Shown here: one piece after another, positions 1 through 64,000 of the stretch | Position numbering within the stretch: the first letter of the stretch is position 1 | How the letters are laid out: the number at the start of each line of letters is the position of its first letter | NCBI GenBank assembly: GCA_023436245.1 | Contig: JAEZJZ010000078.1 | Span: 79,758-143,757 of the forward strand | DNA: 64,000 nucleotides | Origin: Bacillota bacterium | GTDB lineage: Bacteria > Bacillota > UBA994 > UBA5500 | Direction of reading: 5' to 3' | Notes under the pieces: generated by a model | Seen by the model: only the letters and a program-made list of their open reading frames with translations | What the model was told of the DNA's origin: nothing | The model's database searches: none | Program-made: the position numbers and the translations under genes

Positions 1-369
1 GCCAAGAGCGCCAGTTATCAGGTGAGGCCACGCGGCAAGACCTATACCGGTGACCTGGTGGTACTCGTCGGCACGAATACCGCGAGCAGCGCAGAAATGC
101 TGGCAGTTGCCCTGAAAGATTCCGGGCGTGCGACGCTCGTTGGGCAGACGACTGCGGGCGGCAGCGGGAACCCACTGCAGTTCGCTATTGCCGGCGGCAT
201 GGTGCGCTTCTCCACCGGTGATTTCCAGCGAAATGATGGAACGCCCATCGAAGGCGCAGGCATCGCCCCGGACATCCTGGTGAACTGGACTGTCGAGGAT
301 GTTGCTGCTGGCCGCGACCCTGACCTGTTGGCGGCGGCGGCCATCCTGCACCAAATGAGCGGCAAATAA
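1..369 (+). CDS. C-terminal processing (S41 family) peptidase, 5'-truncated at window edge
   Basis: ORF 22..369 is open back to position 1. Sequence VVLVGTNTASSAEMLAVALKD...ATLVGQTTAGG is typical of the S41 catalytic C-terminal region. Confidence 0.55.
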   Translation, partial: AKSASYQVRPRGKTYTGDLVVLVGTNTASSAEMLAVALKDSGRATLVGQTTAGGSGNPLQFAIAGGMVRFSTGDFQRNDGTPIEGAGIAPDILVNWTVEDVAAGRDPDLLAAAAILHQMSGK

Positions 370-418
370 GACAAAGCAGCGGAGACAGCCTGTGTGGGCC
401 GGGTCTCCGCTGCTTCCG

Positions 419-1600
419 CTACTTCAGGTGATCGGTCAAGGTCGGGCCAAAGGCCTGTTCGATGTACAGGTCTTGCAGTGACCAGAACTCTCGAAGCGCC
501 AGATACGACTGCACCGCCGGTAGAGCGGCGCCGGGTTGCTTGCGCCGTATTGCTCGAATGAGCACGTTTTTCGGGGTGTGTTCTGTGTCGATGAACTCCA
601 CCAGTTGCACCTCGTAGCCAACTATCTCCAGCACAGTGGCGCGCATACTGTCCGTAACCAGGGTGGCTAGACGGTCTTTGATGATGCCGTGCTTTTCCAG
701 CGGCATGAACAGCGGGTGATGCAGCTGCTTCGCCAGCTCGTGCTGGCAGCAGGGAACCGCTAGAATCACCTCCGCACCCCATTCTACCGCCTTGGCCAGC
801 GCAGCATCGGTAGCAGTGTCACAGGCGTGCAGGCTAACCACCATGTCGGCCTGCCCCAGCCCCTGATAGCTGGCGATGTCCCCGACCACGAAATGCAGAT
901 GGTCGTAGCCGAGGTCGGCTGCAATCCGGCTGCACTCGGCGATCACGTCCCGCTTCAAGTCCAGGCCCAGAATCTCCACATTCAGCTTGCGCACTACCCG
1001 CAGGTAGTAGTAGAGCGCGAAGGTTAGGTAGGACTTGCCGCTGCCAAAGTCAACTATGTGCAACGGGCGATCTGCCGGCTGCGACAGCTTGTCTGTCACA
1101 TCAGCCACCAGTTCGACAAAACGGTTGATCTGCCGGAACTTGTCGTACTTCTGAGCCAGCACCTTTCCCTGGCGATTCATCACCCCGAGTCGCACCAGGA
1201 AATCGTGGGGCACCCCCTCGGCCAGCAGGTACTCCTTCTGGCGATTGTGCTCCAGGCTCGGCGCTTGCTTGGTGGGTGGGTGTTTCAGAATGCGTGCTCG
1301 GCCATCTGCATTGACGAAGGCTTGGTAATCCGCACCTTCGGTGTAGATCTGGCCTTGCTTGAACGTGGTCTGCCAGAGCATGAGCAGCTCTGCCTGTGTC
1401 TCGCTAACCGATAAATTGCGGTGGGTGACCCGGCGCGGGTAATGGTAGGTGAACTGATAGTGCAGGTCGCCCGCAATCAGCACCGGCTTCACCGTCACCT
1501 TGCTGAATCCATCAGTTGTCTTCTTGCGCAATCCGCTCAGCACCAGGTAATAGAGCGTCTGCTGCTGCATTTCCTGTTCCAGCAAAGCCTTCAGTTCCAA
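419..1600 (-). CDS. class I SAM-dependent methyltransferase
   Basis: 393 aa. VDFGSGKSYLTFALYYY matches methyltransferase motif I (Rossmann fold). Host-like GC. Confidence 0.55.
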   Translation of the reverse strand: MELKALLEQEMQQQTLYYLVLSGLRKKTTDGFSKVTVKPVLIAGDLHYQFTYHYPRRVTHRNLSVSETQAELLMLWQTTFKQGQIYTEGADYQAFVNADGRARILKHPPTKQAPSLEHNRQKEYLLAEGVPHDFLVRLGVMNRQGKVLAQKYDKFRQINRFVELVADVTDKLSQPADRPLHIVDFGSGKSYLTFALYYYLRVVRKLNVEILGLDLKRDVIAECSRIAADLGYDHLHFVVGDIASYQGLGQADMVVSLHACDTATDAALAKAVEWGAEVILAVPCCQHELAKQLHHPLFMPLEKHGIIKDRLATLVTDSMRATVLEIVGYEVQLVEFIDTEHTPKNVLIRAIRRKQPGAALPAVQSYLALREFWSLQDLYIEQAFGPTLTDHLK

Positions 1601-1621
1601 GCGTCATTCCTCCCAATCATC

Positions 1622-1912
1622 TCACCAGAGCTCGACCTCGACGGTCACCACTTCCGCTCCAGGACAGCGTTCCGCCATCTCCTCCGCCGAGCGAAACAGG
1701 TCCCGTACGACCGACTCGCTCAGGCTGACGGCGGCGAGGGCAATCACGGCTCGCCCGATCTCATCCAGGGCGTCTACCTCGGCCACCCCCACATTCAACC
1801 GTTGCTGCAGACGGGCAATCAGGCTCTTCACGATCGAGCGCTTGTCCTTCAGCGACTGGGTAACATGCAGCCTCAAGGTGATGGTGCAGACACCGACCAA
1901 CATCATTTTCAC
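1622..1912 (-). CDS. DUF503 (YlxP-like) family protein
   Basis: 96 aa starting MKMMLVGVCTITL, with length typical of DUF503. Confidence 0.5.
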   Translation of the reverse strand: MKMMLVGVCTITLRLHVTQSLKDKRSIVKSLIARLQQRLNVGVAEVDALDEIGRAVIALAAVSLSESVVRDLFRSAEEMAERCPGAEVVTVEVELW

Positions 1913-2090
1913 TCCCGGCTCCAGTTTCCTGGTTCATTATATCAGAACTAGTCTGCCTGAGATGAGCCGTCATCAGTCGTGCCAATACGCCCGCGGCGCT
2001 TCCACGGAAGTGACATCGACAGTAACACACTTCTTCCTCCTTGTGTATGATGTAGGGCTAAGCAAAGAAAGCACAAGGGAGGTTGGCAAG

Positions 2091-2222
2091 TTGTTAGGCA
2101 AAGTGAAGAAGGTGTTTCCCGGCGGCAATACCGGCTTCGGTTTCTATTCCCTCTACGACAACATCGCTAGTTCGGACACTAATGCCATCTTTGTCCTCAA
2201 GGGTGGAGGCTTGAGCGCATAG
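2091..2222 (+). CDS. small hypothetical protein (43 aa), convergent with int
   Basis: TTG start preceded by AAGGGAGG with an 8-nt spacer. Sits inside the longer track ORF 1842..2222. Encodes ...KVKKVFPGGNTGFGFYSLYDNIASSDTNAIFVLKGGGLSA. Confidence 0.2.
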   Translation: MLGKVKKVFPGGNTGFGFYSLYDNIASSDTNAIFVLKGGGLSA

Positions 2223-2240
2223 GGAAACCCGCATAATAAC

Positions 2241-3710
2241 TCACTCGATGCCAAGGATGTCGCCGGCGATGCGAACATCAACGACCTGTCGGTCACGGAT
2301 TACCACCGAGTCAATCAAGCCCCTAATAGCATTCTGAAGAACCGGCAGCTCGCCGTGCTCCCACAGCCAGAGTGCTTGCTTCGCTTCCTTCTGGATGGCG
2401 GCCGATATCTTTTCTACCTGTGGCGCCTGAGCGCGTGCTTTCTCCTCCGCGAGAAGCTGGCGCTCTTTTTCTATGCGCTCCCGGGCCAGGCGCAGGTCGT
2501 TATCCCCGATCAGGCCGTTCTCATAGGCGGCAATCTGCCTCTGGAAGCGCTGGTCTATGGCGGACTCGCGGCGTACGTACTCTGCTTCCTTGCTGGTCAT
2601 CGCCTGGCTCAGATCCTGGTCACTGACTGTTAGAGAGCCGTCGGCCAGTCGTTCCAGCGTCTGATAGACCGCAACCTCAGCGTCCTCATTCTGCACGTAG
2701 TTGAACCAGCAGCCTCCATTGTGGGCGTAGTTCCGGCAGACGAAGATGTCGCGCTGACTGACCTCAGTCTTCTTGTTTCCGTACTTGCGGGCGTTCATGC
2801 CACTTCCGCAATGTCCGCACACCAGCAGTCCACTGACCCTCATCTTCTTGGCCCGGTCCTTTCCTGTAGGCTTCGGCCTCTGCAGCTTCTTCTCGATAGC
2901 CGCCCATTGCTCCTCGGTGTAGATGGCAGGGTGAGCATCGTCACGGACAATCCATTCAGACTCGTCTCGCCACTGCATCTTGCCTTCCTTGTCGTAGTAT
3001 CTCCGGTTGTACACGAGCTGGCCGGCATAGATCTCATTGCAGATCAGACGGCGCACTGATGTATTGTGCCAGATGCCACCGGAGCGTGGCTTGCTTCCGG
3101 ACTCGTTCAGGGTTTTGGTGATTGCCCGGTACCCGTGGCCAGCGATGTACATATCGGCGATCTTTCGGACGAGTTCCGCTTCCTCAGGAACGATGACCAG
3201 TTGCTTGCTATCATCCAGCCGATAGCCAAAGGGTGCAAAGGACTGATATCGTTTCTTCTTGCTGGCCACCTCAAGCATGGTCGAGCGTACCCGCGTGGCA
3301 ATCATGGCGCGTTCAAACTCAGCGAACGCGGCCAAGATCTGCAGGACCATGCGGCCGATCGGCGTGCTTGTATCGAAGTTGAGGGCAGCACAAACGTAGG
3401 CCGTTTTATGCCTTTCGCACAGGTCAATGAACTGCAGCATGTCTAGCAGGTTGCGGGAGAGGCGGTCGACCGCAACGGTGGCCACGACAGCGACCTGACC
3501 TTGCTTGATCAGGCGCATCAGCTTCTGCATCTGAGGCCGATTCATGTCCTTAGCACTTTCACCTTCGTCGGCAAAGACCTGAACGTTCGCCCAACCCTGG
3601 AACTTGGCGTAGGCGCTGAGCTTGTCTATCTGGGCCTCAATCGAATAGCCTTCCCGGGCTTGATCATCAGTGGAGACGCGAACGTATATGGCGCTAACCC
3701 TATTCACCAT
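2241..3710 (-). CDS. int: large serine recombinase (prophage integrase)
   Basis: MVNRVSAIYVRVSTDDQAREGYSIEAQ is a resolvase-type catalytic N-terminus. Recombinase and zinc-ribbon regions follow (CGHCGSGM...CRNYAHNGGC), then a coiled coil. Start refined to ATG at 3710, with GGAGGTG SD 5 nt upstream. Confidence 0.85.
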   Translation of the reverse strand: MVNRVSAIYVRVSTDDQAREGYSIEAQIDKLSAYAKFQGWANVQVFADEGESAKDMNRPQMQKLMRLIKQGQVAVVATVAVDRLSRNLLDMLQFIDLCERHKTAYVCAALNFDTSTPIGRMVLQILAAFAEFERAMIATRVRSTMLEVASKKKRYQSFAPFGYRLDDSKQLVIVPEEAELVRKIADMYIAGHGYRAITKTLNESGSKPRSGGIWHNTSVRRLICNEIYAGQLVYNRRYYDKEGKMQWRDESEWIVRDDAHPAIYTEEQWAAIEKKLQRPKPTGKDRAKKMRVSGLLVCGHCGSGMNARKYGNKKTEVSQRDIFVCRNYAHNGGCWFNYVQNEDAEVAVYQTLERLADGSLTVSDQDLSQAMTSKEAEYVRRESAIDQRFQRQIAAYENGLIGDNDLRLARERIEKERQLLAEEKARAQAPQVEKISAAIQKEAKQALWLWEHGELPVLQNAIRGLIDSVVIRDRQVVDVRIAGDILGIE

Positions 3711-3940
3711 GAGAGCACCTCCGTGGCGAGTCCAATATCGGTTGGGGATGTGGTTGGTTACCGCGGGTACACATGCCAGCAAGAGAGCTCAAGTGGGGCG
3801 GGAGACCTAGGACTCTCTTCTTCTCTTAGCCTCCCTAACATCCTTATGATAAACCCACTCTGAAGGGGCCATGGGCATTTGAAATCAGCGTTTTGCCAAT
3901 AAATGGCCAGCCAATGATCGGCTGGCCATTTCGGATTATC

Positions 3941-4786
3941 TCAATTGAAAACAGACTGGATGAACCCGCTCCATGTCTGGTATGCTGCGACGAGTCCTGT
4001 AGCAGTTGTGATTCCGGAGACTACCGCCTTACCCGCCTTAAGGAGAGTCTCAATCAGGGTCTTTCGAGGCTGCTCTTCATTAAGTTGGCTAATGACCTCT
4101 TTAACGATGCCGGTCAACTCTTCTTGCTTCTCCTTGTCGAGTTCTGACTCCATCGCTCGGTAGAGCTCGTCGGTATACTTCTTAATCTCCTGAACATGCG
4201 AACCGAAGTTCACTACATTATCTGCTCCTACCACAAATTGACTATCCTTTGCCTCGATTTTCATCTGCGAGAAGTCGTTCTTGGCCACGTGGACATCTCC
4301 CTTCACGTTGAATATTACCACGCTGTTTCCAAGGTCCGCGATTTTCGCCATGTTCTCGGGCGAGAATTTTAGATCAGCTAATGGAATCTCAGCGACGGCT
4401 TTTTTTTTTGCCATGCTCAGGATGTAAGGATCCGTGCTCCATAAGGCTGTTCGATACTGAGTGTCAGCGTAAAAAACTGGAAATATCATGTTCGACGTGA
4501 CCTCGTATTCTTCCCCACAAAGATCACACCGAACTGGTGCCAAGGATTCCGGAAGGGTGTCGAGAACCGCCAAAGAACGACTGCAACCGTACTCTGGGCA
4601 GCGAACCTCCCAACGTAGCCTAAGTTGTCTAATTTTCGCCAAATCCAGCAATCGACTGAACACAGGTTCATATGACAGTTCAAGAGTCTTCGAGATGAAT
4701 GTTGGGTAGAACCTCTTCACTGGGAGCTGGAGTAGAGTGCCTACCAATGTGTCAACCCTTGCGTCAATCTCATGTTGTTCGGCCAC
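3941..4786 (-). CDS. hypothetical protein with CxxC...CxxC zinc ribbon (cassette gene B)
   Basis: GTG start at 4786, 9 nt after an AGGAG SD that lies at the stop of the upstream gene. Contains RCPEYGCSRS...CDLCGEEYE. C-terminal half is rich in V-x-G-x-V beta-strand repeats. AT-richer than surroundings. Confidence 0.45.
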   Translation of the reverse strand: MAEQHEIDARVDTLVGTLLQLPVKRFYPTFISKTLELSYEPVFSRLLDLAKIRQLRLRWEVRCPEYGCSRSLAVLDTLPESLAPVRCDLCGEEYEVTSNMIFPVFYADTQYRTALWSTDPYILSMAKKKAVAEIPLADLKFSPENMAKIADLGNSVVIFNVKGDVHVAKNDFSQMKIEAKDSQFVVGADNVVNFGSHVQEIKKYTDELYRAMESELDKEKQEELTGIVKEVISQLNEEQPRKTLIETLLKAGKAVVSGITTATGLVAAYQTWSGFIQSVFN

Positions 4787-4800
4787 GCTCAATCACTCCT

Positions 4801-5889
4801 TCAGGGCAGCAAGCGCTCCCTCACGTATTCTATCACAGACTCAGTAGCGGGAGTCATGAAGAAAACGGAATCGGACTGAAGTCCAACCCTTATCGTATAG
4901 GTATGCGTTACCCGATTGTCGGCATGCTCAAACTGAATGAACCCACCGGTTTGCGACAGGAATGGTCGCAGAGAGTCATAAAGCGGGAGACCCCTAAGGT
5001 CCCTTCCGGATACACCCATGCCCACCTTCTCTAAACCAGCAAGAATCAGTGCCGTGAAACCCAGTGCTACATGCCCCGGACTTAGGTTTTGCATGGCAGC
5101 AGTTAGTTCCCGCCCTAGCAGTTCTATTTCCGGATTCCGAAAATAGGTATCTACGGCGTTCAAAATGTTCAGTACCGCGCTTCTTTGCTCGTCTCCAAAT
5201 TCCTCTAGCAACAACTCAGGTGTACACATAGTATCAATGAGTTCACCGCTCAGGGCGTCGGCGATCCGTGAAGCATCTCTATCATATAGCGCACAAAAGG
5301 GAATCGGATCTACAACGACCGTGTCTCCAACAAGCGCTGTTACCGTACTCGCGATTCGTTCTGCAAACTTAGGTTCGCATCGCGTTTCGATGATTCCTTT
5401 TTGCTCATCAACGTACGCCGTAATTATACTTGTTCGCGGACGTCGCTCCATTTCAGTGCCGTTAAAGACCCTAGACACACCGGTCCTCAGCATGAGTCGT
5501 AAGTAGTACTTTGAATCATCTCCGTTTGTTCCCGCAGTCATTAGGACTGGTGTGGATGTCAGCTCGTTCGCGCTGCAATTACGGATTCGCGCAAACGGGT
5601 CAAACCCCGCATTCTGGGTAATCCTAGCCCTCGCGCCTTCTAGTGAGCAACCGTTTGCGGGTCTAAACCATGCGACAGACGTACGGCCCGCAAGTAGCCT
5701 TTCTCTGCCTGTTCCCAGCACGACATTTCTAAGCACCTGATTGTCCCTTACCTGTTCCCAGATCTCATTGGCCAGATCCGTGACCGAACCAGCGTCCGGG
5801 ATACCCAGGTCCGTGCACATCTGTTGAAGCACTTCCTTAGGAAGTCTCACGACATCGGTGATGAATGACGAGTTTTGGATATTGAGCAT
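4801..5889 (-). CDS. hypothetical protein (cassette gene A), no recognisable domain
   Basis: ATG at 5889 preceded by GGAGG with an 8-nt spacer. 362 aa. Stop lies 14 nt from the gene B start, suggesting an operon. Confidence 0.45.
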   Translation of the reverse strand: MLNIQNSSFITDVVRLPKEVLQQMCTDLGIPDAGSVTDLANEIWEQVRDNQVLRNVVLGTGRERLLAGRTSVAWFRPANGCSLEGARARITQNAGFDPFARIRNCSANELTSTPVLMTAGTNGDDSKYYLRLMLRTGVSRVFNGTEMERRPRTSIITAYVDEQKGIIETRCEPKFAERIASTVTALVGDTVVVDPIPFCALYDRDASRIADALSGELIDTMCTPELLLEEFGDEQRSAVLNILNAVDTYFRNPEIELLGRELTAAMQNLSPGHVALGFTALILAGLEKVGMGVSGRDLRGLPLYDSLRPFLSQTGGFIQFEHADNRVTHTYTIRVGLQSDSVFFMTPATESVIEYVRERLLP

Positions 5890-6109
5890 TTGACAAACCT
5901 CCAATCATCAGCGCATCATGGTCGGCAGTGTATCGCACAAGGACGAGGGCAGCGGTCCAGGTGCGTGGAGCATGCGCATTGTCACATTTCTTCACGCCTC
6001 GGCAGATTCCTCCAAGAATAGGCAAGAAAATGCCTCGTTTTGGCAGGACTCCAGGGATTCCTGGCAGAACGATAAGACCATATGTCAGGATGGCGGGAGG
6101 TGTCAGATA

Positions 6110-7165
6110 GTGAAGCAGGAGTTCGCTACGGTGCTTGAAGGCTATTTGCAGGCCAAACAGGAGGAGTTCACGTCACACACGATGGCTCACCACCTAAGGA
6201 CGGTCTTGCCCGAAGTGCTAATGAGTGAGCTTGACCTGTCTGTGTACACGAGCGATGGGTCGAGTGGAAATGGTCGATGGGTGAAAGTCCCTTGGGTCAG
6301 TGCGTTCCACAAGAGCGTCACCGTCACGGCGCAGAGGGGCTACTATGTCGTCTATCTGTTCGCCGAGGATATGAGCGGTCTGTACATATCACTTAACCAG
6401 GGCTGGACGGATTTCGAAGACAAGTATGGTCGGAGTGAAGGAAGAAAGCAAATCCGCCGATCGGCATTGGCTTTGAGAGCACTCGTAGGGCCGCATCTCA
6501 GACGGCTTGTGGCTGACGAAATCGACTTGGCACGAAAGGGGAGGCTCGCTCTTGGCTATATGGCCGGCCACGTATGCGGAGCCTATTACCCCGCCTCCTG
6601 CATTCCTTCCGAGGAAGAGCTGCGTGCCGACCTTGTCGAGATTCTTTCCCTGTATAATCGGCTAGTGGCAGTGCTCGGAAAAGATTCATGGGTCGAGAAG
6701 GCAGCTCGGCTTGCAGAATCTCAGACCGCAATCGCTGATGACGAACAGGATGAGGGTGACTTCCAGAAGAGGGTTGGACGGAGCCTTCCTACCCAGTCGA
6801 CGCCTGGGCCCAGACCGCGGCAGGAGCCAAAGCATACGAACCGCGGCCCCGTCTGGCCGCGCGACCCCTCAATCGCGCGGGAGGCTTTGATTAGGGCTGA
6901 GTATCGGTGCGAGGTGGATCCCCAGCACATTACCTTTATCTCGGCGGTGACAGGGCAGAACTATGTGGAAGCTCATCACCTGATCCCGATGAGTAGGCAG
7001 GGAGAGTGTGATAACAGCCTTGATGTAGTGGCAAACATCGTGGCGCTGTGTCCGACCTGTCACCGCAAGATTCACTTTGCCGACAAAGACGTATCCAATG
7101 CAATGACATGCGCCCTTGTCGAAGCCAGGCGGAGTAGGCTGGAGGACTACGGAATCCATTCATAA
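6110..7165 (+). CDS. DUF3578 (McrB N-terminal-like) plus HNH endonuclease; putative modification-dependent (type IV-like) restriction enzyme
   Basis: GRWVKVPWVSAFHKSVTVTAQRGYYVVYLFAEDMSGLYISLNQGW matches the DUF3578 core. C-terminal HHLIPMS...CPTCHRKIH is an HNH motif. GTG at 6110 with GGAGG 13 nt upstream. Confidence 0.6.
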   Translation: MKQEFATVLEGYLQAKQEEFTSHTMAHHLRTVLPEVLMSELDLSVYTSDGSSGNGRWVKVPWVSAFHKSVTVTAQRGYYVVYLFAEDMSGLYISLNQGWTDFEDKYGRSEGRKQIRRSALALRALVGPHLRRLVADEIDLARKGRLALGYMAGHVCGAYYPASCIPSEEELRADLVEILSLYNRLVAVLGKDSWVEKAARLAESQTAIADDEQDEGDFQKRVGRSLPTQSTPGPRPRQEPKHTNRGPVWPRDPSIAREALIRAEYRCEVDPQHITFISAVTGQNYVEAHHLIPMSRQGECDNSLDVVANIVALCPTCHRKIHFADKDVSNAMTCALVEARRSRLEDYGIHS

Positions 7166-7285
7166 TATGGTGCGAGCCTCCCGGTGAACTGTAGGATTTC
7201 ACCGGAGGCTCGCAGTCTCGTTACGGTCAGTAATCTTATCCTGCAGTAACACAAGCGCAGCGCCCAACAGTGCTAAGGATATCCA

Positions 7286-8488
7286 TCAGGCGTAGTGAGC
7301 AACGTGACCAGTATCCCAGTCTATTCGAATAAAGCGAACAGCGACATTAGCGTTTGCTCCTGCATCCACGCGGTGACCGGACGCTCCAAAGTCCCGCAGC
7401 ACTTCTGTGCTGAAGATGCCGGAGTATGCTCTATCCCTACCCATGATTGCGGCGCATCTCAGACCGGCGAGGCAACTGGCAATGGCCATTTCTCCCCCAG
7501 AGTGCGGGCAGTTGGGTTTGAAATGCCCCGTAGCGCTGCCGTGGTGGGACACGCAATAGTAACTGCACCGAGGAAGGTAATGATGGCAATCATGGAACTC
7601 TGCCCATCCTTCGCGCTCAAGATCGCCAGGAAGTATCATCGTCCTGCGTTCTGAGCCAAACATCAGAACCGTAGACGAGTTGTTCACTTGGCTAACTATC
7701 CGATATGGCTGGCAGTACGCAGACGTCTTCGGCGATGTTCTCAGAGTTCGTAGAGAGGGGTGCAGCACAGCGGCAAAAGAACCGCTGTTTCCAGCTATGG
7801 GCTCAACGAACTTAAGATTCTGAGCTCGTGCGGAATTGTACAGGCGCATAAGTATGGTATTATACGACGGCATAGCCCACGAGTAGTGCATATTAGCCCA
7901 TATCTCCGAGTTCTCAAGGTAGCCATTGTCCAGCAAGTACCCGATCCCGTTGAAATGGTCAAAATGTGGGTGCGTCAGGAAGAAGCGAGAAACGGAGAAC
8001 TCACCAAGAGCGAAGTCGGCCATTATCGTCTGAATACATGAGGCAAGGTTATTGCGATAGTGCTGATGATTGAGAAAGTCATATGTGGAACAATCTACCA
8101 TGACAATCTCGAGATCCATACCGGTTTCACGAACTATAATGCTGCAGTTTCCGTGTCCGACATTAACGTGGTACGAACAGACTTGACCGCGGCCCCGAGC
8201 AAAAGGAGACGGGGCTTCAGATCGTGATTCTAGCAGACTTCTGAACTTGTTGTTTAGCATCAGCGCTGCTTTTGCCTCGCCTTCGCCTCCCGCACTCCGA
8301 AACTCTCCATTGGCAAGCCTAACAAAGCTTCCTTCTCGGAGCCCACGAGTGACCTTTGCCTCGAACCCTTCCGAAAACAAGCCTTCTCCCTCAAGTGTGT
8401 ACCCTTGGTTTGATACCCTCTCCAGCTCAACTGATACTCGACCATCAGTCACTGGCTGGACTCCATGAACGAAAAGAACACCCGACAC
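7286..8488 (-). CDS. MBL-fold metallo-hydrolase with N-terminal extension
   Basis: FLTHPHFDHFNG is the HxHxDH metallo-beta-lactamase motif, with downstream His and Cys residues. GTG start, so the N-terminal boundary is uncertain. Confidence 0.55.
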   Translation of the reverse strand: MSGVLFVHGVQPVTDGRVSVELERVSNQGYTLEGEGLFSEGFEAKVTRGLREGSFVRLANGEFRSAGGEGEAKAALMLNNKFRSLLESRSEAPSPFARGRGQVCSYHVNVGHGNCSIIVRETGMDLEIVMVDCSTYDFLNHQHYRNNLASCIQTIMADFALGEFSVSRFFLTHPHFDHFNGIGYLLDNGYLENSEIWANMHYSWAMPSYNTILMRLYNSARAQNLKFVEPIAGNSGSFAAVLHPSLRTLRTSPKTSAYCQPYRIVSQVNNSSTVLMFGSERRTMILPGDLEREGWAEFHDCHHYLPRCSYYCVSHHGSATGHFKPNCPHSGGEMAIASCLAGLRCAAIMGRDRAYSGIFSTEVLRDFGASGHRVDAGANANVAVRFIRIDWDTGHVAHYA

Positions 8489-8662
8489 AGCCTCATCATC
8501 CTCCTAACAACGGCGCTCAAAAAGCCGACCCAGTCCAAATAACCACGCGGCTGGTGCCGCCGCATGTTGCGTCTGCTGGCAGAGTAGCTTCCGCCATTTC
8601 CCGCCTCACCAGCTCTCTGTAGGATGGACTTCTGCACCCTGAGGAGTGGCTAGGACCGCCAA

Positions 8663-9250
8663 CTATTTCCCCTCGAACTGCTCCCACGCACTGATCATTC
8701 CGCCAGTGAGCGCATCCCCAAGTGCCTCGTCCGAGTTAATCAGCCATTTCCCGCCACTCTTGACCAGGTTGATGGTCACATCAGTCGTGGTCATAGGGGC
8801 GTCCGCTGCCTCGATCGCTTCCTGGTATGCACTCATGAACATGTCGCTGATGGCGTCTTCGGAGCCGCCACCACTAAATGCCATGGCGAAGGCCGCGCCC
8901 ATTGCTTCCATCATCACCTTGCCCGTGACTGCCATCATGTCAGGGGCGGTTACCTTGACTGCCACAGTCGCACTATCGCCGGACACGTTGGAATCGCCCA
9001 GTTCATAGCTGATCTGACCCAGTAGGGCCTCAATGAGGGCCGCTCCTGCCTCTTCATCACCCTCTGGTGCCTGCAGCATGTCTTCTGCTGAGCCACCGTT
9101 GACATACTCCGCCGCCTTAGCGTAGTCTGCCTTGATCATTGCGTCCAGGCAGGCCTTGACCGACTCCTCGGGCTTGGGGCCCGCGCATCCGGCCGCGACT
9201 AAGAGCAGGGAAAGGACTACTACTCCGGCGAGAATCCTGCTTCTCATCAC
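8663..9250 (-). CDS. lipoprotein
   Basis: Signal peptide with lipobox LLVAAGC. Ala/Gly/Met-rich mature region. Confidence 0.6.
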   Translation of the reverse strand: MMRSRILAGVVVLSLLLVAAGCAGPKPEESVKACLDAMIKADYAKAAEYVNGGSAEDMLQAPEGDEEAGAALIEALLGQISYELGDSNVSGDSATVAVKVTAPDMMAVTGKVMMEAMGAAFAMAFSGGGSEDAISDMFMSAYQEAIEAADAPMTTTDVTINLVKSGGKWLINSDEALGDALTGGMISAWEQFEGK

Positions 9251-9442
9251 TTCATCTCCTTGTCAAGTAACTACTAGTGACTTCCATTGTCAGAGTTCGC
9301 CATCCATCGGGATGATCCTCCAAGATTAGGCAGGAAATATCTTCTCATGAAGTCCCCAACTCGGTCATACCAATTCAGAAGGAAGAGCCAGCCATGCCGC
9401 CGAATATCTGGGTATGGCATTATTTGCTAAGGAGGGTTCCTT

Positions 9443-10861
9443 TTGAAGCTGTCGAAACTACTAGCCCTGTTTCTTTGCGTGGCACTATTAGCCGCGCTGC
9501 CGGAGAACGCGGTTGCCCTTAACAACGGAGTCCAGACGGGTTCTGTCCAGAACTCCTACAGCGATCTCCATGTGACGGCGAACAGCACGATTCTAATCGG
9601 AGTTGAGTCGCTTGAGCAAGGTCGCGTTGACTGGAAGGTGCAATTGACGGAAGCCTCCCCTGGGGCGAATCTTGCGGTAGTTGCCCTTCAATCCTCCAGT
9701 GATGAGGCTGTTTCAGTTCAGATGAACGGGACCATCGTCGAACAGGATGTGGGTGAAGGCCACGTTGATAGTGTAGCAGCCGGGTACTTCATGCTCCTTT
9801 TCACCTTGGTGCCTAGTGAGTCCAGCGAGGGCTTCGGTAGTGACTCTTCTGCTGTCTTTGACCTGACGGTTTCGGGTAATATCGAGGAGGATCATGCCTA
9901 TCCGCCTTCGCTCCGCATCATGTCTGACTGCGCATTCCAGACCTATGGCTATCCTAGATCAATTCCACTGAAGGTTGAGACCCAGCCAGGTAACCTTGTG
10001 TACTTCGGAAGGGAACAAGTGCTTGCAGATGCTAATGGTATGGCGGTTCGTCCGGTAATTCTGGGTGGGCTTCTGGAAGAGCGTATAGAAATGAAAGCAT
10101 TGGCTGAGTCGGGTCACGGGATAGTGGCATACGTGACTGTAGTCAACCACTGGGTGACAGAGAATCCAGCTACGCCGGTCTATCTGAGTCGTCGGCCATT
10201 GCTTTTGGTCAATGTGCCGGACACCAGCATCATTGACACTGAAGCATCTGTTGTCGAGATCGATGATCAGCCCGCAGAGCTCTATGTTAGCTCATCGGAT
10301 TCTCTTGCCTTCAGTTACGTAGCTGGCACGCCTAGCACTTCGTTGGACTATGGGAGTCATAATGTTCTGGTTGCGCTCTACTCGAAAGTGGACACACCGG
10401 GACGAGATGACAAGTTGCTCGATGTCGTCTCGTGGGACTTCGAGATTCCCGCCAAGCGTCAAGCGCGGCTCTGGCCCGGAGAGACGGTCTGCATCGTCAA
10501 TGATGAGGAGTTCAATCTTGACGCGGCACCATTCCGTGACCCGGCAACTGGCTCAACCATGCTGCCGTTGCGCTTTGTAGGTGACTTGATGGGAGCCCAG
10601 GTGGCGTGGCAGGGGAGTGACCAGACTGCCGTGTTCACTTTGGGCGAAAAGACGGTTCAGCTGAGCATTGGTAAGAAAACAGCATTGGTCAACGGGAAGC
10701 AGGTTACGTTAGCTGCGCCTCCTGCTAACATTGCCGGAAGAACGATGGTCCCTCTGCGCTTTGTGAGCGAGAGCCTGGGGGCTCAGGTGTCCTGGGACCC
10801 GGCGACCAGCACAATACAGGTTGAGGTTATGCTTGATGAGCCTGAGATGACAGTTGGATAG
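9443..10861 (+). CDS. secreted protein with two C-terminal copper-amine-oxidase N-terminal-like (stalk) domains
   Basis: TTG start after AAGGAGGG. Signal peptide MKLSKLLALFLCVALLAAL. C-terminal repeats RFVGDLMGAQVAWQG...TMVPLRFVSESLGAQVSWD. Confidence 0.5.
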   Translation: MKLSKLLALFLCVALLAALPENAVALNNGVQTGSVQNSYSDLHVTANSTILIGVESLEQGRVDWKVQLTEASPGANLAVVALQSSSDEAVSVQMNGTIVEQDVGEGHVDSVAAGYFMLLFTLVPSESSEGFGSDSSAVFDLTVSGNIEEDHAYPPSLRIMSDCAFQTYGYPRSIPLKVETQPGNLVYFGREQVLADANGMAVRPVILGGLLEERIEMKALAESGHGIVAYVTVVNHWVTENPATPVYLSRRPLLLVNVPDTSIIDTEASVVEIDDQPAELYVSSSDSLAFSYVAGTPSTSLDYGSHNVLVALYSKVDTPGRDDKLLDVVSWDFEIPAKRQARLWPGETVCIVNDEEFNLDAAPFRDPATGSTMLPLRFVGDLMGAQVAWQGSDQTAVFTLGEKTVQLSIGKKTALVNGKQVTLAAPPANIAGRTMVPLRFVSESLGAQVSWDPATSTIQVEVMLDEPEMTVG

Positions 10862-11349
10862 ACTGTTGTGCTTGCGATGAGAAGCGAGAGAGTCTCTGCC
10901 ACCGACAGCCTTTCGAAGGATGGATGAGATGAAAGATGTGCGATAGGTGCAAGGTTATTGAGGATCTGTTCCTGACTGCGCAAGCTGAGCCGCACAAACA
11001 CTATACAGCATCAGAGCAATGGTACGAGAGGGGCAAATAGAGTTCTATGCTGGCGACTGCCTGTTGGACGACATGGAGCGCCATTTGGAGGAGGAGCGCC
11101 ATTTCACCATTCAGCACTACTTCAGGTGCGTGGCGTGCGGTCAGTCCTTCTTCATCGGCGCATGCATACGGGGCACGCCGGTCTTCGAGAAGTCTTTTCC
11201 GCCGGCGCCGGAGACATTGACCAGGATCTTGTGGGGACATTGTGGTACTTTCTACGGGGGAAGGGGTATCCCAAAGAACAAAACGCAGCAGAGAGTCGCT
11301 GGCATGCAGTCCATCTTCCTACGCAAGAACAAGTGAGTGGGGGATCGCA

Positions 11350-11634
11350 GTGCGGAAAGAGTCCTTTAGGTACATGTTTCTGGCCATGTTCGCTCTAGTA
11401 GGGTTCATGCTCCTGACAAATGGCAGGCCTCGTGTCCTTTGGCCTTTGTGTGCGATATTTGGCGGTATTGTCGCCCTGAACATGCCGGCAGAGTTCCTTA
11501 GAGGCTATGATTCCATCAAGGACAATGCTGGAGAGCTTCGAAGATTTGGATGCCTCAGGGTCATTGTGGGTTATGGGATGATAGCTGTCGGGCTGCTGTT
11601 TGCTCTTGCGTGGATCACCGGCGCAGAGTTCTAG
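11350..11634 (+). CDS. small two-TM membrane protein
   Basis: Hydrophobic segments MFLAMFALVGFMLL and VIVGYGMIAVGLLFALAWI. Start is uncertain. Confidence 0.3.
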   Translation: MRKESFRYMFLAMFALVGFMLLTNGRPRVLWPLCAIFGGIVALNMPAEFLRGYDSIKDNAGELRRFGCLRVIVGYGMIAVGLLFALAWITGAEF

Positions 11635-12066
11635 TTCGCGTCTTCTTCATCAGGCGCGAGAAGGCACTCGCTGTGACTGCCCGGTAACCAAGCTAACGTG
11701 GCCAGGATGTAGAAGACCCGCCGCGCGAGCGGTGGGTCTTCTGCTGCAAATACCGCCTGTTAGCTTACCAAGTCCATCGTTCTCGCAGCCGGGTGCCATT
11801 CACCTCTAGGCCTGAAGCGGGTTTGTCACGCTGATGACCTCCGCGATGCCTGCCTTCTCCAGCACGTCAGAGATGATGTTCGCGATTCCCTACTTGCCGA
11901 TAGCGAGCTGGCAGATCAGATAGACGGCAGTAGCATCGAATCGGCCATCGTGTGCCGACGTCTGCTCGCACCCGAAGGCTTCGCAAGCCCGGGCGGTTAC
12001 CTCGTCATCGCTAATGCTGGCATGTCCGAGGAACTCCTGCAGTGCTGGCCATCATGACTTGTCTCC

Positions 12067-12258
12067 TTACGCACTGGGTCCGCCGGATTTGCCCTTGGTA
12101 ATCACCGCAATAGCAATGCTACCAACGGTAACAGCCACACCCAAGGCGGTCTCCCCGACCTTGCGAAGAGTACGCCATTTTTTGTTTTGGCAGTTCTCGC
12201 AGGTGTCTTTGCTGGATTGCGGTATCTCCTTACCGCACTTCTTGCAAAACTTGCTCAT
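12067..12258 (-). CDS. small zinc-ribbon plus TM protein
   Basis: CKKCGK...CENCQ followed by hydrophobic GVAVTVGSIAIAVI. Overlaps the upstream gene stop by 4 nt. Confidence 0.35.
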   Translation of the reverse strand: MSKFCKKCGKEIPQSSKDTCENCQNKKWRTLRKVGETALGVAVTVGSIAIAVITKGKSGGPSA

Positions 12259-13361
12259 TGTTGCTCTCCCTTTCTTACTGGTACGGCATCGAGCAGCGGT
12301 TGCGTCTCTTCGATGTCCAGCGGGAGAGCCGCAATCTTTTGCTGAATGTCCGCGAAATTATCAATCAGGCCCTTTTGGCTTGAACTGCCATACGAATCCA
12401 AGGTCAATAGCGTATCTCGGTCATCAAGCGAATTGGCGCTGATGAAATCGCTGAACTGCTTCATGCTAAGTCTGGCCGCGTTTTGCTCACCGAGCAGACA
12501 GTACACGGTAGTCTCAACTTGCACGGTTTTGGTAATCGCCAATAGGCTGTTGAAGATTTCGGCACTCTTCTCATCGCCGTGGTTCTGTGCCTCCCTATCA
12601 ATCAGCTTGGAGAACCATCCTCTATCCTTCCGCTCCTCAAAAAAACGCTTCTCGCTGGCAAATGCCCTGAAGAGGATGCACTTGGCATCTGTCGCGCTAC
12701 CCAGAATACTGAGCAGTTTCTCCTCCCGAACTCTGCCATCGCTTATCTGTGCGGCTTGTTGTAGCTGTTGCCACGCGCTTTCGGCCAGAGCGAGCCTATC
12801 GTCTTGAAGTTCGCTATGTAGGTTGGCGATGCCCCTTTGTACATCGTGGATTTCGCTTATCACCTGAGCTAACGCAATCTGTGTTTGCAGATCCGTAATC
12901 GAATGTCCCAAGTCAGGCGTTAATTCTATATCCCTTAGCCGCACCTGAGCGACAACGCCTTTCTCCCCATAGACGGATGGCAGTATTTCGCCGCTCTTGT
13001 CTGTAATGAATCTGTAGACACCCGAATCAATCAGCCTCTGTATGGCCGGGTTTGTCTCCGCGACCTTTATCGTCTCCGGCAACGCTGATTTTACAGCTTC
13101 AAAGAAGGCAGGGGCAACTCTGGATAGGTTTTCGGCTCTGCTGAAGATAATGCTCAGGTTGTTGCTCTGTATCGTACTGATAGGGAACACTTGGTCAAAT
13201 CCGGCGGTCAGCGACGTGCTTTCCCATTGAAACTTTGCCAACGGCTTTTTACACGCGACCATCGGTAAGTTTTTGCTGCTACTCCTGTATCCGCAAAACG
13301 GGCAAACCGAAGCCTTGTCCGATACCTTGGTCCCGCACTCCGGGCAATATACCAATGACAC
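12255..13361 (-). CDS. zinc-ribbon-domain hypothetical protein
   Basis: N-terminal CPECGTK...CPFCG. 368 aa with no other recognisable domain. Sits directly downstream of cI on the same strand. Confidence 0.45.
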   Translation of the reverse strand: MSLVYCPECGTKVSDKASVCPFCGYRSSSKNLPMVACKKPLAKFQWESTSLTAGFDQVFPISTIQSNNLSIIFSRAENLSRVAPAFFEAVKSALPETIKVAETNPAIQRLIDSGVYRFITDKSGEILPSVYGEKGVVAQVRLRDIELTPDLGHSITDLQTQIALAQVISEIHDVQRGIANLHSELQDDRLALAESAWQQLQQAAQISDGRVREEKLLSILGSATDAKCILFRAFASEKRFFEERKDRGWFSKLIDREAQNHGDEKSAEIFNSLLAITKTVQVETTVYCLLGEQNAARLSMKQFSDFISANSLDDRDTLLTLDSYGSSSQKGLIDNFADIQQKIAALPLDIEETQPLLDAVPVRKGEQQ

Positions 13362-13480
13362 CTAACTCTCCTCCCCGCTGATGAACTAGTCTACGACCAC
13401 GGCTCGCCTGATTACCCGTACTCACCCTCCTAGTTTTTCCTATAATGGTCCAACCAAATGTCGAAACGTGTCGCAGCCTA

Positions 13481-13505
13481 GATGATGCACAAAACCCACC
13501 TTGTT
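13481..13505 (-). terminator. putative rho-independent terminator after cI
   Basis: Hairpin AACCCACC-loop-GGTGGGTT followed by T-run on the minus strand. Confidence 0.4.
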
Positions 13506-13535
13506 CGGTGGGTTTATCGTCGCCCTTAATTCCAT

Positions 13536-14330
13536 CTACTCCATTCTGGACATGCCTTTGCTTACCTTCGCAAACATCCTGATCATGTGCCCAACCTCGC
13601 CGCCATCCAGACCAAACTGGGTGGCGATTTCTATTGTCTCCGCCCATGCCTGGTCTGTCGCGGTCTTACTCGTCAGCAACGCCTTGTACTCCTGATATGG
13701 CGGCGCGTCTTTCAGCACGCCGACCAGGTGACCGATGATGCGATGTTTTCCGGTGACAGGCATGTCCGCATACTCAGGGTTTGCCGCGCGGAGAACAGCC
13801 AGTCCATTCTCACGGATGAAGTACTTGAGGGTGGCAGCCCAAGTGTCATCCTCGACGCCGGCTGCAACGACCATTCCGCTCTGGGCTTCCGTAGCTTGGC
13901 GGAGAACGGCGGTGTCCCCCTCGTGGATCCCGGCCCAGCTCATGCTATCGCCTGAGACGTGCAGTGCGAAGTCTGCGCGCCAGTCTGACGGGATCTCGAC
14001 TTCGCCCTCGAAGTTCTCCTCGGCCAGGACAGGGATGCCGGCTTTGATGGTACCGATGAGGGGAACCACCCGCGGTTGCCCAAGAGCTTGAGAGCTTCGG
14101 GGTAGATTGAGTATCTGAGAAATAGGCCTAGGTTCGTCAGTAGAACCAACGAGATAGTCCATGGTCACCCCGAAGTACTCGGCAAGCTTCTGAAGTGTCT
14201 TGACATCAGGTTGTCGACGACCAGACTCATACGCCGTATACGCAGGTCTGGTGATTCCCAGATGACTCGATAGATCATCTTGAGTTTTCCCTGCCTGTTT
14301 TCTGAGGTAGGACAGTCTACTAGCCAGCAT
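13536..14330 (-). CDS. cI: CI-like phage repressor (XRE HTH plus S24 LexA-like peptidase) with about 60 aa C-terminal extension
   Basis: N-terminal HTH (LASRLSYLRKQAGKTQDDLSSHLGITRPAYTAYESG). GDSM motif present (VSGDSMSWAGIHEGD), and KHRIIG consistent with the catalytic Lys. ATG at 14330 with GGGGGTGG SD. Confidence 0.8.
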   Translation of the reverse strand: MLASRLSYLRKQAGKTQDDLSSHLGITRPAYTAYESGRRQPDVKTLQKLAEYFGVTMDYLVGSTDEPRPISQILNLPRSSQALGQPRVVPLIGTIKAGIPVLAEENFEGEVEIPSDWRADFALHVSGDSMSWAGIHEGDTAVLRQATEAQSGMVVAAGVEDDTWAATLKYFIRENGLAVLRAANPEYADMPVTGKHRIIGHLVGVLKDAPPYQEYKALLTSKTATDQAWAETIEIATQFGLDGGEVGHMIRMFAKVSKGMSRME

Positions 14331-14389
14331 CTCGAGCCACCCCCTTCGCATGACTAACTAATTTTTACTGTAGCTGATTGTTACACAAA

Positions 14390-14470
14390 ACTCTAGGTAA
14401 CGTTTCGAAACCTTTGTTGCAAAGAGGGCTTGACAGGTAACGTAACGTTACCTAGAATAGGTCTTGAGAG
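14390..14470. promoter_or_regulatory. divergent lysogeny-switch promoter/operator region
   Basis: TTGACA-17 bp-TAGAAT promoter facing cro. Its spacer is the perfect palindrome GGTAACGTAACGTTACC. Further GGTAACG half-sites near 14395 and 14686. Confidence 0.5.
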
Positions 14471-14501
14471 TAGCGATTGGTTACATCATGGAGGTGAGAC
14501 A

Positions 14502-14753
14502 ATGCGGAGATGGCTCCTAAACACCCGTCTCTCCAATAAGCTGACGCACGGAGAGGTTGCTGCTAGGGCAAACATCGGTAGGGCTTACTACACAATGATC
14601 GAGAATGGCTCAAGGACACCGAGCGTAGCAGTTGCAAAACGGCTCGGAGACGTACTGGGCATCGGGTGGACTCTTTTTTTTGACAAACAAGGTAACGAAA
14701 CGACACATGAAGAGTGTGGTAAGCGTCGACGTGCACTAGAAAGCGCCGGCTAG
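14502..14753 (+). CDS. cro: Cro-like XRE-family HTH regulator
   Basis: ATG after GGAGGTG. HTH region EVAARANIGRAYYTMIENGSRTPSVAVAKRLGDVLG. Divergent from cI. Confidence 0.7.
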   Translation: MRRWLLNTRLSNKLTHGEVAARANIGRAYYTMIENGSRTPSVAVAKRLGDVLGIGWTLFFDKQGNETTHEECGKRRRALESAG

Positions 14754-14911
14754 TTACCCCTAGTTCCCGAGGCAACATGTCCCGAGGAACAGGAGGGTAA
14801 GCATCTGCGGTTCCCGCGACATGGAGATCACCCGTGAAAAGAGTACAAGCCAAGCGCAGATTTCGGACAAACCGGAGCAGGTTCCGGGATGGATGGGAGG
14901 AGGTGAAAGAG

Positions 14912-15091
14912 ATGGATGAAGGGGAACGGCGCAGCCGCGCAGAGAAGATTGTGAACCTCGTTGAGGGGATGACCTACAGGGAATGGAGCAACATTGCTCG
15001 GGCGATCGAGAACGAGTACCGGGTACTGGCCAACAAGGCACAACTTGTGGTCAGGCCGGCACTCGTCAAGAACGCCAAGGAAGATGCCTAG
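14912..15091 (+). CDS. hypothetical phage early protein
   Basis: ATG 6 nt after GGAGGAGGTG. Confidence 0.4.
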   Translation: MDEGERRSRAEKIVNLVEGMTYREWSNIARAIENEYRVLANKAQLVVRPALVKNAKEDA

Positions 15092-15273
15092 CCCATGACT
15101 TGCAGGTGGGACTTGTGGATTTCGTAACCGGTCCCGCCGCACAGAATCTTCAGGAACTCGTATTCGCCGATGTTGTTTTCCTTGAGCCAAGTGTGAGGCT
15201 CAGTGTTGAAGATGGTGTCTCCTTCAGTGAGTTGAGTCCATTCGCCTAACAGGCAGACAAAGATGCGTTTCAC
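15088..15273 (-). CDS. hypothetical protein
   Basis: GTG start with GGAGGTGAT SD on the minus strand. Confidence 0.35.
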   Translation of the reverse strand: MKRIFVCLLGEWTQLTEGDTIFNTEPHTWLKENNIGEYEFLKILCGGTGYEIHKSHLQVMG

Positions 15274-15401
15274 AGTATCACCTCCTCATGTTCTTGGTTC
15301 TACGGAGGTGTTGGAAAACCCTGTGAAAGCGATTCGCCAGTAACAATGGGAGAAAGTCGGACAACCGGCCGCACATAGGCATTAGGGGAGGAGGGATTGC
15401 G

Positions 15402-15599
15402 ATGTTCGAAGGTCTTCCGTTTCGCGTGACCATCAAGTACCAGGGGGAGTACGTTCTCTTCGACTCGCTCCCAGCCGAACTTCAGGCCAGGGCCAAGGAG
15501 AACGCCGGAAGGATTATCGGCGATGCGATCAGACAGCAGCTCCAGTTAAGCCGAGTGCGCGAGGAACTGCACCAGAAGCGAGGGCAGGGCGCAGAGTGA
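15402..15599 (+). CDS. hypothetical phage early protein
   Basis: SD GGGGAGGAGGG upstream of ATG. Confidence 0.4.
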   Translation: MFEGLPFRVTIKYQGEYVLFDSLPAELQARAKENAGRIIGDAIRQQLQLSRVREELHQKRGQGAE

Positions 15600-15646
15600 G
15601 CCCTGCTGCGATGGACAAGCCTCCTAGGTGAAAGGAGGTGATTAAG

Positions 15647-15856
15647 GTGACAGAGACGGTTCGAGTCCCAATCACACGTATCCGCATCGACACAAAGACC
15701 GGGAAGGTGATTTCGAAGGAGGTCATCGGGCATAGAGAGATGCCACGAACAGAGTATCTAGATGCCCTAGTCCTCGGTCTTACCGGGATGAGTACGGAAG
15801 AAGTCTGCAGACGGATCGTGGAGTTGAAGCCTGACAAGCCGCAGGACAAGCCCTAA
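15647..15856 (+). CDS. hypothetical phage early protein
   Basis: GTG start 8 nt after AAAGGAGG. Confidence 0.4.
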   Translation: MTETVRVPITRIRIDTKTGKVISKEVIGHREMPRTEYLDALVLGLTGMSTEEVCRRIVELKPDKPQDKP

Positions 15857-16034
15857 ACATCGGCTCTACATGGAGGAAGACGGCCCAGTCGTGATCATCA
15901 ACTAAGCCGCCGGGGATGGGGTAGGTGAGCTGTATAGCTAGATCATATGCCAGCGCGCTGTAGACAGCAATCGGACAAGCTCCACGAACCAGGCAGGCCC
16001 GGGTCAGAGACTCTACGGAGAGGGGGTGAGATGG

Positions 16035-16298
16035 ATGAGAAAGTTCATCACGCAGCGTGGCCATATCGCCTATGCGATCTCGTTCGGCGAGATTCAATCG
16101 CTCGGTGGCATTGGAGTATGTGACACGTGCAACCAACTGCAGAGTGAAGGCTATCTGGTGCCGGTATTAGCCAGCTTCTTGTGCCCGGCTTGCTTTGGCG
16201 AGTTCGAGCAGCAGGCGCGAGTGTACCCGGAGGAAATCCCAGACGAGCTTAGGCGGGCAGCGTACTACGAGAGTTGCATTCCGGTGGAAGGGAGGTGA
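16035..16298 (+). CDS. hypothetical Cys-rich protein
   Basis: ATG after GGGGGTGA. Contains CDTC...CPAC. Confidence 0.4.
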   Translation: MRKFITQRGHIAYAISFGEIQSLGGIGVCDTCNQLQSEGYLVPVLASFLCPACFGEFEQQARVYPEEIPDELRRAAYYESCIPVEGR

Positions 16299-16302
16299 AG
16301 AC

Positions 16303-16854
16303 ATGGCAATTGGCGAGGTAATCAAGCAGGCGAGGATTCAGTTAGGCATCACTCAGGAGCAGGCGGGCGGCATTGCGTACATAAGCCCGAAGACGGTCAG
16401 CGCCATCGAGTGTGGCCGTCGCAGTATCGCTCCAGAAGTGCTGGGCGCATTAGTCAGGCAACTGGACAACCCGAGACTGAGCATGGAGGCCGCCGCCGAG
16501 GTGACCGGCGGAGCATACTGTACGCCCTGGTTGGACGGGGAAGGGGTCGACCTCCACCGGACAAGCGTCTGGGCAAAGGCCCTAGAGGAACTGCAGGAGG
16601 CAGCAGATGCGGTCGGGGCAACCAGATTGGCTAACAGACCGCAACGGGCTACAGAGGTGGAGAGAACTCAGGTTCGGGAGAGCCTGATGCAGGTCCTGGA
16701 TGCGCGGGTGGCGATTGACCACTACGTTGCGGTCATCTGTCAGGAGTTTGGATTCAGTATCAGCGCCACCTATAGAGCACACCGCGAGAAGCTAGAGCAG
16801 CGCGGATATGTGCGGAGAAAAAAAGAGACCGCCCCTAGAGGAGCGGCGAGGTAA
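16303..16854 (+). CDS. XRE-family HTH transcriptional regulator
   Basis: ATG after GGGAGGTG. HTH region IKQARIQLGITQEQAGGIAYISPKTVSAIECGRR. Confidence 0.6.
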   Translation: MAIGEVIKQARIQLGITQEQAGGIAYISPKTVSAIECGRRSIAPEVLGALVRQLDNPRLSMEAAAEVTGGAYCTPWLDGEGVDLHRTSVWAKALEELQEAADAVGATRLANRPQRATEVERTQVRESLMQVLDARVAIDHYVAVICQEFGFSISATYRAHREKLEQRGYVRRKKETAPRGAAR

Positions 16855-16896
16855 ATCGTCATGGTTATTATACCACATTCGACGAGGTGCAAACAA

Positions 16897-17106
16897 ATGC
16901 GCAAGTGGTTGATATGGGGGTTGGCAATGGTCGCGACCACAGGATGGCAGCTACGGGCGGGGTTCGAGCGATGCGGCGCCATTGATGGAGGCATCCTGCT
17001 TGGCCCAGTGGTGCTCCTGGTCGTTGCCCTGGTTAAGGGGGTGACTCGCGACTTGCGCGAGGTGTTCGGAGAGACGAGTTCGCAAAGGAGGATGACCGAT
17101 GCCTAG
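16897..17106 (+). CDS. small membrane protein
   Basis: Hydrophobic LIWGLAMVATTGW and ILLGPVVLLVVALV. Start is uncertain. Confidence 0.3.
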   Translation: MRKWLIWGLAMVATTGWQLRAGFERCGAIDGGILLGPVVLLVVALVKGVTRDLREVFGETSSQRRMTDA

Positions 17107-17302
17107 ACTTGACCGGTTTTCCCAAGGCGGAAGAGATGCACAGACTGAGCAGCCAGTGGCTTACTGCGCCGGCTGCGGTGGAGAGATCTACGCACAAGAC
17201 GATGTGTACCTGCTAGGCAGCGAGGTACTGCATGCCGACAAAGACTGCCTGCTGATGTACACGAACCCAATTAGAAGCCAGGCGTGGGAGGTGGCGGTGT
17301 GA
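17099..17302 (+). CDS. small hypothetical protein (CAGCGG motif)
   Basis: ATG after AAAGGAGG. Confidence 0.35.
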   Translation: MPRLDRFSQGGRDAQTEQPVAYCAGCGGEIYAQDDVYLLGSEVLHADKDCLLMYTNPIRSQAWEVAV

Positions 17303-18234
17303 GCGCGGCCATACTCACCAGCACACTTCGCATGGAGCGAGAGGATTGGCTCGAAGCGAGGCGACTTGGCGTCGGCGGCAGTGACGCTGCCGCCATCGCT
17401 GGGCTGAGCAAATGGCGCAGTCCGATGGCGGTCTACCTCGACAAGATAGGTGCCCTGGAACCAGAGGAGGCAAGCGAGGCAGCCCATTGGGGCACAAAGC
17501 TGGAGGACCTGGTAGCCAAGGAGTTCGCGGAGAGGACCGGCTTCAAGGTGCAGCGCCGGAATGCGATTCTGCAGCATAAGGACTACCCGTTCATGCTGGC
17601 CAACATCGACCGGTTCGTGTTTACCGCGGAGGGCAGAGGCATTCTGGAGTGCAAGACAACCAGCGCCTACAACGCAGATGCCTGGGCTGATAACCGAGTT
17701 CCTGATGAGTACATGCTGCAGGTGCAGCACTATCTGGCCGTCACCGGCCTGCAGTTCGGCTACATCGCGGTCCTGATCGGCGGCCAGCGCTACCTACATA
17801 AGCGTGTCGAGCGCGATGAAGAGATCATCAGCTACCTGGTTCAGATAGAGTCAGACTTCTGGCGATTGGTGGAGGGGAAGACACCTCCCGAAATGGATGG
17901 CAGCGAATCGAGTGCCGAAGTGTTGGCGCTGCTCTATCCCGAGAGTGACCCTGGGAGCAGCCTCAATCTCCCTGACACGGCTGAGCAGCTGATTGCCGAG
18001 TATGAGGAGGCCCAGGCCGCTGAGAAGGCGGCAGAAGCGCGCAAGAACGAGGCTGCTAACAAGCTGAAGGCCCTGCTCGGAGAGTACGAGACCGGCACGG
18101 TTGGTGAGCGCCGCGTGAGCTGGAAATCCGTCACGAGCAGCCGATTGGACACAAAGGAGCTAAAGGCGGCTCACCCGAGCATCTATGCACAGTTCTCAAG
18201 AGAGAGCGCCAGTCGGCGCTTCACCATCAAATAG
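17299..18234 (+). CDS. YqaJ-like viral recombinase-domain exonuclease
   Basis: WLEARRLGVGGSDAAAIAG...ILECKTTS shows PD-(D/E)XK YqaJ features. Start could be GTG 17299 or ATG 17332. Confidence 0.7.
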   Translation: MSAAILTSTLRMEREDWLEARRLGVGGSDAAAIAGLSKWRSPMAVYLDKIGALEPEEASEAAHWGTKLEDLVAKEFAERTGFKVQRRNAILQHKDYPFMLANIDRFVFTAEGRGILECKTTSAYNADAWADNRVPDEYMLQVQHYLAVTGLQFGYIAVLIGGQRYLHKRVERDEEIISYLVQIESDFWRLVEGKTPPEMDGSESSAEVLALLYPESDPGSSLNLPDTAEQLIAEYEEAQAAEKAAEARKNEAANKLKALLGEYETGTVGERRVSWKSVTSSRLDTKELKAAHPSIYAQFSRESASRRFTIK

Positions 18235-18247
18235 GAGGGATATCACG

Positions 18248-19147
18248 ATGACGAGAGCATCGAACAATCAGCCCGACTTGAAGGACAGGCTCGCCCAGCG
18301 TGCCAGTAGTGTGGCTACGGCCGAGAAGCCAAAGAGCCCTGCGGATACCGTTGCAGCTTACCTCAAGAAGATGGGACCAGAGATCGCTAAGGCCCTACCC
18401 AAGCACATGGACGCTGATCGGCTTGCCCGTGTGGCACTGACCACGATTCGCACTAACCCGACGCTTCTACAGTGCAACGTCCCGAGCCTCCTGGCTGGGG
18501 TGATGCAGGCGGCACAGCTCGGGCTCGAGCCGGGGCTGCTCGGTCACTGCTACCTGATTCCCTTCCGGAACAACAAGGCCAACACCATGGACGTGCAGTT
18601 CATTATCGGCTACCGCGGCATGATTGACCTGGCCAGGCGTTCCGGCAACATCGAGACCATCTATGCGCACGAGGTGTGCGAGAAGGACGAGTTCGAGTTG
18701 GAGTATGGCCTGGACCAGCGCCTGAAGCATAAGCCCGCCACCGGTGAGCGTGGCGAGGTAATGGGTGTGTACGGCGTGGCCAAGTTCAAGGATGGCGGCT
18801 ACTACTTCGAGTATCTGCCGAAGGCCGAGATTGAGAAGCGCCGTGGTCGCTCCAAAGCAGCCGGCAGTGGCCCTTGGGTCACCGACTGGCTGGAGATGGC
18901 CAAGAAGACTGTCATCCGCCACATGTTCAAATACCTGCCGATTAGCGTTGAAGTGATGACCGGAGTGACCCAGGACGAGACGGCCAAACGAGAGATCTCC
19001 GAGGACATGAACGAGGTGCCGGATACCATCGACATCACGCCGATCTACGGCGAGCAGGAGTCCGAAACGGCTTCGCCAGTTGCCCAGGGGAAAAGCCCGG
19101 CACCCGCCGAGGAGATGTTCGTCCCTTTCGACCCACAAGGGCGTTAG
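18248..19147 (+). CDS. recT: RecT-family single-strand annealing protein
   Basis: ATG after AGGAGGG. Sequence LQCNVPSLLAGVMQAAQLGLEPG...GYRGMIDLARRSG matches the RecT family. Confidence 0.8.
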   Translation: MTRASNNQPDLKDRLAQRASSVATAEKPKSPADTVAAYLKKMGPEIAKALPKHMDADRLARVALTTIRTNPTLLQCNVPSLLAGVMQAAQLGLEPGLLGHCYLIPFRNNKANTMDVQFIIGYRGMIDLARRSGNIETIYAHEVCEKDEFELEYGLDQRLKHKPATGERGEVMGVYGVAKFKDGGYYFEYLPKAEIEKRRGRSKAAGSGPWVTDWLEMAKKTVIRHMFKYLPISVEVMTGVTQDETAKREISEDMNEVPDTIDITPIYGEQESETASPVAQGKSPAPAEEMFVPFDPQGR

Positions 19148-19252
19148 CGTCCTCCCAGATTACGAGCGATTGAGAACAGTACAGGGCTGCCCGCCGAGGG
19201 CGGCCCATTAACCTAACCTAGACCATAGACCTTGGGGGAGGCGGATGCACAC

Positions 19253-20278
19253 ATGGCTAGACCGGCTAAAGCAACAGTGGACTACTTCCCGCATTACGTG
19301 GCTGCAGGGAGGACTCTTTACATACTAGAGAACACCTTCGGTAATGACGGCTACGCGTTCTGGTTCAAGCTGCTGGAGGTCCTGGGAGATACAGAGGGCC
19401 ACGCATATGACTGCAATGCCACCGGCGCCTTTGAGTACCTGTGTGCCAAGGCCAGGGTTGGCGAGGAAACGGCCAATCAGATCCTTGACCTGCTGGCTAA
19501 GCTGAAGGCCATCGATGCTGAGCTCTGGGATTACCGCATCATCTGGGTGCAGCGCCTGGTGGACAACATTGCGGACGCTTACCGCAAGCGGAAGTGCGCT
19601 GTTCCGTGCCGCCCCGCGATTCCGCGGGAGAAACTCGACTTTGAAGAGGTTTCTGACGCCGGAAACCCGACCAATCTGCAATCTGCTGGCATTTCCGGCG
19701 TCGGAAATCCGCAAACCAAACTAAACCAAACTAAACCAAAGGAGACTATACCCCCCTTACCCCCCACAGAGGGCGACAGTTCTTCGGAGCAGCCGGCCCC
19801 GCCAGAGGAGGGGTGTGTGGGTGGGAAGCCCTCGCCATTGTCTGCTGTTCTCCTAGAGTTCACGCGTTACGGTCCTGTGGCACAGGAGAGTCTGCGGGAC
19901 TATTGGGCAATGATCGCCGAGTCGAAGCCCAGGGGGCTTTCCCCGAAGGCCGTGGGACGAATGATGCAGCGCTGGGAACAGCATTCGGCGGACGTGGTGA
20001 TCGAGGCGGTGGAACTCCACTTGCGCAAGTACCAGGACAAGAACGAGGAATACACGGACGGGATAGTCGCCCGCCTGGCCAGGGAACGGGCCTCGGGTGT
20101 TATTCAGCCTATCTCCGACCGCAGGCAGCGACGGAGAAGCCGGCCGAGCCACGGCGACGCGCCATCTGGCCCCAGTCCTTGGGACGACATTAGGCTCTAC
20201 AAGACGCACCTTCCTGGCGGGAAGGACTACGCTGGCAACCAAGGGGAAGGGGGGACGGCCAATGCCGGCACAGCATAA
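19253..20278 (+). CDS. phage replication initiation protein (DUF4373/Lin1244-like N-terminal domain)
   Basis: ATG after GGGGGAGG. N-terminus VDYFPHYVAAGRTLYILENTFGNDGYAFWFKLLEVLG. Internal iterons present. Confidence 0.6.
   Translation: MARPAKATVDYFPHYVAAGRTLYILENTFGNDGYAFWFKLLEVLGDTEGHAYDCNATGAFEYLCAKARVGEETANQILDLLAKLKAIDAELWDYRIIWVQRLVDNIADAYRKRKCAVPCRPAIPREKLDFEEVSDAGNPTNLQSAGISGVGNPQTKLNQTKPKETIPPLPPTEGDSSSEQPAPPEEGCVGGKPSPLSAVLLEFTRYGPVAQESLRDYWAMIAESKPRGLSPKAVGRMMQRWEQHSADVVIEAVELHLRKYQDKNEEYTDGIVARLARERASGVIQPISDRRQRRRSRPSHGDAPSGPSPWDDIRLYKTHLPGGKDYAGNQGEGGTANAGTA
19650..19745. repeat. candidate phage origin: inverted repeat plus three AAACCAAACT iterons inside the rep gene
   Basis: GACGCCGGAAA and TTTCCGGCGTC inverted repeat, with ATTTCCG/CGGAAAT around it. 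Three direct repeats of AAACCAAACT follow. Confidence 0.45.
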
Positions 20279-20430
20279 GCGCCGCGGGAAAGTGGCGAGG
20301 GAGCGAAGGCGGCAAGCCGCGAGCATCAGGAACAGGATAGTGTTGGTGCACTTCCCCGCCGAGCATGAGCGGCGTGACCCATATCGCCCTGGCTTCCTGG
20401 TGCTCGAGGCAGAGCTGGAGGTGGCGCAAA

Positions 20431-21201
20431 GTGTCTGAAAAGGTTCGGGCTGCAGATATCATCGTTGCGCTCGCAAAGAAGCACGAGAAGCGGGATCTGT
20501 TCTTCACGGAGGTTTGCGCAGGCGGCGCAAGTAACGGCCGCCGGTTGGATGCTGTTGCCGTCATGCCAAGCTGGAAAGATCGGCGGGTCTGTGGCTATGA
20601 GGTCAAAGTCAGCCGGTCGGACTTTCTGAGGGACGACAAGTGGCCGGCATATCTGTCAGTCTGTCACCAGTTCTCCTTCGCCTGCCCTGCCGGGTTGATA
20701 GCAAAGGAGGAGCTCAACGACAACATTGGGCTGCTCTATTACTACCCCGAGTCAGGTGCACTAAAGACGATTCGGAAACCGGTCTACAGGGAGGATTGTG
20801 ACCCGATTGACGTCGTCTGGAGCATCCTGATCAACCGGGTGGAGGACTCCGGGAGTCAGATCAGTGCCCGACTTAGGACTGTGGAGAGGCTGAGGGGCTA
20901 CGTGAAGGATGGCAGTGACCTGAGAAACTTGGGGCACATGCTGGGCACCGTGATGGCCAGGCGGGTTTCTGGACTGGAGAACGAGCTAAGCGACGCAAAG
21001 TGGGAGATCACAAACCTCCAGAGAGAGAACAACAGGCTCAGTGACCTGGTGCGAAGGCTGACGCGCGATACGGCGCAGACCCTGACCAGTACCCAGGCAG
21101 CGAGAGAGCTAGAGCGCATTGTCGGGCTCTCTGAGCGTGTATCGGCGATGGCGAAAGACCTCGCTGGTCGGGTTGGCCATACGGAGGTGGCGGGGCAATG
21201 A
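20431..21201 (+). CDS. hypothetical phage protein (N-terminal globular region; possible nuclease fold, unverified) with C-terminal coiled coil
   Basis: GTG 6 nt after GGAGGTGG. The acidic/basic pattern AVAVMPSWKDRRVCGYEVKVSRSDF may suggest a PD-(D/E)XK fold. Confidence 0.35.
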   Translation: MSEKVRAADIIVALAKKHEKRDLFFTEVCAGGASNGRRLDAVAVMPSWKDRRVCGYEVKVSRSDFLRDDKWPAYLSVCHQFSFACPAGLIAKEELNDNIGLLYYYPESGALKTIRKPVYREDCDPIDVVWSILINRVEDSGSQISARLRTVERLRGYVKDGSDLRNLGHMLGTVMARRVSGLENELSDAKWEITNLQRENNRLSDLVRRLTRDTAQTLTSTQAARELERIVGLSERVSAMAKDLAGRVGHTEVAGQ

Positions 21202-21614
21202 GTGACCGCCAAAACAACACAACCAGAACCGGCCTCGGTCATCTCATCGCCTTCACTGTGCCTGGCCGCCCCGTTCCCGCCGTCCGCATGACCCAGCGGG
21301 GCAAGTGGGTCAAGGAGAACGCCAAGCGCTACCTGGCATACAAGGACAGTGTCGGTTGGTCTGCAAAGGCGGTTCACTGGGGCCTGATTAGGGGCCTCGT
21401 GAGAGTTGAGATACACCTGTACCTGACGAACGACAAGCCCATCGGCGACGTGGACAACTACGCCAAGGCAATTCTTGATGGCCTTAACGGCGTTGTGTGG
21501 GTGGACGACACCCAGGTGGCTCAGCTACACGTATACCGGCACATGGCGGCGCCTCAGAGGGCTGAGGTGCAGGTCCGGGAACTGAATGCAGAGGAGGTGG
21601 CCGCTGTGGGGTAG
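21198..21614 (+). CDS. rusA: RusA-family Holliday junction resolvase
   Basis: DVDNYAKAILDGLNGVVWVDDTQV is the RusA catalytic motif. Start overlaps the upstream stop (ATGA). Confidence 0.8.
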   Translation: MSDRQNNTTRTGLGHLIAFTVPGRPVPAVRMTQRGKWVKENAKRYLAYKDSVGWSAKAVHWGLIRGLVRVEIHLYLTNDKPIGDVDNYAKAILDGLNGVVWVDDTQVAQLHVYRHMAAPQRAEVQVRELNAEEVAAVG

Positions 21615-21792
21615 TGCTAACCAAAGAGCAGTTCCGAGAGCTCGTCCTGGAAGACCAGGAACGACGCCGTGAGCGCGAAAAGTGCCGCCAGAGCCAGTGG
21701 ACGTCATACCAGGTCGAGAAGGGCGGACGCATCCGAAGTGGCGCGTTCACTGCGGCCAGAGGGCCTGAGGCTTTGAGAGGAGGCGGTCGGTG

Positions 21793-21945
21793 ATGTTGGA
21801 TAACCGGGTCTGTCCGTTGTGCGGTGGGCACCTGGACTGGATGAAGGTCGGAGCGAGAGAACTGTATCGGTGCGGGTCCTGCGTGCGGCAGATGACCGCG
21901 CAGGAGGTGGAGGACTACCGGCGGGAGGGGGAGGCGACTGTATGA
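21793..21945 (+). CDS. 50-aa zinc-ribbon protein
   Basis: ATG after GAGAGGAGG. CPLCGG...CGSC. Stop overlaps the next start (ATGA). Confidence 0.3.
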   Translation: MLDNRVCPLCGGHLDWMKVGARELYRCGSCVRQMTAQEVEDYRREGEATV

Positions 21946-22574
21946 GAATGACTGATGTTTTGATCAGGTTTGGGTGCGCTCTGCGCCAATCATTCGCGCC
22001 ATCGGTCGTGGAAGAGCTATTGAACCGGGCGCAGCAGGCCGAACGTGACCGTGACAGAGCGTTGGAGCAGATAGAGGAAATCGAGCACCAACGGGATAGC
22101 CTGGAGGCCAAGCTTGATGAGTTGACATCCGCGAGGGGTACTCGGAGCAGAGCTCTGCAGCTAGTCAATCAGGAGCGAACCCGGCAGGACAGCAAGTGGG
22201 GCGAACAGAATCATCCGCCAGTCTTCTGGACAGGCATCTTGGGTGAGGAGTTTGGCGAGCTGTGTCAGGCGGTCAACGAGACCGTGTTTGACAACGGGCC
22301 GGAGGAACGCAAGAAGGGCGGCGTGGACAACATGATGCGCGAGGCCTGCCAGGTGGCTGCCGTGGCGGTGTCGTTCATGGAGTGTCTGATGAGAGCTTCG
22401 CAGCGTGAACAAGACGAAGGTTGTCGCGGCTGTGATTGGGCTTGGTTGAACAAAGATAGAATGCATGTCATTGGGTGCAGTAAAGGGCGGAGCGCCGAAG
22501 AACGGCTCACCTGTGAGCGAAGAGAAATAATTCACTGCGCCGATGCGAAAGCAGTACCTGGTAGCCTAGGCTAA
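21942..22574 (+). CDS. putative MazG-like nucleotide pyrophosphohydrolase domain protein
   Basis: ATG after GGGAGGGGGAGG. RTRQDSKWGEQNHPPVFWTGILGEEFGELCQAV resembles the MazG/DUF550 core. Confidence 0.4.
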   Translation: MRMTDVLIRFGCALRQSFAPSVVEELLNRAQQAERDRDRALEQIEEIEHQRDSLEAKLDELTSARGTRSRALQLVNQERTRQDSKWGEQNHPPVFWTGILGEEFGELCQAVNETVFDNGPEERKKGGVDNMMREACQVAAVAVSFMECLMRASQREQDEGCRGCDWAWLNKDRMHVIGCSKGRSAEERLTCERREIIHCADAKAVPGSLG

Positions 22575-22591
22575 ATAGGGAGGCGGGAAAG

Positions 22592-22924
22592 GTGACCTGT
22601 TTGCTCGGAACTTGCCCTGTGTGCGGCGAGCTGGTTTGGGAAGGCGATTGGATATGGGTGGACAAGCACCTCCACCCTGGGTGCTGGGAAGCGTACCTGT
22701 TGGCTGAGCTCAGTGGGTTGCTGATGGACAAACACCCTGGGAGCGAACGCCTTCGCCCACTTGTGGCAGAGCTAACAAGGAGAACGCGCGATCGGGCAGT
22801 CGAAGACGGGGAAGCGTGGACTGAAGCCGAGCGACTAGTCAGGCGCTCCTTCGATAAAGCTGCATCGCTGGAGGAGTTCATTGAGCGGATAAAGCCAGGG
22901 CTAATAGGGATTCTGAGGCGATAG
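22592..22924 (+). CDS. hypothetical Cys/His-rich protein
   Basis: GTG after GGGAGG. CPVCGE...HPGCW. Confidence 0.4.
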   Translation: MTCLLGTCPVCGELVWEGDWIWVDKHLHPGCWEAYLLAELSGLLMDKHPGSERLRPLVAELTRRTRDRAVEDGEAWTEAERLVRRSFDKAASLEEFIERIKPGLIGILRR

Positions 22925-22940
22925 AAGGGGAGGCGGGGCT

Positions 22941-23393
22941 GTGGCAGTCTTGAACAGTAGAACCTATAAGCAAATAGAGTGGCGCCTGTACCATTACCAC
23001 GAGCTGCGGCGCCAGGTGGAGGACTCGCCGAATCAGAGGCTTGACGTGCTGCATCGGAGTCGGACGCCGGCGACTCCTGGGGGTGGAGGGGTAGCTCACA
23101 GATCGGATCCGACGGCCAGCAAGGTGCTGCAGATAGTGCAAATCGAAGACCAGCAGGCCGAGGCCAAGCGATGGGTGGAAGTCATTGAGCAGGTGATTCG
23201 GCGATATGGCCGAAACCCTCAGGACCGGCTGAAGGGGCAGCTGCTTGAGTTAAGGTACTTCGCGCAGATGGACGAGGGCTACATCAGCCAGAGGCTCTGC
23301 ATTGACCGGTCAACCTTTTACTTCTGGAAGGCTGAGATTGTTACATATGCGGCCCTGATTGCGGCGCAACACGGGTTGCTTAAGGTTAGCTGA
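22941..23393 (+). CDS. ArpU/RinA-family phage late transcriptional activator
   Basis: YKQIEWRLYHYHEL...ELRYF. Size and position just before terminase fit the family. Confidence 0.6.
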   Translation: MAVLNSRTYKQIEWRLYHYHELRRQVEDSPNQRLDVLHRSRTPATPGGGGVAHRSDPTASKVLQIVQIEDQQAEAKRWVEVIEQVIRRYGRNPQDRLKGQLLELRYFAQMDEGYISQRLCIDRSTFYFWKAEIVTYAALIAAQHGLLKVS

Positions 23394-23483
23394 TTTCTGA
23401 CTGCTGGTTATGACTGGGGGTATTGTCACTCTGTTTGCGTGAGGTGTAAACTGGAGAAAAGAGGATCGGAGTGGATAGCCGTC

Positions 23484-23711
23484 ATGACCAGGGTTCGGAT
23501 GATACCTCCCGGCGAAACACCCCAGAGCAACAGAAGGATGTTATTGGCGATGGTAGTTGGGTTCCTGGCTGTACAAGTTGCGAATGTGCTGTTGGTGCGA
23601 AGCGCTGTGCCATTCGCTTTCAGAATGATGATCTGCGCAGCAGTGTTCTGTGTCGTGACCAATGCGATCTTTCCATTCTGGCGAGTCCGATTCACCCGTC
23701 GAGGGATGTGA
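23484..23711 (+). CDS. small two-TM membrane protein; paralog of 63162..63425
   Basis: C-terminus ...NAIFPFWRVRFTRRGM versus ...NLIYPFWRVRFTRRQG at 63.4 kb. Confidence 0.4.
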   Translation: MTRVRMIPPGETPQSNRRMLLAMVVGFLAVQVANVLLVRSAVPFAFRMMICAAVFCVVTNAIFPFWRVRFTRRGM

Positions 23712-23755
23712 CATCACCTCTTGGTGGCCGGCGGTAGACTAAGGAGGTGCGTCTA

Positions 23756-23932
23756 GTGAACTGGACTGGACTCTTCGGCTATGCCCTAGGGGTGACAGTG
23801 TTCCTTTTCCTCTTCCGATTTCCATTGATCTGGTTTCTTGGTATTCGAGGTTTAGAGCAGGAACTGAAAGAGGCAAACGAGAGCTTGCGAGAAATTCGGC
23901 AGGAGCTCGAAGGACTGCGCCCCCGGCAATGA
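23756..23932 (+). CDS. small membrane/coiled-coil protein
   Basis: GTG 6 nt after AAGGAGGTG. One TM helix then a coiled coil. Confidence 0.35.
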   Translation: MNWTGLFGYALGVTVFLFLFRFPLIWFLGIRGLEQELKEANESLREIRQELEGLRPRQ

Positions 23933-24153
23933 TTGGGGTATGAACACCGTGAACAAGTTGACATAAGACAGAAATGTCTAGGACAGACTTACCGTTTTCT
24001 CGTGGTAAGATGATAGGGGGAGCGAGTGGCTACGACCACCGCCTCGATGGGGAATAACCGCCCGAGCAAAGTGCCGGGCGGTTTTGTATCCCCGCGATCC
24101 CCGAAGGTTGACCGCGCAATCAAGGAAGAGTTCCAGGTCAAATGGAATAGGGC

Positions 24154-24843
24154 TTAGCGACGACGGTCCGGTAGGAACCACTTGAGTAGAGAGCTTCCAA
24201 CGCTTTCTTGCAGCATATCATTGACAGAGTTATCTACCCTGAGAACGATATTATTGATGAAGCCGAGATAAGCAATAACGTATGGCTTGGTTATAGTTCC
24301 CTCAGGAATATCAGTTCGATGTGCAATCGCGCAACGGTCGGTCACGTAATCGTCCAGCCTGCTCCTTGCTTTGTCTCGACTCATGTTTTTCCAGTGCCAT
24401 GTACTCGTAATATCGTCAATGGCTAGCAGCTCCCGAAAAAGCGCCTGGACATTATCGGTTCTTGGTGTATTGAAGCCAGAAATCCTCTTCCCGATGACTT
24501 CATGACGGTAATCGCTCAAGACTTGCTTCCACCCGTCGCCGGCTAGTTGCCACAGCCTTCTATGATCTTCATCCTTCTTGAGAACCGCACTGGCAGCAGC
24601 CCTAATCTTCACTGGGATTTGCTTGTGGCTGGTGCTCTTCTTCAGAAGGAACTCATATGCCTCGGTGCAGATGTCCTCAACGTAGGCCTCCCAGCAAGCT
24701 GTAATCAGAACCACAGCACTTCTATTAAGCACACTTAGGTCAAAACGTCGACCTCGCTTCGTTCCGCCTTGTTCTGAATGAATTCGCATCAGGGCGTCAA
24801 TATCGGAGCTATTTGCTTTGAAGCTCTCATAGGCCAATGACAT
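24154..24843 (-). CDS. HEPN-family (RiboL-PSP/MAE_28990-like) protein; putative abortive-infection RNase moron
   Basis: Rx4H motif RCAIAH. N-terminal AVVLITACWEAYVEDI pattern. Own AGAGGAG SD. Opposite strand to the late operon and lower GC. Confidence 0.45.
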   Translation of the reverse strand: MSLAYESFKANSSDIDALMRIHSEQGGTKRGRRFDLSVLNRSAVVLITACWEAYVEDICTEAYEFLLKKSTSHKQIPVKIRAAASAVLKKDEDHRRLWQLAGDGWKQVLSDYRHEVIGKRISGFNTPRTDNVQALFRELLAIDDITSTWHWKNMSRDKARSRLDDYVTDRCAIAHRTDIPEGTITKPYVIAYLGFINNIVLRVDNSVNDMLQESVGSSLLKWFLPDRRR

Positions 24844-25011
24844 ACACAGCGACTCCTCTCGCTCCTAACTTGGCTCAACCGTATTATATTCTCTATCCTA
24901 TCCCTATATTTTAGCAAGCGATATAGTTGGAGATCTCGCAGCAGAGGCAATGCTTGCTGCCACAGCATAGTAGTCTCTTTGCCGCACCATTCGCGTTGGG
25001 GGGTGGCCAGA

Positions 25012-25512
25012 ATGGCCAAACTGACGGCCAGGCAAGAACGCTTCGTGGAGGAATACCTGATAGACCTTAACGCAACTCAAGCCGCAATCAGGGCTGGCTA
25101 CAGCGTGAAGACAGCAAATGAGCAGGGGTCTCGACTGTTGTCAAATGTTAGTGTTCGCGCGCGCATAGACGAGGCCTTGGCCGAGCGCTCCCGGCGTACT
25201 GGCATCAACCAGGACCGGGTATTGCGCGAGCTCGCCCGGCTTGCCTTCGTTAACGCTCCGGACCTGATCAACGTCACCGACGCGACGCTCCTAGAGGATG
25301 CCTCGCCCGACGACACCGCAGCCATCGCCTCGGTCAAGGTCAAACGCCGTGCAACCGATGACGGCGATGAGGTCGAGCGAGAGATCCGCCTAGCTGACAA
25401 ACTCAAGGCCTTGGAGCTCCTCGGCAAGCATCTCGGAATGTTCACCGATCGGCTGGCCGTGGACATCACCGGCGTCAAGATCGTAGATGACATCGGTGGC
25501 GAGAAAGCGTGA
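25012..25512 (+). CDS. terS: terminase small subunit (P27/Terminase_2 family)
   Basis: LTARQERFVEEYLIDLNATQAAIRAGYS. Confidence 0.7.
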   Translation: MAKLTARQERFVEEYLIDLNATQAAIRAGYSVKTANEQGSRLLSNVSVRARIDEALAERSRRTGINQDRVLRELARLAFVNAPDLINVTDATLLEDASPDDTAAIASVKVKRRATDDGDEVEREIRLADKLKALELLGKHLGMFTDRLAVDITGVKIVDDIGGEKA

Positions 25513-26780
25513 AGCAGGTTAGCCTGAGCAACCTCATCGCTCCCAGCTTCCACGACCTACATCAGGACATCAAGCAGGGCCTGCATACCCACCATTGGCT
25601 GAAGGGCGGACGCGGCAGCACCAAGAGTTCATTTGTCAGTCTGGAGATCATCTTGGGTATGATGAAGCACCCCGAGGCTAACGCGGTCGCGCTGCGCAAG
25701 GTCGGCGTCAACCTCAAGGACAGCGTCTATGAGCAGTTGCAGTGGGCGATTCAGGCTCTAGGGGTGGACCAGTACTGGGACTCGAAGTTAAGCCCTCTTG
25801 AACTCATCTACAGGCCGACTGGGCAGCGCATCATCTTTCGCGGCGCCGACCGCCCGAAGAAGATCAAATCGACCAAGTTCCGTAGAGGATATGCCAGATA
25901 CATCTGGTATGAGGAAGTGGACGAGTTCGGCGGACCAGAAGAGATCCGTATGATCAACCAGTCGCTGATGCGCGGTGGTGAGCAGTTCACAGTTTTCTAC
26001 TCGTACAACCCGCCGCAGAGCCAGCGCAACTGGGTGAACACCGAAGTCCTCGATGAGAGGCCGGACCGCGTGGTCCACCATAGCACTTACCTGACTGTTC
26101 CCCGGTATTGGCTGGGCGAACAGTTTTTTGTTGAGGCGGAGCACCTGAAGGCGACCAAGCCCGAGAAGTACGAGCATGAGTACATGGGCAAGGTCACCGG
26201 TACCGGAGGCGAGGTGTTCACCAACCTGACCATCCGCAAGATTACCGATGAGGAGATTGCCGGTTTTGACCGCATTCACCGCGGATTGGACTTCGGCTAC
26301 GCAGAAGACCCACTCCACTACACAGTCAATCACTACGACCGAAAGCGCCGACGGCTCTACATCTTCTTCGAGATCCACGCAACGAGGCTGAAGAACAGCC
26401 TGGCAGTGGCGCAAATCAAGAGGGAGAACGCAGGCAATCGAACAGTGGTAGCAGACAGCGCCGAGCCGCGGACCATCAATGAGTTCCGCGAGCTCGGCCT
26501 TAACATTCTGCCGGCGAAGAAGGGCCCGGACAGCGTGGAGCACGGCATCAAGTTCCTGCAGGACATGGAGGAGATCGTAATCGATCTGGAGCGCTGCCCG
26601 AACACGGCCCGGGAGTTCATCGGTTACGAACTTGAGAAGGACAGAGAGGGCAACTTCCGGTCGGACTATCCGGATAGAGACAACCACAGCATCGACGCGA
26701 CCAGGTACAGCCTGGAGCACGAGATGCGAAATGCCCGGGCGAAGGTCGGTACCAAGAAATCGGCGTTGGGGGTGAGGTAA
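25509..26780 (+). CDS. terL: terminase large subunit (PBSX XtmB-like)
   Basis: Walker A GGRGSTKS. C-terminal nuclease region. Start overlaps terS (GTGA). Confidence 0.85.
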   Translation: MKQVSLSNLIAPSFHDLHQDIKQGLHTHHWLKGGRGSTKSSFVSLEIILGMMKHPEANAVALRKVGVNLKDSVYEQLQWAIQALGVDQYWDSKLSPLELIYRPTGQRIIFRGADRPKKIKSTKFRRGYARYIWYEEVDEFGGPEEIRMINQSLMRGGEQFTVFYSYNPPQSQRNWVNTEVLDERPDRVVHHSTYLTVPRYWLGEQFFVEAEHLKATKPEKYEHEYMGKVTGTGGEVFTNLTIRKITDEEIAGFDRIHRGLDFGYAEDPLHYTVNHYDRKRRRLYIFFEIHATRLKNSLAVAQIKRENAGNRTVVADSAEPRTINEFRELGLNILPAKKGPDSVEHGIKFLQDMEEIVIDLERCPNTAREFIGYELEKDREGNFRSDYPDRDNHSIDATRYSLEHEMRNARAKVGTKKSALGVR

Positions 26781-28165
26781 TGGCCATCATCAGAGACAGA
26801 GAACTCATACCGGATCTCGAGAGTATTCCGGCGCAAATGATCGTGAGCTGCATCAAAGAGCACCAAGTGGGCGTTGCACGGCTGGACAAGCTGGAACAGT
26901 ACTACCTGGGCAATCACCCAATACTGCAGCGAAACCTCGGAGTTACGACAGGGCTGCCCAATAATCGTCTGGTGGCCAACCACGCCAAGTACATCACGGA
27001 TATCGTGGTCGGCTATGTCACCGGCAACCCGGTGCGGTACAACGGCGAGGGGCTGGACGAGCTACTTCGCATCTATGAGCAGGTGGACATCGTCTCCCAT
27101 GATGCCGAGTTGGCCAAAGACTTGTCCATCTTCGGCGTCGGCCGGGAACTCTACTTCATGTCTAGCGACGAAACGCCTATCCCCAAGACCACGGTCATTG
27201 ACCCTCGACAGATCTTCCTGGTGGTGGATGACTCAGTTGAGTACCGGCCATTGTTCGGTGTGCACTACTACCCAAAGCGCGACATCAACAACCAGCTCGC
27301 CGGGTGGAACGTGCTGGTCTACACGGCCGCAGCCGTCACCAGGTACTTCACCAAGGCGCTGGACGCGCCGGACTATCAGCAGATTGACCAGCAGCCGCAT
27401 TACTTCGGCGCCGTGCCTGTCGTTGAGTTCTGGAACAACGAGGAGTGCCAAGGCGACTTCGAGCAGCAGATCAGTCTGATCGATGCATACAACGTCCTGC
27501 AATCCGATCGGGTGAACGACAAGGAGCAGCTGGTGGACGCAATCCTTATGCTGAAGGGCCTGTCGTTGGGCGATGACGAGGAAGAGGCCTCCCGGGCAAT
27601 CACACAGCTCAAGAAGTACAAGGTGCTGGAGATGCCGATGGCCGAGTCTGATGCGGCCTGGCTGACCAAGCAGTTGAACGAGACCGAGGTGGAGGTGCTC
27701 AGGCAATCCATCCGCCAGGACATTCACGAGTTCAGCATGGTCCCGAACCTAACCGATGAGAACTTCGCTTCGAACGCCTCCGGGGTGGCCATGAAGTACA
27801 AGCTGCTCGGTCTAGAGCAGTTGGCCAAGAACAAGGAGCGTTACTTCGTTCAGGGCCTTCGCGAGCGTCTCAAGCTCTTCGCCAACATTCTGCGCGTTAA
27901 GGGCAAAGCCATCGACGTAAGTGGCGTCGAGATAGTGATGAACCGCAACCTGCCGGCCAACGATCTGGAGATTGCTCAGACCATCTCGACTCTGGCCAAC
28001 ATGGTGTCCAACGAGACGCTGATCTCCCAACTGTCCTTCGTGCATGACGCGGCTGAAGAGACCAAGAAGGTTGTTGCCCAGAAGGACGAAGAAGCCAGGC
28101 GACAGCAGGAGATGTTTAGCCAACAGTTCCCGAAGGACGACCAGGTAGACGAGGATGAGGAGTAG
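26780..28165 (+). CDS. portal protein (SPP1 gp6-like)
   Basis: 461 aa. Position after terL. Start overlaps the upstream stop (TAATG). Confidence 0.75.
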   Translation: MAIIRDRELIPDLESIPAQMIVSCIKEHQVGVARLDKLEQYYLGNHPILQRNLGVTTGLPNNRLVANHAKYITDIVVGYVTGNPVRYNGEGLDELLRIYEQVDIVSHDAELAKDLSIFGVGRELYFMSSDETPIPKTTVIDPRQIFLVVDDSVEYRPLFGVHYYPKRDINNQLAGWNVLVYTAAAVTRYFTKALDAPDYQQIDQQPHYFGAVPVVEFWNNEECQGDFEQQISLIDAYNVLQSDRVNDKEQLVDAILMLKGLSLGDDEEEASRAITQLKKYKVLEMPMAESDAAWLTKQLNETEVEVLRQSIRQDIHEFSMVPNLTDENFASNASGVAMKYKLLGLEQLAKNKERYFVQGLRERLKLFANILRVKGKAIDVSGVEIVMNRNLPANDLEIAQTISTLANMVSNETLISQLSFVHDAAEETKKVVAQKDEEARRQQEMFSQQFPKDDQVDEDEE

Positions 28166-30056
28166 TGCCTACTGGGAGCGCCGCGCCAGGCAGAGGATGG
28201 CGCAGTACCACCGGTCCGCCGACAGCACCATCAACACAGTCACCCGGGCATACGACAAGGCCGTCGCGGACCTGACAGTCGAGATCGAGGCCATCTACAA
28301 CACCTTCGGCGAGAACGGCCAACTCACCCCGGCGGAAGCACGGGCAGCATTGAATGAGGTTATCTCTAGGGGAGAATGGCAGGCACTCAAGGGTAGTTTG
28401 AACCAGATCAAGGACAGGGACATCCGCAAGCAGGTACTTGCTAAGCTGAACGCGCCTGCCTACCGGGCGCGCATCACCCGCCTCGAGGCGCTCAGGGCCC
28501 AGGCATATGTCCAGTCCAAGGTCATCGCCGATGTCGAGCTGGCTGCGGGTAAGGCTGGCTACATGGACGTCATCAACGAGGCCTACTACCGGACCATGTT
28601 TGATCTGCAGAAGGGGCTTGGGGTGGGCTTTGAGTTCGCGGCCATACCGAATCGCGTCGTGAAGACAATCCTGAAGCGTCCCTGGAGTGGACGGCACTTT
28701 AGCAGCCGCATCTGGGGCAATACTGATTACCTGGCGGACAAGCTGACGGAGATCATTACGGCTGGTTTCATGTCGGGCGCCGGGGTAGCAAGCATGCGCC
28801 GGCAGCTGCAGGAAATCACAGGGGCTGGCAAATACGCTGCGGCCAGGCTGATCAGGACTGAGACCACTTATATGGCCAACGCTGCCGAGATGGAGAGTTA
28901 CGCTGAGGCAGGCATTGACCAGTACATCTATGTGGCCACGTTGGACAGCAGGACTTCTCCTATCTGCCAGAAGCTTGACCGCAAGGTGTTCCCCATCAAG
29001 GACGCCGTTCCTGGCAAGAACCTGCCGCCGATGCACCCGAACTGCCGGAGCACGACCAGGGCGTATCTGGGGGCAGATACTCTGAAGGGCGTCGAACGCC
29101 GGGCAAGAGACCCCGAGACTGGGGAGACGTACCTAGTGCCAGGGGACATGGACTACGCCGAGTGGCGGAAGCAGTACGTGAGAGACGCTGCCAGCAATGC
29201 AAGCGCGCCCGGGGCCATTGCCAATGTGGGTAATAATGGGTACAATCAGGATGCGGACTATGTCGTCTCTGCCAGGGATATTTACGCAAAGTGGGACAAG
29301 ACCGACAGGAAGGTGTTCGCGGATGAGCTGCTGAAGGCCAACGGGCTGAACCTGCAGGCTCAGATCCACCCTCTTGGGAAGCCATTCGGGCAGTGCGCTC
29401 TCAACCTTGGGGATCCGCAGATGAGGGTACTAAGCTATGAGCTTAACCTAGACGACAAGCGACCACATCGCTATCAGGTCAAGACGGCGTTTCATGAGCT
29501 GTTTCACGCAAAAGCGAATGGTCTGACCCACGATGCACGCATTCTTGGCTTCGGCGACTGGGGATTCTGCGATGATACCTTCGCCGAGGTGAGTGCGCAT
29601 TACTTTGCCAGAGAGATTGGTATCTCAGAGAACATCACCCCAAGCTACGCGAACCACCTCGCCCGGGCATTGCCTAGGCTGAAGGTATTGCCCGAGTTCG
29701 CTAACTGCCGTTCCATAGCCGATTTTGGCGCTGTGGCGGCAAAGTTCAGGTTTGGACAGACTCCGACCGCCGTATGGAGTGACCTGCACAGACATATCCA
29801 GACGGACCCGGTCAATCTGCTCAAGTACTCGCGAAACTACGTTGACTATATAGAGCAGAATGTAGAGTTGCTTGTGGATCAGCTCTTGGAGAACGTCCCC
29901 ATGTATCGGTCCCATCGCTCCAGTATGATAGCTGATGCTCACTCTCTGCTAGACGTGATCAAGACCGGGAACGGTCAGCTAACAAGTAACCAAGGCTTCG
30001 TGCTTGATAATGTTCTGATTCTGGCCATGAATCACAAGGGAGTGGTTGTTCCATGA
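28155..30056 (+). CDS. minor head (Mu F/SPP1 gp7-like) morphogenesis protein with about 300 aa C-terminal HExxH domain
   Basis: Phage_Mu_F signature ...PPMHPNCRST. C-terminal region contains FHELFH (29493..29507). Confidence 0.7.
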   Translation: MRSSAYWERRARQRMAQYHRSADSTINTVTRAYDKAVADLTVEIEAIYNTFGENGQLTPAEARAALNEVISRGEWQALKGSLNQIKDRDIRKQVLAKLNAPAYRARITRLEALRAQAYVQSKVIADVELAAGKAGYMDVINEAYYRTMFDLQKGLGVGFEFAAIPNRVVKTILKRPWSGRHFSSRIWGNTDYLADKLTEIITAGFMSGAGVASMRRQLQEITGAGKYAAARLIRTETTYMANAAEMESYAEAGIDQYIYVATLDSRTSPICQKLDRKVFPIKDAVPGKNLPPMHPNCRSTTRAYLGADTLKGVERRARDPETGETYLVPGDMDYAEWRKQYVRDAASNASAPGAIANVGNNGYNQDADYVVSARDIYAKWDKTDRKVFADELLKANGLNLQAQIHPLGKPFGQCALNLGDPQMRVLSYELNLDDKRPHRYQVKTAFHELFHAKANGLTHDARILGFGDWGFCDDTFAEVSAHYFAREIGISENITPSYANHLARALPRLKVLPEFANCRSIADFGAVAAKFRFGQTPTAVWSDLHRHIQTDPVNLLKYSRNYVDYIEQNVELLVDQLLENVPMYRSHRSSMIADAHSLLDVIKTGNGQLTSNQGFVLDNVLILAMNHKGVVVP

Positions 30057-30259
30057 TCTATATTCCGGATGAGTGGATGGTCGATGAACTGAAGAAGGAG
30101 CAGGTCCATGACATACTCGGGCGACATTTCTTTACGGACCTCAAGATTGAGGGAGAACCTGACCACAATGCTCTGGCCATTGCTGAGTTGCTGCAAATTG
30201 GAGAACACATCATCGCAGGCATGTTGGAGCGAAACGAGATACGCTTTGGTCTAGCCTAG
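30053..30259 (+). CDS. hypothetical protein
   Basis: ATGA overlap with the upstream gene. Confidence 0.4.
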   Translation: MIYIPDEWMVDELKKEQVHDILGRHFFTDLKIEGEPDHNALAIAELLQIGEHIIAGMLERNEIRFGLA

Positions 30260-30276
30260 AACCAAATAGTGAACTG

Positions 30277-30306
30277 CCACCTTTCGCGCGGAAGGTGGTT
30301 TTTTCA
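30277..30306 (+). terminator. rho-independent terminator
   Basis: CCACCTT-loop-AAGGTGG followed by TTTTTT. Confidence 0.55.
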
Positions 30307-30376
30307 TGCCCAAGAGTGCTGACGGCATAAAAAGCTGCACGACTAAGCCGACGGGCGTAAAACGGGAGGAATCTCT

Positions 30377-31000
30377 GTGGATAAGGAAGAGCTGTTCTAT
30401 TTCGACCTTCAGTGCTTCGCTGATGACGGGGGAAACGGTGATGGTAGCAAGGGGGACGGTGGTGGCGCCGACGGCGGGAATGGAGCCGATTCAGGTTCCG
30501 ATGACGGCAACTCGGGAGGGGACAACAAGACCTTCTCCCAGGACGACGTGAACCGGATTCTTGGTGAGCGTCTCTCCCAGGCTCAGGCAAAGTGGGAGAA
30601 GGACCTGCAGGCCAAACTGGAGGCCGCCAAGACCGAGGCTGAGAAGCTGGCCAAGATGAACGCCGACCAGAAGGCGGAGTACGAGAAGCAGAAGCGTGAG
30701 GATGCTCTGAAGAAGCGCGAGGAAACGCTGCAGCAGCGCGAACGCGATATCAGCCTGCGCGAACTGCGGGCGACTGCGCTTGGCACACTGGCGGAGAAGG
30801 GCATGCCGGAGCAGTTGGCAGATCTGCTTAACTACACAGACGCCGAAAGCACCAGCAAGAGCATTGAGACGGTCGAGAAGATCTTCCGCACTGCCGTTGA
30901 GGCCGGGGTAAATGAACGGCTGAAGGGCAACACCCCTAAGGGTGGGGGTAAGTCGTACGTCACAGGCGACGAGATATCCAAGATCTTCGCGCAGAGGTAA
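30377..31000 (+). CDS. scaffolding protein
   Basis: GTG after GGGAGGA. Gly/Asp-rich N-terminus then charged coiled coil. Precedes the capsid gene. Confidence 0.6.
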   Translation: MDKEELFYFDLQCFADDGGNGDGSKGDGGGADGGNGADSGSDDGNSGGDNKTFSQDDVNRILGERLSQAQAKWEKDLQAKLEAAKTEAEKLAKMNADQKAEYEKQKREDALKKREETLQQRERDISLRELRATALGTLAEKGMPEQLADLLNYTDAESTSKSIETVEKIFRTAVEAGVNERLKGNTPKGGGKSYVTGDEISKIFAQR

Positions 31001-31023
31001 GCGCAAAACAAGGAGGAAGATGA

Positions 31024-31947
31024 ATGCCTATCAACACTTTGGAGTACGCAAAGCTGTTCCAGACCGAGCTGGACAAGCAGGTCCTCCAGCAGGCGACTAC
31101 CGGCTGGATGGAGGCCAACGCCGGCCAGGTTCGCTACAACGGCGGCGACGAAATCAAGATTCCAGACATCGTGGTACAGGGTCTGGCGGATTATGACCGT
31201 GACAACGGCTTCAACCGCGGCGCCGTCACCTTCAAGTACCAGACCCACAAGCTGACCCAAGACCGTGGCCGCACCTTCCACATCGATGCCATGGACGTCG
31301 ACGAGACCAATTTCGGCGTGGCAGCTGCGAACGTGCTGGCCGAGTTCCAGCGTACGCAGGTCATCCCGGAGATCGACAGCTACCGGTACAGCCGGATTGC
31401 TGCGCTGGCCGTCGCCGGATCCCAGAGTGAGGAGTACACGCCGGCGGAAGCAACTGTGCTGCAGAAGTTGCTTTCTCACCTCTACAAGCTGGCAGATGCC
31501 GGTCTAGACTTGTCCCAGCTCGTGATTCCGATCAGCTTCAAGGCGTATGAGGTGCTCACTAACAACGAGCGCATCCTGAAGAAGCTGGATGTAGCCCAGT
31601 TCGCGCAGGGCGGGGTAAACCTGACCATCAAGTCGTTGGAAGGCGTGCCGCTCATCCCTGTGTCCTCCAACCGCATGAAGAGCGCCTACGTGTTCTACGA
31701 TGGCGCTACCGCCGGGCAGACCGCGGGCGGGTTCGTGCCGGCGCCGACTGCAGTCGACATCAACTGGCTGGTGCTGAACCGGGCAGCCGTAATCGGCATC
31801 TCGAAGACCGACGTCGTTCGCATCTTCGACCCGATGGCCAACCAGGACGCGAACGCCTGGAAGATTGACTACCGGAAGTACCACGACCTGATTATCCCGC
31901 AGAACAAGATCGCCACGATCTTCGCCTGCGTCACGCCGGCTGCGTAG
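31024..31947 (+). CDS. major capsid protein
   Basis: ATG after AAGGAGGAAG. 307 aa. Position after scaffold. Confidence 0.65.
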   Translation: MPINTLEYAKLFQTELDKQVLQQATTGWMEANAGQVRYNGGDEIKIPDIVVQGLADYDRDNGFNRGAVTFKYQTHKLTQDRGRTFHIDAMDVDETNFGVAAANVLAEFQRTQVIPEIDSYRYSRIAALAVAGSQSEEYTPAEATVLQKLLSHLYKLADAGLDLSQLVIPISFKAYEVLTNNERILKKLDVAQFAQGGVNLTIKSLEGVPLIPVSSNRMKSAYVFYDGATAGQTAGGFVPAPTAVDINWLVLNRAAVIGISKTDVVRIFDPMANQDANAWKIDYRKYHDLIIPQNKIATIFACVTPAA

Positions 31948-31960
31948 GAGGCGATGACCG

Positions 31961-32146
31961 ATGATTACCTTGAAGCGACTGAACGTCGTCAAGATTGTCG
32001 ACAGTGAAGAGAAGGCTCAGGCCCTGATTGTGAAGGGCTTTGAGCGTGTAGTCACTCCGGCTCCCAAACCGAAGAAGTCGGCTGGTGCCGGAGACAAGAA
32101 GGCTGCTGACGAGAAGACCACAGAAGACCAGGAGGGCGGCAAATAG
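31961..32146 (+). CDS. small head-associated protein
   Basis: ATG after GTAGGAGG. Lys-rich tail. Confidence 0.35.
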   Translation: MITLKRLNVVKIVDSEEKAQALIVKGFERVVTPAPKPKKSAGAGDKKAADEKTTEDQEGGK

Positions 32147-32170
32147 CCGCCCTCCGCCCTTGGGGGTGGG

Positions 32171-32485
32171 ATGATGACCCAGCTGGAGAAGCTGCGGTTC
32201 CAGATCGGTATCGACGGAACCGCGCAGGACACTCTGCTGCAGTTGTTGCTTGACGATGCCGCGAGCGACCTGCTCACCTGGTGCAATCGCATATCACTGC
32301 CGGCGGCGCTGGAGCCGACACAGAGGCAGATCGCCATCATCCGGTACAACACGATGGGCGTAGAAGGACAGACTTCGCACTCTGAGGGCGGCGTCAGCCG
32401 TTCCTTCGAGGAGTTGCCGATGTCCATCCGGAACATCGTCGGTCAGTTCCGGCTAATGAAGGTGGCCACCTATGCCCCGGCTTAG
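32171..32485 (+). CDS. head-tail connector (gp6-like)
   Basis: MTQLEKLRFQIGIDGTAQDTLLQLLLDDAASDL matches the Phage_connect_1 pattern. Confidence 0.6.
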   Translation: MMTQLEKLRFQIGIDGTAQDTLLQLLLDDAASDLLTWCNRISLPAALEPTQRQIAIIRYNTMGVEGQTSHSEGGVSRSFEELPMSIRNIVGQFRLMKVATYAPA

Positions 32486-32798
32486 GCTGAGGGATCTGCG
32501 GCCCGTCGCTGTTCGACGCCGAGTTGCCGTCCAGGAGCCAGACGGCACCAAGCATGAGGATTGGGCGCCGACCGGACACGTGGTCATGGCCAATGTCCAG
32601 CCGGCCGGCGGCCGTATGCTGGCGGAGATGTATGGTCAGCGCCTGGCGTACATGCAGACGCTCTTCGTGCCGTATGGCACAGACATTCGGGAGACCGATG
32701 GATTGCTGCTCTATGCCTCGGAAAAGCCTGACTATCAGGTAGTGGCCGTTCGCCCCTGGACAGATCATGTGATCGTTGACGCAGAGAAGGTGAGATAG
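32472..32798 (+). CDS. head closure/head-tail adaptor protein
   Basis: Position and size. Overlapping start. Confidence 0.45.
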   Translation: MPRLRLRDLRPVAVRRRVAVQEPDGTKHEDWAPTGHVVMANVQPAGGRMLAEMYGQRLAYMQTLFVPYGTDIRETDGLLLYASEKPDYQVVAVRPWTDHVIVDAEKVR

Positions 32799-33343
32799 TG
32801 GCTGGGCTCAAGGGATTGGACAGCCTGGTGCGCAAGCTAGACGCTCTCGGCGGCAATAGCCAGAAGGCAGTAGCAGATGGGATGCTCCGGGCTGTGAACA
32901 AGGTGCAGGGTGACGCTAAAGAGTCCTGCCCGGTGAATGATGGACAGCTGCGCAACAGCATATTGGGCGAGGTGGAAGAGCGACACGGCGCTATCGTCGG
33001 CGTCGTGTCCACCAACGCGAGGCACGCACCCTATGTCGAGTTTGGCACCGGTCCGAGAGGCGAGGCATCGCCAAAGGACCTGCCTCAAGATTTGGCTGGC
33101 AAGATTCAGTACAAGCAGGACGGCTGGTGGATTCACGAGAGCCAGATCGATGCGGAGACCGCCGAGAAGTATCACTTCTTTCGTTGGGAGGCACCGGATG
33201 GTCAGGTGTTCTATCGGTCAGAAGGCCAGCCGGCACACCCATTTCTTTATCCGGCGCTCAAGAAGAACGAGGGCTTTGTCCGAACTGCTGTTGCTGAGAG
33301 CCTGAAGAACGAGATCGCAAAGCTCACGGGAGGTAGCGCTTAA
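32798..33343 (+). CDS. HK97 gp10-family tail component
   Basis: N-terminus LKGLDSLVRKLDALGGNSQKAVADGMLRAVNKVQGDAK. Confidence 0.6.
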   Translation: MAGLKGLDSLVRKLDALGGNSQKAVADGMLRAVNKVQGDAKESCPVNDGQLRNSILGEVEERHGAIVGVVSTNARHAPYVEFGTGPRGEASPKDLPQDLAGKIQYKQDGWWIHESQIDAETAEKYHFFRWEAPDGQVFYRSEGQPAHPFLYPALKKNEGFVRTAVAESLKNEIAKLTGGSA

Positions 33344-33696
33344 TGTATGATGCCAAGCCCGTCGTGATGCAGATCCTAAGCGCCATCCCTGGGGTCACAG
33401 TCTCCGACGCCTACCCAAGCGATTGGAGCAGGCTGCCGCATATCTCGTTCTACGAGGGCGCCAACAGTGACCACCTGAAGACCGGCAGCCGAGCACTCTC
33501 GGATATCTCCATCCAGATAGACATCTGGTGCAGGGGGTCCACTGGCGGATTGGCTGCTCAGGTGGATGAACAGATGAACAGCATTGGATTCCGCCGGCAG
33601 TTCACAGCTGATGTGCCGGATCCGTCCGGTATCAAGCACAAGACCATGCGTTACCGGGGTATCGTTGATGCCCGCACTAGTTTAGTTCACCAGTAA
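33343..33696 (+). CDS. tail completion-like protein
   Basis: Position. TAATG overlap. Confidence 0.4.
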   Translation: MYDAKPVVMQILSAIPGVTVSDAYPSDWSRLPHISFYEGANSDHLKTGSRALSDISIQIDIWCRGSTGGLAAQVDEQMNSIGFRRQFTADVPDPSGIKHKTMRYRGIVDARTSLVHQ

Positions 33697-33708
33697 GGAG
33701 GTTGAGTC

Positions 33709-34128
33709 ATGTCGGGACTATTGAGCAAGGATACGACACTCAAGTACAAGACTGGGGCCATCACTGAGTTCACTGAGATCCCTGACCTGATGGAGGTTCC
33801 GGAGCTCGGCGGCGATCCTGAGAAGGTGGAGGTCACCACGCTCAAGGACAGCGTCAAGAAGTACATCGCCGGTGTCCGCGATTTGGGCGACCTGGCGTTC
33901 AAGTTTCTCTACGACAACTCCGGGGCGGCCAGCAACTACCGGATCCTGAAGGGCCTGCAGACCGCGAATACGCTGACTACGTTCCAGGTGGAGTATCCGG
34001 ATGGTACGGCGCATCAGTTTGATGCGTATGTGAGCGTCAAGATGGACTCTGGTGCAGTCAACTCGGCGCTCACCTTTGTGGCGACGATGCTTCTGCAGAG
34101 CGACATCACCGTGACAGATCCGGTATAG
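33709..34128 (+). CDS. major tail protein
   Basis: ATG after AAGGAGG. 139 aa, immediately before chaperone and TMP. Strong hairpin follows. Confidence 0.55.
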   Translation: MSGLLSKDTTLKYKTGAITEFTEIPDLMEVPELGGDPEKVEVTTLKDSVKKYIAGVRDLGDLAFKFLYDNSGAASNYRILKGLQTANTLTTFQVEYPDGTAHQFDAYVSVKMDSGAVNSALTFVATMLLQSDITVTDPV

Positions 34129-34143
34129 ACCGACAGATAGTGT

Positions 34144-34171
34144 GCGACCCCTTCCGATCGGGAGGGGTCGC
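34144..34171 (+). terminator. hairpin/attenuating terminator after major tail gene
   Basis: GCGACCCC-TTCCGATCGGGA-GGGGTCGC perfect stem. Confidence 0.45.
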
Positions 34172-34194
34172 TTATTGAGAAGGAGGAAAATCGC

Positions 34195-34542
34195 ATGCTT
34201 TACACCACATTCCGCGTGGCCGAAAGCGAGTACAAGCTTCGCCTGCCCGTAAAGGTGATTGCTGATATCGAGCGCAAGCTGGGCGGTCGGTCTATCATCG
34301 GCCTCTTCGGCAACGGCGACATTAAGGACCTACCTAACGTCACGGCCATCGTCACAGTGCTTCACGGTGCCTTGCAGACGTACCACCATGGCATCACCTT
34401 GGACAAGACCTACGAGATTCTCGAAGAGTACCTGGCCAGTGGCGGGTCCTACGCCGGCATCATCAGCGAGTTCGTGGAACTGCTGAAGGTGAGTGGTTTT
34501 TTCAGGGAAGCTCCGGACTCGAGTCAGGAACTGACGGAGTAG
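34195..34542 (+). CDS. tail assembly chaperone (G-like); -1 frameshift extension to 34994 (T-like product)
   Basis: ATG after AAGGAGG. Slippery heptamer T_TTT_TTC at 34497..34503. The -1 frame is open to 34994 and overlaps the TMP start. Confidence 0.55.
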   Translation: MLYTTFRVAESEYKLRLPVKVIADIERKLGGRSIIGLFGNGDIKDLPNVTAIVTVLHGALQTYHHGITLDKTYEILEEYLASGGSYAGIISEFVELLKVSGFFREAPDSSQELTE

Positions 34543-34920
34543 ACGAGCCGGAAGAAGGGGACATCACAACCCTATCCGCCCTGATCGACCAGATCTATCC
34601 CCGGGCGGTAGAGCACGGTGTAGACTCTCTGCGGTACTGGGATATGACCTACCGCGAGATTCTGGTGGCGATCCGGGGCAGTGAGGCGTGCCGGTTGGCC
34701 AACCTCCAGGAGCAGGCCTTCATCGCTTACCGACAGAGCGATGTGATCGCCACTCTGGTCGGGATCGTCCTGGGCAGTAAGCAGAAGGCGCCGCGAATCG
34801 ACGAGGCGTTCCCAGGGGTGTTCCCCAAGCATGAGCAACCGAAACAGCAGAGCTGGCAGCTGATGAAGGCCAGGGTTGAGGAGTACGCCGCGGAGCGTCG
34901 AAGGCGAGGTGAGAAAGCAG

Positions 34921-37407
34921 GTGGCTGCGACAACGCTGGAGGAACTCCAGGTTCTGATAACAGCAGAGACCAAGGGGCTCCGCAAGGAGCTTGATGGCGT
35001 CAAGACGCAGCTCGATGGGACGAGCAAGGCTGTGGCCAAGTCCACCGCCGGCATCGGCGCGACCCTGAAGAAGCTCGGAGTGGCCCTAGCCGGCGCCTTT
35101 GCCGTTCGGCAGATCGTGAGATTCGGCGCAGCTGCTCTTCGGTCGGCCAGCGAGGTTGAGGGCGCCATGCTCGGCCTGCAGAGCATCCTGGAGGGACAGG
35201 GGCGGAGTTTCGGAAGAGCTAATGGGTTCATCCAGGAGTACATTAGCGATGGCCTTGTCCCTTTGACGGATGCGGTCACGGCTTACAAGAACCTGGCCGC
35301 CCGCGGGTACAACGATGAGCAAATTCAGAGCGTCATGGGACGCCTGAAAGATGCGGCCGCGTTCGGTCGCCAGTCTTCGCTCTCCTTGGGTGAGGCAGTG
35401 AAGTCCGCCAGCGAGGGTTTGAAAAACGAGAACTCCGTCCTGGTCGACAATGCTGGGGTAACCAAGAACGTGGCCAAGATGTGGGACGAGTACGCCCGAA
35501 GCATCGGCAAAAGCGCCAATCAGCTCACACAGCAGGAGAAGATTCAGGCCGAAGTCAACGGCATCATACAGGAAACTAGGTTCCAGGTGGGCGACGCCGC
35601 CAAGTATGCAGACACCTATGCCGGTAGATTGGCGCGGCTGTCAAAGACCTTGCAGGACGTGAAGAGGAACATCGGCCAGGCATTCATGCCGATTGCCAAC
35701 GCCGTCCTGCCATTGCTCCAGGCGATGGCTAGCGGCCTAGCGAGGGTAACCGGCTTCATCGCCCAGTTCATGCAGGCGCTGTTTGGCTCAGGCAAGGCCG
35801 CGGCCAATAGTTCTCAGGAGGTCGCACAGGCTCAACTCGGCGTTGCTGATGCTGTCACCGAGGCAGGAGAGGCGGCCAAGGGCAGCGTGACTGGATTCGA
35901 TGAGATTAACCAGCTAGCAGACAAGTCGGACTCAGGTGCACCAACTGCTTCAGCAGGTGTTCCAGGTCTACCAGAGATCGAGGCAGATCCTGATGGCGGG
36001 GCGGTTGGTGGGGCGCTGACGAGCATTTCTGAGAAGGCTCAGAAGATGGCTCAAGGGGTGCGGAGTGCCTTCACTTCCGTCAGGGATTCGATCGTCTCGA
36101 ACAAGGACGTTATCGTGCCCGTACTCGGTGCCATTGCTGGAGCGCTAGCTTCCCTCGGAGTCTACCAATCAGTCGTAGGAGTCGTGAACTTTGTCAAAAG
36201 GCTGGCTGAGCTGAACCTCGCCTCCAGGGTTCAGGGGCTCTGGTCCGTACTGGCGAAGCACCCGGTACTTCTTGTAGTCACCGCAATCGGGGCGCTGATT
36301 GGAGCCCTAGTCACGGCCTACCGAACAAATGAGGAGTTCAGGTCTGCCATGGACAACCTAGTCGCTCGTCTCAAGACGGCACTGGCTCCTGCCATTGAGT
36401 TAGTGCGAGATGTGCTCATTGGCGTCTGGAACGGGGTGTTTGTGCCCTTCGGGGAGTTCTTGGTCTGGCTTTGGAAGATGGCTATTGTGCCAGTGGCTGT
36501 CGTCCTGACTGATGTGCTTGGCGTGGCCCTAGGCGTGGTGGGTAGCGCTGCCTCCTCACTCTGGAACAACGTGTTGGTGCCGTTGGGAGACTTTCTGATC
36601 GGTGTACTGGGTGCAGCGATCCGTGGAGTCGTGGACATCTTGGTGTACCTGTGGCACGACACGTTGGTGCCGGTAGGGCTGTTTCTTAGCGACGTTTTCC
36701 AGCCCATCATCCGAGACTTTTCTGCCGTGTTCATGTTCCTCTGGAAGAACGTGCTACTGCCCTTGATTGAGTTTCTCGCCGGGGAGTTCACGGTGCTGTT
36801 CAGCGGCACATTTGATCTGATCGGAGGCATCATCGGTGGCGCCAAGAAGGTGTTCATCGGGTTAATCGACTTCATCACCGGCGTGTTCACCGGCGATTGG
36901 CGCCGAGCCTGGGAAGGGGTTAGGAACGTCTTCAAAGGTGTTTTCGATACCCTCTGGGCCATAGTCAAATACCCCCTGAACCTGATCATCGGCGGGATCA
37001 ACCTGCTGATCAGCGGGCTGAACAAGATTAGCTTCACAGTGCCAGATTGGGTGCCCCTTATCGGCGGGAAGACATGGGGGATTAGCATTCCGCAGATCCC
37101 GCAGTTGGCTAGGGGCGGCATCATTGACCACCCCACGCTGGCCATGATCGGCGAGCGCGGTAGGGAGGCCGTTGTCCCACTTGAGAACACTGGCTTCGTC
37201 ACGTCATTGGCCAATGCCGTCGCCTCGGCTGTGGGCACGGCTCTGCTGCAAGTGCAGCAGCTAGGTGCGGGTGGGGGAAGGGGTACCTTGGAGGGCCTGG
37301 AGTTGGCCATCTACATGGACACGGTCAAGGTCGCACAGGCTACTATCCCGGCCATCGATCGGGAACGCAGCCGTACTGGTCTGAAGACTGTAATCCGGCC
37401 GATCTAG
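34921..37407 (+). CDS. tail tape measure protein
   Basis: About 828 aa. Coiled-coil N-terminus. Hydrophobic Gly/Leu/Val-rich repeats (LVPxG...FL). Position. Confidence 0.85.
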   Translation: MAATTLEELQVLITAETKGLRKELDGVKTQLDGTSKAVAKSTAGIGATLKKLGVALAGAFAVRQIVRFGAAALRSASEVEGAMLGLQSILEGQGRSFGRANGFIQEYISDGLVPLTDAVTAYKNLAARGYNDEQIQSVMGRLKDAAAFGRQSSLSLGEAVKSASEGLKNENSVLVDNAGVTKNVAKMWDEYARSIGKSANQLTQQEKIQAEVNGIIQETRFQVGDAAKYADTYAGRLARLSKTLQDVKRNIGQAFMPIANAVLPLLQAMASGLARVTGFIAQFMQALFGSGKAAANSSQEVAQAQLGVADAVTEAGEAAKGSVTGFDEINQLADKSDSGAPTASAGVPGLPEIEADPDGGAVGGALTSISEKAQKMAQGVRSAFTSVRDSIVSNKDVIVPVLGAIAGALASLGVYQSVVGVVNFVKRLAELNLASRVQGLWSVLAKHPVLLVVTAIGALIGALVTAYRTNEEFRSAMDNLVARLKTALAPAIELVRDVLIGVWNGVFVPFGEFLVWLWKMAIVPVAVVLTDVLGVALGVVGSAASSLWNNVLVPLGDFLIGVLGAAIRGVVDILVYLWHDTLVPVGLFLSDVFQPIIRDFSAVFMFLWKNVLLPLIEFLAGEFTVLFSGTFDLIGGIIGGAKKVFIGLIDFITGVFTGDWRRAWEGVRNVFKGVFDTLWAIVKYPLNLIIGGINLLISGLNKISFTVPDWVPLIGGKTWGISIPQIPQLARGGIIDHPTLAMIGERGREAVVPLENTGFVTSLANAVASAVGTALLQVQQLGAGGGRGTLEGLELAIYMDTVKVAQATIPAIDRERSRTGLKTVIRPI

Positions 37408-37418
37408 GAGGGAAATAG

Positions 37419-37763
37419 ATGATAGCCATTGATGGGGTCACAATCCCAGTACCATCCTCCTTCTCAGTCGGCCTGATGGACATCTCCAAGGCTGAACGGA
37501 ACGCCAGAGGCGACATGATCATTGAGCGAGTGGCCACCAAGCGTAAACTGGAGCTCTCATGGTTGCATCTTTCAGGGGACGAGCTGCGGCAGGTGCTGCA
37601 GCTCGTCTCACCTGTCTTCTTCTCGGTCAGCTTTCCCGACCCACAGGATGGCACAACCCGTACAGGCACCTTCTACAGCGGCGATAGATCTGTCGGGGCA
37701 ATGGACTATCGGGATGGACAGGTGCGATGGAGGGACATCAAGTTCAACCTGGTCGAGCGTTAG
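37419..37763 (+). CDS. small tail component
   Basis: ATG after TAGGAGGG. Follows TMP. Confidence 0.4.
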   Translation: MIAIDGVTIPVPSSFSVGLMDISKAERNARGDMIIERVATKRKLELSWLHLSGDELRQVLQLVSPVFFSVSFPDPQDGTTRTGTFYSGDRSVGAMDYRDGQVRWRDIKFNLVER

Positions 37764-37776
37764 GAGGTGCATAGAG

Positions 37777-39567
37777 ATGCTGACAGTGAGCAGTGGGTTT
37801 GCGGCAGCTGTTGCAGCTCCTAGCCGCCTGACTCGAGCGCGCGTCCGCCTGGAGGTGCTGGATACCAAGGCGTGGCTGGACAATGCCAAGGAGGCCAGCA
37901 GTGAGGCCGCAATCAGTCGCGTGCACCAAGTCACCAATAGAGAGCGACAGCCGGTGGCGGCGCTAGCAACGTTTGAGCCGAATTACTGGCGTCTGGACGG
38001 GTCGTTCGTTATACCTCCTGAGCCAGGAGATCTGCCGGAAGTAGAGATTGGGTGGTGGAGCGCTAATCTGTGCGAGGCCCAGGGCGTGTTTACCCCGCCC
38101 GAGACTATCAATATCACCTGTGGCGCGCTCTACAATGCGGCCGGCCTAACTATCACCTTTGACCCGGCTGCTAACGAGTACGCTACAGACTTCACGGTCA
38201 CGGCCTACGATGGGGTGAATAACATCATCTACCAGGAGGTCGTAACGGGCAACACGTCGCCAACCTACCGAGTAGAACGCGTCATCCCCCAGTTCAGACG
38301 TGTCAATCTCGTCATCAGCAAATGGGGGCATGGTCAGCGCCGAGCACGGGTGACGGAAATAGACTTCGGCCTGATTGAGGATTACGGCGAGGATAACCTG
38401 GTTGACATGTCACTGATCAATGAGATGGATCCGACCAGCGCCACGCTCCCAGCTGGTGAGCTCCGTTTCAGGATGAACAACAGCGATCGTCGGTTCAATA
38501 TCACCAATCCGCAGGGCTTGCACTACTTCCTCCAGCGCCGGCAGCGAGTCACTGCCGATCTGGGCGTTGAGGTTGATGGGCGGCTGGAGTACGTGCCGGC
38601 TGGCGCTTACTATCTGACCGACTGGAAGTCGGATCACGGAACGCTGACTGCATCGTTTGTCGCCAGAGACCTACTCGACGTGTTAGGCGAAGGCACTAGA
38701 TACCGACGAGGCCGGCTGCAGACTATGACCGCCTACGAACTGGCGGAGGACATCCTCCAGGATGCTGGTGTCGTTGACTACGCCATCGATCCCGCTCTGA
38801 AGGCCGTGCAGCTTGTCGGCTGCGTGCCTCTGGTTAGCCACCGTGACGCCCTCCAACTGGTGGCCGTGGCTAGTCAGGCGGTGGTGAGGGTTGACCGGCG
38901 CGACCGGCTGATCTTCGAGCGCCTGGACAACCTAGAGCCCGTGGCCACCATCGATATGGTCAACCAGTGGGACACGCCCGCAATCACACTGGATAGGCTG
39001 GCGACGGCGGTCAATGTCGAGATTGTTGGCCATAGACTGCGCGGCAGTGCTGAGGTTTACACTGGCACCGTAGCTGTTGAGGACCAAGCCGAGGTCTGGG
39101 TGGAGTACAGCAACCCCTGTCAGAACCACGCGGTGACAGTGACTGGCGGGACCCTGGACAGTGCCGAGCATTATGCCTATGCCTCGCGCTTGGTGATCGG
39201 TGGAGCTGGGCCGGTGGACATTAGCATCACTGCAGATGAGATGGAACTGACGCGCTCCATCTACACCTTGCAGAGCGACGATCCCTTATCCGCTGGCGAG
39301 CAGCCGCAGACTCTGACGGTCAAGAACCCACTGATCAGCAGTGCGACGGTGGCCGCAGAGGTGGCTGGTTGGTTGCTCGATGAGGCCAAGCAGCGCTTGC
39401 TCTATGATGTTAACTGGCGACAGAACCCGGCGCTGGAATGCGGGGATCTCGTAGCTATAGAGGATGAGTTTGGCGAGACAAAGGTAGCCCGGATCACCCG
39501 GCAAGAGTACGAGTTTGCCGGATATGTCAGTGGCCGTACGAGGGCAAAAGGTGGGGGCAGCGGATGA
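37777..39567 (+). CDS. tail protein (distal tail/tail-associated, Dit/Tal-like)
   Basis: ATG after TAGGAGGTG. 596 aa. Position after TMP. Confidence 0.5.
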   Translation: MLTVSSGFAAAVAAPSRLTRARVRLEVLDTKAWLDNAKEASSEAAISRVHQVTNRERQPVAALATFEPNYWRLDGSFVIPPEPGDLPEVEIGWWSANLCEAQGVFTPPETINITCGALYNAAGLTITFDPAANEYATDFTVTAYDGVNNIIYQEVVTGNTSPTYRVERVIPQFRRVNLVISKWGHGQRRARVTEIDFGLIEDYGEDNLVDMSLINEMDPTSATLPAGELRFRMNNSDRRFNITNPQGLHYFLQRRQRVTADLGVEVDGRLEYVPAGAYYLTDWKSDHGTLTASFVARDLLDVLGEGTRYRRGRLQTMTAYELAEDILQDAGVVDYAIDPALKAVQLVGCVPLVSHRDALQLVAVASQAVVRVDRRDRLIFERLDNLEPVATIDMVNQWDTPAITLDRLATAVNVEIVGHRLRGSAEVYTGTVAVEDQAEVWVEYSNPCQNHAVTVTGGTLDSAEHYAYASRLVIGGAGPVDISITADEMELTRSIYTLQSDDPLSAGEQPQTLTVKNPLISSATVAAEVAGWLLDEAKQRLLYDVNWRQNPALECGDLVAIEDEFGETKVARITRQEYEFAGYVSGRTRAKGGGSG

Positions 39568-39737
39568 GCTATGTTCTGATCGTACCAGTGATCCAGTCAG
39601 CAGCCATCGCCCCAAATCCGGTCAACGCGAACACGGCATATCTGATCAGCGTAGCCGTGACGGAGATTGAACTGCTGATTGAGCCGATCGTCAGATACTG
39701 CGGCGCGATCATCTGTGGAGAGGAGGGAATCGAGTAA
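39564..39737 (+). CDS. 57-aa ORF translationally coupled to both neighbours
   Basis: ATGA overlap upstream and TAATG overlap downstream. Absent from the ORF track because it is shorter than 60 aa. Confidence 0.35.
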   Translation: MSYVLIVPVIQSAAIAPNPVNANTAYLISVAVTEIELLIEPIVRYCGAIICGEEGIE

Positions 39738-40660
39738 TGGCACTTAGTCAAGTCAAGGCGCGAATCAACGGCGTGGAGCATGTTCTCACCTACAACGCAG
39801 GGACAGGCAAGTACGAGAAAACCATCACTGCCCCGAACGTGACCTCATATAACGTCAACGCTGGCCACTATTACCCCGTGACCGTCGAGGCGACGAACAC
39901 TGCCGGTACGGTGGCCACGGTTAACGACGTATCACCGACGGTTGGACCTAGCTTGAGGCTGTTGGTCAAGGAAAAGGTCAAGCCGACCATTGCGGTCACA
40001 TCGCCTGGCGCCGGCGCATATGTCTCCAACTCCAAGCAGCCGATCATGTTCCAGCTGCGTGACGAGACGAACGGGTCCGGCGTCAACCTGTCTACCTTGG
40101 CCTTGAAGATAGACGGGGGAACCTCCATTGGCAGTGGGGCAGCCGGTATGGTCTGCACCCCGGTCACCGGCGGCTACAACTGCACCTACACGCCTCAGAC
40201 GGCGCTGAGTGACGGGGCCCATACCGTAACGATCAATGTGTCGGACTACGACGGCAACTCCGCGACACAGGCCAGCAGGAGCTACACGGTCGACACTGCA
40301 CCGCCAATCCTCAATGTGACCAATCCAGCTAGTGGGTTCATCACCAATAACGCCAACCTCACCGTGCAGGGCACGACCAACGATGTCACATCTTCACCGG
40401 TGACCATCGCAATTAGGTTGAACGGGACGGACCAGGGCCCGGTAACTGTCACGGCTGGGTCGTTCGCCAAGTCGATTATTCTCGCTGAAGGTGCCAACAC
40501 CATCGTGATCACGGCGACCGATGCAGCGAACCAGGTGACCACCGTGACCATCACCGGCACGCTGGATACCTCGGTGCCGCAGATTACGGCGGTGACCATC
40601 ACGCCTAATCCGGTTGACGCCGGAGCGACCATGGTTATCTCTGTGAGCGTGACTGGATAA
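39737..40660 (+). CDS. Ig-like-domain tail fibre/receptor-binding-like protein
   Basis: Thr/Val-rich beta repeats (TVTINVSDYDGN, TIVITATDAANQVTTVTITG). Confidence 0.45.
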   Translation: MALSQVKARINGVEHVLTYNAGTGKYEKTITAPNVTSYNVNAGHYYPVTVEATNTAGTVATVNDVSPTVGPSLRLLVKEKVKPTIAVTSPGAGAYVSNSKQPIMFQLRDETNGSGVNLSTLALKIDGGTSIGSGAAGMVCTPVTGGYNCTYTPQTALSDGAHTVTINVSDYDGNSATQASRSYTVDTAPPILNVTNPASGFITNNANLTVQGTTNDVTSSPVTIAIRLNGTDQGPVTVTAGSFAKSIILAEGANTIVITATDAANQVTTVTITGTLDTSVPQITAVTITPNPVDAGATMVISVSVTG

Positions 40661-41274
40661 TGGAGCAGCTATCGGTCAACCTAGCGCTGGACATCATCTA
40701 CGTCTACGGCACGGTAAACGGGGCGGAAGCCGATTTCGCCCTGACCGCACCCGGCGTATGGTCCGCCGTCGTGCCCAGGTCGGAAGATGGGGTCTATACC
40801 GTCTCAGTAACAGCCTACAACAGCCTGGGTACTCCAACGACCTATGAAACGACGCTCTATCGGGCCAGTGGTCTGCTGCAGCCCAAGACGGATTGGGCGA
40901 GGGACGACTACTATAACGCCGAGGACCTCAATCGGGTGGAGATAAACACGCAATACTTGGCCGACGAGTTGACGTTGGCCGGGTACCAGGTGAGGCTTGA
41001 GCAGGTGATCGCCGACCGAGATATGACCCACTTCGAGTTTGCTTCAAGCCTATCCCGGGTTGAGAGGAGCATTGACGCCCTGGCAGCAGCCTTCATCGCG
41101 CCGCCTGGGTACCAGGAACCTAGGGTGTGGGCTGCCCTGGACACGTTTGACTACCGCGACGCTAACCGCCTAGAGCGCAACCTGCAGCTGCTCTACGATT
41201 GGTTAGTAGCCGCGATGGCCAGCTTCCGCCGCGCCGGCGCATTTGCCTGCGGCGAAGGAGGGGAGATTTACTAA
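40660..41274 (+). CDS. hypothetical tail-associated protein
   Basis: Overlapping start (TAATG). Confidence 0.4.
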   Translation: MEQLSVNLALDIIYVYGTVNGAEADFALTAPGVWSAVVPRSEDGVYTVSVTAYNSLGTPTTYETTLYRASGLLQPKTDWARDDYYNAEDLNRVEINTQYLADELTLAGYQVRLEQVIADRDMTHFEFASSLSRVERSIDALAAAFIAPPGYQEPRVWAALDTFDYRDANRLERNLQLLYDWLVAAMASFRRAGAFACGEGGEIY

Positions 41275-41717
41275 TGGGATATGACAAGATGACCTGGCAG
41301 GACCGTGTGGTTGAGAAGGCCAGGACGTTCACTATGACCAATAACCCGGACGGAACCATTAGTCTCACACCGTCGCCAGGTGTGGTGGTGCAGGAAGGTA
41401 CACCGGTCAATGCCGGCAACATGAACCATTTGGAGCAGGGCATCTGGGACGCCTACTGGCAGAGCGGAGCTGCGCCCTTGGAGGACGGCCTAGACACGGT
41501 GCTTGTCCGCGAGAGCGGTCTGCTGGTGCGTGTGGATGAGAGTGCCTCTGGTGTGCTGCGCCGACGAACGGAGTTTGCATGGGTGGGCGGCGCGCTGGCC
41601 AGCGTGACCACCACGATCCATGCTGCCGACGGCGTGACCGTGGCGCGGCAATGGACTGACACGCTGATCAGGGTGGACGGCGTGGTGGATCATATCGAGA
41701 AGGAGGTGATAGCATGA
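41274..41717 (+). CDS. hypothetical tail-associated protein
   Basis: TAATG overlap with the upstream gene. Confidence 0.4.
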   Translation: MGYDKMTWQDRVVEKARTFTMTNNPDGTISLTPSPGVVVQEGTPVNAGNMNHLEQGIWDAYWQSGAAPLEDGLDTVLVRESGLLVRVDESASGVLRRRTEFAWVGGALASVTTTIHAADGVTVARQWTDTLIRVDGVVDHIEKEVIA

Positions 41718-42694
41718 GCATTTGGCCAATTCTTGACGGTGTTGAGCAGTTGAAGCGAGGCGCTGGAGCAATCCTGGGCATAGATGGACATAAGTATGCC
41801 GCATTACTACAACAAGAACTGGAGATTCTCAGTTCTCCTACTTATAGTTACGGTTCGACAATTCGGTCAATGGCGGTAGATGATAATTTCATCTACGTGG
41901 GCGGCGGTTCAGGCACCTTCAACTCAGTGCACAAGATAGACAGAGCAACCGGTGCTTCGGTAGGCTCTTCCTCGCCGTGGGAGGGATTTGTCTATGCTCT
42001 AAAAGTGGATAGTGACTTCGTATACGCCGGGATCGGGGCAAACGTATGCAAGATCAGAAAGAATGACATGGGTACGATTGCCAGTGTTCCAGGTGGTGAT
42101 TCACAATTTGCGTTCACCATAGATGACCAGTATCTGTATACAACAGGTGTTAACACCATAATCAAGCGTCGACTGAGCGATCTTGTTTCAGTTGGGCAAA
42201 GTCCTTCCGTAGGTGGCTCCATCATGAGTATGGCTGTCGATGACACCTATGTGTATATAGGCAGTAATTCCTTTAGCACAGTCAAGCGATACCTCAAATC
42301 CAATTTGTCTGATGCTGGGGATTGTCAAACGAATGTCCCCACATATGCACTTCTGATTGACGGCGACTATGTATATGGCTGTGGGGCAGGCTCCAAGATT
42401 TTCAAACTTGACCGGGTAACGTTTACCTTGGTAAGAAATCAGACGCACCCGAGTGTTACCCTTCGTTGCATGGATATCGAAGACGACATTATGTATCTCG
42501 CTGGCGATGGGGATGTTATATATGCAGTGAACAAGCACACACTCCACGTCGAGCGTACGTCGCCAACATATGGCGGAGACATTCTGGCATTGTGTGTTGC
42601 TTATCCGTATGTTTTGGCTGGTGGGGTGAGCGCAGCATCTGTGAAGTGGTATCTTGATGGGCACAAAATACGTGGGTATAGGAGGATTGATTAA
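41714..42694 (+). CDS. beta-propeller-like repeat protein (low GC), candidate receptor-binding/host-range module
   Basis: Repeated motifs FIYVGG, FVYAG, YLYTTG, YVYIGS, YVYGCG, IMYLAG. Noticeably AT-richer. Confidence 0.4.
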   Translation: MSIWPILDGVEQLKRGAGAILGIDGHKYAALLQQELEILSSPTYSYGSTIRSMAVDDNFIYVGGGSGTFNSVHKIDRATGASVGSSSPWEGFVYALKVDSDFVYAGIGANVCKIRKNDMGTIASVPGGDSQFAFTIDDQYLYTTGVNTIIKRRLSDLVSVGQSPSVGGSIMSMAVDDTYVYIGSNSFSTVKRYLKSNLSDAGDCQTNVPTYALLIDGDYVYGCGAGSKIFKLDRVTFTLVRNQTHPSVTLRCMDIEDDIMYLAGDGDVIYAVNKHTLHVERTSPTYGGDILALCVAYPYVLAGGVSAASVKWYLDGHKIRGYRRID

Positions 42695-42696
42695 CC

Positions 42697-42975
42697 ATGT
42701 CCATCTATCTCTTCGAGAACCCAGAAAATGCTGCCAGTATTGTCTATGATGAGAGCACATTGACTGCCGCGGAGATGGCAAGGGGCGTGGCTGTTGAGTC
42801 ATTGCCTGCCCCAAACACGCCTGCTGGTAAAGTGGCTGTGTTGAAGGTCCGAAAGGCAACCGGCGAGGTCTGGTATGACTACGTGGACAAGCCGGAGTTT
42901 GAGCTGGAGCAGCGGGTCGTCGCAACCGAACAGGCATTGCTGGAGCTGCTGCTATCAGGGGGAGGGATGGCCTAG
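42697..42975 (+). CDS. XkdW-like hypothetical protein
   Basis: Position immediately before the XkdX-like gene. Confidence 0.3.
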   Translation: MSIYLFENPENAASIVYDESTLTAAEMARGVAVESLPAPNTPAGKVAVLKVRKATGEVWYDYVDKPEFELEQRVVATEQALLELLLSGGGMA

Positions 42976-43100
42976 TGTACGCATTCGCGCTGAGCATGTG
43001 GAAACAGGGCAGGATGGCGGTTGAACAACTGCAACAGCTGGTTGCTCTCGGGCGTATCACCCAGGAGCAGGCGAACGAGATTCAATCAATTTCACAGTAG
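42975..43100 (+). CDS. XkdX-like small phage protein (41 aa)
   Basis: GTG overlapping the upstream stop. LVALGRITQEQANEIQ resembles the XkdX consensus. Confidence 0.45.
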   Translation: MYAFALSMWKQGRMAVEQLQQLVALGRITQEQANEIQSISQ

Positions 43101-43169
43101 GCGCGTCCTGCGAGGCGCGCTTTAGTTTGAGGGCGGCCGGCGACGGTCGCCCTAGTTGTTGGGGGGGGG

Positions 43170-43487
43170 ATGGGGATGGAGTGGGACACAGTTCTGCCCG
43201 CACTGATTGCTGCGGCCGCGGCTGTCAGTGGCATGGTGCTCGGCTGGACAGCCAGGGCAAGGGACACACGACATGAGATCCGTGCAGACGCCGGGTCAAG
43301 CGCAGCCCTGCGCTCTGATGTTGAGTACATCAAGCGTGGAGTGGATGACCTTCGCCTAGACATTAAGGACCAGGGAAGGCGCTTCGATGAACTGGCTGAG
43401 CGCGTGACGCGGGTGGAGGAGTCGAGCAAGCAGGCGCACAAGCGAATTGACCGATTGGATGGTGTTGACCGTGGCGCTGACGACTAG
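43170..43487 (+). CDS. putative holin (single TM plus coiled coil)
   Basis: N-terminal TM VLPALIAAAAAVSGMVLGW. Immediately upstream of the endolysin. Confidence 0.4.
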   Translation: MGMEWDTVLPALIAAAAAVSGMVLGWTARARDTRHEIRADAGSSAALRSDVEYIKRGVDDLRLDIKDQGRRFDELAERVTRVEESSKQAHKRIDRLDGVDRGADD

Positions 43488-44718
43488 GCAACAGTTCATT
43501 ACCAGCAGAAACCGACCAGGCACCAGAATCACGCCGACGAGCGTCACTGTTCACAACACCGCCACGCCAAACGCCACAGCACAGAACGAACGAGACTTTC
43601 TGCAGACCCACCCGGATGCGAAGGTCTCGTTCCATTTTGCCGTGGATGATGCTGAGGCCGTGCAATGTCTGCCACTGGATGAGATGTCCTGGCACGCCGG
43701 CAGCCGGGCTAACCGACAGAGTATGAGCATCGAAGTCTGCGAGTTCGACGACCGGGAGCGCCAGACGATGGCCAACCGCAATGCGGCTGAGCTGGTCTCC
43801 CAATTGCTCGCTCAGTTTGGATGGGGGCTGGAGCAGGTCAAGACACACAAGGACTGGACCGGCAAGGAGTGTCCGCGGAAGCTACTACCGATGTGGGATG
43901 AGTTCCTGTTGATGATTGCGAGAGGGGGAGAAGAGATGAGATTCAAGGATGTTCCTGCTACCCACTGGGCGGCGGGAGCGATTGAGCAGGCGGTGAGCCA
44001 GGGCTGGGTGGGTGGCTTCACGGATGGCACGTTCCGGCCGGAGGAACCGGTTACCCGGGCGCAGGCGGTATCCATGGTCGGCCGGGCGACAGTCTACATG
44101 GCCAATCGGCTGCAGGCCCTGATCGCCAAGTGCAAGCCGGCGGTAGTCAAAGTGACCAGCCGATCCGCCGCAGGCACCGTCCTTGGTGCCGGCAGCATCA
44201 TCACGACTGATGGCTACATCCTCACCAACGAGCATGTGGTTAAGGACCGGCAGGCTGGGCAGTTCTACCCTGACCTACAGGTGCACATCGTGACTGACCC
44301 AGAGCTCTACGAGGTAACCAAGGCATACCCGGCCACGGTCGTCGCCACGAGTAACTGGGATGACCTGGCGCTCCTCAAGGTGGACCTGAAGGGGCTGCCC
44401 ATCCTGCCGTTGGCCAGCAAGACGCCGCCAGAGGGTACAGCAGTGGTAGCAGTGGGGCATCCGTCCGGAATGCAGTATACCAGCAGCGCCGGCGTTGTGA
44501 CTCAAGACATGGCTGTAATCGGCGGGATGATCACGGTGATGCAAACTGATGCAGCCATCAACCCTGGTAACAGTGGTGGCCCGATCGTGGATCTTGGCGG
44601 TCGCATGGTGGCCGTGGCCGTGTCTAAGCTGCAGGACTTGGACAATGTTGCGTTTGGTGTGCGCATCGAAGACGTGCGTAACTTCGTGGCCAAGCATCTG
44701 CCTAACCTAGTTAAGTAA
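43447..44718 (+). CDS. endolysin: N-acetylmuramoyl-L-alanine amidase plus SLH domain plus trypsin-like (S1) peptidase domain
   Basis: Amidase_2 N-terminus (ITPTSVTVHNTA...SFHFAVDD). SLH (FKDVPATHWAAGAIEQAVSQGWVGGFTDGTFRPEEPVTRAQ). Serine protease GNSGGP plus His/Asp. Confidence 0.75.
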   Translation: MTDWMVLTVALTTRQQFITSRNRPGTRITPTSVTVHNTATPNATAQNERDFLQTHPDAKVSFHFAVDDAEAVQCLPLDEMSWHAGSRANRQSMSIEVCEFDDRERQTMANRNAAELVSQLLAQFGWGLEQVKTHKDWTGKECPRKLLPMWDEFLLMIARGGEEMRFKDVPATHWAAGAIEQAVSQGWVGGFTDGTFRPEEPVTRAQAVSMVGRATVYMANRLQALIAKCKPAVVKVTSRSAAGTVLGAGSIITTDGYILTNEHVVKDRQAGQFYPDLQVHIVTDPELYEVTKAYPATVVATSNWDDLALLKVDLKGLPILPLASKTPPEGTAVVAVGHPSGMQYTSSAGVVTQDMAVIGGMITVMQTDAAINPGNSGGPIVDLGGRMVAVAVSKLQDLDNVAFGVRIEDVRNFVAKHLPNLVK

Positions 44719-44756
44719 TCACGGCCGCCTAAGCCGAGAAGAAAGGGTGAGAGATA

Positions 44757-45122
44757 ATGACAACTCAGCACGTGTTGCATATCGCGTGGGAGTGGCGTTA
44801 CCCCCTGGTGGTTGCGCTGCTGACCATCATCTACCTCGTGTTGAACTGGCAGCGGGCCTGGACCAAGCTCAAGGAGATCACACCTCAGCTGATGCTGCTG
44901 GCGCAGAAGCGAGCCAAAGAGCTCCTCCTGGCCTCCGGGGAGGCTCGCATGGCCTGGGTTGTGCAGTACATTATGACCACCGTCTTGCCGGCGTTTCCTG
45001 CATGGCTTCGCCCCTGGTTCACCGAGCAACGAGTCCGCGCATTTGCGCAATGGGTATTTGATACATCACTTGATCTACTGGACGACGGTCAGCTCAACGG
45101 CTCGGCCGACGTGAGCGCATAA
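44757..45122 (+). CDS. membrane protein (holin-like/lysis accessory)
   Basis: TM segments YPLVVALLTIIYLVL and VVQYIMTTVLPAFPAWL. Last gene before a strong terminator. Confidence 0.35.
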   Translation: MTTQHVLHIAWEWRYPLVVALLTIIYLVLNWQRAWTKLKEITPQLMLLAQKRAKELLLASGEARMAWVVQYIMTTVLPAFPAWLRPWFTEQRVRAFAQWVFDTSLDLLDDGQLNGSADVSA

Positions 45123-45159
45123 GGATCCCTCCTCTGTCGGGTGAAAGCTAGACCGGCAG

Positions 45160-45190
45160 TTAACGACGCCCCCGATAGGGGGCCTTTTTC
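45160..45190 (+). terminator. rho-independent terminator ending late operon
   Basis: GCCCCC-GATA-GGGGGC followed by TTTTTC. Confidence 0.6.
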
Positions 45191-45242
45191 ATTTCCAAAT
45201 AGCGCACAAGCGGGGCTTTCCTCTGGAGCCGTGACGAGATAA

Positions 45243-46121
45243 CTACTGGCTGTCTCGCCTGTCATCTGCTTCAGTGCTTGACACAACGGCGCTGGCTTCT
45301 TGCTTGTGCTTCATGACTTTCTCCAAGTACTCTCCCCAGTACTCCTCATCTCCATCGATATCCTGAAGCCAGTAGTACATGATTAACAGCTCGATATCCT
45401 GCTTGTGGCCCCTAACGAACGGCTTCCTGGAACACTTGGAGAATAGCGTATCAATATTGAAGAGGTTGCCCTTCTGCCTGTGGTCGTAATGGAGCATGCC
45501 ATTACTCAGCTTCTTACGGTGCCTGACCGGCCACTTATCATTGTGTTCGCAGAAGAAGTACGCGTATGAACAGGCGAAGGCTGGCATGCTGACCCCGTAT
45601 TTGGCCTCAGTGTGCTCAATCCACTCAGCAAACTCCGCGGTTACAAAAGGCACATCACGATTTCCAAGAGCGCTTGCTCTGACTCGCTGATGATCTTTGA
45701 TGAAGCGAAAGAGCATTTCTGTTTGGCTCTTCAGATACGGATGCTTCTTTACCAGGCTTGAGTAGCATTCGTAGGACATTGCTCTGAACTCGCTCTCTGA
45801 AGAGTAAAGCAGGAAGAGCTCATCTTCGTCGATGATGCCCCTCAGGAGTCTGTGCAGATAGTGTCCATGGTCTGCATACATCTGCAGCAGCCATTTCTGG
45901 ACATCGCCATCGTACTCATCAATAAGCTTCTGTAGCCGGTTGATTCTCTCCAGGTCAAGTGCATTGCGACTATCAATCTCTGTGATGTCGAGATAGTTGT
46001 TGAAATACTCAAAGACATAGCTCACGCATGCTTGGGTATTGTCAGATCTCTTCGACATATCGAACTCGTTTATCTGATCCTCCTGCTTTCGTTTGGCGAT
46101 ATACTCGTCGATCGTTAACAC
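45243..46121 (-). CDS. hypothetical protein (low GC), partner of the SLOG gene
   Basis: 292 aa with no recognisable domain. Directly downstream of 46205..46747 on the same strand. Confidence 0.45.
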   Translation of the reverse strand: MLTIDEYIAKRKQEDQINEFDMSKRSDNTQACVSYVFEYFNNYLDITEIDSRNALDLERINRLQKLIDEYDGDVQKWLLQMYADHGHYLHRLLRGIIDEDELFLLYSSESEFRAMSYECYSSLVKKHPYLKSQTEMLFRFIKDHQRVRASALGNRDVPFVTAEFAEWIEHTEAKYGVSMPAFACSYAYFFCEHNDKWPVRHRKKLSNGMLHYDHRQKGNLFNIDTLFSKCSRKPFVRGHKQDIELLIMYYWLQDIDGDEEYWGEYLEKVMKHKQEASAVVSSTEADDRRDSQ

Positions 46122-46204
46122 GGTTATCCCTCCTCACCATGCAAACACAAGAGACTTGCCTTCACCTCGTCTAGGTCAACAGACATCCGCACTGCGCCAC
46201 GCTT

Positions 46205-46747
46205 TCACCACCCGTAGAACTTCTTCGGATTGTAGATGACCAGCTCCCTTCCGGCCTTCCTCGCTCTGCAGACAGTATCATAGGTACCGCCTCGTTCCAC
46301 CTCAGTCCAGACAGCAAGAACTAAATCAGCCTGGTCGACCAAGTACTGGTTCCTGGCAAGTAGTTTCGCTGGGTCATATATGCCCACGGGAACCTTGGGG
46401 ACAGCGTACTCCGGAAGTTCATCAACTCGGACAACCTCATCGGCCACATCCAATCGATGCCGGTACCTTTGCCGGTGCTCCGGATCCCAGTGCTGCGCCT
46501 GGTCTGCATACGGCACCGCAGCAACAAGCCGTACTTCCGGGTGTAGCTGTTCCCGAATTTTGGTGCACACGTCAAAAGCCATGCTATCTACGCCAAGTGC
46601 CATACCGAAGAGAAAACGATCAGCCTTGCGTTTCTGGATGAACTCCAGCAGCCGCCGCGCCAGCTCTTGACGCATATACGCATAGTTTCGGTTGGGGCTG
46701 TATCCCCAAAGGCCGGTTGGGCGATGGCCAGTAACAGCTACGATCAT
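46205..46747 (-). CDS. SLOG-superfamily (YpsA/DUF1273-like) protein
   Basis: ATG at 46747 after GGAAGGTGGTG. MIVAVTGHRP...FLFGMALGVD...LVLAVW...GGT matches the Rossmann SLOG pattern. Confidence 0.5.
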   Translation of the reverse strand: MIVAVTGHRPTGLWGYSPNRNYAYMRQELARRLLEFIQKRKADRFLFGMALGVDSMAFDVCTKIREQLHPEVRLVAAVPYADQAQHWDPEHRQRYRHRLDVADEVVRVDELPEYAVPKVPVGIYDPAKLLARNQYLVDQADLVLAVWTEVERGGTYDTVCRARKAGRELVIYNPKKFYGW

Positions 46748-47033
46748 TTGTTTGCACCACCTTCCTGGACTATGATACTGCGTTGCTAGTGCAATGTCCT
46801 GCAGATATTGAGATGAGAGTTCGGGGCAACGCATGGTCTCCTCAGATCGGCAAAACTGACCGGTCAAGTACCAGAAGCTTGGCATTTCCACCTGAAGCAG
46901 GACGAATTCTGGCGTCTGGGGGAAGGATTTTGCACGTAAATAGGCAAATTCATGCAGTAGACCAGTGTGGGCTGCTGTTGGACAGGTGGATGAGCAAAAA
47001 ACGATACCGGGAGATAGATGGAGGTGATCGACT

Positions 47034-49643
47034 TTGGCATTCAAGAAGACACACAAAGCGATTTCCGCAGTTGCAAGTCCAGAGGAGTTGTTCATGGATC
47101 TCAGGAACAGATCTGTCCAGGGCCTGATGCTCCATCAAGGGGACATTCTGCGTGAGTACAAAAGGAAAATTCTCGACTCTGCCGATCCACCGCGGGACGT
47201 TGCTATCGAGTTGCCGACCGGAAGTGGCAAGACATTAGTTGGGCTCCTAATTGGTGAGTACCGACGGCGTGCGCTTGAGGAGCGAGTGTTATACCTGTGT
47301 CCAACCAAGCAACTTGTTCACCAGGTCGTAGCACAGGCGCGACAGAAGTACGGCATCAAGGCTCTTCCGTTTGTCGGGGCCCAATCAGCCTATGATCCGT
47401 CAGACCGTAGCGACTATCTCTTTGGTAGGGCGATCGCCGTGAGCACTTACAGTGGTTTGTTCAACTCCAATCCGTTCTTCAGCAACCCTGATACCATAAT
47501 CCTGGATGATGCCCACGTGGCAGAAAACTACATGGCCGCTATGTGGTCTTTGGAACTGCCCCGGTCGGAGTATCCAGAGGTTTACGAGTCAGTCATCAGG
47601 CTTCTGAAAGACCGAATACCTGATTACCAGCATGACAGAATGTTGGCTGGCGATCCGACGCCCAATGACAGGGCGGTGGTTGACAAAGTCCCCACCCCGG
47701 TCCTTATGGATATTTCGCGCAACCTGATAGCACTGCTTGACACCCGACTCAGGGAGAAGAGGGCGTCATACTCATGGAATGCGATTCGTGATCATCTGGC
47801 GGCGTGTCACCTATACTTCTGTTGGGACGGTATTCTCCTTAGGCCGATTATTCCCCCTACGATGACACATAGGCCGTTCGCTGAGGCCAAGCAGAGGCTC
47901 TACATGTCCGCGACTCTTGGGAAGGCCGGGGATCTTGAGCGCTCCACCGGGGTCAAGCGAGTCTCCAGGCTTAGTATACCGGGAGGATGGGATAGACAAG
48001 GAGTCGGTAGGAGGCTTTTCTTCTTCCCAGAGCTTAGCCTGACCCGAGATGAGACCGATTCCCTTGTGCTAAGCATGATTAAGAAGGTTCCGAGGGCACT
48101 GATTCTCGTCCCTGATAGTCAGTCAGCCCTAAAATGGAGAGAGCTCGTGGCTAGCTCGACTGACTATGCGGTGCTTGGTGCGCAGGATATCGAGACTTCA
48201 AAGGACCCCTTTGTTACCAAGAGACACGCAGTTGCCGTTCTCGCGAATAGGCTGGACGGAATCGACTTCCCTGAAGAGGAGTGTCGCTTGCTGATCGTGA
48301 GCGGCTATCCGCGAGCGACGAACCTGCAGGAGCGGTTTCTGCAGAGCCGAATGGCTGCTGCTTTCTTGCTGAGGGACCGTATCAAGGCACGGGTCCAGCA
48401 AGCCATTGGTCGTTGCACCAGAAGTGCGACCGATTACTCTGCGGTTTGTGTATTAGGGGCAGAGCTAAGCGATACTTTGCTCCACAAGGAAGACCGTACG
48501 CGATTCCATCCAGAACTGCAGGCTGAGTTGGACTTTGGGCGCCACCAGTGTATGGATACTAGCGCGGACGAAATGCTGGACAATCTTCGAATCTTTCTCG
48601 AGCATGGGGACGATTGGGATGCAGCCGATTCTGAGATCGTGCAAATCCGAACGGAGCTTACAGCCAGAGACGATCCTGCTGCCGAAAAACTGCGTCTTTC
48701 AGTTGAACACGAAGTGGCCTACGCATACGCGATCTGGAGAGGTGACTACCCGAAGGCCATTGAAGAGTGTGACAGTTCACTGGCAGCCCTGGTTGGGGAC
48801 GACGTGAAGGGATACCGTGGTTTTTGGAATTACCTTGCTGGTTGTGCCGCGCGTCTTGGCAGCCAGGCGGGACTCGTACATCTTGAACAGGTTGCAGTAA
48901 AGCATTTTCACTCAGCTTCAGCGTGTTCCGATTCTGTAGGCTGGTTCCGGGCTTTGGCGAATGATCAGCCCGGTCAACCAGAAGAGGAACAGGTGGTCTT
49001 CGAGCGAGAGCTTGTTGACGTCATCGAGCGGCTTGAGGCTGTGCTGGATGACATGGGTACCTCAAGTCCGCGCCGATTTGAGAAGGAAGCTAGCGAAATA
49101 CTGGAGCTCCTGAGCTCGACCGAGGCAAAGAAATTTGAGGCCGGACAGGTCAAGCTTGGTACCCTCCTAGGTTATAAGTCGAGCAATACTGATGGAAAGG
49201 CTGGCCCAGACCCCTGGTGGATTGCATCAGACACAGTCTGCTTGGTCTCAGAAGAGACTTGGAGAGAGAATGAGCTCTTCATCTCAGTCAACAAGGCGCG
49301 TCAAGCTGCGACACACGAGAGCTGGATAAGGGGGCACTTAGCCGACCTAAGTCCGAACGCTACCGTAGTGACAGTGTTCATAACAAATGCGACAGCTGTC
49401 GACGCAGAAGCCCTGACCCTCACCCCCAATCTCTACTACTGGGGCATACCTGAGTTTCGGACTTGGGCTGCCCATTCAATAGATGTCGTGCGAAGTCTTC
49501 GATCTCAGTTTCCCGGCCCGGGAGACATCATTTGGAGAGCATTGGCCATGGAGAAGTACAGAGAACATGCCATGGACCCCCTTTCCCTCGTGACCGCGGT
49601 TAAGGATAGACCCCTTAGCAAACTCGAGATCAGAAATCACTGA
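47034..49643 (+). CDS. SF2 helicase (DEAH-like) with about 400 aa uncharacterised C-terminal region
   Basis: TTG start after GGAGGTGAT. Motif I LPTGSGKT, motif II LDDAH, SAT, motif VI QAIGRCTR. No N-terminal HsdR-type nuclease domain. Confidence 0.7.
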   Translation: MAFKKTHKAISAVASPEELFMDLRNRSVQGLMLHQGDILREYKRKILDSADPPRDVAIELPTGSGKTLVGLLIGEYRRRALEERVLYLCPTKQLVHQVVAQARQKYGIKALPFVGAQSAYDPSDRSDYLFGRAIAVSTYSGLFNSNPFFSNPDTIILDDAHVAENYMAAMWSLELPRSEYPEVYESVIRLLKDRIPDYQHDRMLAGDPTPNDRAVVDKVPTPVLMDISRNLIALLDTRLREKRASYSWNAIRDHLAACHLYFCWDGILLRPIIPPTMTHRPFAEAKQRLYMSATLGKAGDLERSTGVKRVSRLSIPGGWDRQGVGRRLFFFPELSLTRDETDSLVLSMIKKVPRALILVPDSQSALKWRELVASSTDYAVLGAQDIETSKDPFVTKRHAVAVLANRLDGIDFPEEECRLLIVSGYPRATNLQERFLQSRMAAAFLLRDRIKARVQQAIGRCTRSATDYSAVCVLGAELSDTLLHKEDRTRFHPELQAELDFGRHQCMDTSADEMLDNLRIFLEHGDDWDAADSEIVQIRTELTARDDPAAEKLRLSVEHEVAYAYAIWRGDYPKAIEECDSSLAALVGDDVKGYRGFWNYLAGCAARLGSQAGLVHLEQVAVKHFHSASACSDSVGWFRALANDQPGQPEEEQVVFERELVDVIERLEAVLDDMGTSSPRRFEKEASEILELLSSTEAKKFEAGQVKLGTLLGYKSSNTDGKAGPDPWWIASDTVCLVSEETWRENELFISVNKARQAATHESWIRGHLADLSPNATVVTVFITNATAVDAEALTLTPNLYYWGIPEFRTWAAHSIDVVRSLRSQFPGPGDIIWRALAMEKYREHAMDPLSLVTAVKDRPLSKLEIRNH

Positions 49644-49903
49644 CACTGCCAGAACCATTTAGCCGAAACCACCTACTCGGAGACAGGCCTCTGAGCAGCA
49701 TAAGAGGATCTCCAAGCAGAGTCGCAAATGAGATAGAATAGACAACAACTAGATACACTTGTCGCCGCCTTACGGTGCGCAAGGGGTAGTCGGTTGGGAA
49801 GGTGGCATTATTCCAGAGGGCCCGCATCCACCGGCACCTTCACTCTTGGAATGCGCAAGCTCGGCGGAACAAGTAATGGCTGATGCCAGAAAAGAGGAGA
49901 AGC

Positions 49904-51688
49904 ATGGAGCTCAAGGAAGGTTATCTTTACGATTTCATCAGCGGAACCCCTGTTCGCGCCACCCCGGAAGAGATAGACGCGGTTCAGGTTTTCTCCCAAA
50001 TGTTAGTTAACGACTATGGCTATCCCAAGAAGCTCATTCAAACTCGTCCGCAATGGCGAGTGAAGGCCAGGCCGTCAGACACGAAGAAGGAGTATCCAAT
50101 AGACATAGCCGTTTTTTCTGATGAGCGCCACACAGAGGACAGCATCCAGATTATCGTCGAATGCAAGAAGAAGACCAGGAAAGACGGCAAGACACAGCTC
50201 GCTGACTATCTGAGATTTTCCAGAGCTCGAGTCGGTGTTTGGTTCAATGGTAAGGAACGCCTATTCCTTCATAAGCATGAGCAGGATGGGCGAGTTGAGT
50301 TCTCTGAGTTGCCCAATATTCCCCGGTTCGGCGAGAGAGTTGAAGACATTGGCCGATTCCGTCGACGGGACCTTAGGCCTGCAACCAACCTAAAGTCCGT
50401 TTTTCGGGCAATCCGAAACTATCTAGCAGCGAATGCCGTGGGCATCACCCGTGACGAAGTGTTCGCGCAGCAGCTCATAAACCTGATCTTCTGTAAGATC
50501 TACGATGAAAGGTTCACAAAGAAGAATGATATTGTGACCTTTCGTGCCGGTACCAACGAGCCTGATGCTGACGTTAGGGCCAGGATACTTGGGCTATTTG
50601 AGAAGGTCAAGTCTCAGTATGATGATGTAATTGATGTTGGCGACTCGATAGTCCTTGATGACCGCTCACTCGTCTACGTAGTAGGTGAGCTGCAGCTCTA
50701 CTCGCTGCAGGATAGCACAAGGGATGCTGTTGGAGATGCATTTGAGGTGTTCATCGGTCCGTCTCTGAAGGGTGGGCAGGGTCAGTTCTTCACCCCAAGA
50801 AACGTCGTGAAGATGATCATCGATATGGTTGATCCCACGCCAGAGCAAAAAGTCATCGATCCTGCGTGCGGCAGCGGCGGATTCCTTGTGGAGGCACTTC
50901 GCCACGTATGGGGGAAGGTGCAGGAGAAAGGCGAAAGCCTGGGATGGCCGGAACACGAGATTGAGGCCGAGAAGCAAAAGGTTGCAATCAGGAACTTCCG
51001 TGGCATAGACAAGGACTCTTTCTTGAGCAAAGTAGCCAAGGCGTATATGGCAATACTCGGCGATGGAAGGGGCGGTGTGTTCTGCGAGAATAGCCTTGAG
51101 TCTCCGGCCAACTGGCATAGCTACACAAGGAATCAGGTTCAGCTTAACGAGTTTGACGTAGTCATTACCAATCCACCTTTTGGCAAGAAGCTATCCATCG
51201 ATTCGGAAGACATTCTTAGGCATTACGACTTGGGTCACAAATGGGACTACGACAGCAGCACTGATACATTTCAGAAAGGCTCGCTCCAGGACAAGCAGCC
51301 TCCCCAAATACTGTTCATTGAGAGGTGCCTGGATCTTCTCAAGGACGGGGGGAAACTGGGCATTGTGCTGCTAGAGAGCATCTTTGGGATGCCCAAGTAT
51401 CGCTACGTTGTGGATTACCTCGAAAAGAGAACCAAGATTCTTGCACTGGTAACCATGCCTGAAGATCTATTCCAGCCTCACACACACGCCAAGTGCTGTG
51501 TCCTAATCTGCGAGAAGACCTCCGATCAGCAGGAAGACCACGAGATCTTCATGGCCGATGTGAAGTGGTGCGGCCACGATAGCCGTGGCAATCCCACTGT
51601 CCGGGTGGACTCGAGCGGCGCGGAGGTTCTCCTCGATGACATCCCTCGCGTTGCTCCTTTATACCACGAAGGGGCAAAACAGAGATGA
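49904..51688 (+). CDS. restriction-modification subunit: N-terminal HSDR_N-like PD-(D/E)xK nuclease fused to gamma-class N6-adenine methyltransferase (BcgI A-like/type IIB-IIG)
   Basis: N-terminus YPIDIAVF...IVECKKK (D/E-x-K). Methyltransferase motifs IDPACGSGGFL and NPPFG. Start could be ATG 49904 or 49883. Confidence 0.6.
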   Translation: MELKEGYLYDFISGTPVRATPEEIDAVQVFSQMLVNDYGYPKKLIQTRPQWRVKARPSDTKKEYPIDIAVFSDERHTEDSIQIIVECKKKTRKDGKTQLADYLRFSRARVGVWFNGKERLFLHKHEQDGRVEFSELPNIPRFGERVEDIGRFRRRDLRPATNLKSVFRAIRNYLAANAVGITRDEVFAQQLINLIFCKIYDERFTKKNDIVTFRAGTNEPDADVRARILGLFEKVKSQYDDVIDVGDSIVLDDRSLVYVVGELQLYSLQDSTRDAVGDAFEVFIGPSLKGGQGQFFTPRNVVKMIIDMVDPTPEQKVIDPACGSGGFLVEALRHVWGKVQEKGESLGWPEHEIEAEKQKVAIRNFRGIDKDSFLSKVAKAYMAILGDGRGGVFCENSLESPANWHSYTRNQVQLNEFDVVITNPPFGKKLSIDSEDILRHYDLGHKWDYDSSTDTFQKGSLQDKQPPQILFIERCLDLLKDGGKLGIVLLESIFGMPKYRYVVDYLEKRTKILALVTMPEDLFQPHTHAKCCVLICEKTSDQQEDHEIFMADVKWCGHDSRGNPTVRVDSSGAEVLLDDIPRVAPLYHEGAKQR

Positions 51689-53160
51689 TCCATTATTGGC
51701 ATAAGAAGAGTGATATCAAAGCCAGGGTGTATATCCCAAAGTACTATGACCCATTCCTAGTAGACGATCTCCAGTCGCTGAGGGACACTCATGACCTGTT
51801 TGTTGTAGAACAGCTTGTTAGCGAGGGTGCCATATCAATTAGCACAGGGCACGAGATAGGAAAGCTGGCTTACGGCACAGGTGATATACCATTCATTCGG
51901 ACATCGGACATATCAAACTGGGAAATCAAGTCCATGCCGAAGCAAGGCGTCTCAGAAGAGATCTATCAGGAGTACGCCGAGTCACAGGATATGCAGGTTG
52001 GAGACATATTGCTGGTGCGGGATGGAACCTATTTGATCGGAACCAACTGCATAGTCACTGAACTTGACAAGAAGTGTCTATATCAGTCGCACATTCTAAA
52101 AATCAGGGTCAACGATAAGGCAAAGGTTGATCCTCGAATACTGTTCCTTGCGTTGAACTCTGACTTGGTTCAGCGTCAGATTCGTAGCTTTCAGTTCACG
52201 GCCGATACCATTGACACAATCGGCAACCGTTACCTCGAGCTGGTGATCCCTATTCCGAAAAGCGCATCAAAGAGGAACGAGCTCTCCGGGAGAATCAGAA
52301 CCCACTTGGACACACGCGAGCGTGGCAGGGCGTTCATAAAGCAAGCCCCAGTTCTAATGGAGGAGGTACTTGAGAGAGGTACAGTTGAGCCAATCCAAGC
52401 CTTCATGGAGAAGGACTGGGCAGACATTCTATCTGACATGAGTCAGAATACCATTGTCTCTGAGTTTGGCCCCTTTCAGGCATTCTGGCAGCGATCAGGG
52501 AGCATTAGGGAAAGAATCTACCTACCTAAGTACTACGATCCTGAGATAGTGAGCGAACTTGCTGGCCTGGGAGAGACTTGCAATTGTGTTTCGATTGGCG
52601 ATCTCGTCAATGACGGCCTGATTCAGTGTTCCACCGGTGACGAAATCGGCAAGATGGCATATGGAACCGGCGAGATTCCGTTCATCCGGACTAGTGATTT
52701 CTCCAGCTGGGAGATCAACCATAACCCAAAGCAAGGGGTTTCGGATGAGATCTATGAGCAGTATGCCGACTCGCAGGATACCAGGAGCGGCGACATTTTC
52801 ATCGTGCGTGATGGCACCTATTTGGTAGGGACATCATGCATTGTCACTGAGCATGATGCCAAGAGTCTGTACTGTGGAGGAATCTACAAGATTCGTGTCC
52901 TGGATGAGTCTGCAATTAGCCCGTGGCTGCTGCTAGGATTGCTCAACTCGTTCATTGTGAAGCGCCAGATACGAACAAAGCAGTTTACCCGCGACGTCAT
53001 AGATACACTCGGTCAGCGACTGTTCGAGATTATCCTGCCGATACCTAAATCAAAGGAAGTGCGCGAGCAGATTTCCGAGCAGGTCAAGGAAATAGTCTTG
53101 TCGCGGATAGACGCCCGTCAGGCAATCTCCAAGTTGGCGGACGAGCTAATAGAGGGATAA
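51685..53160 (+). CDS. HsdS-like specificity subunit with two near-identical target-recognition domains
   Basis: Two halves share long identical stretches (IPKYYDP..., GDIPFIRTSD..., VRDGTYL.GT.CIVTE). ATGA overlap with the upstream gene. Confidence 0.75.
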   Translation: MIHYWHKKSDIKARVYIPKYYDPFLVDDLQSLRDTHDLFVVEQLVSEGAISISTGHEIGKLAYGTGDIPFIRTSDISNWEIKSMPKQGVSEEIYQEYAESQDMQVGDILLVRDGTYLIGTNCIVTELDKKCLYQSHILKIRVNDKAKVDPRILFLALNSDLVQRQIRSFQFTADTIDTIGNRYLELVIPIPKSASKRNELSGRIRTHLDTRERGRAFIKQAPVLMEEVLERGTVEPIQAFMEKDWADILSDMSQNTIVSEFGPFQAFWQRSGSIRERIYLPKYYDPEIVSELAGLGETCNCVSIGDLVNDGLIQCSTGDEIGKMAYGTGEIPFIRTSDFSSWEINHNPKQGVSDEIYEQYADSQDTRSGDIFIVRDGTYLVGTSCIVTEHDAKSLYCGGIYKIRVLDESAISPWLLLGLLNSFIVKRQIRTKQFTRDVIDTLGQRLFEIILPIPKSKEVREQISEQVKEIVLSRIDARQAISKLADELIEG

Positions 53161-53290
53161 CGGACGCTCGGTTGACGATCGATACACCAGCGAGGCCACG
53201 GAGCCTGCTGAACTGATACCTAGACATGATCGCAGAGCGAATCTCCAATCATTGGGCACATCCTGAGAATCTTTGGGAGGCTGATTCCTC

Positions 53291-54331
53291 ATGCCTGTAT
53301 GGCTTATTCGCGCGGGTGCGCACGGAGAGTATGAAAGCAAGTTTGTGCAGGAGAGCAGGATCTACGCAACGTGGGACAACCTCAACGCCGACTTAAGAAG
53401 GATGAACCACAAGGGTGATCTGATCTCCCTTATGGCCGAGAGATACCCTGACGCAAAGAAGAAGGCAGTCCAGAACTGGGCGAGTCAGGTCTGGCCTTTC
53501 GCCCATGAGATTAGCAAAGGCGATCTGGTTGTTCTTCCGTTGAAGTCACAACCAGCGATACAGATCGGAGAGGTAGTGAGCGATTATCGCTTTGAGGCTG
53601 CCGGACCAAGCCCGTTCTATCATTGGCGGTCCGTGAAGTGGATAGGTGAGGCGATTCCGCGAGCCAACTTTGGTCAGGACCTTCTTTACTCTTTTGGCGC
53701 ATTTATGACAATCTGCCGTATACAGCGAAATAACGCTGAAGAACGTATAGTTGCAATGCGCACCAATGGCTGGAAGAAAGAGAATCTGGCTGTCATCAGT
53801 GCTGCCACTCCAACGTCAGTCATCCAGGATGAAGCTGGCGCCGACAACACAGATCTTGAGGTACTGGCGCGTGACCAAATAGCTCAACTTATCTCAGCTA
53901 GGTTCAAGGGGCATAACCTGACCCGCCTGGTAGACGCGATTCTTAGGTCGCAAGGGTATGTCACTTATGTCAGTCCTGAAGGGCCGGATGGCGGAGTGGA
54001 CATTCTTGCCGGCGCCGGCCCGCTGGGGTTTGGCGCTCCGCGTCTCTGTGTTGAAGTGAAGTCTGGTGACGCACCTATTGATAGACCCAGTGTGGATAAG
54101 CTGCTGGGAGCTGTCGCCAAGTTTGGTGCACAGGAGGGGCTGTTCGTGTCCTGGAGCGGGTTCAAGAGCAACGTGCAGAAAGAGTTGGCTGCCAGCTTCT
54201 TTCGGGTAAGGCTTTGGACCCAGACAGAGCTGCTAGAAGCGTTGTTTGCCAACTATGACAAACTGGATGAAGATATCAAAGCGGAGCTACCCTTGAAGCG
54301 ATTTTGGACAGTGGCTGTTCAGAACGAGTAG
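53291..54331 (+). CDS. Mrr-like restriction endonuclease (Mrr_N plus Mrr_cat)
   Basis: N-terminal winged-helix-like region. C-terminal VDILAG...LCVEVKSGD catalytic core. Confidence 0.55.
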   Translation: MPVWLIRAGAHGEYESKFVQESRIYATWDNLNADLRRMNHKGDLISLMAERYPDAKKKAVQNWASQVWPFAHEISKGDLVVLPLKSQPAIQIGEVVSDYRFEAAGPSPFYHWRSVKWIGEAIPRANFGQDLLYSFGAFMTICRIQRNNAEERIVAMRTNGWKKENLAVISAATPTSVIQDEAGADNTDLEVLARDQIAQLISARFKGHNLTRLVDAILRSQGYVTYVSPEGPDGGVDILAGAGPLGFGAPRLCVEVKSGDAPIDRPSVDKLLGAVAKFGAQEGLFVSWSGFKSNVQKELAASFFRVRLWTQTELLEALFANYDKLDEDIKAELPLKRFWTVAVQNE

Positions 54332-54450
54332 TACCGCTGCTCGCTCTAGTATACTGAGCGAAGTGACTCGCAATCGACTCGATAGGGGTGAAGACTGCAG
54401 ATTGACCTAGATGGGCAGAGCCAGAGCTGCTCGCTGGAGGATTGAGGAAC

Positions 54451-55446
54451 ATGGATCCATGGGATAACCTCCCTGAACTGAACAAGAAGGCAGAACGGTA
54501 TCTGAAGAAGGCTCAGGATCTTTTGATGTACTGCACAACATGCCAACCCTATGATCAGGGGCCTGTATGGGTCTTGGGTGAAGAGACGACTGTTGACGAG
54601 CTCTTTGATATCGTTGCCTGCCCTGAGGCCTACAGGGATGACATCGCGGCGCACCTCCAATGCCCTAGCTGCGGCGCAATGATCTCCGATAGATATGCCG
54701 ACATTGGTTTGGAGGACCGGTATGCCAGACACGCCGAGCAAACATATGAGCGTGCGGTCAAGCGCTACCGCCGGAGGATCGATGCTCTGCGTGAACACCT
54801 GAACCACTTTCCCTCACTTGCCCTACACAACGCCTTCGCGAGAACGCTCTTGGCGGAGATAACTGGGAAGAGAGCCGAGAGTGTCTGCATCTCCGAAAGG
54901 AGATGGTTCCGCTCTCGGAACCTCGAGGGGGCCAAGGTATTTGAGTGCGAGAACATGTGGGCTCCGAGTGAAGGGCTGTCACCTGGCGGCCGATTTCATC
55001 ATGCAGGGCAAAGTGTGCTTTATGTTGCAGACTCCAAGGAACTAGCGATCAGGGAATCGCTTGCCAGAGCTGACGAGCCATCACTGATTTGGTATCAGGA
55101 GTACTCTCTCGAATCAGATTTGGAGGACGTACTCGACCTTAGGTATGATTGGGAAAACTATGGACAGATGTCCAATGGTCTTCTTGCCGCCTTGCTGGCC
55201 AGTGGAGTCTTGTCAGAACCTGTGGCTGACAGAAGCAACAAATGGCAACCGCAATACTTTATAACACGCTTCATAGCGGATTGCGCAAAACTGTCTGGCT
55301 ATAAAGGCATCATTTACACATCTACGAAATACGACGGAACTAATCTGGCAGTGTTTGATAGTGCCAATCTTTTCGTGTCGGTTGGAAAGCCTCAGGTATA
55401 CATCTATCGTCCTTCCGAGCAGACAGTGTTCCGATTCAGCATATAG
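54451..55446 (+). CDS. RES-domain protein with about 170 aa N-terminal zinc-ribbon extension
   Basis: GGRFHHAGQSVLYVADSKELAIRE...GIIYTSTKYDG gives R, E and S in the canonical spacing. N-terminus has CTTCQP...CPSCG. Confidence 0.55.
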   Translation: MDPWDNLPELNKKAERYLKKAQDLLMYCTTCQPYDQGPVWVLGEETTVDELFDIVACPEAYRDDIAAHLQCPSCGAMISDRYADIGLEDRYARHAEQTYERAVKRYRRRIDALREHLNHFPSLALHNAFARTLLAEITGKRAESVCISERRWFRSRNLEGAKVFECENMWAPSEGLSPGGRFHHAGQSVLYVADSKELAIRESLARADEPSLIWYQEYSLESDLEDVLDLRYDWENYGQMSNGLLAALLASGVLSEPVADRSNKWQPQYFITRFIADCAKLSGYKGIIYTSTKYDGTNLAVFDSANLFVSVGKPQVYIYRPSEQTVFRFSI

Positions 55447-55557
55447 CAATCCAGATTCCAGTTTGCCTGGTGTAGCATTGTCCGCGTTCGACTCTGACAC
55501 CATCTGTGTATTCTTCATGCGCTAAAGGGTGGTCCCGGCGTCGGCAAGTCCAGTTTC

Positions 55558-56529
55558 ATGCGTTGGATCGGGCAAGCGATGCGTGAACGTGGCTACGATA
55601 TCGAGGAGCACAACTGTTCTTCAGACAACGGGTCCCTGGATGGCGTGAAGATCCCGGCGATCGGGGTTACTCTGCTAGACGGAACTGCACCGCACGTAGT
55701 CGACCCTAAGAACCCGGGCGCAGTGGACAGCATCATCCACCTCGGCGATTACTGGAATGAGGAAGGCATTCGTGCCCACAAGGCCGAGATAGTTGCGGCC
55801 ATTGCTCGCAACGGCTTCCTGTTCCGCCGCGCCTACGGCTACCTGCGCGCAGCCAAGGGCTACAACGATGAGTTGGAAGCATACATAAGGGAGACAGGAG
55901 CGCTGGATGTGGCTGGGCTGAACCGGCTGGCGGCTGACACCATCAGCGGCATTTTCGCTGCGGCCCCGGCAAAGGATGGGGCAGCGAAGGAGCGCCATCT
56001 CTTTGCCAGTGCCATCACGCCCGGAGGCATGGTCAACTATCTGTCCACCATCGTCGGCGACCTTGACCGCCGCGTGTTGGTGCAGGGACGCCCCGGCAGC
56101 GGTCGCACCACCATCGTGCAGAAGGTGATGTCCGCAGCCGTCGAGCTGGGGTATGATGTGGAGGCTTACCACTGCGCGCTGAGTCCAGAGCGCATCGACC
56201 ATGTCGTCATCCCCGAGCTTTCTGTGGCCGTGATGAACGCCAGCGAGCCGCACTCCTACGGCCCCGGGACCAATGATTGGGTGATCGACACCATGCAGTA
56301 CGTCGATTGGGCCAAGTTGGCCAGCTTCGACCATGACATTCTTCGCCTGACCAGGCTGTACCACGAGGCCTTGGACTCTGCCGTCTGCATGATCGCCCGC
56401 GCCAAGAAGAACCACGACCAGATCGAGACCTACTACGTGCCGCACATGGATTTCGCCGCTGTCACCAAGCGCCGCGAGCAGGTGCTGCAGCGCATTTTGC
56501 AGATCGCGGCCCGGGTGGAGACTAAGTAG
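55558..56529 (+). CDS. tandem P-loop (nucleotide-kinase-like) domain protein; reading frame opens at 55498 with no canonical start (possible pseudogene)
   Basis: Walker A GGPGVGKS lies upstream of the first ATG and is in frame. A second P-loop GRPGSGRTT heads an internally duplicated domain. Only CTG/ATT codons and no SD between the stop at 55495 and the P-loop. Confidence 0.35.
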   Translation: MRWIGQAMRERGYDIEEHNCSSDNGSLDGVKIPAIGVTLLDGTAPHVVDPKNPGAVDSIIHLGDYWNEEGIRAHKAEIVAAIARNGFLFRRAYGYLRAAKGYNDELEAYIRETGALDVAGLNRLAADTISGIFAAAPAKDGAAKERHLFASAITPGGMVNYLSTIVGDLDRRVLVQGRPGSGRTTIVQKVMSAAVELGYDVEAYHCALSPERIDHVVIPELSVAVMNASEPHSYGPGTNDWVIDTMQYVDWAKLASFDHDILRLTRLYHEALDSAVCMIARAKKNHDQIETYYVPHMDFAAVTKRREQVLQRILQIAARVETK

Positions 56530-56548
56530 AGTCGACCTCAGTTTCGGT

Positions 56549-56590
56549 AAGTTGAAGGGCAGGCCCTGCCACTGGGGCCTGCCCTTCATG
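56549..56590. terminator. bidirectional hairpin terminator between convergent genes
   Basis: GAAGGGCAGGCC-loop-GGCCTGCCCTTC, a 12-bp perfect stem. Confidence 0.45.
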
Positions 56591-56639
56591 TTGTGCCCGG
56601 TCTCTCCGCCCAGGTTCGCTTGAGTTCGCGAAACTGCGC

Positions 56640-56948
56640 TCAGCAGTTGCTCATGAAGTCTTCTTCATCCAAATCTTCGTCCGACTCATAAATGGAGAGA
56701 TCGGCAGTCTCCTTCGCCAGATAGCCGATGATCAACCATGTGCAATCCTTTGTTTTGGCGAGTTCCAGAGCGGCCAACAAACTTGGTTCATGTTCGGACA
56801 CCGTGTAGGATGATACATGCAGCATCCAGCCCTCTCCATTCAATGAAAACGCACTGGGTTTGGCCTCGGCCTCAAGGCGGTTTCGCAGTTCATGATGCGC
56901 CTGCTTCGAGATGTTGTTCCAACCAACTTCCAATACCTTTGACACCAT
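56640..56948 (-). CDS. hypothetical protein with acidic C-terminus
   Basis: 102 aa. C-terminus SIYESDEDLDEEDFMSNC. Confidence 0.35.
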   Translation of the reverse strand: MVSKVLEVGWNNISKQAHHELRNRLEAEAKPSAFSLNGEGWMLHVSSYTVSEHEPSLLAALELAKTKDCTWLIIGYLAKETADLSIYESDEDLDEEDFMSNC

Positions 56949-57129
56949 TTGCGCTTACCTCCCTCCTGACTTCGCACGTGTTTGTCCAGAAGAACACCCA
57001 ACGCAGCACCCAGAGCTGCGGTATGCTTGGTTTTCCCCCAGGGCTGTCAGGCCGTCAGGTCATGCTCCCCAAACGCATAGCGCAGAATCTGCAGGGCAGC
57101 TACGATCATTCTCCTGTACCTGCCTCGTC

Positions 57130-57855
57130 TCACGGTAGGTACTCCGCTTCCCGGAAGAGCCACTGGGTGTAGGCGGTTCGCACCTGCGGATAGGCTGCTC
57201 GGGACACTGGCACCCGCCGTCCAGCCAGGGTGATCAGTTCGTTCGGTCGCAGTTCCTGCACCCACTGCAGGTTCACCAGGTAGGAGCGATGCACCTTGAT
57301 GAAGCCTGGACGTGTCAGTAGCGCGCGCTCGAACTCGGACAGATTACCAGATACCTGCTTTGAGCTGCCATCGGTCAGCCCGAAGTAGAGCTGCTTGGCA
57401 TTGACCTCCAGGTACTCTATCCTCCCATATGGCAGGCTGAACATGCCGGATTGCGTTCTGACGCGCAGTGCTTCTTCCGGTCTACGCAAATTGTCCCTCA
57501 ACCGGTCAAGGATGGGAAAGAGCTTCTCCGGCGAGGCTGGCTTCAGCAGGTAGTGATGCGCCCGCACACTGTAGCTTTCCACCGCAAATTCCGGCGTAGA
57601 GGTCAGGAAGACAATCTCCACCTGGCTGTTGAACTCCCGCACTTCGTGGGCGGCCTGCATCCCGTTCAGCCCTGGCATCAGGACATCCAGCAACAGCAAG
57701 TCGTACTGCTCGCTCTGCATGGAGGCCAGCAGTTCCAGCGCACTTTGGAAGCTGAGGTAGCTGAGCTCTGCCTTACGCTCGCGTCGGTATGCTTCTACTA
57801 GGGACGCGATTCGTAGCAGTTCTTGCTTGTCATCGTCGCAAATGGCAATCCGCAA
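57130..57855 (-). CDS. LytTR-family two-component response regulator
   Basis: REC domain (RIAICDDD...LLLDVLMPGLNG). C-terminal LytTR (FIKVHRSYLVNL). TTG at 57855, 8 nt after GAGGAG. No kinase gene nearby. Confidence 0.7.
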   Translation of the reverse strand: MRIAICDDDKQELLRIASLVEAYRRERKAELSYLSFQSALELLASMQSEQYDLLLLDVLMPGLNGMQAAHEVREFNSQVEIVFLTSTPEFAVESYSVRAHHYLLKPASPEKLFPILDRLRDNLRRPEEALRVRTQSGMFSLPYGRIEYLEVNAKQLYFGLTDGSSKQVSGNLSEFERALLTRPGFIKVHRSYLVNLQWVQELRPNELITLAGRRVPVSRAAYPQVRTAYTQWLFREAEYLP

Positions 57856-58025
57856 ATCTACTGCTCCTCTCGCCGAAATATCCAAGTCCATGTTACTACA
57901 TTTTCTGCTCGGATTGACCGCACTAGTTCTCCATTCAGGCCGCATTCCACTACCGTTCAGGCCAAGGACGGTTTTGGGGCGGCTTTTTTATCTATGCTTT
58001 TTCTAGAGCAACAGCGAGAAAGGGG

Positions 58026-58367
58026 ATGGGTTCGGTGCCGACAATCATCGCTTGCCTGATTGCGGGTATCTGCGCGGCCGGATTCGTGACCATCTGGTTC
58101 ACGACCGCCTACCGCGAACTCTGGGTAAAGCGTACTAGCCTGGCTGATCTGCGGGAGCAAATGTGCCTGCACGAGCGCTTGTTCTCTCAGGTGAGGGATG
58201 GCCCCGACACCCAGTCCGCTGCGCGGATGCTGGCCACCAGCCGCATGCTCTGCCGGGAAGCCGCCAAGACGTACAACGCCGTCCTGCATAGGCCCATGAA
58301 CCGGATTCCAGCTCTGCTGCTGGGGTTCCGGGATGCGGAGGAAGCGGGTGCAGGCGGAGAGCGCTGA
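58026..58367 (+). CDS. small membrane protein
   Basis: N-terminal TM TIIACLIAGICAAGFVTIWF. Divergent from the response regulator. Confidence 0.3.
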   Translation: MGSVPTIIACLIAGICAAGFVTIWFTTAYRELWVKRTSLADLREQMCLHERLFSQVRDGPDTQSAARMLATSRMLCREAAKTYNAVLHRPMNRIPALLLGFRDAEEAGAGGER

Positions 58368-58492
58368 CCTGCCACGATTTTGGATTGGTCCAATGTCTGG
58401 CGTATTGCCTGGGAGCGGTGCGCTTTTCGCGGCAGCTTGCAACTGAGCATGGTAGCCATGGAGTAATAATTGGAGAAAAAGGGAGGAGCTAG

Positions 58493-61400
58493 ATGGTGCT
58501 AGGAATGAAAGTGGCGCAGAAGACTCAACGGTTGCTTGCATTGCTGATGCTGACTGTGTTGACCAGTCTGTGGTTCAACCCGCCAGCAGCGCAGGCAGGC
58601 ACTCTGAACATTGTCACAGCTAATTACGCAGGCGTTCCCAGCGACGCATTCGAGTACGTTAAGTTCACCGTTGAGCGGGCTAGCCTCTACGAACTAAAAA
58701 CCAGTTCTTACCTGCAGGACTGCGATACGGAGCTCTGGTTGTTTGACAGTGACTACGGCCTAATTGAGGAAAACGATGATTACGTAGACCTGTACTCCTA
58801 CATCAGTCGTCGCCTTGATGCGGGGACGTACTACTTCGTGGTCACGGAGGTAGGGGGAGGTCCTCTCTATTGCCATTTCGAGATTAACGACCTCGAGGCA
58901 ATGACGCCCGCGACCACCCCGAGCGCTAGCTTCTCCTTTGATGGTGAGAGTGCGGGCAAGCTGATGGGCACCACGGCGCAGATGACGTGCTCGCTGGATG
59001 GGGGCCACAACTGGGCTCGTTGCACCGCGCCGAGTACAGACCTGTCCGGCGCTCTGGGCAGCATCAGAACGCACCTCGACATCAAGGTTAAGAACCTGGG
59101 CGATGGAGTCACCACCATCGAGTCTGCGGTGCAGACCATCGACATCACCCGGGCTGCCGAGCCGACCACGGCCGGCAAGGTGGACTGCAGCACGCTGGCC
59201 AATAACGACGGCAAGCTGACCGGCGTGAGCGCGGCCATGGAGTATAGGCTCTATTCCGACAGCAGTTGGATCAGCGGCACCGGCAGTGATATCACCGGCT
59301 TGCAGAGCGGCACCTATTTCGTCCGGGTAAAGGCGACGGGCACAGTGATGGCTTCAGGCCCGCAGACTCTGGTCATCAACGCCTACGTCGGCACACCCGC
59401 GACTACCCCCAGCGCAATCTTCTCCTTTGACGGGAGCGATGCGGGCAAATTGCTCGGCACCACTGAGCAGATGCGGCACTCGCTGGACGGCGGCTACACC
59501 TGGTTGCCTTGCACCGCGCCGAGTACAGTCCCGGCCGGCACTATCGGCAAGAACTACGACATCAGAGTCAAGGACATGGGGGATGGCGTCAACACCACCG
59601 AGTCTCAGGTGCAGACCATCGATATCACCCAGGCTGCCGCGCCGACCACGGCCGGCAAGGTGGACTGCAGCACGCTGGCCAACAACGACGGCAAGCTGAC
59701 CGGCGTGACCACGGCTATGGAGTACTGGAGCTACACCGACGGAACATGGGTCAGCGGCACCGGCAGCGATATCACCGGCTTGCAGAGCCGCACCTATTTC
59801 GTCCGCGTAAAGGCGACGGGCACAGTGTTGGCTTCAGACCCGCAGATTCTGGTCATCAACGCCTACGTCGGCACACCCGCGACTACCCCCAGCGCGACTT
59901 TCTCCTTTGATGGCGATGACGCCGGCAAGCTGCTCGGCACCACTGAGCAGATGCGGTACTCGCTGGACGGCGGCAGTACTTGGGTTGCTTGCACCGCGCC
60001 AAATACCAATCTTTCCGACTATGTGAGCAGTATCAATGAAGATGACGACATCAAGGTCAAGGACCTGGGCGATGGAGTCACCATTACCGAGTCTGCGGTA
60101 CAGACCATCGACATCACCCAGGCGGAGGTGCCCACGGCTGACAAGGTGAATTGCGCCACGCTGGCCAACAACGACGGCAAACTGACCGGCGTAACCACGG
60201 CTATGGAGTACAAGCTCTCTACCGCCGTCACCTGGACCAGCGGTACCGGCAGCGATATCACCGGCTTGACCACCGGCAACTATTACGTCCGCGTCAAGGC
60301 AACGGGCACGGTGCAGGCGTCCGACGAGCAGACTGTGACCATCAACGCCTATAGCGGCACGCCCGCAGCACGCCCGAACACAACCTTCTCCTTCGACGGT
60401 ATCGATGCGGGCAAGCTACTCGGCACCACCGCGCAGATGAAGTACTCGCTGGACGGGGGCAGTACCTGGATTGCTTGCACCGCGCCAAGTACCAGTCTTT
60501 CCGACGCTGTGAGCAGCATTAATGAAGACGACGATATCCAAGTTAAGGACATGGGAGATGGCGTCACCACCATCGAGTCTACGGTGCAGACGATCAACAT
60601 CATCCGGGCGAACACTCCCACGGCTGGCAAGGTGGACTGCACTACGCTGACCAACAACGACGGCAAGCTGACTGGCGTGACCACGGCCATGGAGTATAGA
60701 CTCTCCTCCACCGGCTCCTGGGTCAGCGGCACGGGCAGCGACATCACTGGTTTGGCTAGTGGCACCTACGATGTTCGCGTCAAAACCGCCGGCACGGCTC
60801 TGGCGTCCGACGTGCAGACTTTGACCATCAACGCCTATAGCGGCACGCCCGCAGCACGCCCGAACACAACTTTCTCCTTCGACGGTATCGATGCGGGCAA
60901 GCTACTCGGCACCACCGCGCAGATGAAGTACTCGCTGGACGGGGGCAGTACCTGGATTGCTTGCACCGCACCGAATACCAGTCTTTCCGACGCTGCGAGC
61001 AGCATCAATGAAGATGACGACATCAAGGTTAAGAACCTGGGCGATGGAGTCACCACCATCGAGTCTGCGGTGCAGACCATCGACATCACCCAGGCTGCGA
61101 GGCCGACCTTAGTTGCCACGGAACCCAGCACCACCGGCGGTAACGGCAGTATCCCGCTGACCACTGAGCACGAGTACAGACTGTCTGGCGCGATTGACTG
61201 GATTTCCGCTGAAGGGACTACGTCCCTTGCCCCTGGCAATTACCTCGTCCGCGTCAAAGCGACGGGCACAGTGTTGGCTTCCGAAACGCAGAGCATCACG
61301 CTGACAACTTTCACCGGGAATCCCGAGAGCACTCCCGCAGCAGTTGCGGACTATGCGGCCGAAGAGCTGACCAATCTCACGGCCGACGGCAGCTATGCTG

Positions 61401-62863
61401 TGAACGGGACCAACGTCAGCGCCGACTCCGCAGGCAAGCTGGCCATCGAAAGCGACTGGCTCGGGACCACCATTTCGCTGGTGAAGAAAGGCGATGGTGT
61501 CACAACCAATGATAGCGAGGCACAGAGCCTGGTTCTCGCGGCGCGGCCGGCAGTTCCCGCGTGCACGGCGACGCAGCCTTCCGCCAGTGCTGCTACCGGC
61601 ACTGTTTCCGGCATTACCGAGGAGATGCAGTATTCCATCGACAATGGGACCAGTTGGGTCGACGGAACCGGCAGTGCTGTCACCGGACTTGTGCCTGGAA
61701 CGGTGTTCATTCGCGTGAAGGCCACCGGCAGCGCTCCGGCGAGTAGCAGTCAGACGCTCACAATCACGGCCTACAGCGCACCACCCATTGACGAAGACAG
61801 CGGCAGTTCCTCTGGTAACAGCGGCAACCCCGTCCCGGCCCCGGTCACCGAGATCAGCAGCGGCGGCAGCACAACTGGCTCCAATCTCAACCAACTAGTT
61901 TCTACGAGCAAAACTCTGACTGTCTCCGGCGATGATGGCGCCAAGTTGGTGTTTGATATCGATGCCTTGCAGGGAATCGCCGGTCAGACCGCGGACGGCA
62001 TCAGCGTGGAGTTGCGAGATGTATCCCCAGAGCATCAGGACAACCACCCCGGCAAGCGGGTGTTCACGCTGACCGTCAGCTCCGGCGGCAAGACCATCAG
62101 CGAGTTCGGTGGTTCCGTCACCGTTACCCTGCCCTATGCCCTGCAGGATGGGGAAGAGCCCGAGGACGTGACCGTCTGGTACCTGGCTGATGACGGCACC
62201 ATGACCGAGATCTTCTGCGCTTACGACCCGGTAACCGGGTTGGCTACCTTCCAGGTCAGCCACTTCTCGCGCTATGTCGTGGGCACTGCGCTGGAGGAGA
62301 CTGTGCCGCAGGAGGTTCATTTCTCCGATGTGCGGGAGGGCGACTGGTTCCATGGCGTGGTGCGATACGTCGCGGACCAGGGATTGATGGGCGCGACCAG
62401 TGGTGCATCTTTCAGCCCTCAGGGCACCACTACTCGCAGCCTGCTGGTTACCATACTCTGGCGACTGGAACATGAGCCAAAGGCAACTACGACCGCGGTC
62501 TTCTCCGACGTGCTGCCGGGCGAGAGCTATGCTGAGGCAGTGGCCTGGGGCGCCGAGAACGCTCTCGTCGGCGGCTACTCCGCTTCACGCTTTGGCCCGG
62601 ATGACAATATCACCCGCGAGCAACTGGCGGTGTTCCTCTACCGTTACGCCAAGTACAAGGGCGCTGACGTGAGTGCACGCGGCGATCTGACCGTGTTCAA
62701 AGATAAGCCATCGGCCTATGCGCGAACCAGCGTGCAGTGGGCAGTGGCCAAGGGTTTGCTCCGGGGTAATGGCAGCAGCGATTTCCTCGACCCAACCGGC
62801 GGCGCCACGCGCGCGCAGCTGGCGGCAATTCTGCAGAGGTTCATTGAGAACGTGCTGAAGTAG
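58493..62863 (+). CDS. S-layer homology (SLH) domain cell-surface protein with PPC-like N-terminal domain and about eight 160-aa tandem repeats
   Basis: Signal peptide. DTELWLFDSDYG...YYFVV matches the PPC pattern. Repeated TPATTPSA.FSFDG..AGKLLGTT...VRVKATGTV units. Three C-terminal SLH motifs (FSDV..., FSDVLPG..., FKDK...). Confidence 0.8.
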   Translation: MVLGMKVAQKTQRLLALLMLTVLTSLWFNPPAAQAGTLNIVTANYAGVPSDAFEYVKFTVERASLYELKTSSYLQDCDTELWLFDSDYGLIEENDDYVDLYSYISRRLDAGTYYFVVTEVGGGPLYCHFEINDLEAMTPATTPSASFSFDGESAGKLMGTTAQMTCSLDGGHNWARCTAPSTDLSGALGSIRTHLDIKVKNLGDGVTTIESAVQTIDITRAAEPTTAGKVDCSTLANNDGKLTGVSAAMEYRLYSDSSWISGTGSDITGLQSGTYFVRVKATGTVMASGPQTLVINAYVGTPATTPSAIFSFDGSDAGKLLGTTEQMRHSLDGGYTWLPCTAPSTVPAGTIGKNYDIRVKDMGDGVNTTESQVQTIDITQAAAPTTAGKVDCSTLANNDGKLTGVTTAMEYWSYTDGTWVSGTGSDITGLQSRTYFVRVKATGTVLASDPQILVINAYVGTPATTPSATFSFDGDDAGKLLGTTEQMRYSLDGGSTWVACTAPNTNLSDYVSSINEDDDIKVKDLGDGVTITESAVQTIDITQAEVPTADKVNCATLANNDGKLTGVTTAMEYKLSTAVTWTSGTGSDITGLTTGNYYVRVKATGTVQASDEQTVTINAYSGTPAARPNTTFSFDGIDAGKLLGTTAQMKYSLDGGSTWIACTAPSTSLSDAVSSINEDDDIQVKDMGDGVTTIESTVQTINIIRANTPTAGKVDCTTLTNNDGKLTGVTTAMEYRLSSTGSWVSGTGSDITGLASGTYDVRVKTAGTALASDVQTLTINAYSGTPAARPNTTFSFDGIDAGKLLGTTAQMKYSLDGGSTWIACTAPNTSLSDAASSINEDDDIKVKNLGDGVTTIESAVQTIDITQAARPTLVATEPSTTGGNGSIPLTTEHEYRLSGAIDWISAEGTTSLAPGNYLVRVKATGTVLASETQSITLTTFTGNPESTPAAVADYAAEELTNLTADGSYAVNGTNVSADSAGKLAIESDWLGTTISLVKKGDGVTTNDSEAQSLVLAARPAVPACTATQPSASAATGTVSGITEEMQYSIDNGTSWVDGTGSAVTGLVPGTVFIRVKATGSAPASSSQTLTITAYSAPPIDEDSGSSSGNSGNPVPAPVTEISSGGSTTGSNLNQLVSTSKTLTVSGDDGAKLVFDIDALQGIAGQTADGISVELRDVSPEHQDNHPGKRVFTLTVSSGGKTISEFGGSVTVTLPYALQDGEEPEDVTVWYLADDGTMTEIFCAYDPVTGLATFQVSHFSRYVVGTALEETVPQEVHFSDVREGDWFHGVVRYVADQGLMGATSGASFSPQGTTTRSLLVTILWRLEHEPKATTTAVFSDVLPGESYAEAVAWGAENALVGGYSASRFGPDDNITREQLAVFLYRYAKYKGADVSARGDLTVFKDKPSAYARTSVQWAVAKGLLRGNGSSDFLDPTGGATRAQLAAILQRFIENVLK
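58900..61100. repeat. long in-frame tandem DNA repeats (about 480-490 bp units) within the S-layer gene
   Basis: Successive units start near 58906, 59398, 59880, 60360 and 60845. The last two are nearly identical at the DNA level. Confidence 0.7.
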
Positions 62864-62900
62864 ATATTGAGGCAATTGCTGTCCCCCTGTGCGGGTTTGG

Positions 62901-62960
62901 CCAGCAAAGCGAAAGCGCAGAGATGGGACGTCGAGTCCCTCATCTCTGCGCTTTCGTCTT
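62901..62960 (+). terminator. putative terminator after S-layer gene
   Basis: GCGCAGAGATG-loop-CATCTCTGCGC followed by a T-rich tract. Confidence 0.4.
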
Positions 62961-63161
62961 CCTCGGATGGGCGAACTTCCACAAGCATGTGTGCTGAGCT
63001 TGGACTAATTGACAGGCGATGTTCACCGTGCAGTCGATTTGTCTGAGGGAGGAGTATCCTGAATCGGCGGAGAAAGGGAGCATGCGCAACTCTGGCGCTT
63101 TGGTGCAAGGATGTTCGAAGCTGAAGCGTCTATCTGGTGAGGAACGCTGACACATAGCTGT

Positions 63162-63425
63162 GTGCCTATGCAGCTGTGGATTGAGGTGAAAACGGTCGTG
63201 ATCAAGTTCGAAATGGTGCCCCCAGAGGAAGCCCCGCAGAATTACTTCCGGAGGTCTGCAGCCATCATCGCCGGGCTCGTTGCTTTCAACGTCATGCATA
63301 ATCTTCTTAAGCAAACTGAACTGGCGTTTGCTCTGAGGTTGGTCCTGAGCCTGGTTGTGTACTCGTTTGTGGCGAACCTGATCTATCCCTTCTGGCGAGT
63401 GCGCTTCACACGCCGTCAAGGTTGA
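63162..63425 (+). CDS. small membrane protein; paralog of prophage gene 23484..23711
   Basis: Shared C-terminal ...PFWRVRFTRR motif and similar two-TM layout. Confidence 0.4.
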   Translation: MPMQLWIEVKTVVIKFEMVPPEEAPQNYFRRSAAIIAGLVAFNVMHNLLKQTELAFALRLVLSLVVYSFVANLIYPFWRVRFTRRQG

Positions 63426-64000
63426 CACAACCGTCGACCGACCCCGTATTTGACCTTGGCGATGGAGGCGCTATCCACTGCAAAGAAAAGCCGGAGGCAG
63501 GCAATGCCTCCAGAATAGTATCTGATGTGGTTTGCATTCACCCATCAGTGAAGTCATTCTTGATCCGGCGATTCTCCTTCCGTCTCGGTCCGCTGAGCAT
63601 CAATGACAGTACGGCATACAGGGTGAAGAAGTAGACGAATGAGGAACCGCTGAATGGCTTGACTCTGTTCAGCACAGCAGATAGAAACAGCGCCAGTGCA
63701 ATCATCAGAAACCGCTTTCTCTTTTCCATGGGCTCGACTCCTTCACTCCGTTCTCAACAGATTGTATGCGGCCCGGCTCGTAGTATGGGTGCTTCTTCTG
63801 AATTGTCTGTCAATTATTCGACGCCGCGCCTCTGAAGTCCTCTCTTTGAGGCCGGGTTGAGCTCGCCGCAAGCACTCCTGAGCCGCGTGACAGCTCCCAG
63901 TATCCCTTTTCCCGCTGGAGGTTTGTGGTTTGAGACTGGTGACCGTAGGCGCTCTATCCGTTGGGCGTCCCCGCCGTGATGCTCGGACGGGATCGGCTCT

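Follow-up and report, generated by a model that had tools for sequence, protein, structure and literature searches.

The stretch of DNA analysed here (64,000 nucleotides, in the following the window) carries a prophage, whose terminase, portal, head and tape-measure genes are found at 25.5-39.6 kb (PHROGs) and whose left end encodes a CI-like repressor and a serine recombinase. An endolysin gene, a small ORF and a strong hairpin, which a terminator scan picked out as terminator-like, mark where the late operon of the phage stops, and the cargo region starts just beyond the hairpin (table 1). Four ORFs follow, at exactly the coordinates given in the original prediction, and their Pfam and motif matches, all of them far beyond chance, bear out the domains that had been named there. 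Upstream of the first ORF, which encodes a helicase, lies a YpsA-like gene, with divergent transcription, and the last one is followed by the gene of a RES-domain protein, which gives no match in PADLOC and is a neighbouring cargo gene outside the restriction modules. The space between the lysis cassette and the host DNA is the usual site of prophage cargo; the interval with the four ORFs is probably part of a defence island lying in this position, at the end of a temperate prophage of ~50 kb, and holds three functionally independent modules.

Table 1. Features of the cargo region and of the adjoining prophage end (positions in the window).
Feature	Position	Strand	Basis or remark
Prophage context: endolysin, small ORF, hairpin	43447..45183	+	PHROGs amidase/endolysin; terminator scan
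Endolysin	43447-44718		
Terminator-like hairpin	45168-45183		Terminator scan
Four-ORF cluster	47034-54331	+	
Hna-type helicase-nuclease, 869 aa	47034..49643	+	PADLOC PDC-S28; stand-alone defence gene
SF2 (XPD/DinG-like) helicase core, residues 38-474	47145..48455	+	Pfam DEAD, ResIII, Helicase_C_2
C-terminal PD-(D/E)xK-like nuclease domain, residues ~686-869	49089..49640	+	Profile alignment to Hna NUC domain
RM ORF, full extent	49883-51688		
RM subunit, 594 aa from ATG 49904: PD-ExK nuclease, helical connector, gamma-class N6-adenine methyltransferase	49904..51688	+	
RM + S unit	49904-53160		
Specificity (S) subunit, 491 aa	51685..53160	+	PADLOC Specificity_I in two stretches; Pfam Methylase_S
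S recognition-domain halves	51685-52419, 52420-53160	+	
PUA-like reader (DUF8426) + Mrr_cat nuclease, 346 aa	53291..54331	+	PADLOC PDC-S02
DUF8426 reader	53291-53764	+	
Mrr_cat nuclease	53900-54241	+	
RES-domain protein, 170-aa N-terminal extension	54442..55446	+	Pfam RES E = 2.2e-13

The helicase is matched over its full length by the PADLOC profile PDC-S28 (E = 1.5e-102), and the profile of its own family (alignment A1) finds Hna (PDB 10uj/9yhn) with E = 4.3e-60, the aligned parts being residues 12-589 and 676-796. Furthermore, Foldseek ranks the Hna monomer first for its AF2 model (pLDDT 84.5; match with E = 8.7e-37, TM 0.63/0.66), ahead of XPD, DinG and CasDinG; profile and model alike match Hna along almost the entire chain. 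In genomes of the Bacillus cereus group, proteins that PADLOC assigns to PDC-S28 go under the name of Hna in DefenseFinder (PMC11811056, supplement). On these grounds, i.e. sequence profiles and a predicted fold, the protein is assigned to the Hna/PDC-S28 family of stand-alone helicase-nucleases. Its SF2 core (Pfam DEAD/ResIII at residues 38-164 and Helicase_C_2 at 401-474) has intact motifs, which are invariant in alignment A1: Q35 of the Q motif, the Walker A sequence GSGKT at 63-67, DDAH at 158-161 and GRCTRS, with the arginine finger, at 459-464. The original prediction had placed motif I at about residue 62 and had noticed the lack of an HsdR-type N-terminal nuclease; both statements hold, as no N-terminal nuclease is found by Pfam. 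The TTG start is supported by the conservation of the first 20 residues among the homologues, with the consensus MAFK... and with P16 and D22 invariant.

The C-terminal region of about 400 residues, originally taken to be uncharacterised, turned out to contain a nuclease domain of the Hna type, as seen by both profile alignment and Foldseek. P725, D726 and E740 align with P712, D713 and E727 of Hna, which include the metal ligands, and are invariant or nearly so in the family, but the position of K729 of Hna is taken by T742, so that the catalytic lysine of the ExK motif is missing. Among 71 genome homologues, this position is mostly occupied by His (54), followed by Tyr (7), Lys (6), Phe (2), Ala and Ser (1 each). 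Because the catalytic residues of Hna include K729, and the K729A variant is nuclease-dead (PMC13381803), the nuclease of this copy may act differently or be impaired, and the replacement of this Lys in the PDC-S28 clade, typically by His and here by Thr, could imply a different chemistry or regulation. In other respects, the protein resembles Hna of Sinorhizobium meliloti (PDB 9yhn, 9ykj, 10uj), namely in being a single chain of ~850 aa with an XPD/DinG-like SF2 ATPase, a helical middle part and a C-terminal PD-(D/E)xK domain, in keeping the P-D and E metal ligands, and in being encoded by a stand-alone gene found in variable defence islands. It differs from Hna, besides the lysine, in the overall sequence (~20% identity) and in the presence of a SIR2-like gene directly downstream in about one-eighth of the loci of its clade. 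No neighbour is common to more than 10 of 80 loci, which fits a single-gene system without an obligatory partner.

The second gene had been described as a nuclease-methyltransferase fusion, and this is confirmed by the Pfam domains HSDR_N_2 (residues 35-147) and N6_Mtase (279-561) of the encoded RM subunit. The ORF extends further upstream, but a GAGGAG ribosome-binding site and the same call in the source record make the ATG at 49904 the most likely true start. The motifs of the nuclease (PEE at 28-30, D74 and E93-x-K95) and of the methylase (DPACGSGGF at 326-334, which is motif I, and then NPPF at 430-433) are invariant across the family, down to 28% identity. The best solved relative is the RM protein of BsaXI (8w0p), found with E = 1.3e-25 by the single sequence and with E = 3.7e-58 by a profile, although the latter match covers the connector and methylase regions, while the nuclease domain scores an insignificant 1.2 bits; in the weak alignment of the nuclease domains D90, E105 and K107 align, whereas the fourth catalytic residue of BsaXI, E73, is left without a clear counterpart. 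With BsaXI and BcgI the protein shares the order PD-ExK nuclease, helical connector and gamma N6A methylase, the separate S subunit with two target recognition domains (TRDs) and the lack of a motor, the likeness to BcgI being architectural. Unlike the BsaXI protein (916 aa), the 594-aa RM subunit is too short to hold the knob and paddle; BcgI A has ~637 aa, which would place RM in a BcgI-like size class.

The start of the S gene overlaps the stop of the RM gene by 4 bases, and the two form a translationally coupled two-gene unit. The duplication of the TRDs noticed originally is borne out by the 51% identity of the two halves of S over 227 aa, and suggests, since the two TRDs are so similar, that the recognition site is of a near-symmetric kind. 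All related loci for which downstream DNA is available have, 3' of the RM gene, either an S gene or a single TRD in fused form; in a related clade, RM and one TRD are fused in a single chain of ~830 aa. The family is very widespread, with 70-85% identity across phyla, and the pair is found alone between housekeeping genes of Bacillus halotolerans (a clean insertion), beside an integrase gene in Pantoea, and in the Mycobacterium prophage prophiGD51-2, of which it makes up genes 13 and 12. Judged from the sequences, RM and S are probably a BcgI/BsaXI-like, type IIB-like restriction-modification pair, in agreement with the original reading.

The product of the fourth gene matches PDC-S02 of PADLOC with E = 6e-153. 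The Mrr-type nuclease that had been recognized in it is there (Pfam Mrr_cat at residues 204-317, E = 2.1e-22, with D237, E255 and K257 of the PD-(D/E)xK motif invariant), but its N-terminal part, which has a PUA/EVE/YTH-like reader fold, had been missed. The protein is a putative endonuclease of the modification-dependent, type IV-like kind. Its architecture, with a PUA/SRA-like beta-barrel reader at the N-terminus and a PD-(D/E)xK nuclease at the C-terminus, is also that of MspJI and AspBHI, although no similarity to MspJI can be detected at the sequence level, and, in contrast to the winged helix of Escherichia coli Mrr, the DUF8426 reader is nearer to the EVE (PH1033) and YTH folds. As to gene order, the likeness is to E. 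coli K-12, where mrr adjoins hsdRMS: genes of this family often adjoin hsd genes, being found after classical hsdM/S operons or inside an hsd operon, and also after BREX-1 or alone.

That the arrangement is not a canonical hsdRMS, BREX or DISARM layout was correctly stated in the original prediction, which went on to propose a single composite, i.e. a translocase-coupled system or a shuffled type I variant. A type I (hsdRMS) assignment was rejected in that no HsdR motor is linked to M/S and the helicase is Hna-like with a C-terminal nuclease; type ISP enzymes (LlaGI/LlaBIII) were rejected in view of four separate genes, a motor of another family and the lack of co-inheritance. The activities of a type ISP enzyme, namely an Mrr-type nuclease, an SF2 ATPase, a gamma methylase and a TRD, are indeed all encoded on one strand within 7.3 kb, and a split type ISP-like or shuffled type I system, in which the helicase moves RM/S and Mrr cuts, might be imagined on this basis. 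However, the helicase is of the XPD/DinG/Hna kind, has a nuclease of its own and is neither an HsdR nor a type ISP motor. Furthermore, the co-occurrence of this helicase family with BcgI-like genes, suggested as a check in the original prediction, is not observed: in 80 genomes, the 10 kb on either side of the helicase gene contain no close homologue of RM, S, Mrr or RES, nor is any neighbour universal, and no helicase relative is found in ~45 loci with the methylase family. A 240-bp spacer separates the helicase gene from that of RM, to be compared with the 4-base overlap of RM and S, and this, together with the very unequal identities of the closest relatives (50% for the helicase, 85% for RM and 77% for Mrr), points to different histories of the modules. 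The composite is already contradicted by these comparative data and is very improbable; the helicase is part of a separate, neighbouring system, which is an outcome that the original prediction had itself named as a refutation. The four genes may conceivably be co-transcribed, given that they lie on the same strand and that the scan detects no convincing terminator between them. The reading that we favour, and consider quite likely, is that of three independently mobile anti-phage modules placed side by side, in which the helicase has no role in driving the restriction enzyme.

A narrower association, in which RM, S and the reader-Mrr protein are one three-gene system with Mrr as an accessory or back-up effector or even as the main nuclease, is another possibility. 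Mrr might then be set free or switched on by a block of the RM complex, in the manner of PrrC and EcoprrI. S and Mrr share one strand, a gap of 130 bp and no detected terminator lying between them, and comparable arrangements are met elsewhere: in locus L086, the genes of an operon-like order RM (711 aa)-S-X-Mrr overlap or are 8 bases apart, on a Salipiger plasmid the start or end of S is overlapped by Mrr, and in L136 and L141 Mrr stands 3'-terminally in hsd operons. DUF8426 ORFs are also found 12 bp after, or overlapping, an RMS gene in L098 and L100, and 6/11 independent Mrr contexts have an m6A methylase at a distance of up to 7 kb, to be compared with 11/80 for Hna and a distance of up to 10 kb (Fisher p = 0.005, in a small sample of contexts picked for long contigs). 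From this enrichment and from the L098 and L100 ORFs it follows that the Mrr module may not be fully independent of the RM + S module. Yet most RM + S contexts (e.g. B. halotolerans) are devoid of a DUF8426 or Mrr gene, RM retains an invariant PD-ExK motif of its own, and Mrr genes are also met singly or 3' of BREX-1 and have unrelated methylase families as partners, so that the three-gene system is unlikely. Even less credible is a further possibility, namely that RM and S are a reduced MADS (methylation-associated defence) system instead of a type IIB one. MAD2 has the same whole architecture as RM, an HSDR_N-like domain followed by an N6 methylase, and its NCBIfam profile matches nearly the whole protein with 413 bits (E = 1.7e-123); MAD5 is an S-type subunit and matches S with 74 bits (E = 9.5e-21); and mad2 and mad5 of PADLOC also match RM and S. 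These scores fall well short of the curated cutoffs (720 and 400), the six further mad genes are absent, with no other mad match, and the RM + S pair is found alone in other genomes; mad3, 4 and 6-8 are required for MADS defence (preprint 10.1101/2023.03.30.534895). That the pair is a MADS-type system is most improbable.

With three separate modules, a different route of attack can be proposed for each one of them. By analogy with S. meliloti Hna, the Hna-family protein would be held inactive by ATP until infection is perceived, e.g. through a phage SSB, and would then degrade single-stranded DNA in the 3'-5' direction, with abortion of the infection. The two-TRD S subunit would place two RM copies on a bipartite, probably near-symmetric site, and the complex, which would need no motor, would either methylate self DNA or cut DNA that is unmethylated; the (RM)2S stoichiometry and the double-sided cutting are modelled on BsaXI and BcgI, whereas the architecture itself is directly apparent. 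Likewise, the reader and nuclease domains are evident in the candidate reader-Mrr nuclease, which would cut DNA containing modified bases and, in doing so, could cover those phages that escape RM + S through the modification of their DNA.

Thus, the locus is an ordinary defence island carried as prophage cargo, in which three known kinds of defence (Hna, a BcgI/BsaXI-like RM + S pair and a reader-Mrr nuclease) are assembled; the stacking of defence cargo 3' of the lysis genes is a frequent way for prophages to arm their hosts. A word of caution is that adjacency on one strand within a defence island does not mean that the genes form one system. That the DUF8426 reader-nuclease is a recurrent third component of m6A-methylase systems, both type I and type IIB-like, is unlikely; if so, its role could be that of an effector reading the methylation state, or of one that is unleashed by the inhibition of the methylase complex. 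Two points could repay work: the compact RM + two-TRD S pair and the forms in which RM is fused to a single TRD would be a convenient source of new specificities, and the PDC-S02 reader-nuclease is preferentially tied to methylase-based systems.

The four open reading frames (ORFs), encoding a helicase, a nuclease-methylase (RM), a specificity subunit (S) and a reader-nuclease (Mrr), were found exactly where the original prediction had placed them, all on the forward strand, and every domain that it named was recovered by Pfam: DEAD/ResIII at residues 38-164 and Helicase_C_2 at 401-474 of the helicase, in which the Walker A motif occupies residues 63-67; HSDR_N_2 at 35-147 and N6_Mtase at 279-561 of RM, with the nuclease motif D74...E93-x-K95 and the methylase motifs DPACGSGGF (326-334) and NPPF (430-433); Methylase_S in S; and Mrr_cat at 204-317 of Mrr. 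The duplication of the target recognition domains (TRDs) of S was likewise borne out, the two halves being 51% identical over 227 aa. As judged from homologues, in which the first 20 residues are kept, a TTG codon is the supported start of the helicase gene. For RM, the most likely start is the ATG at 49904, preceded by a GAGGAG ribosome-binding site; the recorded gene begins at M8 of the longest ORF, giving a 594-aa form, which is the only one with an exact database match. Promoter and terminator scanning gave counts not above those of shuffled sequence, apart from one strong hairpin, and cannot settle the transcription units.

Features of the prophage, its cargo genes and their surroundings (nt unless kb is given)
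Feature	Position	Strand	Location or basis
Large serine recombinase	2241-3782		Prophage left end
McrB-like/HNH protein, 415 aa	5918-7165	+	Left cargo arm
CI-like repressor	13536-14351		Prophage left end
HEPN RiboL-PSP protein	24154-24843	-	Just upstream of terminase gene
Terminase, portal, head, tape-measure and tail genes	25.5-42 kb
Amidase endolysin	43447-44718
Strong hairpin terminator	45168-45183		After endolysin; terminator scan
YpsA/SLOG-family gene, then 292-aa ORF	45243-46747	-	Divergent from helicase gene
Helicase, 869 aa	47034-49643	+	ORF call
RM, 601 aa as longest ORF	49883-51688	+	ORF call
S subunit, 491 aa	51685-53160	+	ORF call
Mrr, 346 aa	53291-54331	+	ORF call
RES-domain protein, 334 aa	54442-55446	+
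SLH-domain surface protein, 1456 aa	58493-62863	+

The window, which is part of a 281-kb metagenome scaffold, carries a temperate prophage. The lysis genes and the hairpin come before the four-gene cluster, and G+C drops from ~0.59 to 0.50 over 45-55 kb; the cluster therefore lies in the cargo region behind the lysis cassette, where its neighbours are a gene of the YpsA/SLOG family and one for a RES-domain protein. No attachment site was recognised when direct repeats and tRNA genes were looked for, so that the right boundary of the prophage is narrowed only to between 55.4 and 57.1 kb.

Several other genes of the window deserve mention. The McrB-like protein, which combines an N-terminal DNA-binding domain (PF12102, E = 4e-49) with an HNH nuclease, is a further type IV-like restriction candidate within the same prophage, and the HEPN RiboL-PSP gene (E = 2.5e-15), lying on the strand opposite to that of the terminase gene, may serve the prophage as an abortive-infection or toxin gene of the RNase type. 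The YpsA/SLOG-family gene (called as 180 aa, 46205-46747) and the adjacent ORF, which has no family match, may be another small cargo module. The RES-domain protein has an N-terminal extension of ~170 aa with a zinc-ribbon-like motif and, in contrast to classical RES-Xre pairs, its gene is not adjoined by that of an Xre-type antitoxin. Finally, in the gene of the SLH-domain protein a unit of 480-486 nt stands in four to five tandem copies with 62-95% identity.

The helicase is a Hna-type helicase-nuclease. Its full-length sequence matches PDC-S28, a candidate single-gene defence family of PADLOC (E = 1.5e-102), and in surveyed genomes of the Bacillus cereus group the same proteins are PDC-S28 according to PADLOC and Hna according to DefenseFinder (PMC11811056, supplementary file 6). 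From 29 homologues sharing 44-51% identity with the helicase a profile was built, which matches the solved Hna of S. meliloti (PDB 10uj, 9yhn, 9ykj) with E = 4.3e-60 over residues 12-589 and 676-796, the second stretch being the C-terminal PD-(D/E)xK nuclease of Hna. The closest fold to the AlphaFold model (mean pLDDT 84.5) is that of the Hna monomer (E = 8.7e-37, TM 0.63/0.66), followed by XPD, DinG and CasDinG. Pfam being silent on the C-terminal 180 aa (no match at E <= 1), the fold of the C-terminus was assigned from structure prediction. On the basis of the profile and structure matches, the 400 aa previously considered uncharacterised are thus a helical region and a nuclease domain. Hna, for which PMC13381803 and PMC12445080 served as background, is a stand-alone abortive-infection protein with 3'-5' ssDNA exonuclease activity; ATP keeps it auto-inhibited, and a phage SSB activates it (PMC13381803). 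P725, D726 and E740 of the helicase stand where Hna has P712, D713 and E727, whereas the position of Hna K729, the mutation of which inactivates Hna (PMC13381803), is taken by T742; across the clade this position is occupied by His in 54 of 71 genomes, by Tyr in 7 and by Lys in only 6.

The surroundings of the helicase gene were surveyed up to 10 kb away on either side in the genomes of 80 species. None of the 80 loci encodes a close homologue of RM, S, Mrr or the RES protein, some unrelated N6 methylase being present at 11 of them, and about 45 loci carrying RM relatives contained no helicase homologue. Clustering of 1220 ORFs around the helicase revealed no partner in more than 10 loci, the genes met most often being that of a SIR2-like protein, right after the helicase gene, and those of HsdR and HsdM. 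The nearest relatives are 50% identical for the helicase, 85% for RM and 77% for Mrr, and these unlike identities, together with the lack of co-occurrence, imply that the genes of the cluster have different histories. The helicase belongs to an unrelated adjacent system of the Hna type, which, by the original prediction's own terms, refutes the single, composite, translocase-coupled restriction system that it had put forward; the co-occurrence of the helicase family with BcgI-like genes, which it had proposed to look for, is absent from both sets of loci. In 9-10 of the 80 genomes, a SIR2_2-domain protein of ~1050 aa is encoded on the same strand, ~60 bp (median) 3' of the Hna-type gene (e.g. 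L063:2874-6074 and about nine others among the helicase loci L001-L080), which suggests a two-gene variant.

RM and S are predicted to form a self-contained type IIB-like enzyme, and the BcgI-like reading of the pair has held up: among solved proteins it is closest to the type IIB enzyme RM.BsaXI (E = 1.3e-25 for the single sequence; E = 3.7e-58 for the profile, over connector and methylase), which scores well above type I M subunits, and the pair stands alone elsewhere. Indeed, in Bacillus halotolerans RM and S occur by themselves, flanked by rlmH and a FBPase gene, in Pantoea they adjoin an integrase, and in the Mycobacterium prophage prophiGD51-2 they are genes 13 and 12. BsaXI acts as (RM)2S without a motor, by means of the catalytic residues E73, D90, E105 and K107 (PMC11997821); in a nuclease-domain alignment that is not significant, the last three have counterparts in the window RM, whereas E73 has no clear one. 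The PEE...D...ExK and methylase motifs are invariant in RM relatives, down to 28% identity. The family is large and remarkably uniform, showing 70-85% identity from Bacillota to Pseudomonadota and beyond. In all loci that extend far enough, RM is followed by an S gene that overlaps it by 4 bases, as in the window, save in a clade 54-60% identical to RM, in which a single TRD is fused to yield RM-TRD chains of ~830 aa (820-860 aa; e.g. L091, L093, L098, L100, L102 and others). The family switches between RM with a two-TRD S and the RM-TRD fusion and, since single-TRD fusions exist, the S of the window seems to have arisen from such a unit by tandem duplication.

Other multi-gene systems were considered and rejected. 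Both type I and type ISP systems fail on the motor, which comes from the wrong family and is not inherited together with RM and S, and type ISP also because the activities reside on four separate genes rather than on one polypeptide. MAD2 and MAD5 of MADS are relatives of RM and S, but they score below the cutoffs and the remaining mad genes are absent. No PADLOC component model of BREX or DISARM matches any of the four proteins, the sole BREX-named matches being those of the NCBIfam PglX methyltransferase, below cutoff, on the methylase domain of RM; for MANTIS/Gao_RL there is no named match among the PADLOC matches listed.

The Mrr gene product is a reader-nuclease, which matches the PADLOC family PDC-S02 (E = 6e-153) and has the precomputed Pfam architecture DUF8426 (PF28530) + Mrr_cat. 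Its N-terminal 167 aa gave no match (E <= 1) in the Pfam release searched, and the fold of this part was assigned from structure prediction. The model, in which the N-terminal domain has pLDDT >90, finds AspBHI and MspJI as top Foldseek matches, and the architecture is that of modification-dependent endonucleases, for which Mrr is a candidate. A scan of viral contigs with the Mrr protein yielded no relatives.

By one and the same test, an N6 methylase lies within 7 kb in 6 of 11 independent Mrr contexts versus 11 of 80 Hna contexts (within 10 kb), giving an odds ratio of 7.5 and p = 0.005 on a small and non-random sample. The contexts of Mrr vary. Mrr is found behind a distant HSDR_N-methylase, an S gene and one unknown gene (L086), at the end of hsdR-M-S-AAA operons (L136 and L141), between hsdS and hsdR on a Salipiger plasmid, ahead of hsdR in Methylomonas, a few kilobases downstream of hsdM/S (L142) and behind BREX-1 in B. 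mycoides, and it is solitary in four cases. In the two unrelated hsd operons, the same gene pair, encoding an AAA_15/AAA_21 ATPase of ~530-560 aa and an unknown protein of ~290-350 aa, separates hsdS from the PDC-S02 Mrr gene (L136:4559-6992 and L141:4023-6748). The methylase enrichment favours a real functional coupling of Mrr to RM and S, as does the different DUF8426-domain protein encoded directly 3' of the RMS gene in the RM-anchored loci L098 and L100 (hhalign probability 96.8%), such a domain being found in 0 of the 1220 Hna-neighbour ORFs; however, a DUF8426 gene is missing from most RM + S loci, and coupling is given a minority chance. We read the position of Mrr beside RM and S as co-selection of complementary defences, which stand side by side also in the hsd-mrr region of E. 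coli K-12. Taken as a whole, the region is a defence island of the ordinary kind, carried by a prophage and composed of new members of known families.

Follow-up and report, generated by a model that had tools for sequence, protein, structure and literature searches.

The gene at 54451–55446 encodes a 331-aa protein that, judged from its sequence, is a member of a conserved family of standalone RES-domain proteins and not an orphan toxin. Positions are those of the window, the whole 64,000-nt stretch of DNA that was analysed. The reading that we prefer, with a probability of about 0.6, is that the protein acts alone, as an aRES-type abortive-infection effector contained in one polypeptide, in which a different regulatory or sensor domain would control the RES enzyme.

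The open reading frame lies on the + strand, ends at 55446, and has two candidate starts, TTG at 54442 and ATG at 54451. ATG 54451 is preferred because of the spacing of the sequence GGAGGA in front of it and because family homologues begin with M-D-x-x-D, as does the product from this start. The 331-aa product is likely the protein actually made. An identical protein is called on ENA and Logan contigs, including a 281-kb metagenomic scaffold. The gene and the parts of its product are as follows.

54436..54441, + strand: Shine–Dalgarno sequence GGAGGA, 9 nt before the ATG, as read from the sequence
54451..55446, + strand: coding sequence of the 331-aa standalone RES-domain protein, with stop codon TAG at 55444–55446
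54451..54714, + strand: N-terminal Cys4 (putative zinc-binding) alpha/beta module, aa 1–88
54532–54534, 54541–54543, 54661–54663, and 54670–54672, + strand: Cys4 cysteines C28, C31, C71, and C74, respectively
54715..54870, + strand: helical linker or regulatory region, aa 89–140, from AF2 secondary structure
54895..55410, + strand: RES (ADP-ribosyltransferase-fold) catalytic domain, aa 149–320
54910–54912, 54991–54993, 55021–55023, 55054–55056, 55321–55323, and 55342–55344, + strand: predicted active-site residues R154, R181, Y191, E202, S291, and N298, respectively

The initial annotation placed a RES domain in the C-terminal part of the protein. In accordance, Pfam PF08808 matches aa 172–307 with 51 bits (gathering cutoff 23.2; E 2.2e-13), and the R...E...S motifs and the CTTCQP and CPSCG cysteines that it quoted are all present. 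Among the homologues, PF08808 also matches all 42 from the database and 51 of the 52 derived from loci. The NCBI label for the protein is 'RES family NAD+ phosphorylase' and nothing more. The AF2 models are confident, and comparison of the predicted fold indicates that the RES domain is ART-like and superimposable on solved RES toxins. A sequence search of the PDB gives marginal matches only (ParT and RES, E 0.15–0.6), and a BFVD fold search gives weak generic ART matches only.

We align approximately 95 family sequences, taken from database matches and from copies in fetched genomic loci. Residues C28, C71, C74, R154, R181, Q187, Y191, W265, and D277 are invariant in this alignment, and C31, E202, S291, and N298 are conserved at 85–98% (at least 90% for each of E202, S291, and N298). 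The RES toxins MbcT and NatT are NAD+ phosphorylases, and the active-site residues of NatT are R23, R82, Y93, S184, and N193 (PMC11535050). All five appear to have conserved counterparts, in the same order, in the 331-aa family, where the mapping of R82, Y93, S184, and N193 is made by motif order. Like MbcT, NatT, and aRES, to which it is homologous, the RES domain most likely cleaves NAD+ by phosphorolysis, giving nicotinamide and ADPR-1''-phosphate.

The N-terminal half of the protein is of a different kind. Residues 1–150 fold confidently on their own (AF2, pLDDT 87.7). The predicted fold opens with a helix, after which a strand runs into the C28xxC31 knuckle; a further strand and two helices follow, then the C71xxC74 knuckle and its hairpin, and finally a 30-residue helix and two short ones that end before the first RES strand. 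The linker (aa 89–140) comprises the long helix (90–119) and the two short helices, and carries a conserved P121-S-L motif of which P121 and L123 are invariant or near-invariant across the family alignment. The four conserved cysteines suggest that the module binds zinc. It belongs to no known family and no Pfam family, has no significant structural match in the PDB, and no mention of it was found in the literature.

A profile of the N-terminal domain, searched against 1.84 billion representatives, retrieves 230 clusters at E up to 1e-3. A RES domain follows in 101 of the 104 matches with a long enough C-terminal tail; the tails of the remaining three are just 60–75 residues long and apparently truncated, and no other effector is seen on the domain in this search. 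The domain is coupled exclusively to RES and is therefore a dedicated RES partner, unlike promiscuous accessory domains. We infer that it is the regulatory or sensor domain of the RES enzyme. Since no homology links it to the N-terminal domain of aRES or to a known sensor, any mode of regulation or sensing proposed for it is a guess.

The initial annotation suggested a search for this architecture in other genomes, and it does recur there. A database search finds 43 clusters, nearly all of 330–340 aa with 95–99% query coverage. A scan at one genome per species gives 78 loci, 53 of which have full-length relatives (54 with the window). The family is carried by Bacillota, Bacteroidota, Planctomycetota, Spirochaetota, Omnitrophota, Elusimicrobia, Nitrospirota, Acidobacteriota, Gemmatimonadota, and Verrucomicrobia. 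No match is found in 50,697 phage records, and the plasmid records give only four matches, all in Priestia megaterium at 24.6% identity. PADLOC v2 has no model that matches the 331-aa RES protein.

Two groups of shorter RES proteins are seen among the loci. Spirochaete relatives of 234 aa (within L056 6963–8720 and equivalents in L058, L060, and L062) have the linker and are without the Cys4 module. Each of their genes is preceded, after a 16-nt gap, by a radical SAM gene of 345–367 aa, and the pair may be a two-gene system. Short RES proteins of 151–175 aa with the signature GRFHHxGQS are encoded within L072 6964–8486, L073 6985–8414, L074 2947–4553, and L076 7096–8549. In several Rhodobacteraceae, the short RES gene directly follows a gene that is thioredoxin reductase-like by sequence, with no antitoxin gene between the two.

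In the window, the RES gene is the last of a same-strand block at 47034–55446 whose GC content is below that of the flanks. Its neighbours are the following.

47034–49643, + strand: DinG-like helicase, PADLOC candidate PDC-S28 (E 1.5e-102)
49883–51688, + strand: N6-adenine methyltransferase
51685–53160, + strand: specificity subunit
53291..54331, + strand: Mrr-type restriction endonuclease, PDC-S02, with a DUF8426 N-terminal domain (PADLOC E 6e-153)
55498..56529, + strand: PRK06851-family ATPase gene, 5'-truncated, at the right edge of the inserted island

The Walker A motif of the ATPase, GGPGVGKS (55528–55551), lies upstream of the first possible start at 55558. Approximately 20 homologous codons precede this start, after an in-frame stop at 55495–55497, and the homology to NF005320 starts at model position 36. 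The truncation, directly 3' of the RES gene, is consistent with a scar of island insertion. The missing 5' fragment of the gene is not recovered from the island's presumed left end. With GC below the flanks and a truncated PRK06851 gene at its right edge, the island appears to have been acquired horizontally.

The rest of the block is RM-like and unusual in its make-up. The methyltransferase has an HSDR_N_2 N-terminal domain and a full-length match to the MADS component mad2 (E 1.2e-51), the specificity subunit has a mad5-like match, and the truncated downstream ATPase has a weak mad8 match. By these matches, the genes at 47034–53160 could form a system related to MADS or an atypical one of type I-like character.

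The family resides in defence islands and mobile elements, as judged qualitatively from the window, several other loci, and the PADLOC matches of neighbours. The homologue of Desulfosporosinus (L085) lies among McrB-McrC, Abi_C, a type III RM system, and SIR2-TPR. In Brevibacillus fulvus (L086), a prophage end (holin, amidase, LexA-like, and YolD genes) is followed by RES, Mrr, AbiJ, and an integrase. A Bacteroidota contig (L087) carries SLFN, HNH, RES, Nmad2, PLD, and Mrr in this order, and the locus L084 is an element bearing an integrase and an excisionase. PADLOC on 130 neighbouring proteins, at E up to 1e-10, identifies type I specificity subunits, mad3/mad5, PD-Lambda-2_B, GajA, and others. 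The contexts of L081 and L082 are less clearly defensive, and the L081 gene lies among transporters and resistance genes.

The DUF8426 domain of the window Mrr (53291–54331) is found again in one of these loci. In Desulfosporosinus metallidurans (L085 4620–6644), it heads an McrB GTPase just upstream of the RES homologue.

The characterised system closest to the 331-aa family is aRES. These standalone RES proteins occur in defence islands and protect E. coli from diverse phages (bioRxiv 10.64898/2026.01.28.702374, Osterman et al., January 2026). On infection, growth is arrested and NAD+ is depleted; the product, ADPR-1''-phosphate, cannot be recycled by phage NARP1, and mutation of the active site abolishes defence (bioRxiv 10.64898/2026.01.28.702374). 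By definition, an aRES protein has 300–600 aa and contains RES and PF18870 (HEPN/RES-NTD1) at an hhsearch probability above 80%; aRES is present in about 4% of genomes (bioRxiv 10.64898/2026.01.28.702374). The 331 aa of our protein, with RES at aa 149–320, fall within this size range. Both families are standalone genes with no operonic partner and are located in defence islands, and in both a Cys4 motif opens the N-terminal region, with helices between it and the RES domain.

To compare the two families in sequence, we take a PF18870 plus RES reference protein from one fetched locus, with which a search yields at least 120 relatives, many annotated with PF18870. The RES domains align by hhalign at a probability of 99.6–99.7% (E 5.6e-24 to 3.3e-27), and R181, Y191, E202, S291, and N298 align with the conserved R226, Y236, E247, S338, and N345 of the PF18870 type. 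The N-terminal domains, in contrast, align at a probability of 2.7%, with the CxxC alone aligned. PF18870 defines aRES, and the 331-aa family is without it: there is no match in the window protein at E up to 5, PF18870 is not among the families listed for 42 + 52 scanned members (with no more than one match unlisted for each), and none of the 43 homologues carries it in its precomputed Pfam annotation. On hmmscan and profile–profile hhalign, where the aRES authors' criterion is hhsearch, we therefore reject a place in aRES by way of PF18870. Table S2 of the aRES study gives IMG gene IDs without sequences and, searched by the genera that carry our family, contains one unrelated Brevibacillus entry.

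The two families also differ in the cysteine pattern (C-x2-C-x39-C-x2-C in our family and CC-x2-C-x18-C-x2-C in the PF18870 type) and in the RES signature (GGRFHHxGQS and GRANPxGIS, respectively), and the 331-aa family is much rarer. Against the short RES proteins with GRFHHxGQS, the family RES domain aligns with E 1.3e-24, about as close as to the aRES type, whereas the aRES-type domain is much further from those proteins (E 3.3e-6). The family RES domain is about equally near to both and is therefore not simply a nested aRES subgroup.

Both types of gene meet on a plasmid of Bacillus toyonensis (CP170573 and related contigs; L089 5292–12888; also L008 and L090), which carries three standalone RES genes within 7.6 kb, together with MrcB-HNH. 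The middle gene is a 331-aa family member and is flanked by PF18870-type genes of 340 and 380 aa. From its sequences, the trio looks like a diversification of sensor domains on one effector.

Other known systems are more distant. [quoted passage not shown] The window gene has no such neighbour; its protein is approximately twice the size of their toxins, has a dedicated N-terminal domain, and resides in a defence island and not in an autoregulated two-gene cassette. The SIR2 proteins DSR1 and DSR2 and the SIR2- or TIR-fused Avs proteins share with the family the residence in defence islands and, as proposed for the family, an NADase effector and a sensing or regulatory region in one polypeptide and abortive infection by NAD+ loss. 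They differ in the effector fold (SIR2 or TIR, against ART/RES here) and in the product (ADPR, against the ADPR-1P expected here), and the family protein is far smaller, with no NTPase or repeat-type sensor. A survey of conflict systems by Anantharaman et al. 2013 describes RES fused to HEPN/RES-NTD1, which in some cases is itself preceded by a Zn ribbon (PMC3710099). The architecture described there is the PF18870 type and not the Cys4 N-terminal domain of our family.

The initial annotation stated that no Xre/DUF2384 antitoxin gene lies upstream, and it would have been contradicted by a small antitoxin ORF hidden there. We find neither. The upstream gene encodes the Mrr-type endonuclease, and no Xre-HTH/DUF2384 (PF09722) antitoxin gene is adjacent. 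No ORF of at least 40 aa is present on the coding strand in the 119-nt upstream spacer or in the 111 nt between the RES stop codon and the next start at 55558. The same tools detect a PF09722 antitoxin beside the short RES gene of locus L077, so the negative result in the window is meaningful. Rfam gives no match to an RNA antitoxin or regulatory RNA in 53000–57200 at E up to 1, a repeat search of the upstream spacer finds just two short imperfect direct repeats, and promoter and terminator matches around the RES gene are no higher than background.

The genomic loci likewise give no general partner gene. In an all-versus-all BLAST of the ORFs within 4 kb, each neighbour is confined to at most 8 of the 54 loci, and those seen most often are N6-adenine methyltransferases of RM systems (8/54). 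The ORFs directly upstream and downstream of family genes differ in size, strand, and sequence, and are mutually unrelated beyond close relatives. The Treponema subclade is an exception. Here a 103-aa Xre/CI-type HTH gene (L044 1392–1703; L047 7593–7913; L048 7466–7903; L049 7511–7903) lies approximately 50 nt upstream on the same strand, and its product matches HTH_3 (E 3.5e-11) and is without PF09722 (DUF2384). It is the sole recurrent regulator-like neighbour found across the loci, and these members of the family may have a partner gene. As a second exception, a 261-aa membrane protein gene upstream is common to two loci.

An unguarded RES domain is toxic in characterised systems. With no partner gene at hand, both the off-switch and the receiver of the cue are therefore most obviously sought in the N-terminal domain, which is conserved and exclusive to RES. 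In the proposed mechanism, the Cys4 module and the helical linker would hold the RES enzyme silent in uninfected cells, and a phage-derived cue would cause the N-terminal domain to release it. The released enzyme would then collapse the NAD+ pool and arrest the cell, leaving the phage unable to replicate. We thus predict that the protein is toxic, phosphorolyses NAD+, binds zinc, is autoinhibited through its N-terminal domain, and has a phage trigger. A more specific version, in which the family is a second class of aRES and the Cys4 domain replaces HEPN/RES-NTD1 as phage sensor and autoinhibitor of a RES NAD+ phosphorylase, is tentative and a little short of even odds.

Two alternatives concern the genes with which the RES domain would act. 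The protein could be a type II toxin with a dormancy role in stress or persistence, whose antitoxin is fused in cis (as the N-terminal domain, removed by proteolysis), encoded elsewhere, or encoded by an unrecognised small gene. The closeness of its RES domain to the short GRFHHxGQS proteins, one of which (L077) has a PF09722 antitoxin upstream, is in line with this, as are the HTH gene kept immediately upstream in the Treponema subclade and the constant attachment of the N-terminal domain to RES, which is expected of a dedicated neutraliser. However, the N-terminal domain resembles the Xre, MbcA, or ParS antitoxins neither in sequence nor in fold and has no HTH, the spacers flanking the window gene have no small ORF, neighbours are not conserved between loci, and the contexts are defence islands and mobile elements and not autoregulated two-gene cassettes. 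In addition, NF049844, the NCBIfam model of type II RES/ParT toxins, reaches 19.9 bits where the cutoff is 110, and matches aa 178–212 alone. We thus consider a type II toxin unlikely. The initial annotation implied a fused sensor or antitoxin domain: the regulatory or sensor part is retained, with a domain that is conserved and exclusive to RES, and the antitoxin part is not supported. The protein could instead be the effector part of a multi-gene system with the Mrr or with the helicase, methyltransferase, and specificity neighbours. The five genes at 47034–55446 are on the same strand with short gaps, with no convincing terminator or promoter between Mrr and RES, and Mrr- or McrB-type genes recur upstream in L085, immediately downstream in L086, and two genes downstream in L087, with DUF8426 on both the window Mrr and the nearby McrB of L085. 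Yet the position, strand, and identity of the neighbours vary by locus, Mrr/DUF8426-type genes are present at 3 of 54 loci and methyltransferases at 8, many homologues have no nuclease neighbour at all, and PADLOC models PDC-S02 as a single-gene candidate. The Mrr-type gene is not a conserved partner, and the co-occurrence of unrelated systems is typical of defence islands; dependence on these neighbours is very unlikely.

The remaining alternatives concern the chemistry of the RES domain and whether the gene functions at all. ParT, which is also a RES protein, ADP-ribosylates a protein (Prs) and does not deplete NAD+, so membership of the RES family does not fix the chemistry. The RES domain might accordingly be directed at a macromolecule, as ParT is at Prs, or modify a phage protein or nucleic acid, with the zinc-binding N-terminal domain recruiting the target; we regard such a transferase as improbable. 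A non-defensive or decaying gene, for example a remnant of mobile-element cargo without current function, would be in keeping with the rarity of the family (approximately 230 clusters at 50% identity among 1.84 billion representatives), with the frameshifted or split copies at L005, L031, and L066, and with the truncated ATPase neighbour in the window. Against it, the ORF in the window is intact with a good ribosome-binding site, the AF2 models are confident, and the catalytic and cysteine residues are invariant or nearly so across phyla at 25–50% overall identity, indicating purifying selection. Decay or a non-defensive role is therefore highly implausible, and the single-polypeptide abortive-infection effector remains the preferred reading.

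RES-mediated NAD+ phosphorolysis has only just been demonstrated in phage defence, and the published aRES definition covers PF18870-headed proteins only. In the 331-aa family, which is standalone and spans many phyla, an effector of this type is joined to a second N-terminal domain, unrelated to the first, and the family is missed both by the PADLOC models and by that definition. Should it prove functional, it would enlarge the inventory of NAD+-depleting immunity and, at 331 aa, offer a compact system in which to ask how a toxic enzyme is gated by a small zinc-binding domain. It would also serve as a natural comparison for sensor-domain swapping on one effector. If the family is indeed a second class of aRES, its activating phage cue would be a different one, phage inhibitors specific to aRES could fail against it where they act through the N-terminal domain, and the RES trio of B. 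toyonensis would show how sensors have diversified on a shared NAD+-depleting effector. As both the chemistry of the effector and the logic of standalone abortive infection are already known, the gain is incremental and not conceptual.

Several further genes are recorded as separate observations. NUDIX enzymes process ADP-ribose derivatives, and a NUDIX hydrolase gene (L081 9267–9701; Sutcliffiella horikoshii CP082918) follows the RES homologue on the same strand at this one locus only. On the left side of the low-GC island in the window, a YpsA/SLOG-family gene (46205–46747, – strand; Pfam E 5e-17) adjoins an unannotated 292-aa gene (45243–46121, – strand). SLOG domains bind nucleotides or ADP-ribose derivatives, and a link of this gene to NAD+-centred conflict is conceivable. 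To the right of the island, a 102-aa acidic ORF (56640–56948, – strand) has the truncated ATPase gene on one side and a LytTR response-regulator gene on the other, and gives a sub-threshold match to DUF5983 (E 3.8e-5; 24.3 against 27 bits). Further downstream, and unrelated to the RES gene, a 1456-aa secreted protein (58493–62863, + strand) contains about six tandem repeats of approximately 150 aa with the pattern TPA..P..TFSFDG...KV.ATGT...S, followed by C-terminal SLH domains.
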